Source of the DNA: a virus
UHGV virus genome: UHGV-0168749
Reading direction: 5' to 3' (one strand)
DNA: 12,524 bases
Notes under the pieces: model-generated
What the model saw: the letters and a program-made list of their open reading frames with translations, nothing else
Told to the model about the DNA's origin: nothing
Databases searched by the model: none
Made by a program: the position numbers and the translations under genes
Part shown: one piece after another, positions 1-12,524 of the stretch
Layout of the letters: the number at the start of each line of letters is the position of its first letter
Numbering within the stretch: the first letter of the stretch is position 1

Positions 1-29
1 CGGCAGCGTCAGATGTGTATAAGAGACAG
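1..29. other. Illumina Nextera read-1 transposase adapter (Tn5 mosaic end), non-biological
   Basis: Positions 1-29 read CGGCAGCGTCAGATGTGTATAAGAGACAG, the 3' portion of the Nextera read-1 adapter ending in the 19-nt Tn5 mosaic end AGATGTGTATAAGAGACAG. Recognised from established knowledge of the adapter sequence. Confidence 0.9.
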
Positions 30-31
30 CG

Positions 32-3000
32 TCAGAACAGTATGCAACGTACGATAACAAAGGCGGTTATACGTACAACACTACAAAACGCCGTTTTGCC
101 GTTACGTACAAAACCACGACGTTAAATGACTACTCCCTGTCGATGAAATACCGTATTCCTGGTATTTTCCCGAACATGGGAAGCATTAACCCAAATGAAC
201 AAATCGATTGGATGTTGTGCTACGCGAATGGCGGTGCAAGTATCCTTCGTCTTCAATTAAAGCAGCGTAAAATCTCTTTGCGCCTGACCGTAGCGTTAGG
301 AAGCGGCTCAACCGATTACGACTATACGCTAATCAACGGACTGACCGACAGCGAATTGAAAGGTGAGTTAACGTTTAGTGTTGTTCGTCAGCCTGGTAAC
401 GGTGTGTATGTTATCGAGGTGACGACTAACAAACAGACGATGGACTACACGTTCAACGTTGATAACCCACCATCCGAATTCTCAGCAGGTTATAGCAAAA
501 CAGATGTTGCGAAATGGTTGAAATATAAAACCAACGTTAATCTAAACTGGTGGGCGGCTGAAAACGATTATGCACAATTCCTTGCGTTACCTGGTGCGCC
601 AGACGCCGACGTAAGCAATGACGTTTATCAGCTGATTGTCAAATACCATCAGTTGGTGGAACAGCTTTACCGCAACGCACCAGCTCACGAGCACGTTACC
701 CGTAAAGATAACCCACACGTCGATACGTGGGGACCGATTCGTGCGTTAGAGTTAAACGGTATCGCGTCAGATGCTGCTTTGGCTTACGGGAAAACGAAAC
801 AACAGTTAACGGATTACGTTAACAGTAAATACCCGACGCAGGCAACACTGACAGCGCAGAATAAACTGCTACGCACCGCAGCTAACAAAACGGTTGACGG
901 AACTATCAGAACACTGCCAGGCTTTACGTCCTTTACGACGGAAGTTGATCCGGTGTCGATGTCTAAGTACGTGAACCCTTATTTTAGCGAAAGCTATGTT
1001 AGCAATGGTTACACGTATCATGGCGCACTTCGTTATACGGGAACGAAGAATGGATTTGGTACTTATTTTAATGGAGTACCTGCCAACCTGCAAGATATTG
1101 ACTTCATTGTCACCGGACGTAAAACAGCGTCAGGTAATGAAGCAGTCGGTATGGTTGGTTTACGCTTCTATGAAAATCCTGGTAGTAACTCTGGCAAATT
1201 CATTCAACTTACCGGTGAAGTTCTGTCAGGTCGAGTCAGTATCGGTTTACAACTGAACGGTTATGCTAATCCGCAGCCGGAAGTCCAATATGTTTCTCAA
1301 ATCGCCGATCCTGCAATACCTGACGATGATTTTACGTTACGTTTCCAATTAAAACGTACGGGGAACGTATTTGATATCGTTGTTACCGTGAATGGTAAGA
1401 CGTACAGCGCTCGTGTCAACTTCGTTAACATGGATGCTGCGCTAGAAGCGTTAGAGAACCAACATCACTTTAAAACGTTGATTAACAACGTTGCTGATAG
1501 TGTCAGCATTATCTCGCAAAACAAAGGTAACACGGTTACCATTAAGAAAGCGCCGGATGTTGTTGACGAGACCCGTTTAGGTGCTCAGTTTGCCGTTGAC
1601 CCGAAATCCATTAAGTTTATTGGCCAAGGTTCAACCGAAGTTAATGCAGGGAATAACCCCGTAACTTTCCAGGCAGGGACTAATCAGCTGGTATTGTACG
1701 CTGACGATCGTGGCTTGCAGTGGCGTGGTAAGAAACTTTTAGACCCCACCACAGTAGGGCCTTACCTACCAGGTAATACCGCGGGTGGAACAGGATTATT
1801 CTACGCAAACTCGACAGCAACGGTAACCATTACAGGTAACGGAATAAAAGCGTCACCGTTTGTGGCAACGTTTGTCCTCCCTACCGCAACGGATACGACG
1901 TCCTTAGCCGGATGGCAGTTAACCGATGAGTTCGGTACTGCGGAAAATCTGGCAGCGACGCCTGCGTTGATTACAAAACTCGATGCTGAGTTTACGGGTA
2001 AATTGGTCGCGGTAAAATCGTACATTAACGACATGCCGTTAACCAGCTCTATTACCATCGACAAAATCACCTTTAACCTAGGTAACGTTGCAAACACACC
2101 TGACGTCGATTTACCTATTTCTGTTGCACAACAAACAGAGTTGGATAAATATTCACCGAAGGTTCACCGCCACCCGTCAACAGCGTTTGGAGTGGAAAAC
2201 GCAACAACGGATAAACGCGGGTTAATTAAATTCGGATTAGCCGTCGATGATGCAACGCTGGCTTTAGACGCTAGTGTGGTGATGGATCAGACAGCTCGAA
2301 TTGAGAAGCTGGAAGCAACAGTAGGTAACGTAGATTCGGGTGCCCGAATTGACATCATCCGTTACGGTGAAACTGGGAACGACTTAATCGAAGTTACGGT
2401 AAAAGACAAGATACTGGTTACGTTACCCGCCACAACGTATTTCATTGGTGGGGAAACGTATCAAGTGCCGTTAATGACAGTAAACACTGCTGAGCGCTTT
2501 CCAAAACTGAATACGGAAATTGTTGCTGGGGTGTTTGTTGATATTGTCGATAACCGGGCGACTTATGTTATTCACGATAGTTACAGTCAAGCCGAAACGG
2601 ATACCATGACCCGTGTGGGGATGATTGGCGTCAACGATATCTCAGAAGTGTACTTAACCGAGTTGCGTAACGTGACCCGTTTAGGTGATTTCCGGGAATT
2701 GTCAGAACATATTGCTAACGACAATGCGCATATTCAGAGAAGTGCGCCACGTGCAGCTCTAGGTTTGCGCAATTTAACAGTGGGTGCGCCCTGCTGGGCT
2801 TCAGGCTTACAAGCAGTAACACGTGGTGAGGCTGATTGGCGATTTGCGATGGGGAATACGTATAAAGCACTCGACGGCGTAAAATACGATTCCTTAGCTT
2901 CGAAGTGGATATTTGATCCAAAGGGAGTTAGTGATAATGTTCATGGATTTATTCACAATCTTTTCCCGCTGTTCTCGAACGCAGGTGTTCGTGTAACTTG

Positions 3001-3787
3001 GGAAACGGAGAGTAACGCAAAAACGGGCACAGTGCTTGAAACGATTTTAGGTTGTTGGCGGAATAATGCCAATGAGTTTGTTCGCTTGTCTCTTTTAGTG
3101 ACAAGGGGCTACCGCTTAACTGACAGTAAGGGCGAATATTGTTACGCAGGTTTCGGGTTAAACTTCGCTAATGGGAAATCGGTTGTTCTTGGTTTTACAC
3201 CAACGAAGCGTGTTACACCTGCCCCTTGGAGTACATTACAACCCGATATCACATTTACCCACAGACGCGGCGCGAACAACGATGTGACGTTTAATGCGAC
3301 GTTAACACTAGCAGGAACGGTTTATACCATCGTTGTGTATTTGTCAGATGTAGATAAATACGTAAGCTGCACCGCAGCGGGCGGAACAACTCAGAAAATT
3401 TCGTTAACTGATCGTCTAGGTGAGTTAGATATTTCACCCATTGTTAACGATCCTTATACCCCTATCTATTACGGTTTAGGGGGACTTTATGACGACGAGG
3501 TACGCGCCAACCTCCGTACCACTGCTGATAGCATAACAGCAAATAAATCGTACGGAACGCTATTGGATTATATCGCTAACTATTCTGCATTAAACCGCGC
3601 ACGCCTCATTGAGACAGCTGGCCCAAGCTCAGATCCTGAGACGCTAAACGCGCTGGTAGCAAAAGAGTTTGATGATAATTTAGCCGATTATAACGCGTTA
3701 CCGATCCCTCCTTATCTGAACAAGGAGCGTGTCATGTCGTTCTTGGGTGAAAACAATAAACTCAACGCGGTGATTATTCGCGATTAA
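32..3787 (+). CDS. Large phage tail-fibre-like structural protein, probably 5'-partial (the ORF track starts it at the internal Met at 143)
   Basis: The reading frame is open from the first native base after the adapter (the only upstream in-frame stop, TAA at 20-22, lies inside the adapter). No Shine-Dalgarno precedes the ATG at 143 (upstream is ctactccctgtcg). Stop TAA at 3785-3787. Composition is T/N/G/V/Y-rich and it contains the box DLPISVAQQTELDKYSPKVHRHP...ATTDKRGLIKFG (nt ~2102-2238) resembling the conserved tail-fibre K-P-x-S...H-x-H motif. The product call is by motif recall, not a search. Confidence 0.7.
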   Translation, partial: SEQYATYDNKGGYTYNTTKRRFAVTYKTTTLNDYSLSMKYRIPGIFPNMGSINPNEQIDWMLCYANGGASILRLQLKQRKISLRLTVALGSGSTDYDYTLINGLTDSELKGELTFSVVRQPGNGVYVIEVTTNKQTMDYTFNVDNPPSEFSAGYSKTDVAKWLKYKTNVNLNWWAAENDYAQFLALPGAPDADVSNDVYQLIVKYHQLVEQLYRNAPAHEHVTRKDNPHVDTWGPIRALELNGIASDAALAYGKTKQQLTDYVNSKYPTQATLTAQNKLLRTAANKTVDGTIRTLPGFTSFTTEVDPVSMSKYVNPYFSESYVSNGYTYHGALRYTGTKNGFGTYFNGVPANLQDIDFIVTGRKTASGNEAVGMVGLRFYENPGSNSGKFIQLTGEVLSGRVSIGLQLNGYANPQPEVQYVSQIADPAIPDDDFTLRFQLKRTGNVFDIVVTVNGKTYSARVNFVNMDAALEALENQHHFKTLINNVADSVSIISQNKGNTVTIKKAPDVVDETRLGAQFAVDPKSIKFIGQGSTEVNAGNNPVTFQAGTNQLVLYADDRGLQWRGKKLLDPTTVGPYLPGNTAGGTGLFYANSTATVTITGNGIKASPFVATFVLPTATDTTSLAGWQLTDEFGTAENLAATPALITKLDAEFTGKLVAVKSYINDMPLTSSITIDKITFNLGNVANTPDVDLPISVAQQTELDKYSPKVHRHPSTAFGVENATTDKRGLIKFGLAVDDATLALDASVVMDQTARIEKLEATVGNVDSGARIDIIRYGETGNDLIEVTVKDKILVTLPATTYFIGGETYQVPLMTVNTAERFPKLNTEIVAGVFVDIVDNRATYVIHDSYSQAETDTMTRVGMIGVNDISEVYLTELRNVTRLGDFRELSEHIANDNAHIQRSAPRAALGLRNLTVGAPCWASGLQAVTRGEADWRFAMGNTYKALDGVKYDSLASKWIFDPKGVSDNVHGFIHNLFPLFSNAGVRVTWETESNAKTGTVLETILGCWRNNANEFVRLSLLVTRGYRLTDSKGEYCYAGFGLNFANGKSVVLGFTPTKRVTPAPWSTLQPDITFTHRRGANNDVTFNATLTLAGTVYTIVVYLSDVDKYVSCTAAGGTTQKISLTDRLGELDISPIVNDPYTPIYYGLGGLYDDEVRANLRTTADSITANKSYGTLLDYIANYSALNRARLIETAGPSSDPETLNALVAKEFDDNLADYNALPIPPYLNKERVMSFLGENNKLNAVIIRD

Positions 3788-3791
3788 GGAG
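3786..3791 (+). promoter_or_regulatory. Shine-Dalgarno (AAGGAG) for ORF2, overlapping the ORF1 stop codon
   Basis: Sequence gatTAAGGAGaattttttgATG: the ORF1 TAA (3785-3787) overlaps AAGGAG (3786-3791); TTG at 3798 and ATG at 3801 follow at 6 and 9 nt spacing. Confidence 0.75.
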
Positions 3792-3797
3792 AATTTT

Positions 3798-6700
3798 TTG
3801 ATGAAAGCGTATCCTTACGATCCTCGGGGGACGAAAGCCGAGAATCACTTCTTAGAGGAGCGTATCATCGGGTCAGAAAACAACAACGATCGGGTGGTGA
3901 TTTTGGATCATCGCCCGTTCTTTGAAAATCTGGTCGTTAAGCAGCCGGGTTCAACTACCCCACTGAGCCGTGGGGTAGATTACGAACTGCAATATCAGCT
4001 GACGGAACTGGATGACTCGGTAGCAGCCAACGTGTATTGTGGGGTACACCTTATCAACCCATCCATCAAAGGTTTAGTTACTTTTGAAGGACAAATGCTC
4101 GGTGGAACGTTTTACGATCCGTTTGTAGAAATTCTGGATGAGCTTGTAAAACATCTCAATAACCCGACTAGTGCGGATTGGTTGTTATTAGAAGGTCGTC
4201 CGTCGCTTTATCCAGCAACACCTGCTGCAACGTCTTGGGCAGATTTGCTGAATAAAAAATATCTTGCGTCTGCGGTTCATGATATCGAATTAAAAACCGA
4301 TGATGCAAACCAACTGATTAAAGATAAACTGGCCGAGGTTAAAGCACTCGTTGTTGCTCTGGGTAAAGAAATTCAAGCATTTAATTACCCAGCACATATC
4401 GCGGCAAAGAATCCTCATGAAACAACCGTAGCACAAATCGAAGCTCATCCGGTGAATCTCAAAACGCCGGATACCTTTATGGCTTACGGTTTACGTCTGA
4501 AAGCGTTAACGGAAGAACTAAAAGCATTCCGTTTACCACAATCGGTAGTTGACACCTATATTTCTCATTGGATTTCTGATGAGGTCTATGGGAATTTCAA
4601 CTGTACGGTGTCAGGAAACCGTGCACAATTCAGTTCTAAAAATGGTGAATCTGAAATCATTTTTGCGAACGATGGTTTTACGTTGAAGTCAAACGGTTCA
4701 GTTGTGTTGGCGGTCGGGCACTTGGAAGGAACAGGTGCGGGTCGTTACATACAGTGGCGTGCAGGTAAGAACACGTTGCGTATTGAATCAACAGGCGATG
4801 CCTTAGGGATGAATAAACTCACCTTAAACGGCAACCCGTTGCTTACAACGACTGCACTAATGGAATACCAACAAGACCCTGACGAAGGGACAGGTGGTAA
4901 TGACCCTGATGACACTAAAGTGTATATCGAGGGTCGCAACGGAATTAGCTTTACGGGTAAAGGTTCACGCGCTGACCCTATCGTAGGGGTTATCGACCCT
5001 CAAAAAGCGACTCTGACTGAAAAAGGCGTCGCTAAACTGAAAACCGGTAAAGGAACGGAAACAACGGGCGTTGCAGCAACACCGGGGTCACTGACACCGT
5101 ACTCAACGGACTTGTCCGGGTATGTGCCGAAAACGACGCTGCTAAACGGTAAGGCGATGAACGACGGTTCTCGCCAGATTACCAAAGCAGAGTTAGGATT
5201 GGAACATGCTGACAATACCGCCGATGTTGATAAACCGCTGTCCTCGGCTCTAAGTACGGCAGTTGAAGGACTTGCGGAAAAGAACCACCATCACGAGTGG
5301 TCAGAATTAGGCATTTATAAGGCTTCTCAATCCATTTACGGTATAGGTCGTTATGCGACTAACCAAAATGGCTTAGTCGAGGGACGGGCTGTAGTGCCTA
5401 ATATTCTCAAAGAACTTTCTGCAAGGCTTGAAGTTGTTGCCGCAGCGATTGCAAATGCGAAAGAAGGTACGGTAACAGATTTTGCTGCGGTACAAGGTGC
5501 GCAGTGGCGGTTTAATAGTCAAGGTACTGCTTTAACCGTACAGGATCTGAAAGTCTTTTATTTGTTTGATGGTAACAAAGACGAAGCTACCCTGACCGGT
5601 GCAATTGATCTTCAGACAACGCCAATGTTCAACTGGTTTTCGCCAAATAACCAGCTTGAAACTACCTGGCCGGAAGCAAAAGTTAGCAAAGGAACAGGAA
5701 TTACTTGGGACGGTATTGATGAACCACCGTTAATGGGCTATCACTCTGTGCCTGTTGGAAAGACAGCAACACAAATGGGTGATCAGTCTGTAATTACTGT
5801 TCTTGCTAAAGCTCGGGTCAAAGCGTACCAGTCTAAGCTATGGGTTTATGCTGCCGGTGGTGGCCCCGTAACCGTGTACATTAACGGTGTGCAAGTTGCC
5901 TCCGGTGAATCGCCATTATTAACTGTTTACGAAACTTCACCAAACGTCGAGAACTATGTTGTTGCAATAAAAGCGGAATGTAGCGACACGGCAAAATCAG
6001 CTGCGGTGCAGTTTGAGATATATGACGGTGATTACCCTGTATATTTCAGTGGTCCCGAAACACACGTAGAGTTGTTAGCCGATTTCGTCACAACACATGT
6101 TGGGATTCGTCATTATCTTTACGTTAACATGCTCACAGGTTCTCTGTATTCTCGTGCTGAGCCGATCGAATCAAACCAGGTTGATCCTGAGCGCGGTTTT
6201 ATCGGATACGTAGATGTTTACGCAGGCGAAAATTACGCGAATAAGACGGTAACTTTCGACACCACTTTCGACTTTGGTACAAGTGCAGAAATTGGCAACC
6301 ATGTGACCACGCGAAACGCCCACGGGTTAAAAGTGGTCGACTGGTCGCTGACAGATAACCCCAGATTACCGTTATTGAACCGCGCTATTCCCGAACCACG
6401 TGCGTTGGTTTATCGTAAGATGCTAACGGCGGGAAGTGGCGGGACTGCTGTAAGCTTGAGTCGCGGTTTGCTTACTTATTCGCATGGGCTAAATGTTAAA
6501 ACTGCTTTACAGCTAATTTTCTCGACCGAAGGTGCAACGCCGTATTGTTGGTTTACACCATTCAACCCTAAAGAAAATAGTGCCCCCACATTCGAAGGGT
6601 CGTTTGTTTTTGATGTTGATGATGTTGGCGGGACAAAAGCACTCACAGCAGCTCCAGATCTTATACTCTGTGCTAGTTCACAAGGTAGTTCTGTAGGACG

Positions 6701-7988
6701 TCGATACGTTCGTTTTAATCTTACGGATAAGACCTGCAAAGTGGGTGTTGGTACGGTGCGTACTAATGAGACGTGGTACAAAACGTTTGAAACAAACGAT
6801 GGGGTGATGTTGATGGAAACAGCAAATGAGACCGCTGTTTCTGCAACTACCAAAGACGTGTTATTTAATGGCGATGAAACTAATCCAGCAATTCTTGACC
6901 TTTTAGGTTGGGGTGTAAGCAAGGATAAGATTTCTCCTGTTCACGCCCCAAGGGGAATGATACGTTACCGTTATAATGTTCAAACTCGTGTCTTACGATT
7001 AGCACTTTCTTTCTCGCAGTTTAACACAACAGCGGTTAAACAACGCCAAGTAGAGTTCCAACTTCCGTTTGATTTGGTAGATTATTTTGCTGGCGATGGC
7101 GTTGGGCTGGCGTTTAGTGAACTCAGCGAGAAGTGTCGTTTGACGATTAGCCATGGTTTAATAGACCCGGTTACATCTAATATTGACATTGATAAGTATC
7201 ATTACTTGCGTGGCTTGTTTGAATCGTACGTAGATAGTTCTATCGGTCAGCTTTCGGATGCTCGTGATGCCGATTATGCCCAGACCGCAATAGACCCCGC
7301 ATCGTACGAGATTAAATCTGAGTTCCGTTTTACCGAAGCAATAGGTTTACCTCTGGGACAAGGTGTTGCTTCTTTGTCGCATGAAGGTCAACTACCTGCG
7401 CAGTTCTACGATCGTAAGTTAGCTCGCGGTGCTTTGGTTTCTCAGAACTCTACGTGGAATAACGCGTGGAGTACCACGTCGCCTGCATCAGATAAACATC
7501 GTGGAAATTTGATCTTGCGATTCGCACAGGGCGTTAGTAAAGCACATTATCGCATCGCGCGTGTGTCGGGAACGATTAAAAGCAACTGGCCAGGGAAAGT
7601 GATTATCGGTGATGCACAGAAAGATGCTTTCTTATCTGCAACTGACATCGTCGAATTTGCTTTGTCGACATCTTCTGATGTGGGTAAAGCAATAAGCTTA
7701 ACTCCCGTGGATCTACGGGCAGGCCAAGACCTTTATATCGTCCTTGAGTTGCCGGGCGACAACCCAGAGGGGTATGAGTTGAACTTCAGCTGCAATTTAG
7801 AAATCTTTGATGAAACCAATACTCGTCAAGATCAACTGAACGTGCAAAGTTTTGAAGTTCGTTCCGGCGATGAACAAGTGATGATAACAAAGCGTAATCC
7901 GTACCATATCACGAGCAAAGCGTGGAAATGGATTTTAGCTGTACTGAAACGTGAACTTAACGGTAAACAGTTAGGGGATCGCACTTAG
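3798..7988 (+). CDS. Large phage tail-fibre-like protein (~1396 aa) with a canonical fibre repeat and a His-triplet box; start may be the ATG at 3801 rather than TTG at 3798
   Basis: Uninterrupted ORF with a strong RBS and TAG stop at 7986-7988. It contains QKATLTEKGVAKLKTGKGTETTGVAATPGSL (nt ~5001-5090), closely matching the tail-fibre repeat type A-T-x-x-x-K-G-V-x-x-L...A-A-T-P known from lambda Stf and T4 gp12/gp34, followed by LGLEHADNTADVDKPLSSALSTAVEGLAEKNHHHEW (nt ~5196-5300). The C-terminal ~700 aa look like a different, globular, Cys-containing module. Confidence 0.8.
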   Translation: MMKAYPYDPRGTKAENHFLEERIIGSENNNDRVVILDHRPFFENLVVKQPGSTTPLSRGVDYELQYQLTELDDSVAANVYCGVHLINPSIKGLVTFEGQMLGGTFYDPFVEILDELVKHLNNPTSADWLLLEGRPSLYPATPAATSWADLLNKKYLASAVHDIELKTDDANQLIKDKLAEVKALVVALGKEIQAFNYPAHIAAKNPHETTVAQIEAHPVNLKTPDTFMAYGLRLKALTEELKAFRLPQSVVDTYISHWISDEVYGNFNCTVSGNRAQFSSKNGESEIIFANDGFTLKSNGSVVLAVGHLEGTGAGRYIQWRAGKNTLRIESTGDALGMNKLTLNGNPLLTTTALMEYQQDPDEGTGGNDPDDTKVYIEGRNGISFTGKGSRADPIVGVIDPQKATLTEKGVAKLKTGKGTETTGVAATPGSLTPYSTDLSGYVPKTTLLNGKAMNDGSRQITKAELGLEHADNTADVDKPLSSALSTAVEGLAEKNHHHEWSELGIYKASQSIYGIGRYATNQNGLVEGRAVVPNILKELSARLEVVAAAIANAKEGTVTDFAAVQGAQWRFNSQGTALTVQDLKVFYLFDGNKDEATLTGAIDLQTTPMFNWFSPNNQLETTWPEAKVSKGTGITWDGIDEPPLMGYHSVPVGKTATQMGDQSVITVLAKARVKAYQSKLWVYAAGGGPVTVYINGVQVASGESPLLTVYETSPNVENYVVAIKAECSDTAKSAAVQFEIYDGDYPVYFSGPETHVELLADFVTTHVGIRHYLYVNMLTGSLYSRAEPIESNQVDPERGFIGYVDVYAGENYANKTVTFDTTFDFGTSAEIGNHVTTRNAHGLKVVDWSLTDNPRLPLLNRAIPEPRALVYRKMLTAGSGGTAVSLSRGLLTYSHGLNVKTALQLIFSTEGATPYCWFTPFNPKENSAPTFEGSFVFDVDDVGGTKALTAAPDLILCASSQGSSVGRRYVRFNLTDKTCKVGVGTVRTNETWYKTFETNDGVMLMETANETAVSATTKDVLFNGDETNPAILDLLGWGVSKDKISPVHAPRGMIRYRYNVQTRVLRLALSFSQFNTTAVKQRQVEFQLPFDLVDYFAGDGVGLAFSELSEKCRLTISHGLIDPVTSNIDIDKYHYLRGLFESYVDSSIGQLSDARDADYAQTAIDPASYEIKSEFRFTEAIGLPLGQGVASLSHEGQLPAQFYDRKLARGALVSQNSTWNNAWSTTSPASDKHRGNLILRFAQGVSKAHYRIARVSGTIKSNWPGKVIIGDAQKDAFLSATDIVEFALSTSSDVGKAISLTPVDLRAGQDLYIVLELPGDNPEGYELNFSCNLEIFDETNTRQDQLNVQSFEVRSGDEQVMITKRNPYHITSKAWKWILAVLKRELNGKQLGDRT

Positions 7989-8025
7989 GACAGACTGCCT
8001 GCGGGCAGTAATGTGTCCGTAGGTA

Positions 8026-8064
8026 ACCCCTCCCTGTAAAAAGGGAGGGGTATCCATTTTATTT
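8026..8064 (+). terminator. Putative rho-independent terminator between ORF2 and ORF3
   Basis: Perfect inverted repeat aCCCCTCCCT (8026-8035) / AGGGAGGGGt (8042-8051) with a 6-nt loop GTAAAA, followed by a T-rich tract (atccaTTTTATTT, to 8064). The U-tract is offset ~5 nt from the stem, so strength is uncertain. A smaller hairpin ACTGCC-tgcg-GGCAGT lies at 7994-8009, just after the ORF2 stop. Confidence 0.5.
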
Positions 8065-8070
8065 AAAAGT

Positions 8071-8075
8071 AGGAG
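8071..8075 (+). promoter_or_regulatory. Shine-Dalgarno (AGGAG) for ORF3
   Basis: gtAGGAGtctttacgATG: AGGAG at 8071-8075, 8 nt upstream of the ATG at 8084. Confidence 0.75.
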
Positions 8076-8083
8076 TCTTTACG

Positions 8084-11000
8084 ATGCCGAGAGAAGACGC
8101 GGCGCTGTTTAACGGTACGTTAAATACGTCAACGTACCCTAACCGATTTAACGTGGTCATCCCGCCGGAAGGCCCCTTTTATCGTATCGGATTAAAGCTC
8201 ACTGTTGCTGACGAGTCCGCCGCCGGTGGCCGTCGTACCTTAATAGAAGGTCTGGACTACTATTTAGGTTATTACTTTAAAGAGCTCGCTGAGGCAGAAC
8301 AAGACCAAATTTACGGCGGGTTCATGTTACTGACTGCCACTGAGGTGGAATACGAAATTCTGGGTGTAGCGCGCCAGTACCGTATCCCACAATCGGAAAT
8401 TGGCAAGTATCTAGTTCGTACCGATTTAAAAGATCCGCGTAACGTGGATTGGTCCGAATTAATGGCGTATGCTCCTGTCATACAGCCTATTGACCCGCCT
8501 GCTAACTTAGAAGAAGCCCTACTCAGGGACGAAGTAGTAAAAGCATTAGATGATATTCGTAAAAAGATTATCAAACGTTCCACTGAACTGGATGCTGCTT
8601 TTAGCGAAGTTACGAATCTGATTTACGAAAACGGTAAGAAGGTTTTTGACGAAGAGCTTTATCAGCACCATTTGAACCCTAATGTTCACAACTACACGAC
8701 TGAAGACATTGGTGCACTGCCTGTGTTGGGGCGTGCCGTAGATGCGACAAAAGCTTTCAACAGAACGTTAGATGAACTCGCAACGTTGATGGGTTCTGCG
8801 GGAATTGAGCAGTCGGACGTAGACCAGTTGATGGGCCGTACACTCGGCACGGTTTATGGTCGTTGGCGTGCTTCAAACGGTAAAGAACTGGCGTTCAAAA
8901 CCGCAGGCGGTCATGTAATCAGTATCCGAAATGATAAGTGGTTGATTACGTCACCACAACCATTAGTGATTAAAGCTGACCAGGACAACAATGAATCAGG
9001 CTTAGCCGTTGAGTTCAGCGCTGGGTTGAACACCCTTTGGGTACACTCTGGCTCCGAGCAAGATGTTTTAGCGCCAGTGTATAACTCCGTGTATCTGGTT
9101 ACACCAGACATGGTGAACATGTACTTAACATCGGTGACGTTGCTGGAAGCTAATGCGTACTTCTCGTCTTCAGACACAGTGAAAGCGTACGGTACATCGA
9201 AACAATCCAACCCATTGACGTTAAATGCAAATATCCCTACGGCGTCTGAGTCGGTTTACGGATTGTTCTCTATTACGAATATCGCAACATCAGCTGCGTT
9301 GGGTACAGCAATATCCCAAAAAGCCGTTACTGAATTAAAAGACCGGTTAGACTTGTACGTCGATGATGATTACACCATTAACGGTAAAGGATTTGTTAAG
9401 ACCGGTGAGAACATGGTATTGACGTTAACGAAAACGGATTTCGGCATCGATAAAATGGACAATACCAGTCCGGCTAACAAACCAGTAACAAAAGCACTGA
9501 CAAATGTTTTAAAGAACAAAGCATTGTCTAACCACACCCACGTGTTTGGCGATTTGGATAATGTACCGATCGGTAGTGCGACGGTAGACGGCTTATTACA
9601 GTTGTGGGATGCTATAGACACTACTAATGATAAAGCGGTCACTTCGCGTCAAGGGTGGTTATTTGCGAAAGAGATCAAGAAAGTTACTGACAAACTGAAC
9701 ACTATTTTACCGGCTTGGACCGTAGGTGGTGCGAAGTTTGGTAACAAAAACTTTCTACCAATTCCGGCACTTGGTAACTATTCAGGCTTTACAAAGAACC
9801 AGTCTTACCAAAAAGGGGTTGTTGGTTATCAGCAAGGGAAGGTCTACTCGCTACGTAATGCTTCTAATGGCGTGCCGGGTACAGAAGCTATTTATTACGG
9901 TTATGCGGATATCAACTCGTCAAATGCGTTTGAAAATCCACAACAGACCTCGGTGAAATACCATCCTGTTGGACTGAGTAAGTATCCTGGTGTAACTTTA
10001 AAAGCGATTTTGATTGGTGGTCAGGAAGCGATCATTTGCCTGGGCTCCGACAATAACCGGTATTTGGTGCTGTTTAACGGTTCGATGGACCACGCCAAAC
10101 ACACCGTGGTTTGTCGTGTGACGATGCCTGTCTATCGTAACGGTAACCCTAGCGGAACCGTTGAACAAACTTGGAATCCGTGGCCAGAAGCCGACGATGT
10201 TGTGCTGGTTGATGATTACGTCTATCTTCTCCGTTCTACGGTGAATAACTCTGCTTATGCAGTGGCGGCTTGGCGTTTGCGTAAAGCTGATTTGTATACC
10301 AGCACCACGTTAGAATTTGAACGCGTAACATTAACAGGCGAAATGGGTCAATACGGAGATAACCTCTGTTTACGAATCGGTCAAAAAACTGAGGAGTCTC
10401 AGTCTGGGCAGTTCTTTACGTATTTTACACCAGAAGCACGCGCTAAATGGACTAACGGACATAACTTTGTTCACGGGCCGGAATGCAACCATGCTTGCGC
10501 GGTGCGTGACAGCGTGATCCGCGTGAACCATATGCCCACGGTATGGTTTGCGGCGGCTGATGGCTCACAAATTAACTTTCGTCAATGGGCAACAAGTTTT
10601 ACGATCGATACGTTGACGGGCAAAGTTACGTTAGAAGGTGCCGAACGCTTCCCCATCAAGGCTGATGCTACTACACTCTCGTTCGCGGACGGTTCAACTG
10701 TAGAAACTAGTCGCAAGTGGGGTGGTGGTCAGGCAAACAATCGTTGTTTTGCAACGTTTGCAAAACCTAACGGTACGGGAATGATGCTTTCCTGCTGGCA
10801 AGTTAACGACGCAGACCAAATGCCGAACGTTTCTATTAAAGGAACGCAAGGCAAAGAGCTTTTCGATTATCTGCGTTACGATAACCCGAACAATACTTCA
10901 GGTGAAGGGACTTTTACATGGGATAAAGGACGCGGTTCTATTTATACCATCGGTCTTTCTCACCCTGTCGGTATTGGAGGCTCGAACAAAGTCTGGTTGT

Positions 11001-12475
11001 CTAATCCACGTAACCGTTACACAATCGAAGTTGAGGTTGACCCGAACACGCCGTACAATGTACCTGGTTACAGCGGATACGGTCCAAATAACAACCGTCG
11101 CGAGGTTGATCCTACACTTTACGAGCAGTTGAGCTGTATGGCTGCGTGTATGACGCCAGAGGAGCGCCACGGCCAACTTAACGGTTGGTATCTAACAAAA
11201 GCAGAGACTTTCCCATACCGGAATATCTACGGTAATTTTGCGTTGTCTTCAGAACGCTTGACGTTAGAAGAAGCTGATCGCCAGAAGATGATTCGAATGA
11301 TTGTCGATGGTGCGCCGTCAGGCGAAGCTAATGGCTATGCGAATGAACGTATTAGCGCAGCACACCAAACAGGCAATGCGTTATTTGCTCTTTGGATGTT
11401 GGGTATTAACACCGTGTGCGAGTTTGACTTATTACAAGTTTCGTGCATGAAAACCTTAGATAATGGGCGTCGTATTCTCGATATCTATTACTTCATGGTG
11501 AGCCCATCTAAAGAGAATGGTTATCTACGTTTTAACTCCGCAACCTTTAAGCTGGTCGACTGGTTCTTAGATAAGGACTACGGTTTAAGTTATCAGTCCT
11601 TGAATGAAGAAGCGGGTAATAAAACACGACGTGTGGGTCAGCCTATCTTTGCTTCTGCGGATGGTGTTAACTTCGGTATTTGGTTACCGTATACGTTGAC
11701 GATTCGGAATATCGGTGATTTGAACGCATTAGGCTACGCCGCGAAATATACTTACGACCCTGGGTCGGGTTGGACTCGTGTTCCTGGTAAGTCTCAGTTG
11801 CGTCAGATGGCTCCTGCCCATAACCCAGAATCCGGGTGTTACATGGGCGCGGGCAGTTGGGATAAGATGGCATTGATTTATTCCAAGGCTGACCGTGTAT
11901 TCTGCTCGGGTAATGCGTACACTGCCGCAGAGTTTGTTAACGACACAACATTCTCAACAGGCGGTCAAGCGGTCATTATTTCCGGTGTGGAAACGGCGGA
12001 AGGTTGGATTCTGTATTTAACGGAAGAAGTTAAATTGGATTTTGGTAGCAGTAGTTATACGCTTCCAACGTGGTCGGTAGATTTAAGTAATCAATTTCCA
12101 TCTAACCACGCCAATCAAACCTTCTACGTCCACGGCGAAGTTGTAGGCTCAACTGCACAGTATCAGATAGGTCTGGAGCAGCTTCCTGATAATGCGACTC
12201 GGCTGTTCGTTGGAACAGTCACAACGGACAGCAAACGTATCGTTGATATCAATATCGATAAGGTGAAACGTCTTGGTCGTGTTCGTGAACTGGAAGAACA
12301 TGCCGCTGTGGTTGATCAACACGACGTAGCGGCGGCGTTTGATCGAAAAACAGGACCACTACAGACGCTGGTTAACCAACCGTTGAAAGCTCCTGCGGCA
12401 TCTACGGTAAAAGGTTCTGGTTATGTTGATGCACAGAAGTGGAATTCACTTTCTGCGCTGGCATATAAGCCAGGT
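8084..12475 (+). CDS. Large phage tail-fibre-like protein, 3'-partial (at least 1464 native residues; reading frame runs into the adapter)
   Basis: ORF with a good RBS. It contains the box MDNTSPANKPVTKALTNVLKNKALSNHTHVFGD followed by GSATVDGLLQLWDAIDTTNDKAVTSRQGW (nt ~9455-9675), matching the tail-fibre motifs D-N-T-S-x-x-x-K-P-V-S/T...H-x-H and A-S/T-x-x-x-G-x-x-Q-L...A-A/V-T. No stop occurs before the adapter at 12476; the last ~16 residues of the 6-frame track translation (LSLIHISEPTRP...) are adapter-encoded. The C-terminal half is unusually Cys-rich. Confidence 0.8.
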
Positions 12476-12524
12476 CTGTCTCTTATACACATCTCCGAGC
12501 CCACGAGACCCTAAGACATCTCGT
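12476..12524. other. Illumina Nextera read-2 adapter (reverse complement) plus 8-nt index and start of the P7-side sequence, non-biological
   Basis: 12476-12509 read CTGTCTCTTATACACATCTCCGAGCCCACGAGAC (reverse complement of the Nextera read-2 adapter), followed by the 8-nt index CCTAAGAC and ATCTCGT, the start of the sequence that follows the index in Nextera libraries. Confidence 0.9.

Follow-up and report, generated by a model that had tools for sequence, protein, structure and literature searches.

Nextera library adapter sequence at both ends of an SPN3US-like jumbo phage contig

Gene content of the locus

The window analysed here (the whole stretch of 12,524 nt) is the public contig ena:ERZ1026973:NODE_388_length_12524_cov_5.410137, with a SPAdes-style name and a k-mer coverage of ~5.4. 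Between short non-phage stretches at either end it holds three large open reading frames, all in the same direction, and a terminator-like hairpin (Table 1). Sequence comparison places the DNA between positions 30 and 12475 inside the genome of an uncultured jumbo phage that is SPN3US-like (Seoulvirus-related), and its genes ORF1, ORF2 and ORF3 are orthologues of SPN3US gp170, gp169 and gp168, respectively, which makes them paralogous candidates for baseplate or tail-fibre proteins. In SPN3US, gp168, gp169 and gp170 have been described as paralog family C (PMC5694885), and mass spectrometry, in SPN3US only, found this family in the virion and absent from tailless particles (PMC5694885). Assignment of the window genes to this family is based on similarity over the full length, on the same order and orientation of the three genes and on the same neighbours, namely a 420-aa divergent gene, a BhsA-like gene and a 401-aa downstream gene; the gene order is that of SPN3US, SPAsTU and pEa_SNUABM_29. 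The window proteins carry the PHROG label "virion structural protein". None of the three had a match in Pfam or a relative in a PDB sequence search, and scans of the window with Rfam and for tRNAs and tandem repeats were negative. A literature search by sample and assembly accession (SAMN06164670, ERZ1026973, ERZ28629076 and MEHT18) returned no paper. A megablast comparison with cultured phages gave a sole match of 518 bp at 72%, and the nearest uncultured relatives share ~77% nucleotide identity with the window.

Table 1. Positions of genes, adapter parts and other features in the window.
Feature	Position	Strand	Basis or remark
Adapter-A-specific part CGGCAGCGTC (Tn5ME-A positions 5-14, Read 1 primer site)	1..10	+	Exact match; PMC4248319
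19-nt Tn5 mosaic end AGATGTGTATAAGAGACAG, transferred strand	11..29	+	3' G at 29 joined to target DNA at 30
TAA within the mosaic end, in the ORF1 frame	20..22	+	Translation GSVRCV*ETASEQY...
Genuine phage DNA, 12,446 bp	30..12475	+	L002 4743-17188, 12446/12446 identical, no gaps (samples possibly identical or related)
ORF1, 5'-truncated	32..3787	+	C-terminal 1251 residues (190-1440) of a 1440-aa SPN3US gp170 orthologue
ORF2, complete, 1395 aa, SPN3US gp169 orthologue	3801..7988	+	Sequence comparison
Terminator-like GC-rich hairpin with T-run, ORF2/ORF3 gap	8026..8051	+	Genuine phage sequence
ORF3, 3'-truncated	8084..12475	+	Residues 1-1464 of a ~1727-aa SPN3US gp168 orthologue
Reverse complement of the mosaic end, CTGTCTCTTATACACATCT	12476..12494	+	Exact match, inverted-repeat scan
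Reverse complement of the adapter-B-specific part, CCGAGCCCACGAGAC, Read 2 primer site	12495..12509	+	Exact match; PMC4248319
i7 sample barcode CCTAAGAC (N726)	12510..12517	+	Bases 3-5 (12512-12514) are TAA
Start of the P7 complement, ATCTCGT	12518..12524	+	N7xx primer layout

The extent of the two truncated genes can be read from a second public contig of 17.3 kb (L002), in which the locus is longer at both sides. In L002 the corresponding gene encodes 1440 aa and has an AGGAG-ATG start; ORF1 of the window is its suffix from residue 190 onward. The orthologues measure 1440-1441 aa in IMG/VR, 1238 aa in pEa_SNUABM_29 and 1237 aa in SPN3US. Identity to gp170 is 68% in the N-terminal 494 aa and 44% in the C-terminal part; unlike gp170, the window protein carries ~200 aa extra, which are due to an internal insertion. 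The genomic portion of ORF3, in turn, is a prefix of a longer reading frame in L002, and its orthologues have lengths of 1727-1728 aa (IMG/VR), 1722 aa (pEa_SNUABM_29) and 1727 aa (SPN3US), with 54% identity between ORF3 and gp168. For the complete ORF2, which is 47% identical to gp169, the start is assigned to the ATG at 3801, located 8 nt 3' of an AAGGAG motif, rather than to the mechanically called TTG at 3798: in a protein look-up the ATG version matched both the window contig and L002, and the TTG version gave no match.

Adapter sequence at the contig ends

The ends of the record consist of synthetic Illumina Nextera library adapters without biological content, which confirms an ordinary and well-known artefact. 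At the extreme right, the last seven nucleotides (ATCTCGT) correspond to the first seven of the P7 flow-cell complement, ATCTCGTATGCCGTCTTCTGCTTG. They are preceded by an eight-base i7 barcode, CCTAAGAC, which is listed as index N726 (PMC7589761, Appendix B), and in the N7xx primers the counterpart of the P7 complement, ...ACGAGAT, stands immediately 5' of the index (PMC7589761). Further inward, positions 12476-12509 (CTGTCTCTTATACACATCTCCGAGCCCACGAGAC) equal the reverse complement of Tn5ME-B (GTCTCGTGGGCTCGGAGATGTGTATAAGAGACAG) at 34/34 positions, and at the other end of the window positions 1-29 (CGGCAGCGTCAGATGTGTATAAGAGACAG) are exactly the last 29 nt of Tn5ME-A (TCGTCGGCAGCGTCAGATGTGTATAAGAGACAG), both oligonucleotides being compared as printed in Picelli et al. 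2014 (PMC4248319). With only 29 nt of the left adapter present, the first 4 nt of Tn5ME-A and the i5 index lie outside the record and the i5 index is therefore unreadable. At both ends the adapters are terminal and face outward from the insert. The window contains exactly two copies of the 19-nt mosaic end (11-29, plus strand; 12476-12494, minus strand), against a chance expectation of 0.01 matches, and 0 of 200 shuffled sequences reached two; an exact 29-mer together with an exact 49-mer rules out a chance origin. The identification of both ends as Nextera adapter in an earlier note on this DNA was thus correct in every coordinate, and so was its warning that inferences from the termini would be artefactual, the sole perfect inverted repeat close to the ends being the 19-nt mosaic end itself.

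The adapters also reach into the gene calls. ORF3 does gain spurious C-terminal residues from the adapter, as previously pointed out. In the public call (8084..12514, 1476 aa) there are 12 of them (LSLIHISEPTRP), and the stop codon that ends it is the TAA formed by barcode bases 3-5. What had been overlooked is the situation at the left end, where a TAA in the adapter closes the frame of ORF1. Because of this in-frame stop the truncated gene was called complete, and the public call (143..3787, 1214 aa, ATG at 143) begins at a false start codon and is 226 residues too short.

Origin of the adapter tips

Over its whole phage portion the window is 100% identical to L002. The two contigs may stem from one sample or from related samples, and the accuracy of the interior is not necessarily independently supported by this agreement. 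L002 departs from the window at exactly 29|30 and 12475|12476, carries other, coding phage sequence beyond both junctions (for 4.7 kb on the left side and 127 bp on the right) and contains no mosaic end. Five jumbo-phage contigs from IMG/VR, with lengths of 107-225 kb (220-225 kb in three cases), are colinear with the window at ~77% nucleotide identity; their alignments start at 30-32 and end at ~12450-12455 in four of the five and at 9720 in the other (L006), and none enters the adapters. Since L002 and these homologues extend past the junctions, the genome continues there. Exact-pattern scans for the genomic sequence adjacent to either junction returned nothing from IMG/VR, which indicates that the window contig is not in that collection. 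The earlier note had taken the contig boundaries to be tagmentation points and not genome features. The latter part stands, as L002 crosses both junctions, but the contig itself ends inside the adapters, and the strand transfers are to be placed at the adapter/insert junctions 29|30 and 12475|12476.

We are almost certain that untrimmed Nextera (Tn5) adapters were carried, at both ends, into a low-coverage, SPAdes-style metagenome contig. The tips of the mosaic ends abut phage DNA, an arrangement that results when two independent strand transfers by Tn5 flank a target. Two short-insert read pairs would have read through into adapter. The left end would then be a Read 2 that ran on into adapter A, in reverse complement, and the right end a Read 1 that ran on into adapter B and from there into the i7 index and P7. 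Once genomic coverage was exhausted, the adapter tails would have been the sole extension in the graph and would for this reason have been retained as contig tips, and extension would have halted there because adapter k-mers are common to many reads.

The succession of adapter A, insert, complement of adapter B, i7 and P7 is also the layout of one amplifiable Nextera molecule, and the contig could in principle be a single 12.4-kb tagmentation fragment recovered by a long-read or synthetic-long-read method. This appears very improbable, as the SPAdes-style name with its k-mer coverage of 5.4 points to short-read assembly, two independent ends would give an A/B pairing in half of the cases, the tails of 29 and 49 nt do not reach the length of a typical final k-mer, which fits graph tips, and adapter is usually found at one end only in IMG/VR contigs. 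On this reading, too, the ends would be adapter. To an equally slight degree we consider that the adapters might signal a chimeric or misassembled contig with an untrustworthy interior. Joins mediated by adapters do occur, and one IMG/VR contig (L021) has an internal adapter followed by non-adapter sequence. In the window, however, no internal mosaic end was found even at up to 3 mismatches, the interior is colinear with L002 without gaps and with the IMG/VR contigs at the lower identity given above, and its gene order agrees with that of the three named phages.

Even less credible is the idea that the contig represents a whole small linear molecule or that the phage genome physically ends where the adapters are. 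Both ends do bear adapter and the assembler extended no further, but the junctions fall inside genes (residue 190 of 1440 in ORF1 and residue 1464 of ~1727 in ORF3), relatives have these three genes well within genomes of 220-250 kb, and the continuation of L002 past both junctions refutes this reading. Features of genuine phage termini (direct or inverted repeats, cos) were considered separately: a repeat scan of the window found no terminal direct repeat, and besides the position of the junctions inside genes there is no genomic terminal repeat.

The least probable interpretation of all, a natural transposon of the Tn5/IS50 type or another 12.4-kb mobile element with terminal inverted repeats, draws on the perfect 19-nt inverted repeat near both ends and is refuted by the identical locus without repeats in L002. 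The likeness to Tn5/IS50 is confined to the 19-bp inverted ends. They have the sequence of the engineered hyperactive mosaic end, which differs from the wild-type IS50 outside and inside ends. The mosaic end is a synthetic replacement, with 19-bp ends derived from IS50 (PMC4248319). In the window Illumina primer sites, barcode and P7 adjoin it, its outer tips face inward to the phage DNA, which is thereby target and not cargo, and the window encodes three structural genes only and no transposase. In end sequences, end orientation and transposase, the contig thus differs from a natural Tn5/IS50 element.

With regard to the phage DNA between the adapters, we tentatively raise the possibility, without regarding it as the probable case, of an uncultured SPN3US-like lineage that is distinct at the species or genus level and has mosaic tail-fibre candidate genes. 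The mosaic genes would be the gp170 orthologue with its ~200-aa insertion and the gp168 orthologue with swapped modules, the middle or C-terminal modules of the latter being those that would be exchanged among relatives. The break of the window contig at 12475, and that of L002 127 bp further on, may then be due to strain-level variation of the C-terminal module that fragments the assembly graph.

Occurrence in other contigs and consequences

Adapter and vector contamination of assemblies is the class of artefact screened for by NCBI VecScreen/UniVec and FCS-adaptor. The window resembles it in having the exact Nextera oligonucleotide in terminal position, pointing outward and followed by a valid i7 index, and nothing substantive sets it apart from usual adapter contamination; its particularity is that stops in the mosaic end and the barcode falsely complete two genes. 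The complement of adapter B was found in at least 120 IMG/VR contigs, where 123 of 124 matches lie at a contig end with the adapter pointing outward, and the eight bases 3' of the adapter, where present, are mostly recognisable as Nextera i7 indexes. With at least 120 contigs affected, viral contigs derived from metagenomes should be screened for adapters as a matter of routine.

There is nothing novel in the adapters themselves, and finding them is of value for data hygiene only and has no bearing on phage biology. Left untrimmed, they let two edge-truncated genes pass as complete proteins in a public gene and protein collection, and they give the contig a perfect 19-bp inverted repeat close to its termini, which imitates the signature of a transposon or of terminal repeats. 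Such adapters also leak the library barcode and can seed false overlaps between unrelated contigs; one contig with an internal adapter join was observed in IMG/VR.

Adapter sequence at the window ends

Both ends of the window are Nextera adapter, as the earlier note had claimed from the sequence alone, and the right end (12476-12524) reads CTGTCTCTTATACACATCTCCGAGCCCACGAGAC-CCTAAGAC-ATCTCGT, where the final 7 nt are the beginning of the P7 complement. The matches to Tn5ME-A and Tn5ME-B, the adapter oligos "A" and "B" (sequences in Picelli et al., 2014, PMC4248319), are exact, and the 8-nt string that follows the second of them is index N726 (PMC7589761 Appendix B); in the N7xx primers the P7 complement stands immediately 5' of the index (PMC7589761). 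The 19-nt mosaic end, the Tn5 part shared by the two oligos, has exactly two copies in the window, at 11-29 (+) and 12476-12494 (-). None lies in the interior even when up to 3 mismatches are allowed, and two matches were obtained in 0 of 200 shuffles. It is also the sole perfect inverted repeat near the window ends, and no terminal direct repeat was found in the window. Conclusions on terminal repeats or circularity drawn from these termini would be artefactual, as had been anticipated.

The outer tips of the mosaic ends (…GAGACAG on the left, CTGTCTC… on the right) adjoin phage DNA at both ends, and the phage DNA is therefore the target between two Tn5 strand-transfer events; an interpretation as transposon cargo is ruled out by the tips facing the phage DNA. 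By the standard Nextera library layout, the left end would be a Read 2 read-through in reverse complement, and the right end, with adapter B complement, i7 and P7 in succession, a read-through from Read 1.

Features of the window and their counterparts
Feature	Position	Strand	Match or remark
Adapter A remnant CGGCAGCGTCAGATGTGTATAAGAGACAG	1-29	+	last 29 nt of 33-nt Tn5ME-A oligo (scripted comparison)
ORF1	32-3787	+	SPN3US gp170; 68% over N-terminal 494 aa, 44% over C-terminal 800 aa
ORF1 internal segment	~945-1565		residues ~305-512, counted from nt 32
ORF2	3801-7988	+	SPN3US gp169; 47% identity
ORF2 motif	5115-5275		residues 439-491
Terminator-like hairpin	8026-8051		10-bp stem, 7 GC pairs, T-rich tail
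ORF3	8084-12475	+	SPN3US gp168; 54% identity
ORF3 motif	9410-9585		residues 443-500
Adapter B complement CTGTCTCTTATACACATCTCCGAGCCCACGAGAC	12476-12509	+	full reverse complement of 34-nt Tn5ME-B oligo (scripted comparison)
8-nt index CCTAAGAC	12510-12517	+	directly after adapter B complement
ATCTCGT, final 7 nt	12518-12524	+	start of P7 complement

Two public contigs were recovered by exact-protein look-up. One, ena:ERZ1026973:NODE_388_length_12524_cov_5.410137, is identical in sequence to the window, and its name has the SPAdes form with a k-mer coverage of ~5.4x. The other, L002 (ERZ28629076, scaffold_282, 17,315 bp), gave a single BLASTN alignment (window 30-12475 to L002 4743-17188; 12446/12446 identical, 0 gaps) that ends precisely at both adapter junctions. 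Outside them L002 has unrelated sequence, 4,742 bp leftward and 127 bp rightward, and the mosaic end is absent from the whole of L002. Since L002 runs on through both junctions, the contig boundaries are indeed, as the earlier note held, not genome features. Given its 100% identity, L002 may share its sample of origin with the window or come from a related one, which leaves intact the point that the genome continues across both junctions. Five IMG/VR contigs (107-225 kb) are likewise colinear with the window at ~74-77% nt identity; their alignments start at window position 30-32 and end at ~12445-12455 in four cases and at 9720 in L006 (IMGVR_UViG_3300045988_113438), and none of the five enters adapter bases. 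The adapter ends are an ordinary laboratory and assembly artefact and no real genomic feature; bases 1-29 and 12476-12524 should be trimmed, and no inference from the window termini is warranted.

Gene calls altered by the adapters

The window holds three giant ORFs, all on the + strand. As called, ORF3 (8084-12514) enters the right adapter in frame, and codons 1465-1476 (LSLIHISEPTRP) are adapter-encoded, which bears out the suspicion of spurious C-terminal residues; its stop TAA (12512-12514) consists of barcode bases 3-5. Its 1464 residues of genomic origin form the first part of an L002 ORF that goes on …KPGIPIQETYAGYK…, and orthologues have 1727-1728 aa (IMG/VR relatives), 1722 aa (Erwinia phage pEa_SNUABM_29) and 1727 aa (Salmonella phage SPN3US), so that ~263 C-terminal residues are missing.

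A point absent from the earlier note is that the left mosaic end carries a TAA at 20-22 in frame with ORF1. The frame appears closed, and the gene call begins at its first ATG (143), for a product of 1214 aa. With the adapter trimmed, the frame stays open right up to the edge (1251 codons), and its translation is an exact suffix, from residue 190, of a 1440-aa L002 gene with an AGGAG-ATG start. In alignments, the first residue in the window pairs with residue 192 in pEa_SNUABM_29 gp263 and with residue 190 in the IMG/VR orthologue. The public collection stores 143..3787 (1214 aa) and 8084..12514 (1476 aa) as ordinary genes. Both are false products whose protein entries should be discarded, and ORF1 and ORF3 should be flagged partial. 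ORF2 is complete (1395 aa), its start being likely ATG 3801, 8 nt 3' of AAGGAG.

Phage DNA between the adapters

The three proteins fall into phrog_7557, phrog_8078 and phrog_7449, families annotated as 'virion structural protein' or of unknown function; a Pfam search gave no matches and a PDB sequence search no relatives for them. The best cultured relative, pEa_SNUABM_29 (Seoulvirus, 248.8 kb), carries these three genes in matching order, and at megablast level cultured phages yielded nothing beyond one 518-bp match at 72%. IMG/VR supplies the nearest relatives: contigs with ~77% nt identity, of which three measure 220-225 kb. The window thus comes from the interior of the genome of an uncultured, SPN3US-like jumbo phage, which adds a member to a known group and has no relation to the adapter finding. 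In SPN3US, gp168, gp169 and gp170 form 'paralog family C', low-abundance virion proteins that are missing in a tailless mutant, resemble phiKZ gp131 and are viewed as baseplate/tail-fibre candidates (PMC5694885). ORF2 and ORF3 share 24% identity over ~490 N-terminal residues, a weak paralogy as in SPN3US.

In both there is also a short motif (…DKMDNTSPANKPVTKAL…NHTH…). It matches two tail-fibre PHROGs, phrog_35419 and phrog_5207, and would fit a fibre or baseplate role. The ~200-aa internal segment of ORF1 lacks a counterpart in pEa_SNUABM_29 gp263 or SPN3US gp170 (1440 aa versus 1238 aa), and this long form is common to the IMG/VR relatives. The ORF1-ORF2 gap is only 13 nt, in contrast to the ORF2-ORF3 gap, where AGGAG and the ATG of ORF3 come after the strong terminator-like hairpin. 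A small gene of the YdgH/BhsA-like stress-resistance family (L002 2587-2796, L009 2679-2888), a bacterial-type gene within a jumbo-phage structural region, is conserved immediately 5' of the giant-gene trio in this phage and in Salmonella phage SPAsTU.

The gp168 orthologue of L006 (14277-19460) is conserved at both ends, with only 20-40% identity in its middle (alignment columns ~550-1400) to relatives that are otherwise 85-95% identical, a pattern suggestive of a swapped module in the tail-fibre candidate. The C-terminal ~230 residues of the gp168 orthologue are the least conserved relative to SPN3US and pEa_SNUABM_29 (8-28%). The window break at 12475 and the L002 end at 17315 (window coordinate 12602), 127 bp apart, both lie inside this gene, at the point where conservation begins to drop; the assembly graph may be interrupted here by a gap in coverage or by variation among strains.

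Adapter-ended contigs in IMG/VR

Adapter contamination in the IMG/VR collection is widespread: an exact scan with the 34-nt adapter B complement returned at least 120 contig stretches, and 123 of the 124 matches listed are terminal and point outward. The commonest 8-base strings after the adapter (e.g. CGTACTAG, GTAGAGGA) are ones we take to be Nextera i7 indexes; the source check of these strings covers the N7xx entries printed in PMC7589761. Among the matches listed, many of the adapter-ended contigs originate from dataset 3300045988. The only internal copy among the 124 is at 3701-3734 of L021 (IMGVR_UViG_3300010234_000504, 190,684 bp). There the adapter is followed directly, without index or P7, by non-adapter sequence, which suggests that this public 'viral genome' probably contains an adapter-mediated chimeric join.

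Follow-up and report, generated by a model that had tools for sequence, protein, structure and literature searches.

Does the first open reading frame of this locus (ORF1) begin at the ATG at position 143, as its ORF track has it, or does the DNA begin inside a longer gene? The window (the whole stretch of 12,524 nt that was analysed) carries three ORFs. An earlier note, made from the letters alone, held that ORF1 is probably 5′-truncated, that the true protein is probably longer than 1214 aa, and that the Met at 143 is likely internal. All three statements hold: in a longer scaffold that is identical to the native DNA of the window, the gene encodes 1440 aa and the ATG at 143 is one of its internal codons. 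It is nearly certain that the ORF1 call (143-3787, 1214 aa) is artefactual, the contig having stopped partway through a gene, and that the true product is 1440 aa long; no evidence against truncation of ORF1 was found. The case comes down to an artefact of adapter at a contig end, within a gene family that is already known, and a complete copy of the gene is publicly available.

Adapter sequence at both ends of the window

The window opens with the letters cggcagcgtcagatgtgtataagagacag. Its bases 1-29 exactly match the 3′-terminal 29 nt of the Illumina Nextera read-1 adapter (TCGTCGGCAGCGTCAGATGTGTATAAGAGACAG), and bases 11-29 are the 19-nt Tn5 mosaic end (AGATGTGTATAAGAGACAG); the first native base is therefore base 30. 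At the 3′ end, the adapter runs in the order of the mosaic end's reverse complement (CTGTCTCTTATACACATCT), CCGAGCCCACGAGAC, an index (CCTAAGAC) and ATCTCGT. Exact adapter thus stands at the contig ends, and homology stops exactly at the junctions; in particular, the alignment to a relative with 93.4% nucleotide identity (L002) spans exactly bases 30-12475. Table 1 lists the features of the window.

Table 1. Positions of adapters, genes and signals in the 12,524-nt window.
Feature	Position	Strand	Basis or remark
Illumina Nextera read-1 adapter, non-phage DNA	1..29	.	exact adapter match; L002 and L007 alignments open at base 30
ORF1 5′ segment raised in the earlier note, coding: last 2 nt of codon 189 and codons 190-226	30..142	+	homology; identity to L007
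gp170-like gene (ORF1), 3′ 3,758 nt	30..3787	+	stop TAA 3785-3787; homology, phrog_7557 at E = 0, L007
ATG taken as start in the ORF track, internal codon 227 of 1440	143..145	+	homologue residues; no Shine-Dalgarno
ORF2 ribosome-binding site AGGAG, overlapping the ORF1 stop codon	3787..3791	+	9 nt before ATG 3801
ORF2, 1395 aa, only complete gene of the window	3801..7988	+	SPN3US gp169 orthologue; phrog_8078 at E = 0 over full length
Terminator-like hairpin, 10 pairs (7 G-C) then a T-run, between ORF2 and ORF3	8026..8051	+	consensus scan only
ORF3, SPN3US gp168 orthologue, 3′-truncated, 1464 native codons	8084..12475	+	phrog_7449 at E = 0 over full length; L002 and L007 alignments end at 12475
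Nextera read-2 adapter	12476..12524	.	adapter match

ORF2 is the sole complete gene of the window, and its exact protein was therefore used for a look-up, which returned two public contigs that encode it. One is the window contig itself (ENA ERZ1026973, NODE_388; labelled L008), which comes from a metagenome assembly, has a coverage of 5.41 and is recorded with gene calls at 143-3787 (1214 aa) and 8084-12514 (1476 aa). The other (L007) is a 17,315-bp scaffold (ENA ERZ28629076, sample SAMN06164670), in which positions 4743-17188 correspond to window positions 30-12475, with 12,446 of 12,446 bases identical and no gap. The alignment ends exactly at both adapter junctions, and the scaffold extends beyond the match by 4,742 nt on the upstream side and by 127 nt on the downstream side. 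An exact 44-nt string from the window start had no match in the viral contig collection. Further, a megablast search of window positions 30-4000 against the phage collection gave a 224-nt match only, at the ORF1/ORF2 junction, to Erwinia phage pEa_SNUABM_29; no close phage genome is deposited in that collection.

Adapter read-through at contig ends is a known artefact of assembly and annotation. The window resembles it in having Nextera adapter at both ends, low coverage and adapter stop codons that bound the terminal ORFs, and no difference was seen. That the contig end might be a physical genome terminus was considered and rejected, since the longer scaffold and all relatives run past the junction and adapter stands at either end.

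The start of ORF1 and the ATG at 143

In the longer scaffold, ORF1 occupies positions 4178-8500. Its frame stays open for 565 bases beyond the window's first native base, up to an ATG at 4178 that is preceded by an AGGAG with a 6-nt spacer and has an in-frame TAG two codons upstream, and residues 190-1440 of the encoded protein are identical to the window translation. Because the frame starts at 4178, the window lacks 188 codons and 1 nt, which makes its ATG at 143 codon 227. The earlier note had proposed to check for truncation by mapping to a more complete sequence, and this check gave the outcome that truncation predicts. Homologues place the start equally far upstream. In particular, a protein search found about 90 homologue clusters of 1440-1441 aa with 80-94% identity, to whose residue 190 the first window residue aligns without a gap, and in NZ_CP173450.1 and NZ_CP134650.1 the orthologues annotated by NCBI's PGAP have 1441 aa.

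The frame 2 translation of the window start is GSVRCV*ETASEQYATYDNKGGYTYNTTKRRFAVTYKTTTLNDYSLSMKYRIPG, and the ORF1 frame is open over positions 32-142, or 37 codons, before the ATG. The sole in-frame stop upstream is the TAA at 20-22, which is adapter-borne and not phage sequence, as it lies inside the adapter. The earlier description of a frame that is open from the first native base, with a fibre-like composition rich in Y, T and N, is accurate: these three residues make up 17 of the 37 encoded by the segment (46%, against 22% in the whole protein). The chance of 37 stop-free codons at the base composition of the window is about 0.12, so that the open frame by itself is weak evidence and not significant; the case for truncation rests on homology and on the identical longer contig, not on the open frame. 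Moreover, the DNA of the segment is 100% identical to positions 4743-4855 of the longer scaffold, and the residues that it encodes are identical to residues 190-226 of the homologue P0001. Codon differences between the window and four relatives over positions 32-142 are mostly synonymous (6 synonymous and 0 non-synonymous in L002, 2 and 0 in L004, and 12 and 3 in each of L003 and L006), as is typical of a coding region under purifying selection.

Immediately upstream of the ATG at 143, the 15 nt at positions 128-142 read gactactccctgtcg and, as had been claimed, contain no Shine-Dalgarno sequence; none of GGAG, GAGG, AGGA or AAGG occurs even in the 20 nt upstream, and a Shine-Dalgarno-like 4-mer is likewise absent from the 20 nt before codon 227 in each of seven loci. 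In contrast, AGGAG precedes the true ORF1 start in all seven, and this architecture of ATG and AGGAG is common to five other relatives and SPN3US. The canonical AGGAG sites that had been set against the bare ATG are also present, before ORF2 (Table 1) and at positions 8071-8075, 8 nt before the ATG of ORF3.

These observations bear on whether the ATG at 143 could be a genuine internal start, used in addition to the upstream one and yielding an isoform of 1214 aa without the putative N-terminal anchoring module, which we regard as very unlikely. Codon 227 is an ATG in the window and in five of the seven loci examined, and it is GTG, a possible start codon, in L005; but it is GTA in SPN3US, and of 115 full-length homologues 107 have Val at this position, 7 have Met and 1 has Ala, so that no start is conserved at this codon. 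Further, the conserved block whose alignment is collinear from residue 190 has residue 227 in its middle, and the internal start would go without the ribosome-binding sequence found at the true start and at the starts of ORF2 and ORF3. There is a similarly slight chance that the change from Val to Met at codon 227, carried by a minority of the lineage, might create a weak internal start, and with it an anchor-less 1214-aa form beside the 1440-aa protein. Such a form, if it existed, could be soluble and might serve as a decoy or in assembly; neither a ribosome-binding site nor conservation of the Met supports it in the sequence.

A further possibility is that the gene is really shorter or split in this genome, through an upstream frameshift, nonsense mutation or rearrangement, and that a product of 1214-1251 aa is real. 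Shortened calls do exist in the family, since homologue clusters P0005 (1366 aa) and P0008 (1374 aa) begin at internal Mets. However, the window frame stays open as far as the first native position, the differences in the segment are mostly synonymous, and the longer scaffold, identical over 12,446 native bases, has an unbroken 1440-codon frame, which refutes a shorter gene if that scaffold represents the same genome; we consider such a gene extremely unlikely. It is just as improbable that the contig is chimeric, its parts linked by adapter, and that ORF1 does not belong with the genes next to it: the contig does carry adapter, so the reads were not cleaned, but the adapter stands at the two extreme ends only, no internal adapter or break in collinearity was found, window positions 30-12475 align collinearly and in a single piece to L002 (93.4% identity), L003 (76%) and L007 (100%), and the gene order is that of SPN3US.

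The truncation of ORF1 by the contig end would have come about as follows. Nextera reads would have been left untrimmed, and at a coverage of about 5x the assembly would have passed from phage DNA into adapter and stopped, at both ends. With the adapter TAA falling by chance in the ORF1 frame, the gene caller would have seen a closed frame, taken the TAA as the upstream boundary and chosen the first ATG after it, at 143.

Orthology to SPN3US gp170 and the missing N-terminal module

A tblastn search with ORF1 retrieved SPN3US-like jumbo phages (Seoulvirus, Erwinia Asesino-like phages and others), all at less than 60% identity. The SPN3US orthologue is YP_009153464.1 (RefSeq tag ACQ60_gp096), a 1237-aa 'virion structural protein'. 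The two genes that follow it encode proteins of 1376 and 1727 aa, and the order agrees with that of ORF1-ORF2-ORF3; by size and position the SPN3US triplet is gp170, gp169 and gp168. The order of the triplet is shared by SPN3US, L002, L003, L004 and the longer scaffold L007, as are its upstream neighbours, a divergent 420-aa gene and a DUF1471 gene.

BLASTP aligns ORF1 to gp170 in two parts (602 and 419 bits), with 66% identity over window residues 1-306, beginning at gp170 residue 190, and 44% identity over window residues 453-1251; both proteins end in ...IIRD. Taken as a whole, the two are only about 50% identical, and the full-length protein of the longer scaffold exceeds gp170 by 203 aa (1440 versus 1237), the extra stretch covering approximately residues 495-700. 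A comparison of this insert of about 200 aa with the domain that starts at window residue 1 gave E = 0.067 by BLASTP and, by hhalign, a probability of 58% with E = 1e-4 over 52 columns. ORF1 matches phrog_7557 with E = 0 and 1445 bits.

In the phiKZ-like Salmonella jumbo phage SPN3US, the large tandem-encoded proteins gp168-170 make up 'Paralog family C', candidates for baseplate or tail-fibre proteins that were found in purified virions by mass spectrometry, are absent from a tailless mutant and are similar to phiKZ gp131 (Ali et al. 2017, PMC5694885). By its orthology to gp170, ORF1 would likewise be a candidate baseplate or tail-fibre protein, in agreement with the fibre-like composition noted earlier. 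PHROGs places the ORF1 family under 'head and packaging', whereas the SPN3US data point to the tail. Pfam finds no family in any of the three ORFs. Sequence searches of the PDB with the full-length ORF1 orthologue, ORF2 and the ORF3 orthologue found no relative (the best E-values, 0.034-0.8, belong to unrelated proteins) and retrieved no gp131 entry.

The residues that the window lacks form a conserved N-terminal module that begins MAVV.DPH...; the window copy of ORF1 is without residues 1-189, the longer scaffold has the full gene, and the loss is a truncation of the contig and not of the genome. Over these 189 aa, SPN3US gp170 has the same module with 70% identity, which is the level found in Seoulviruses among annotated phages. 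A search with the first 457 residues against 1.84 billion representative proteins gave 349 matches in proteins of 137-2488 aa, nearly all of which cover only query residues 1 to about 165. Among the matches listed, the matched stretch begins no more than a few tens of residues from the N terminus. A sample of the module-bearing proteins matches PHROGs named tail protein, tail fiber protein and minor tail protein, and one sampled protein ends in a Peptidase_S74 fibre-chaperone domain. The phiKZ-like Pseudomonas phages (such as PA7, OMKO1 and SL2) have a 'minor tail protein' or 'tail protein' that shares the N-terminal module of about 160 aa at about 28% identity; the module is the only part of these proteins that was matched, and the likeness of the family to gp131 is known from the published description. 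Separately, five phage records with 80-90% identity to the N-terminal query were absent at E <= 1e-30 and are probably short partial matches; the list in which they stood also has matches of 12% coverage, such as H72 and H73.

An AlphaFold model of the module, built with 42 diverse sequences, has a pLDDT of 96-98 over residues 1-130 and predicts a beta-sandwich followed by helices. Foldseek with this model returned nothing at E < 0.05, and in a profile search of the PDB the module matched no more than a short W..V...P..FPP repeat, which belongs to 'Tail collar fibers gp4' (9d93); a literature search on PDB entry 9D93 found nothing relevant. Because its position at the N terminus is fixed and the parts downstream of it are variable, the module probably anchors the fibre to the baseplate. 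The 189 residues missing from the window would then be the part that attaches a fibre or baseplate protein to the virion, and the variable, mosaic remainder of the protein would face the host.

Neighbouring genes and source lineage

The three genes of the window are paralogous, with cross-matches among phrog_7557, phrog_8078 and phrog_7449 and a shared N-terminal phrog_2163; when their N termini are aligned, P-F-F/Y, G-x-D-Y and W are conserved. ORF3 is cut at the opposite end of the window, where its apparent stop, the TAA at 12512-12514, lies inside the read-2 adapter. Its orthologues in L002 and SPN3US have 1727 aa, and ORF3 therefore lacks about 263 C-terminal residues. The C-terminal end of a fibre is usually its receptor-binding end. 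Of the two calls on record, the 1214-aa one thus omits the conserved N-terminal module and the 1476-aa one omits that C-terminal stretch, and both are bounded by adapter stop codons. The value of the finding lies mainly in annotation hygiene, as adapter-bounded products without real termini can mislead domain, host-range or clustering analyses.

The window is otherwise an ordinary piece of a tail-fibre and baseplate gene cluster from a lineage of jumbo phages that is related to Seoulvirus and is known already from bacterial assemblies. Its close relatives sit on contigs of 220-227 kb in assemblies of Salmonella, E. coli and Shigella isolates, and two complete circular 'plasmid' records carry the locus, from E. 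coli (NZ_CP173450.1, 221,873 bp) and Enterobacter ludwigii (NZ_CP134650.1, 222,441 bp). 'Bapsvirus' is a proposed jumbo-phage genus of the Chimalliviridae, drawn from bacterial assemblies, with genomes of about 220-226 kb that are syntenic with Seoulvirus but distant from it (PMC12768965). The close relatives are like it in size, in their Salmonella, E. coli and Shigella hosts and in a limited similarity to Seoulvirus with conserved synteny, whereas the window itself comes from a metagenome assembly. These properties are carried by relatives at 76-94% nucleotide identity to the window, the comparison being with the published description of the genus, and a source phage in this lineage of about 222 kb is consistent with the proposed 'Bapsvirus'.

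Conserved sequence upstream of ORF1 and the layout of the putative fibre genes

In L007, the identical public scaffold that carries ORF1 complete, a conserved block precedes the true ORF1 start, and it recurs in the same place in the related loci L001-L006 (see table). In particular, each of the seven loci, that of the Salmonella jumbo phage SPN3US among them, has exactly one copy of its 11 nt core, ATAGTATGAAC, placed 22-30 nt 5′ of the true ATG; the 19 nt form, ATAGTATGAACTCGACGCC, is present in six of the seven, and L005 carries a 1 nt insertion. Across these loci, the proteins flanking the block share only 50-70% identity. The block, a candidate fibre-operon promoter, contains TATG, the core of phiKZ late promoters.

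Further downstream, the gap between ORF1 and ORF2 is just 13 nt, and two hairpins lie between ORF2 and ORF3, in window 7990-8060, an arrangement that suggests either two transcription units or attenuation ahead of ORF3. In the mechanical ORF list, ORF2 begins at TTG 3798; the codon right after it, ATG 3801, is the start chosen by gene callers for this contig. It has an AGGAG 9 nt upstream and yields a protein of 1395 aa, matching the calls in L002 and L007.

Coordinates of features in and around the fibre genes (window numbering unless stated)
Feature	Coordinates	Description
Conserved block	L007 4138-4156 (outside window)	~30 nt 5′ of the true ORF1 start; same place in L001-L006
Small hairpin ACTGCC-TGCG-GGCAGT	near 7994-8009	between ORF2 and ORF3
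Terminator-like hairpin	8026-8051	strong, 10 pairs, followed by a T-run; between ORF2 and ORF3
ORF3	8084-12514 (as called)	stop TAA 12512-12514

Variation within ORF1 and its homologues

Comparison of window 30-3787 with L002 and L004 shows that ORF1 is a mosaic, which suggests that related phages have recombined within their fibre genes. For example, L004 differs by 0-2 nt across positions 30-700, and its identity is just 85.6% across the aligned window 30-6662. For L002 the overall identity is 93.4%, and its ORF1 protein diverges most from that of the window around ORF1 residues ~340-480. Moreover, ORF1 contains ~203 residues (window ~950-1560, ORF1 residues ~306-510 in window numbering) that SPN3US gp170 lacks. 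This insert, which may be a domain duplication, has weak collinear similarity to the domain starting at window residue 1: BLASTP gives E = 0.067, and hhalign gives a probability of 58% with E = 1e-4 over 52 columns.

Two homologue clusters of the ORF1 protein are shorter, P0005 at 1366 aa and P0008 at 1374 aa, and start at internal methionines, which correspond to residue 75 (P0005) and residue 67 (P0008) of the full-length sequence. Because P0005 is located on a 222-kb contig, its short form may stem from a genuine frameshift, or the contig may be circularly permuted and broken within the gene.

Contig 3′ end and phage lineage

Positions 12476-12524, like the 5′ end of the contig, are Nextera adapter, comprising the mosaic-end reverse complement, CCGAGCCCACGAGAC, the index CCTAAGAC and ATCTCGT. 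The ORF3 stop codon falls inside this adapter; ORF3 is therefore 3′-truncated in the window, with 1464 native codons versus 1727 aa in its orthologues.

The phage lineage, to which the window and its relatives L002-L007 belong, is absent from the GenBank phage collection searched, where the best protein identity is ~50%. It is common on contigs of ~220-227 kb from isolate assemblies of Salmonella, E. coli and Shigella, and two circular records deposited as 'non-mobilizable plasmids' also carry it, one from E. coli (NZ_CP173450.1) and one from Enterobacter ludwigii (NZ_CP134650.1). Carrier-like persistence has been reported for lytic jumbo phages (PMC12768965), and these contigs and 'plasmid' records are consistent with such persistence and with the proposed genus 'Bapsvirus' (PMC12768965).

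Follow-up and report, generated by a model that had tools for sequence, protein, structure and literature searches.

A probable baseplate-fibre module fragment of an uncultured SPN3US-related jumbo phage, carrying three giant paralogous genes

The window analysed here is a stretch of 12,524 nucleotides, UHGV virus genome UHGV-0168749, in which, as read from the sequence, native DNA runs from 30 to 12475 between two Nextera adapters. Three + strand ORFs, called at 143-3787, 3798-7988 and 8084-12514, fill it. An earlier note had described three giant same-strand ORFs, each with one fibre-type motif, and ORF calls and a motif scan confirm this description. The window is laid out as follows:

1 to 29: Nextera read-1 adapter with the Tn5 mosaic end at 11-29, AGATGTGTATAAGAGACAG; not native DNA
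32 to 3787, + strand: ORF1, a 5′-truncated gp170 orthologue of 1251 codons (phrog_7557, E=0)
3801 to 7988, + strand: ORF2, a gp169 orthologue of 1395 aa (phrog_8078, E=0 over full length)
7989 to 8083, + strand: spacer between ORF2 and ORF3, conserved (84% column identity in six phages) and containing two hairpins
8084 to 12475, + strand: ORF3, a 3′-truncated gp168 orthologue with 1464 native codons of ~1726
12476 to 12524: Nextera adapter, reverse Tn5 mosaic end plus i7 side, beginning CTGTCTCTTATACACATCTCCGAGCCCACGAGAC; sequence read directly

Given that the ORF1 frame is open from position 32, that its sole upstream stop (TAA, 20-22) lies inside the adapter, and that the 37 codons before ATG 143 align with the Erwinia phage orthologue from residue 192 onward, we conclude that ORF1 is a 5′-truncated gene. 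Its apparent start at ATG 143 arises because the adapter supplies an in-frame TAA. ORF3 is cut at its 3′ end by the end of the contig, with ~262 aa absent, and its last 12 codons as called, LSLIHISEPTRP, are adapter sequence together with the stop. The true start of ORF2 is ATG 3801, with AGGAG 8 nt upstream, and not TTG 3798. Hence, on the corrected reading, ORF1 and ORF3 are both truncated by contig ends, and ORF2 is the only complete gene in the window. One other ORF of at least 100 aa was called, antisense at 6476-6922; we rejected it as a gene because its reading is broken by stop codons in the close relatives L007, L008 and L011. In the spacer between ORF2 and ORF3, hairpin 2 (8026-8051 plus a T-run) is the best terminator-like site of the window and is followed by the Shine-Dalgarno sequence TAGGAGT. 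RNAalifold gave zero double-change pairs for this spacer from three lineages only, and no Rfam family reached its gathering threshold.

BLASTP aligned the three proteins to SPN3US gp170, gp169 and gp168 with 44%, 47% and 54% identity, respectively, over essentially the whole shared length. Gene order is the same in SPN3US, Erwinia phage pEa_SNUABM_29, L007, L008 and E. coli 98232. In the last three, gp171 on the − strand is followed by gp170, gp169, gp168 and gp167 on the + strand, the flanking genes lying outside our window. The full module in relatives thus adds a short fourth paralog (gp167-like; gp167 matches phiKZ gp135 at E=4e-13) and a divergent gp130-like docking gene (SPN3US gp171 against phiKZ gp130, E=1e-14; the 420-aa L007 protein against gp130, E=2e-11). 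Radical-SAM genes lie downstream of gp167 in close relatives. We conclude that the window is probably a metagenomic fragment from an uncultured ~222-kb SPN3US-related (Seoul-like, phiKZ-related) Enterobacteriaceae jumbo phage and covers part of its baseplate-fibre module, encoding orthologues of SPN3US gp170, gp169 and gp168 as parts of a multi-component fibre. The family itself has already been described, and the window holds further diverged members of it. The ~222-kb clade is widespread in enterobacterial isolates and has no cultured or deposited phage isolate.

Close homologues are labelled as Salmonella or E. coli proteins and lie on a 222-kb ‘plasmid’ record; together with weak Foldseek matches to Tc toxins and anthrax protective antigen, these labels would suit a bacterial or plasmid origin, as large adhesin or RHS/toxin genes. 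However, the 222-kb records are persistent jumbo-phage genomes carried by isolates, which led us to reject a giant plasmid or bacterial adhesin as their identity, Pfam and NCBIfam gave no RHS, toxin or adhesin family match, and synteny with SPN3US is complete. We therefore assign a non-phage origin a negligible probability; the homology found is to phage fibres.

The SPN3US orthologues gp168-170 form ‘paralog family C’, were identified as virion proteins by mass spectrometry (Ali et al. 2017, PMC5694885), are absent from the tailless mutant 64_112(am27), and were labelled ‘baseplate/tail fiber candidates’; gp168 is the essential member in SPN3US (PMC5694885). PHROGs places phrog_7557 and phrog_8078 in the category ‘head and packaging’, which counts against a fibre reading and would make these head or internal virion proteins. 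We consider that assignment very improbable, since the orthologues are missing from tailless, head-only particles (PMC5694885), the N-terminal domains are homologous to phiKZ fibre proteins, and the neighbouring gene is a gp130-like baseplate gene. The proposal that the three ORFs encode fibre-like virion proteins is thus supported both by the SPN3US virion data and by the N-terminal domain, which is that of the phiKZ gp131 family.

Each protein contains exactly one copy of a motif, NT[S/A/P]x4P[VIL][ST] followed ~20 residues on by HxH, which the motif scan placed as follows:

2093 to 2173, + strand: ORF1 fibre motif, NTPDVDLPIS...HRH
5214 to 5294, + strand: ORF2 fibre motif, NTADVDKPLS...HHH, with phrog_35419 at aa 439-491
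9461 to 9541, + strand: ORF3 fibre motif, NTSPANKPVT...HTH, with phrog_35419 at aa 443-500

The phrog_35419 (‘tail fiber protein’) matches are local, spanning 50-60 aa, with E=1e-4 for ORF2 and E=2.5e-6 for ORF3; ORF1 has no PHROG ‘tail fiber protein’ match at the motif stretch. Paralogy is strongest between ORF2 and ORF3 (E=1e-20 to 1e-22), followed by ORF1-ORF2 (E=5e-10 to 4e-12) and ORF1-ORF3 (E=2e-5), and a family profile matches the phiKZ gp131/133/134/135 profile with an hhalign probability of 99.6% (E=1.5e-23, 197 columns). Serial duplication and divergence of a fibre gene, raised in the earlier note, is supported: judged by these alignments, the three proteins are demonstrable paralogs of ancient origin, each apparently composed of an N-terminal gp131-like domain, a shaft with one motif, and paralog-specific distal domains. 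More general searches gave little. None of the three ORFs had a Pfam match at E<=0.1, classical trimeric fibre and tailspike families (Phage_fiber_2, Collar, Peptidase_S74 chaperone, PTR) included, and a single homologue reached PTR at E=0.046, short of the cut-off. NCBIfam was likewise negative for the ORFs, diverse homologues matched no family in it or in Pfam, nothing significant came from searching PDB sequences with either single proteins or family profiles, and megablast against phages returned a single 500-nt match at 72%. The three ORFs contain no tandem repeats, and DNA repeats between the paralogs, which might drive gene conversion, did not exceed matches of chance size.

ORF1 is 1440-1441 aa long in close relatives (P0182-P0271; L007 1389-5714), and the lost part, ~190 aa outside the window, is the gp131-like N-terminal attachment domain; residues 5-157 of the L007 orthologue match phiKZ gp131 at E=4e-7. 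Identity to SPN3US gp170 and to Ea29_263 is 44-47%, rising to 68% against SPN3US gp170 over the first 268 aa. Four regions can be distinguished:

947 to 1564, + strand: insertion of ~200 aa, beta-rich by sequence, seen as an alignment gap
1589 to 2353, + strand: shaft module common to ORF2 (aa 293-560) and ORF3 (BLASTP E=4e-12 and 1e-5)
2396 to 2818, + strand: module common to ORF3 aa 1304-1442 (BLASTP E=2e-5 and 6e-5)
2729 to 3784, + strand: variable distal C-terminal region of ~350 aa, from the identity profile

All of the ~222-kb clade carries the insertion, whereas SPN3US gp170 and the orthologue of the Erwinia phage lack it; consistent with this, the bins of the insertion have 0% aligned identity to L001 and L002. 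A tblastn search of 50,697 phage records found no match to it. Comparison with the N-proximal beta-domain of ORF1, of which it might be an internal duplicate, gave an hhalign probability of 34% (E=4e-4) over 42 columns only. The module at 2396-2818 ends in a conserved junction motif, RLGDFRELSEHIANDNAH, beyond which identity to close relatives falls. The distal region, a candidate receptor-binding part, adjoins a 100%-identical block and is 56-72% identical to L007 at the amino acid level (62-74% nt).

By tblastn, ORF2 matches 79 jumbo-phage records at 40-50% identity. Its regions are:

3804 to 4460, + strand: gp131-like N-terminal domain, following segment and H..NPH motif (BLASTP, hhalign)
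5478 to 6290, + strand: predicted beta domain of jelly-roll lectin/CBM type, aa 560-830 (AF2 pLDDT 80-93)
5448 to 7985, + strand: variable distal region, aa 550-1395, from identity to L007

The N-terminal domain matches phiKZ gp131 aa 9-146 at E=8e-9 by BLASTP, and the segment after it also aligns to the gp131 N-region; we presume that 3804-4460 encodes the baseplate-attachment and oligomerisation region. In Foldseek, the modelled beta domain matched a Pleurotus lectin (probability 0.97-0.98), GH78 and GH2 beta-sandwich domains, and tail-tip chains of phages Chi and T1. The same Pleurotus lectin appeared at E=0.7 in the PDB sequence search, which is notable only because Foldseek picks the same protein. 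The distal fold matches are generic, with low TM-scores from multi-domain queries. The distal region is 34-74% identical to L007 (aa). A set of 1.84 billion proteins contained only 16 representatives of it, most of them orthologues ~1300-1390 aa long, and the region is thus restricted to this phage lineage.

ORF3 matches phrog_7449 at E=0 (profile positions 1-1430 of 1714), is 54-58% identical to its SPN3US and Ea29 orthologues, and is 85-96% identical to full-length relatives of 1726-1728 aa. Two regions stand out:

8084 to 8743, + strand: gp131-like N-terminal domain region (paralogy with the ORF2 N-terminus, E=1e-20)
9746 to 12268, + strand: conserved globular core, aa 555-1395, with at least one predicted beta-propeller

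BLASTP matched ORF3 to phiKZ gp131 at E=2e-3, and its N-terminal region is one of the members of the family profile that hhalign matched to the phiKZ gp131 group at 99.6%. The best Foldseek matches of the core propeller fold are 5-6-bladed Kelch, GH130 and lectin propellers, and phiKZ gp131-C (PDB 4GBF) is not among the matches listed; structural matches of ORF3 also include a phage receptor-binding protein and an endosialidase. The core is 92-100% conserved within the clade. Its invariant residues across 46 homologues are Tyr, His, Gly and Pro, with no invariant Asp or Glu. A depolymerase-type reading of the propeller, as a glycosidase or sialidase, is unsupported because invariant catalytic acidic residues are absent. 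The last ~325 aa of the L007 orthologue, mostly beyond our window, are 24-26% identical to SPN3US.

The suggestion that this is a hot spot of mosaicism was borne out by comparison with the 96%-identical relative L007, against which blocks of 96-100% nt identity (mid ORF1, proximal ORF2, proximal ORF3) alternate sharply with blocks of 47-80% that include the distal part of each gene. Identity breakpoints fall at conserved motifs; the ORF2 fibre motif, for example, coincides with a drop in identity. Exchangeable cassettes would begin at nt ~2630 (ORF1), ~5030 (ORF2) and ~12030 (ORF3). Because high- and low-identity blocks alternate so sharply, the alignment indicates that distal cassettes have been exchanged by recombination. 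With the assembly at 5x coverage, some of the mosaic blocks could have arisen by chimeric assembly of strains that occurred together.

By homology, the N-terminal domains belong to the phiKZ fibre-attachment family. In phiKZ, cryo-EM (2026) places six gp131-like N-domains and a six-helix bundle at each of 12 sites under gp130 (PMC13250141). The base was fitted as a candidate gp131x3+133+134+135 hetero-hexamer, using predicted models in 4.4-4.6 Å maps, with a distal gp131 homotrimer modelled below it (PMC13250141). By analogy, this candidate base, shared by different paralogs, favours the multi-component apparatus that the earlier note had suggested. Here too, we infer, the N-domains of ORF1, ORF2, ORF3 and the gp167-like paralog would dock under gp130-like gp171, giving a multi-component peripheral fibre complex with several different distal heads. 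From the models, these heads may be lectin-like beta-sandwiches in ORF2, a beta-propeller core plus variable C-terminus in ORF3, and the C-domain of ORF1. Their targets would be structures on the host surface, with carbohydrates the most plausible, and host range would be re-tuned by recombination swapping distal cassettes at conserved junction motifs. More specifically, we tentatively propose that the three paralogs and the gp167-like protein do not form separate fibres but co-assemble, by way of their gp131-like N-domains, under the gp130-like protein into one hetero-oligomeric adhesin per peripheral baseplate site, with three heads of different structure, each independently replaceable. Such an arrangement would be a combinatorial host-range device, and may help ‘persistent’ jumbo phages to span Salmonella, E. 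coli, Shigella and Enterobacter.

Homotrimers are the usual form of characterised phage fibres, and the three genes could instead encode three independent homotrimeric fibres, each docking separately like the T4 long and short fibres. The fibre-motif regions gave low-confidence models as monomers, as expected for intertwined oligomers, and the distal gp131 homotrimer of the phiKZ model also speaks for this arrangement (PMC13250141). However, the six N-domains fitted into the phiKZ base come from four different paralogs (PMC13250141), and this set of four has been conserved between phiKZ and SPN3US-like phages. Furthermore, spectral counts per mass for SPN3US gp168, gp169 and gp170 are 1.0-1.4, against 0.93-1.29 for the 12-copy portal (PMC5694885), which, as a rough measure, sits uneasily with at least 36 copies of each. 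On balance, we regard separate homotrimers as rather unlikely.

The proteins might also be a peripheral baseplate scaffold and not adhesins at all, with receptors recognised by other components, such as further tail proteins or DUF7941 filaments. Consistent with this, the published label is ‘baseplate/tail fiber candidate’ and not fibre (PMC5694885), the highly conserved ORF3 core is without invariant catalytic-type acidic residues, and the Goslar preprint, in which fibres were not resolved, proposes other host-recognition elements. In contrast, variability is highest in the distal part of each of the three genes, where exchange is by blocks, as is typical of host-interaction surfaces; ORF2 has predicted lectin/CBM-like folds and ORF3 matches a phage receptor-binding protein and an endosialidase; and proteins of this family form fibres in phiKZ (PMC13250141). 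A purely scaffolding role is thus improbable, and we favour host-binding heads on a shared, multi-component base.

How nucleus-forming jumbo phages recognise their hosts is poorly understood, and in the phiKZ and Goslar structures no part is less well resolved than the peripheral baseplate and the fibres; our literature search found neither receptors nor receptor-binding proteins for SPN3US-type phages. The fragment reveals no new kind of system. It extends the known alleles by a diverged set, from a clade without cultured representative, marks the cassette start in each paralog, and offers fold-level hypotheses for the distal domains (predicted lectin-like sandwiches and a propeller), which should be useful for host-range engineering or host prediction of Seoul-like phages.

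Of known systems, SPN3US is the closest: the orthologues are one-to-one, with the same order and strand, the same spacer between genes 2 and 3, the same flanks in close relatives, and the NTxDxxKP...HxH motif in all three proteins. However, the window proteins are only 44-58% identical (aa), their distal domains have strongly diverged, and the extra ~200-aa domain makes ORF1 1441 aa long as against 1237 aa. With phiKZ the module shares a homologous N-terminal domain, tandem paralogs beside a divergent gp130-like gene, four N-domain paralogs per genome, and a distal propeller, predicted in ORF3 and 7-bladed in gp131-C (Sycheva 2012; PDB 4GBF). In contrast to phiKZ, the window proteins are 2-3 times longer, with shaft and beta-sandwich modules added; sequence similarity stops at the N-region; gp131-C gave no specific match to the propeller of ORF3; and the distal part of ORF2 is modelled as a beta-sandwich and not a propeller. 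Given the length of these paralogs (1240-1730 aa, against 110-771 aa for phiKZ gp131-135), stoichiometry may differ. Klebsiella jumbo phage phiKp24, compared by description, resembles the module in concept only, its apparatus for host recognition being branched and built from several distinct fibre proteins (PMC9700779); it belongs to an unrelated lineage and carries depolymerase-type tailspikes, an enzymatic domain of a kind that we did not detect here. The T4 long and short fibres (gp34-37, gp12) have no detectable sequence or Pfam relationship to the window proteins, and the window’s module has no identifiable chaperone gene, but they too attach to the baseplate as elongated adhesins, contain HxH-type motifs and are mosaic at their distal tips, and the authors of the phiKZ structure liken phiKZ fibres functionally to the T4 short fibres.

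The DNA analysed is a complete SPAdes contig (NODE_388, coverage 5.4x) of the metagenome assembly ENA ERZ1026973, and Nextera/Tn5 adapters were left untrimmed at both ends of this public contig:

1-29: 5' adapter, with the Tn5 mosaic end at its 3' side
30-12475, + strand: native DNA, filled by three ORFs (ORF1, ORF2 and ORF3, 5' to 3')
12476-12524: 3' adapter, starting with the reverse complement of the Tn5 mosaic end

Upstream, the ORF1 frame stays open as far as position 32. Its sole upstream stop is a TAA within the adapter, which gives the gene a false start context. We rejected ATG 143 as the start, as the 37 codons upstream of it align with the Erwinia phage orthologue from residue 192 onward. 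Given that full-length orthologues are 1440-1441 aa long, ORF1 lacks ~190 N-terminal residues. ORF3 reads into the 3' adapter, such that its final 12 codons ('LSLIHISEPTRP') and stop are adapter-derived; since its orthologues are 1726-1728 aa long, it is short of ~262 residues. The deposited ORF3 gene call (8084-12514; 1476 aa) contains adapter-encoded residues. ORF2 is complete, with AGGAG 8 nt upstream of its start codon (ATG 3801). Only one other ORF of at least 100 aa is present, antisense at 6476-6922, and we rejected it as spurious because stop codons interrupt it in three close relatives. The window is free of tandem repeats and of any meaningful dispersed repetition at the DNA level, and an Rfam search of it gave no match.

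An earlier note had described three tandem same-strand giant ORFs, each with a fibre-type motif. The three ORFs fill the native DNA, each has a single copy of the motif NT[S/A/P]x4P[VIL][ST]...HxH, and the motif stretch in ORF2 and ORF3 yields local matches to PHROG families that carry a tail fibre annotation; we therefore consider the observation confirmed. Serial duplication and divergence of a fibre gene, which the note had also suggested, is borne out by modules shared between ORF1, ORF2 and ORF3 in BLASTP comparisons. The first ~500 residues are common to ORF2 and ORF3 (24% identity, E=1e-20), a ~260-aa shaft module of ORF1 recurs in ORF2 (E=4e-12) and ORF3 (E=1e-5), and a second ORF1 module of ~140 aa matches ORF3 aa 1304-1442 (E=2e-5). 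Homology shows the three to be paralogs. No DNA-level similarity is left among them, which points to old duplications. An additional domain is present in ORF1:

947-1564, + strand: ORF1 insertion of ~200 aa, a beta-rich domain absent from SPN3US gp170 and the Erwinia phage orthologue

This insertion is kept throughout its 222-kb clade and had no tblastn match among 50,697 phage records. Comparison with the N-proximal beta-domain of ORF1 gave an hhalign probability of only 34%, a weak hint that it is a duplicate.

Pfam and NCBIfam searches of the three ORFs gave no match. In PHROGs, each matched its own 'virion structural protein' family with E=0 (phrog_7557, phrog_8078 and phrog_7449, respectively), and these families cross-hit. 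Among deposited phages, tblastn with ORF2 gave homologues in 79 jumbo-phage records, none above 50.5% identity; the SPN3US, phiEaH2 and Asesino groups are represented, and the best match is Erwinia phage pEa_SNUABM_29. SPN3US and pEa_SNUABM_29 have the same trio of giant genes in the same order, with a divergent 420-aa gene (gp171) upstream and a 400-aa gene (gp167) downstream. ORF1, ORF2 and ORF3 are 44%, 47% and 54% identical to SPN3US gp170, gp169 and gp168, respectively. Given the same three genes in the same order, we assign them, on sequence grounds, as the orthologues of these proteins. Some gp168 orthologues (SPFM phages, SPAsTU) are annotated 'YomR' in GenBank. In SPN3US, gp168, gp169 and gp170 were found in purified virions by mass spectrometry (Ali et al. 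2017, PMC5694885); they were grouped as 'Paralog family C', with a noted resemblance to phiKZ gp131, were missing from a tailless mutant and were labelled 'baseplate/tail fiber candidates', and gp168 is essential (PMC5694885). The baseplate half of that label would allow a mainly scaffolding role in the outer baseplate, which we regard as improbable.

The relationship to phiKZ gp131 was tested by sequence and profile comparison. ORF2 aa 4-138 match gp131 aa 9-146 (BLASTP, E=8e-9), and further BLASTP links join ORF2 with gp135 and, weakly, ORF3 with gp131. At the profile level, the first 230 residues of this family, ORF2 and ORF3 among its members, align with the N-termini of gp131/133/134/135 over 197 columns (99.6% probability, E=1.5e-23). 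All five module genes are present in L007, a 96%-identical relative, in which ORF1 has its complete N-terminus and this region matches gp131 (E=4e-7). The flanking genes are also related: SPN3US gp171 matches phiKZ gp130 (E=1e-14) and gp167 matches phiKZ gp135 (E=4e-13). By homology, ORF1, ORF2 and ORF3 belong to the gp131 family and are putative tail-associated virion proteins. PHROGs files phrog_7557 (ORF1) and phrog_8078 (ORF2) under 'head and packaging'. This category looks wrong, because tailless (head-only) SPN3US particles lack the orthologues, which share homology with phiKZ fibre proteins; that the ORFs encode head proteins is effectively excluded. The same applies to bacterial adhesins, large adhesins being one of the alternatives that the earlier note had named.

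Mosaicism, likewise anticipated, is evident from comparison with L007. Nucleotide blocks 2030-2630, 3830-5030 and 8030-12030 are 96-100% identical, whereas the rest is 47-80% identical, with abrupt transitions. At the protein level, identity is ~100% for ORF1 aa 650-850 (extended numbering), ORF2 aa 1-450 and ORF3 aa 1-1300, and 34-78% in the distal part of every gene and in N-proximal ORF1. Breakpoints lie at or near the conserved motifs RLGDFRELSEH..NAH (ORF1), NHHHEW (ORF2) and RLGRVRELEEH (ORF3). The pattern has the signature of recombinational swapping of distal cassettes, as expected of host-interaction proteins; at 5x coverage, chimeric assembly of co-occurring strains is a possible alternative explanation. 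By homology, the distal parts of all three proteins are variable and appear to be exchanged. The first 268 aa of ORF1 after Met-143 are 68% identical to SPN3US gp170 and ~34% identical to the Erwinia phage orthologue (46% over aa 100-268), and the remainder is 44-47% identical to both. This difference between window 30-830 and 2030 onward indicates older inter-clade mosaicism in ORF1, besides the recent block exchange relative to L007.

The distal folds were modelled with AF2. For ORF3 aa 265-1464 (pLDDT 77.8, 46-sequence alignment), the model is confident (~90) at aa ~555-1395, and the top Foldseek matches are all beta-propeller proteins; gp131-C is absent among the matches listed. Across the 46 aligned members, no acidic residue of the ORF3 core is invariant, which argues against a conserved glycosidase there. 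In the model of ORF2 aa 501-1395 (pLDDT 70.9), aa 560-830 form a confidently predicted beta domain, with more sandwiches after it. In Foldseek, this model matches jelly-roll lectin/CBM-type domains, among them a Pleurotus lectin (probability 0.97-0.98), legume lectins, accessory domains of GH78 and GH2, and chains from the tail tips of phages Chi and T1. Family profiles had no match among PDB sequences. The ORF2 distal region has just 16 representatives in 1.84 billion proteins, most of them orthologues of ~1300-1390 aa and the remainder short or repetitive weak matches.

A further conserved element lies between ORF2 and ORF3:

7989-8083: ORF2-ORF3 spacer, aligned with L007 9907-10000 and with two further phages (L001 13183-13279 and L002 13132-13226)

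At 84% column identity, it is better conserved than the genes on either side, in a comparison of phages with proteins ~50% identical. It contains two hairpins, the first with a UNCG-type tetraloop and the second (8026-8051) GC-rich, followed by a T-run and terminator-like; both persist in three lineages while the stem sequences differ. The spacer has no Rfam match. A possible role is that of a terminator, attenuator or mRNA-stability element, through which the amounts of the first two paralogs would be set relative to the third.

The nearest deposited phage genomes share only ~50-58% aa identity with this clade. Hundreds of homologues with 80-98% identity occur on ~220-227-kb contigs in isolate assemblies of Salmonella (many serovars), E. 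coli and Shigella, and two complete genomes file the element as a circular 'plasmid': NZ_CP173450.1 (E. coli 98232, 221,873 bp) and NZ_CP134650.1 (Enterobacter ludwigii, 222,441 bp). This occurrence matches that of the persistent virulent 'Seoul-like' jumbo phages recently described in bacterial isolates (bioRxiv 10.1101/2024.12.31.630880; PMC12768965). Downstream of the fibre module, L007 and L008, another close relative, encode two radical-SAM proteins, one DUF4376 protein and two small DUF7941 proteins:

L007 18560-20789 and 22034-23175
L008 18887-21128 and 22377-23514

The DUF7941 family has been proposed to form a baseplate-associated 'fiber cloud' (2026 Goslar preprint).

In phiKZ, a 2026 structural atlas reports 12 peripheral fibres, each fitted with a candidate complex of gp131x3 + gp133 + gp134 + gp135, which leads on into a gp131 trimer (PMC13250141). 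By analogy, the N-domains would dock beneath the gp130-like gp171, possibly together with the short gp167-like paralog in one mixed bundle of the kind proposed for phiKZ. The distal lectin-like and propeller domains would bind host surface glycans. By spectral count per mass, a rough measure, SPN3US gp168-170 resemble the 12-copy portal, which hints at low, equal copy numbers, fitting one of each paralog per site. Independent homotrimeric fibres are conceivable, and we consider them rather unlikely. The advance made here is incremental and consists of a set of diverged alleles from a clade with no deposited phage isolate, the extra ORF1 domain, fold-level assignments of the distal parts and mapped cassette boundaries. 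Published work already covers the family with its paralogy, its place in the tail and the link to gp131, and has visualised a multi-paralog fibre base for phiKZ. In phiKZ, as in SPN3US, a divergent gp130-like gene adjoins the paralog array.

Follow-up and report, generated by a model that had tools for sequence, protein, structure and literature searches.

The tail fibres of phiKZ-like phages are the least resolved part of the virion, and their shafts could not be modelled in a 2026 atlas of phiKZ (PMC13250141). [quoted passage not shown] In the phage SPN3US, gp168, gp169 and gp170 are virion proteins related to phiKZ gp131, which were described as baseplate or tail-fibre candidates and grouped as “Paralog family C” (PMC5694885). 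All three were detected by mass spectrometry and are missing from a tailless SPN3US mutant, and their spectral abundances in SPN3US are alike (SC/M 1.0-1.4; PMC5694885).

Six-histidine octahedral iron sites formed from HxH motifs have been described for T4 gp37, P2 gpV, phi92 and T4 spikes (PMC11705849, PMC12609058). In the phi11 RBP, a His-X7-His site ends a coiled coil at the junction between bundles (PMC4901313), and a beta-propeller platform is located downstream, as in phiKZ gp131 (PMC4901313, PMC13250141).

The window analysed here, that is, the whole stretch of 12,524 nt from the virus genome UHGV-0168749, appears to be a cluster of tail-fibre genes from a Salmonella jumbo phage that is SPN3US-like and related to Seoulvirus, an attribution that is weighed below as part of one wider explanation. 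Its genes and a piece of foreign DNA are:

143..3787, + strand: ORF1, 1214 aa; orthologue of SPN3US gp170 (ACQ60_gp096), baseplate/tail-fibre candidate, assigned by phrog_7557 (E = 0) and synteny
3798..7988, + strand: ORF2, 1396 aa; orthologue of SPN3US gp169, assigned by phrog_8078 (E = 0); N-terminal domain like that of phiKZ gp131
8084..12475, + strand: ORF3, orthologue of SPN3US gp168, assigned by phrog_7449 (E = 0); cut at about residue 1464 by the contig end and adapter
12476..12509, + strand: Nextera/Tn5 adapter, non-phage DNA that gives ORF3 the false C-terminus LSLIHISEPTRP

Translation of ORF2 probably starts at the ATG at 3801, in keeping with the length of P0001, 1395 aa. ORF3 is incomplete, as its phrog_7449 alignment reaches profile position 1430 of 1714 and its orthologues measure 1677-1900 aa from stop to stop. 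In tblastn searches of phage records, ORF2 matched 55 records at 40-50% identity over 99-100% of its length. Hundreds of closer relatives, 80-98% identical, occur in Salmonella assemblies. The gene order gp170-gp169-gp168, followed by the gene of a 400-aa virion protein, is kept in SPN3US, phiEaH2, CR5, Kwan and others, and the window resembles the SPN3US locus in gene order, in orthology and in the gp131-like N-terminus of ORF2 and ORF3. For ORF2, this domain was recognized by a match of residues 5-139 to PHIKZ131 (E = 1e-4) and to RP12 gp072 (E = 2e-11); ORF3 can be aligned with ORF2 from residue 20 on and thus has it too. No BLASTP match was detectable between ORF1 and the corresponding N-terminal ~160 aa of ORF2 and ORF3. 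The propeller domain of phiKZ gp131 (4GBF) has no sequence match in the window proteins, and the fibres of phiKZ (gp131), RP12 (gp072/073) and the Serratia phage Totoro contain 3-5 tandem “H-x5-NPH-xVTxAQVGL” units instead of the DNTxD-KP...HxH box that characterizes the three proteins of the window.

A sequence-only reading of the window had taken this box, found once in each protein, as a sign that the genes are paralogous or modularly related. In composition-adjusted BLASTP comparisons, ORF1 and ORF2 match over 184 aa around the box (E = 4e-10), ORF2 and ORF3 over ~500 aa, ending 5 residues past the HxH (E = 2e-20), and ORF1 and ORF3 in the box with E = 0.006. When the 90-aa boxes were shuffled 2000 times with their composition kept, 0, 1 and 0 shuffles scored as high as the real pairs ORF1-ORF2, ORF1-ORF3 and ORF2-ORF3, respectively (z = 12.4, 5.1 and 14.3). 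At the level of sequence, these comparisons show that the boxes of the three proteins are homologous. The proposed paralogy is further borne out by the first ~500 aa of ORF2 and ORF3, which can be aligned, and by a C-terminal module common to ORF1 and ORF3, while in pairwise BLASTP no segment other than the box is shared by all three proteins. This paralogy is already known, since the SPN3US orthologues were published as a paralog family (PMC5694885). A repeat at the DNA level or a recent gene conversion between the boxes was considered and rejected, as these are only ~50% identical in nucleotide sequence (59-65 of ~125 nt).

The box positions given by the sequence-only reading were found to be exact by translation: nt 2102-2238 encode DVDLPISVAQQTELDKYSPKVHRHPSTAFGVENATTDKRGLIKFG in ORF1, nt 5211-5300 encode DNTADVDKPLSSALSTAVEGLAEKNHHHEW in ORF2 and nt 9458-9541 encode DNTSPANKPVTKALTNVLKNKALSNHTH in ORF3. 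Its extent, however, had been set too short at ~60 residues; the box covers ~90 aa, and its start, (L/I)(T/D)Kxx(F/L)G(L/I), lies ~17 aa upstream of the one given. The full boxes are:

2039..2311, + strand: full box of ORF1 (aa 633-723), made up of fibre core repeat, short helix, HxH and gp12-like A(S/T)xxxxG segment
5160..5429, + strand: full box of ORF2 (aa 455-544)
9407..9682, + strand: full box of ORF3 (aa 442-533)

The first part of the box is an extended stretch that represents a single copy of the widespread fibre repeat (V/I)TKxxVGLxxVDNTxDxxKPxS. The second part corresponds to the Pfam PTR unit and consists of a ~10-residue helix (SxAxQxALxxK), followed by a loop in which the HxH is located exactly 14 residues after KPxS; the third, A(S/T)xxxxG(L/I/V), resembles a repeat of the T4 gp12 type. 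The earlier consensus, beginning with D-x-(D/N), aligns in all three proteins, but ORF3 has P at the first D position, and the A-(S/T) segment, thought to follow the HxH at 10-25 residues, in fact does so at 8-10 residues. The loop of ORF3 is two residues shorter, and the second motif of ORF2 reads G-I-G. A profile of the three boxes matches once in each window ORF, in line with the single box proposed per protein, and the same profile finds one copy per paralogue in 13 related jumbo-phage loci.

Conservation of the HxH in homologues proved to be complete, as both histidines are present in 42 of 42 copies (14 genomes with three paralogues each) and in 11 of 11 sequences of each full-length family alignment. 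At a mean column identity of ~40%, these two histidines and the Gly of A(S/T)xxxxG are the only invariant columns among the 42 box copies, and the middle residue of the HxH varies (T, H, K, Q or S). The HHH of ORF2, singled out earlier as unusual, is therefore incidental: its middle His is not conserved (H in six and K in five of 11 ORF2 orthologues), and any significance of the triplet was discarded. Each paralogue carries two further His pairs of the type H-x6/7-H, invariant or nearly so, and the order along each protein is H-x6/7-H (proximal), HxH and H-x6-H (distal):

692..718, + strand: ORF1 proximal pair HVTRKDNPH (H184, H192), NPH-type unit, each conserved in 10 of 11
2165..2173, + strand: ORF1 H675-R-H677, both His invariant (11 of 11)
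2708..2731, + strand: ORF1 distal pair HIANDNAH (H856, H863), 11 of 11
4395..4418, + strand: ORF2 proximal pair HIAAKNPH (H200, H207), 11 of 11; NPH profile iE = 0.043
5286..5294, + strand: ORF2 H497-H-H499, outer His invariant, middle residue H in 6 of 11
6300..6323, + strand: ORF2 distal pair HVTTRNAH (H835, H842), 11 of 11
8666..8689, + strand: ORF3 proximal pair HHLNPNVH (H195, H202), 11 of 11
9533..9541, + strand: ORF3 H484-T-H486, both His invariant (11 of 11)
12299..12322, + strand: ORF3 distal pair HAAVVDQH (H1406, H1413), 11 of 11

Together, the three pairs account for nearly all invariant histidines, and in each of the three families a larger fraction is invariant for His than for any other residue type (21-30% versus 2.6-7% overall). 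The proximal pair precedes the HxH by 483 aa in ORF1, 290 aa in ORF2 and 282 aa in ORF3, and the distal pair follows it at 179, 336 and 920 aa, respectively. An “NPH” profile of the phiKZ, RP12 and Totoro units matches the proximal site of ORF1 and ORF2 weakly (iE 0.04-0.2) and gave no convincing match to the distal site, so that an NPH unit at the distal site is a suggestion.

Judged by its profile, the box represents a single copy of a phage-fibre repeat of an already known and very common kind. At E <= 1e-3, the window-box profile (A3) retrieved 14,622 cluster representatives and matched as many as 20 stretches in a single protein; this required an exhaustive HMM search, as word-indexed searches with the box alone or with the box alignment gave almost nothing. 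The proteins matched in the phage collection carry the annotation minor tail protein or tail fibre protein. The HxH begins 14 residues past KPxS in 64 of the 68 HxH-type copies of unrelated proteins, as it does in all three window ORFs. Only ~5% of the core copies in the wider family are then followed by HxH, and elsewhere SPxFTG, NPH or YWRGDKTW linkers are found in its place; the His pair is therefore not needed for folding of the repeat.

Pfam searches at E <= 1 yielded no match for ORF1 and ORF2 and, for ORF3, solely an unrelated, sub-threshold DUF5106, and the ORF2 box alone matched nothing in Pfam at E <= 10. The relationship to PF12789 PTR becomes visible in the wider family: eight of 25 aligned box copies match PTR, box-bearing actinophage proteins pass its threshold, and profile A3 retrieves PTR-positive proteins in register, HxH included (P0196: A3 E = 8.5e-57, PTR 186.6 bits; P0160: E = 3.4e-66, 71.6 bits). 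The KPxS-to-HxH spacing is likewise 14 residues in PTR and in the VGLGNVDNTSDxxKP repeats of actinophage minor tail proteins. Unlike PTR proteins, none of the three window ORFs reaches the PTR gathering threshold (27 bits), and each has a single copy instead of tandem arrays. The DNTxD-KP core is covered by no Pfam or NCBIfam model; in P0139, ~48-65-aa NPH-DNTSD-KP units extend through most of the protein and give 11 profile stretches, with no family matched. A literature search for the motif string retrieved no paper, and the publications on SPN3US and the phiKZ family describe neither the box nor the His pairs.

An AF2 monomer model computed with an alignment (pLDDT 76-87 over box residues 1-50) predicts an extended chain with a single helix at model residues 29-38, followed by a loop that contains the HxH, whereas a single-sequence model of ORF2 residues 380-600 was unusable (pLDDT 32). 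No structure of the DNTxD-KP/HxH unit turned up when the PDB was searched by sequence with each complete ORF, with two box profiles and with two multi-repeat proteins, and a fold comparison of the box model with the PDB gave no match. The sole relevant PDB matches are weak ones of the distal half of the box to gp12-type repeats: the segment after the HxH scored E = 0.0036 (5iv5 gp12), 0.0061 (9f4b gp12) and 0.06 (4mtm AP22 fibre), all whole-sequence values summed over several weak stretches. The likeness to metal-coordinating His motifs of T4-type fibres, suggested by the sequence-only reading, is thus one of analogy: the segment after the HxH weakly resembles the N-terminal repeats of gp12, but neither the gp37 needle of T4 nor the apex domains of spikes match the box in sequence or fold, and homology to the gp37 needle was rejected. 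As the box has no match among solved structures in sequence or fold, metal binding at the trimer axis is the best inference, drawn by analogy.

Taken as a whole, the explanation that the window is the fibre cluster of an SPN3US-like phage whose proteins combine a generic repeat with a putative trimeric HxH metal clamp is considered rather probable. In this model, the three large proteins would be anciently diverged paralogues within the fibre family of phiKZ gp131, each forming a trimeric fibre in which the three HxH pairs face the threefold axis and six imidazoles bind one Fe or Zn ion octahedrally. The ion would lock the register of the chains and make the fibre stiffer at the transition from the conserved proximal shaft to the variable distal part, and the two other H-x6/7-H pairs of each protein might serve as staples of the same sort, for a total of three in each fibre. 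A metal site at the HxH is plausible, the more so as both histidines are absolutely invariant and keep a fixed spacing of 14 residues from KPxS. The HxH has in common with the Fe/Zn sites of the T4 gp37 needle, T4 gp12, P2 gpV, phi92 and Mu spikes that it is a conserved, dipeptide-spaced His pair in a phage fibre; theirs are located in interwoven beta-strands, whereas here a loop after a helix is predicted. With the Fe site of phi11 Gp45 (His42-X7-His50; PMC4901313), the window proteins share one His pair per chain that directly follows a short helical bundle and sits where fibre segments meet, and the H-x6/7-H pairs have the same type of spacing, yet there is no sequence or fold match to Gp45 and the central site is HxH rather than H-x7-H. 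A more far-reaching version is possible but on balance doubtful: all three fibres would carry three metal staples each (H-x6/7-H of NPH type, HxH and H-x6-H), and the VGLGNVDNTSD-KP...HxH unit would define a large class of metal-clamped repeats with a fold unlike any in the PDB. In a bolder variant, the box would be the register point of the three paralogues in a heteromeric fibre, which has been suggested for phiKZ.

The His pairs might instead have a structural or regulatory role without metal, forming inter-chain hydrogen-bond or stacking layers, or a pH switch in which protonation alters the fibre near the cell surface. Histidines at i and i+2, repeated three times, are the classic octahedral ligand set, which HxH in three chains would provide and which argues against a metal-free role. 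Moreover, the cited solved phage spikes and fibres with HxH or His-X7-His on the threefold axis do bind metal (PMC11705849, PMC12609058, PMC4901313). Invariance and fixed spacing would fit any conserved structural role, though, and the second shell is unconserved (E, P, V, D or T directly behind the second His), so that there is no obvious tautomer-fixing partner like that of phi11 (PMC4901313). On balance, a role without metal is unlikely, but it remains the strongest competitor of the metal clamp.

Somewhat less likely still, the box could be a module boundary or linker, kept for the swapping of distal receptor-binding parts by recombination, with the histidines being secondary. The end of the ORF2-ORF3 homology 5 residues past the HxH points in this direction, as does the occurrence of the repeat in tail proteins of very different phages, which is expected of a mobile fibre module. 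However, the nucleotide identity of the boxes given above is too low for homologous recombination among them, and a boundary function leaves the invariance of just two His and one Gly unexplained. Such a function would in any case be compatible with metal staples.

That the box is a hetero-oligomerization segment, at which co-assembling paralogues (one each or in mixed bundles) bring their chains into register, is improbable. Co-assembly has been proposed for phiKZ gp131, gp133, gp134 and gp135 with their hetero-hexameric fibre bases (PMC13250141), and it would agree with the similar SC/M of the three SPN3US proteins (PMC5694885) and with the box as their sole common segment. The distances between the His pairs differ so strongly among the paralogues, however, that chains in register along one shared shaft are impossible; in addition, ORF1 lacks a detectable gp131-like N-terminal region, and the repeat is present in thousands of single-gene fibres. 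Finally, the notion that the resemblance arose by chance or from the Ala/Thr/Ser-rich composition of fibres, for which only the weak ORF1-ORF3 comparison taken alone would speak, can practically be dismissed in view of the shuffles, the strong ORF1-ORF2 and ORF2-ORF3 matches and the wide search, in which the three-box profile retrieved, in register, every one of the 39 orthologous copies along with thousands of unrelated fibres.

For the fibres of phiKZ-like phages, a single generic repeat and three His pairs per protein offer testable handles for structural work and for genetics in the SPN3US amber-mutant system. The repeat itself is one of the commonest of phage tails, partly modelled in Pfam and without an experimental structure. 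Should iron or zinc be bound by the His pairs, the catalogue of metal-stapled fibres would grow, which is relevant to fibre engineering and to estimates of phage-bound trace metal.

All three peptides that the sequence-only reading had quoted as a shared K-P-x-S...H-x-H box were found exactly where it had placed them, one per protein, and their similarity was significant both by BLASTP and in shuffle controls. ORF1 and ORF2 match around the box with E = 4e-10, the boxes of ORF1 and ORF3 with E = 0.006, and ORF2 and ORF3 with E = 2e-20 over ~500 N-terminal residues, in an alignment that stops five residues past HxH (all BLASTP). Shuffling of the 90-aa boxes gave z = 12.4 (ORF1-ORF2), 5.1 (ORF1-ORF3) and 14.3 (ORF2-ORF3), and a search with an HMM of the boxes detects one copy per window ORF and one per paralogue in 13 related loci. 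Compared as DNA, the boxes are only ~50% identical; judged from these comparisons, their likeness is a matter of old paralogy and not of a DNA repeat. The proteins themselves are encoded in the 12.5-kb window as follows:

143-3787, plus strand: ORF1, 1214 aa
3798-7988, plus strand: ORF2, 1396 aa
from 8084, plus strand: ORF3, no natural end
12476-12509, in the contig-end region 12476-12524: Nextera/Tn5 mosaic-end adapter CTGTCTCTTATACACATCTCCGAGCCCACGAGAC, not phage DNA

ORF3 is truncated at the contig end, its last residues (LSLIHISEPTRP) being encoded by the adapter and not by phage DNA; its orthologues span 1677-1900 aa, stop to stop. The ORF finder placed the start of ORF2 at a TTG directly followed by an ATG (MMKAY...; window 3798-3803), and since a database protein of 98% identity has 1395 aa, one residue fewer, the ATG at 3801 is probably the true start. 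In IMG/VR relatives of ~80% identity (loci L003-L007), the stop-to-stop frame of the ORF1 homologue has ~190 additional aa ahead of the box, which lies at frame position 864 instead of 677 (start codons not mapped); this suggests that the proximal half of ORF1 is polymorphic in length.

Pfam and NCBIfam recognised no family in any of the three proteins, and PHROGs assigned them to three “virion structural protein” families, one per ORF (E = 0). By tblastn, full-length ORF2 is 40-50% identical to proteins of SPN3US-like jumbo phages of Salmonella, Erwinia, Cronobacter, and Escherichia, with partial, weaker matches in Vibrio phages, and the three-gene order is unchanged across the Salmonella, Erwinia, Cronobacter, and Vibrio loci examined. 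The SPN3US orthologues of ORF1, ORF2, and ORF3 are gp170, gp169, and gp168, respectively, virion proteins which are missing in a tailless mutant and are baseplate or tail-fibre candidates similar to phiKZ gp131 (PMC5694885). The paralogy proposed from sequence is correct and already published, as “Paralog family C” (PMC5694885). A match to the PHIKZ131 N-terminus spans residues 5-139 of ORF2. According to the 2026 phiKZ atlas, the sites where fibres attach are built from gp131-like N-terminal domains, but the shafts could not be resolved (PMC13250141). The closest relatives (98% and ~80% identity; database proteins P0001-P0120) lie on 220-227 kb contigs assembled from isolates of numerous Salmonella enterica serovars and of E. 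coli. A jumbo phage of the SPN3US type seems to accompany sequenced isolates, and an assembly of this kind is the probable origin of the window.

When 42 copies of the box, taken from 14 genomes, are aligned, three columns alone are invariant, namely both histidines of HxH and the glycine of the downstream A(S/T)xxxxG; the proline of KP (41/42) and the asparagine of DNT (39/42) are nearly so. The middle residue of HxH is variable, and therefore the HHH of ORF2, which had appeared unusual, is incidental. The box is longer than originally described, starting with (L/I)(T/D)Kxx(F/L)G(L/I) 17 residues before DNT. Past HxH, a weak likeness to N-terminal repeats of T4 gp12 and the AP22 fibre was detected (E = 0.0036-0.06). 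A sequence search of PDB chains gave no match to the box, and for phiKZ gp131 only the C-terminal propeller has been solved. An AF2 model based on a 43-row alignment (pLDDT 76-87 over box residues 1-50) predicts an extended chain with one 10-residue helix (ORF2 S483-L492) and HxH in the loop behind it.

When 1.84 billion cluster representatives were searched with a profile of the window boxes only, 14,622 proteins matched at E <= 1e-3, and 4,195 of these still at E <= 1e-10; in the best hits, as many as 20 stretches of one protein are matched. A ~38 aa unit is arrayed in tandem in, for example, TPA2 gp46 and database protein P0160. Carriers in the phage collection are annotated either as tail fibre or as minor tail protein, and the phages infect Arthrobacter, Gordonia, Mycobacterium, Flavobacterium, Brucella, Microcystis, Acinetobacter, and others. 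Their core, VGLGNVDNTSDxxKP(V/I)SxAxQxALxxK, is followed by alternative linkers (SPxFTG, NPH, YWRGDKTW, or HxH); the HxH type begins 14 residues past KPxS in 64 of 68 cases, the same spacing as in all three window ORFs. Pfam covers only this linker type, through PF12789 (PTR, “Phage tail repeat like”), which models the “LxxALxxKxxxxHxH” part. P0196 (186.6 bits), P0160 (71.6 bits), and several box-carrying actinophage proteins score above its threshold, which none of the window ORFs reaches. The DNTSD-KP core (“VGLGNVDNTSDxxKP”; P0139, P0193) is modelled in neither Pfam nor NCBIfam and lacks a structure in the PDB; P0139, largely composed of NPH-DNTSD-KP units with 11 stretches matched by the profile, matches no Pfam or NCBIfam family. 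Recognition of a very common fibre repeat as lacking a solved structure is a useful by-product.

Full-length alignments of 11 orthologues per paralogue (17-91% identity to the window protein) revealed that a larger share of histidines is invariant than of any other residue type, at 27%, 21%, and 30% in the three families (2.6%, 6.1%, and 7.0% for all residues). Nearly all invariant histidines fall into three pairs per paralogue, ORF3 having one more, unpaired, in H673:

ORF1: proximal H184/H192 (10/11 each; window 692-718), HxH H675/H677, distal H856/H863 (2708-2731)
ORF2: proximal H200/H207 (4395-4418), HxH H497/H499, distal H835/H842 (6300-6323)
ORF3: proximal H195/H202 (8666-8689), HxH H484/H486, distal H1406/H1413 (12299-12322)
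2444-2731 (ORF1 aa 768-863) and 12041-12322 (ORF3 aa 1320-1413): second module, ending “RLGxxRELxEHxxxxxxH”

Proximal and distal pairs have the form H-x6/7-H and are kept in 10-11 of 11 orthologues. The distal pair lies at the end of the second module, which is common to ORF1 and ORF3 only (BLASTP E = 6e-5). The proximal pair, H-x5/6-NPH, corresponds to the “H-x5-NPH-xVTxAQVGLGNVxN” units of phiKZ gp131, RP12 gp072/073, and Serratia phage Totoro fibres. In these more distant gp131-like fibres (L024 5977-8292, L022 5983-8917, and L023 3734-7326, respectively), 3-5 such ~61-aa units follow in tandem directly after the shared N-terminal domain, a region outside the solved gp131 fragment (4GBF, aa 374-771).

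Phage fibres are trimers. In the solved fibres and spikes with a conserved axial histidine pair that are cited in PMC4901313, PMC11705849, and PMC12609058, six imidazoles coordinate Fe or Zn; examples are the T4 gp37 needle, P2 gpV, the spikes of phi92 and T4, and the phi11 RBP, where a His-X7-His site closes a helical bundle at a segment junction (PMC4901313). HxH lies at the border between a conserved proximal and a divergent distal part; this position, together with the invariant histidines and their fixed spacing behind a short helix, makes an axial metal staple the best and a reasonably probable explanation. The putative metal site suggested earlier is plausible and strengthened, its analogy to T4 fibres holding for the type of motif but not for homology. 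A metal-free structural or pH-sensing role of the histidine pairs appears unlikely, and somewhat less probable still is a box acting as a module-boundary or recombination linker, which would be compatible with a metal staple. Hetero-oligomerisation through the box, suggested by the phiKZ hetero-hexamer, is the most doubtful, as the spacing of the three pairs differs strongly between the paralogues; chance resemblance of the boxes is refuted.

The three-pair pattern is itself a useful by-product. Under the axial metal staple, each fibre protein would form a trimer with the HxH histidines on its axis, where they may bind a metal ion that would fix the chain register and stiffen the fibre.

Follow-up and report, generated by a model that had tools for sequence, protein, structure and literature searches.

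What does the C-terminal half of ORF2 encode in the viral genome UHGV-0168749? In the window (the whole stretch of 12,524 nucleotides analyzed here), ORF2 is a single open frame on the plus strand, running from 3798 (TTG) or 3801 (ATG) to a stop at 7988. The ATG at 3801 is the likely start because every orthologue begins at that methionine, and it gives a protein of 1395 residues. Fibre repeats and an HHH box are found at residues ~440-500 (the HHH box itself at residues 496-498, nucleotides 5286-5294), and the ~830 residues that follow this box have no Pfam, NCBIfam or PDB sequence match. The first-pass annotation had described the last ~700 residues, from nucleotide 5850 onward, as lacking a recognisable signature, lacking a recognisable repeat and ending unlike fibres with an intramolecular chaperone. 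It had proposed a receptor-binding or enzymatic module. The three negative observations were borne out. A Pfam search with the whole of ORF2 returned no family at E<=1, including any Peptidase_S74-type chaperone end, NCBIfam returned nothing significant, and neither phmmer nor profiles matched ORF2 to PDB sequences. Profile-profile comparison with hhalign gave probabilities of 0.2-2.6% among the three domains described below (D1, D2 and D3), which rules out an internal duplication. The 712 residues from nucleotide 5850 hold six cysteines (0.8%) and 10% tryptophan, tyrosine and phenylalanine; the peptides CWFTPFNPKE..., RYRYNVQTRV... and YHITSKAW... lie at residues 916, 1055 and 1368 (nucleotides 6546, 6963 and 7902).

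The gene and its surroundings were annotated as follows.

3801 to 7988, plus strand: ORF2, orthologue of SPN3US gp169 (phrog_8078), a gp131-like tail-fibre/baseplate protein, from full-length profile match, tblastn and synteny
3801 to 5357, plus strand: family-defining N-terminal part with the attachment/stalk region, fibre repeat and HHH box, from BLASTP against ORF1 and ORF3 and the phiKZ gp131 match
7997 to 8064, plus strand: intergenic hairpin between ORF2 and ORF3, with a terminator-like GC stem (8026 to 8051) and a T-run

The earlier description of the function as undetermined overstates the isolation of this region, since ORF2 is orthologous over its full length to SPN3US gp169, which is found in the virion, is associated with the tail and belongs to the phiKZ gp131-like "paralog family C". 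The profile of gp169-type virion structural proteins, phrog_8078, matched ORF2 end to end (E = 0, 1674 bits; ORF2 residues 2-1393 aligned with positions 1-1389 of the 1392-position profile), and phrog_7449, phrog_7557 and phrog_2163 matched its N-terminal part only. Phages of the genera Seoulvirus, Erskinevirus, Machinavirus and Wellingtonvirus have gp169-type proteins that align with 99-100% of ORF2 at 40-50% identity. In tblastn, 55 phage records covered at least 80% of the ORF2 protein, and the whole C-terminal region was present in at least 53 phage genomes at 25-40% identity. This full-length conservation in 53 phage records shows that the region is real coding sequence. An antisense ORF at 6476-6922 is spurious: in the orthologues it is matched by nothing more than brief antisense reflections of motifs conserved on the sense strand. 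The hairpin that follows ORF2 is also conserved, with compensatory changes, in an alignment of 10 phages. At the DNA level the window is a new lineage whose relatives are reached only by protein-level searches: with ORF2 as the query, megablast returned no match among 50,697 phage genomes. An exhaustive profile search of 1.84 billion proteins found no remote homologues outside the gp169-type family. With a profile of residues 859-1395, just 16 representatives were found, and the significant single-stretch matches were proteins of ~1330-1390 residues with the matched segment in the same C-terminal position. In a fold search of BFVD, the sole global match was the orthologue in Erwinia phage Kwan.

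ORF2 is the middle member of a run of paralogous large genes that neighbours baseplate genes. The three consecutive paralogues ORF1, ORF2 and ORF3 follow the order of SPN3US gp170-gp169-gp168, and the same order, including a reverse-strand gene of ~1260 nucleotides, was found in a sister contig (L013), SPN3US, pEa_SNUABM_29 and phiKZ. By BLASTP, ORF2 shares residues 28-503 with ORF3 (E 2e-20) and residues 382-561 with ORF1 (E 5e-10); no similarity to either was found in the C-terminal part, and the paralogy ends at residue ~560. Residues 4-138 matched the N-terminus of phiKZ gp131 (PHIKZ131) at 25.4% identity (tblastn, E 1e-4). The two genes also hold the same position: each belongs to a series of paralogues and lies downstream of a gp130-like gene on the reverse strand. 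Their mode of attachment is presumably the same. In phiKZ, the gp131-like N-domains, of gp131 and its paralogues gp133-135, build the fibre base and the C-terminal domain lies distal to it (PMC13250141).

Mass spectrometry of wild-type and tailless SPN3US showed gp168, gp169 and gp170 to be virion proteins that tailless particles lack or contain in reduced amounts, and the three were named baseplate/tail-fibre candidates (PMC5694885; PMC10052503). SPN3US gp169 (ACQ60_gp097, YP_009153463; grouped with gp168 and gp170 in paralog family C) has 1376 residues to the 1395 of ORF2, with the same gene order and domain layout. The two proteins are 46.5% identical overall, but identity drops to 17-34% in the final ~500 residues. 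Virion location has been established for gp169 only, and no published SPN3US receptor was found in the literature searched. Full-length homology to a characterized fibre of known fold was likewise not found, gp169 being without a solved fold or assigned function.

AlphaFold2 models of the C-terminal region (pLDDT 75-78, pTM 0.71-0.82) predict three all-beta domains, with a helical linker between the first two.

5481 to 6275, plus strand: D1, residues 561-825, predicted all-beta jelly roll
6279 to 6374, plus strand: helical linker, residues 827-858, low confidence (pLDDT <50 at model residues 308-339)
6393 to 7232, plus strand: D2, residues 865-1144, predicted beta-sandwich
6633 to 6950, plus strand: most variable, indel-rich patch of D2, residues ~945-1050, from polymorphism and allele comparison
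7263 to 7985, plus strand: D3, residues 1155-1395, predicted beta domain, the least conserved

Nucleotide 5850 (residue 684), where the first-pass annotation had begun its region, falls in the middle of D1 and is no domain boundary. The natural boundaries lie instead at about nucleotides 5481 (D1), 6279-6374 (linker), 6393 (D2) and 7263 (D3). The predicted fold of D1 resembles galactose-binding-domain-like, sugar-binding accessory domains, among them jelly rolls from rhamnosidases and GH2 enzymes; those of D2 and D3 gave matches to concanavalin-A-like lectin, galectin and SPRY folds. None of the three has a sequence match to a family model. The linker carries the invariant residues E830, H834 and H841 (H-x6-H), and D2 the conserved motifs PxxWFTPxNPKE, RYRY and YLRSLFESY. 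D3 closes with a conserved alpha-helix (NPxHxT..W.W....E, residues 1366-1385) in which P1367, W1375 and E1385 are invariant, as are the linker residues, in an alignment of 13 phages.

Several known tail-protein architectures were compared with these models. The right-handed parallel beta-helix of a tailspike depolymerase, or another catalytic fold, is absent. So is the C-terminal type of phiKZ gp131, a seven-bladed beta-propeller whose solution is credited to Sycheva et al. 2012 in PMC13250141. A fibre with a Peptidase_S74 intramolecular chaperone was rejected on the empty Pfam search and on the predicted C-terminus, a single helix on a beta domain. Trimeric fibres with an S74 chaperone or an HxH metal-binding needle (T4 gp37/gp12) resemble ORF2 in its upstream HHH box and fibre repeats. 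Unlike them, its C-terminal region has no S74 domain, extended triple beta-helix, needle or repeated HxH array. The same general beta-sandwich fold class is found in lectin/CBM-type receptor-binding domains, as in the distal tail protein of phage Chi (8vjh_B), the CBM2 of the evolved Dit of Lactobacillus phage J-1 (5ly8) and the receptor-binding domain of mycobacteriophage TM4 gp23 (9n6a). Each of these is a non-catalytic host-binding module on a tail protein, and ORF2 may work alike.

Conservation decays along the protein. Mean identity to the more distant orthologues drops from 46% in D1 to 29% in D2 and 23% in D3 (D3 minimum 11%). Among 105 close homologues, polymorphism peaks at residues 945-994 and 1284-1331, and the D2 patch, which includes a low-confidence loop at residues 987-1001 (pLDDT <50, model-2 residues 129-143), is the stretch of highest polymorphism. 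Within the SPN3US species, two D2 alleles that are 70% identical occur in a 98%-identical background, and identity between them falls to 48-56% in the patch. In these comparisons D2 behaves as an exchangeable cassette. A clean association of the D2 alleles with host was unsupported. The close homologues fall into more than 100 separate clusters at 90% identity, which had suggested hypervariability or a diversity-generating mechanism. This was ruled out: the members are mutually 92.5-100% identical, and their variation is spread out with only moderate C-terminal enrichment.

Of the two functions first proposed, receptor binding is favoured by the lectin-type predicted folds, the C-terminal decay of conservation and the D2 cassette, and the C-terminal region is probably a non-enzymatic receptor-recognition module. 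In an SPN3US-like jumbo phage of the nucleus-forming kind, residues 561-1395 would form the distal part, turned towards the host, of a single subunit in the baseplate-attached fibre complex. Anchorage in the fibre base would be provided by the N-terminal ~520 residues, which make up a gp131-like domain common to the two neighbouring paralogues. Beyond them would follow three beta-sandwich domains in series, each self-contained and of a type familiar from lectins and carbohydrate-binding modules, most likely binding a surface glycan or other enterobacterial envelope structure without degrading it. Specificity would be carried by the exchangeable patch of D2 and the poorly conserved D3, with D1 and the linker serving as a conserved unit that acts as a spacer or in secondary binding.

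Could the three domains instead have a structural or assembly role? As a spacer, strut or docking platform for paralogues, D1-D3 would make protein-protein contacts in the peripheral baseplate/fibre network and never touch the host. SPRY/ConA-like folds are also common as protein-protein interaction modules, D1 and the core motifs of D2 show strong conservation between genera, and large parts of the peripheral baseplates of phiKZ and Goslar are still unassigned. One Machinavirus isolated from Erwinia and one isolated from Salmonella have ORF2-type proteins that are 97% identical, and the divergent cassette sits in the neighbouring ORF3 orthologue. Against this, the C-terminal decay, the indel-rich patch and the exchange of D2 alleles are typical of exposed, host-selected surfaces and unusual for buried structural contacts, and the analogy to phiKZ gp131 places the C-terminal part distal to the fibre base. 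A structural role is considered unlikely.

A narrower version of the receptor-recognition reading was judged rather improbable. In it, D2-D3 (residues 859-1395) would be a module confined to one nucleus-forming jumbo-phage lineage of Enterobacterales, with the patch as a specificity cassette exchanged by recombination and, together with the swappable module of ORF3, a combinatorial multi-receptor fibre. A variant in which D2 is a cryptic glycan-degrading enzyme of ConA fold is less likely. An enzymatic module more generally, in which a ConA-like jelly roll (as in GH16 glucanases and PL7-type lyases) would degrade surface polysaccharide, is highly improbable. The best fold matches are lectins, SPRY domains and non-catalytic glycosidase domains, no catalytic-domain family was matched in Pfam or NCBIfam, and no beta-helix, TIM-barrel or propeller was predicted. 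The enzymatic half of the original proposal is unsupported, because the glycosidase matches hit accessory sugar-binding domains only. The conserved helix of the last ~30 residues, ending an otherwise poorly conserved domain, could recall an intramolecular chaperone or other assembly element cleaved after folding, a reading that can hardly be credited: no chaperone-domain match was found, the helix is short and predicted to be part of D3, and SPN3US gp169 is tabulated at its full calculated mass of 149 kDa with no processing entry, which differs from the cleaved head proteins of the same table (PMC5694885).

A tail-fibre/baseplate protein of this kind is already known from SPN3US-like giant phages, and the C-terminal half of ORF2 is its conserved outer part; the domain map is a useful annotation that reveals no new type of system. 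Host recognition by phages of the phiKZ/SPN3US type is poorly understood: even the most recent structures of phiKZ and Goslar leave the baseplate periphery and the fibres either unresolved or only docked. Mapping the gp169-type subunit into three lectin-like domains, with a variable patch in D2, two natural alleles of D2 and, in the ORF3 paralogue, a swap module of its own, gives concrete constructs with which to assay binding and to engineer the host range of Salmonella, E. coli and Erwinia jumbo phages used in biocontrol.

ORF2 belongs to a known family, and the region after its HHH box (aa 496-498) is the family-specific distal part. At the protein level, one gene in 55 jumbo-phage genomes aligns to 99-100% of its length at 27-52% identity; a DNA-level search of phage genomes with ORF2 matched no genome. 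The relatives belong to Seoulvirus (SPN3US, the SPFM phages, EC001, Proteus phage 7), Erskinevirus (Asesino, phiEaH2), Machinavirus, Wellingtonvirus and Derbicusvirus, and the gene order of the window is that of SPN3US gp170-gp169-gp168.

Large genes of the window
143-3787, plus strand: ORF1, 5' truncated
3798/3801-7988, plus strand: ORF2, complete
8084-12514, plus strand: ORF3, 3' truncated

Family membership follows from a match to phrog_8078 spanning ORF2 end to end (E = 0), from paralogy and from work on SPN3US and phiKZ. The first ~500 residues of ORF2 are paralogous with ORF3 and residues 382-561 with ORF1; beyond aa ~560, no paralogy with either was found. In SPN3US, gp168, gp169 and gp170 constitute "paralog family C"; these virion proteins are absent from tailless particles or reduced in them, and have been called baseplate/tail-fibre candidates from their relation to phiKZ gp131 (PMC5694885; PMC10052503). 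The gp131 N-terminus matches ORF2 residues 4-138 (25% identity, E 1e-4), and gp131 likewise follows a reverse-strand gp130-like gene, at the corresponding place in its genome. A 2026 structural atlas of phiKZ showed that gp131-like N-terminal domains of several paralogues form a hetero-hexameric fibre base, with the gp131 C-terminal domain placed distally (PMC13250141). ORF2 adds a new and fairly divergent member to the family, with ~47% identity to SPN3US gp169 and ~80% to uncharacterised relatives in isolate assemblies.

The distal part was modelled from homologues gathered by two profile searches. Model 1 covered aa 520-1395 (29-sequence alignment; mean pLDDT 74.9, pTM 0.71) and model 2 aa 859-1395 (13 sequences; pLDDT 77.9, pTM 0.82).

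Predicted elements of the ORF2 distal part (residues)
~533-551: weakly predicted helix
561-825: D1, beta domain of about 18 strands
827-858: helical linker, low confidence, with E830, H834 and H841 invariant
865-1144: D2, beta domain
1155-1389: D3, beta domain with a conserved helix at its end

Folds similar to these models were found in non-catalytic beta-sandwich domains of GH78 rhamnosidases and GH2/GH35 glycosidases and, for the D2-D3 stretch, in fungal and legume lectins, galectins, SPRY domains and CBM66. At only 4-14% identity, these matches indicate similarity of fold class and are no evidence of homology. In BFVD, the sole global match was the orthologue of Erwinia phage Kwan (E 3e-60, TMq 0.60); the others reached TMq <=0.16, those with names being mostly tail proteins with F5/8-C, PA14, LamG or lectin domains.

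An H-x6-H motif recurs in all three paralogues, always within a linker-like segment, and could serve the fibre in metal binding or as a neck element.

H-x6-H segments
ORF2 aa 830-841 (window 6288-6323): E830/H834/H841 invariant in orthologues
ORF2 aa 199-206: H199/H206 invariant in orthologues
ORF1: ...SEHIANDNAH...
ORF3: ...EEHAAVVDQH...

The first-pass annotation had described a C-terminal region of mixed composition, without fibre signature, repeat or chaperone-like end, quoting peptides now located at aa 916, 1055 and 1368. This description holds: its 712 residues include 6 Cys and are 10% aromatic, D1, D2 and D3 are dissimilar to one another (hhalign probability <=2.6%), and single-sequence and profile searches of Pfam, NCBIfam and PDB sequences with ORF2 gave no significant match. 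Its starting coordinate, 5850 (aa 684), falls inside a predicted domain and is no boundary.

Conservation declines towards the C-terminus. Mean identity to more distant orthologues is 46% in D1, 29% in D2 and 23% in D3. Polymorphism among 105 close homologues (92.5-100% mutually identical), most of them on ~220 kb contigs from isolate assemblies of Salmonella and Shigella, is highest at aa 945-994 and 1284-1331. The species Seoulvirus SPN3US has two alleles of aa 850-1200, which are 70% identical overall and only 48-56% at aa 950-1050. Since they stand in proteins 98% identical elsewhere, the sequences indicate that D2 is exchanged by recombination. The alleles do not sort cleanly with isolation host: the EC001 type is also present in contigs of Salmonella isolates, and the SPN3US type in a phage isolated on Proteus. 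Between Machina (Erwinia) and pSal-SNUABM-04 (Salmonella), the ORF2 orthologue is 97% identical throughout, and identity is 97-99% in the ORF1 and ORF2 orthologues and in the next gene after the ORF3 orthologue. Within the ORF3 orthologue itself the middle is replaced (36-50% identity over aa ~550-1300), which looks like a module swap coincident with the differing isolation host.

ORF3 orthologues compared
Window: 8084-12475
Machina: 10115-15106
pSal-SNUABM-04: 10115-15136

From the D2 alleles and this replacement, the fibre complex seems to have several parts that can be exchanged; ORF2 is not always the one that differs with host.

A receptor-binding or enzymatic module had been proposed. 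The distal part is probably a non-enzymatic recognition module, the best supported reading: lectin-like beta-sandwiches would be held in a chain out from a gp131-type fibre base, and the variable patch of D2, together with D3, would contact a host surface structure, probably a glycan. The main rival, in which the distal part is purely structural and works within the peripheral baseplate network, is unlikely, although the Machina/pSal-SNUABM-04 comparison favours it and SPRY/ConA-like folds serve protein-protein contacts. It is very doubtful that the modelled ConA-like jelly roll, with its invariant Arg/Tyr/Glu residues, could act as an enzyme; nothing supports it positively, and neither a catalytic domain nor a beta-helix, propeller or needle appears in the models. 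A cleavable C-terminal chaperone is scarcely credible, because ORF2 has no S74-type end and the listing of SPN3US gp169 gives the full calculated mass and records no processing (PMC5694885).

The window itself is ENA metagenome contig ERZ1026973 NODE_388; its stretch 30-12475, which is genuine phage DNA, recurs with 100% identity in another metagenome contig, L013. The first 29 bases (1-29, CGGCAGCGTCAGATGTGTATAAGAGACAG) and last 49 (12476-12524, CTGTCTCTTATACACATCTCCGAGCCCACGAGAC...) are Nextera adapter (transposase) sequence; ORF1 and ORF3 are therefore truncated and ORF2 is intact. The ATG at 143 in ORF1 encodes an internal Met of a protein whose L013 version has 1440 aa, and the ORF3 terminal residues (...LSLIHISEPTRP*) are translated adapter. 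The mechanical ORF2 start was TTG 3798; Met 3801, 13 nt past the ORF1 stop codon, is the start in every orthologue and likely here. An antisense ORF inside D2 (6476-6922, minus strand, 148 codons) was rejected as a gene because orthologous loci give only short antisense echoes of a conserved sense motif. Two hairpins in the ORF2-ORF3 intergenic region (7997-8064) are conserved, with compensatory base changes, among 10 phages from several genera and have no Rfam match.

Intergenic hairpins
~7997-8024: stem of the first hairpin
8026-8051: GC-rich terminator-like stem, then TTTTATTT, directly 5' of the ORF3 AGGAG ribosome-binding site

They may be a conserved terminator/attenuator or RNA-stability element between two fibre genes.

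Assemblies of isolates labelled Salmonella enterica (many serovars) and Shigella flexneri contain more than 100 ORF2 homologues on contigs that reach ~220-225 kb; each homologue has 1392-1394 aa and is about 80% identical to the window protein across its whole length. These finds suggest frequent co-sequencing of an SPN3US-like jumbo phage with isolates, perhaps in a carrier state or pseudolysogeny. When 1.84 billion representative proteins were searched exhaustively with a profile of aa 859-1395, 16 matched, the significant single-stretch ones being orthologues of ~1330-1390 residues with the same C-terminal position; the D2-D3 module is thus restricted to this lineage of phages. The literature searched contains no description of the C-terminal domain assignment, which agrees with expectations for phage receptor-binding proteins.
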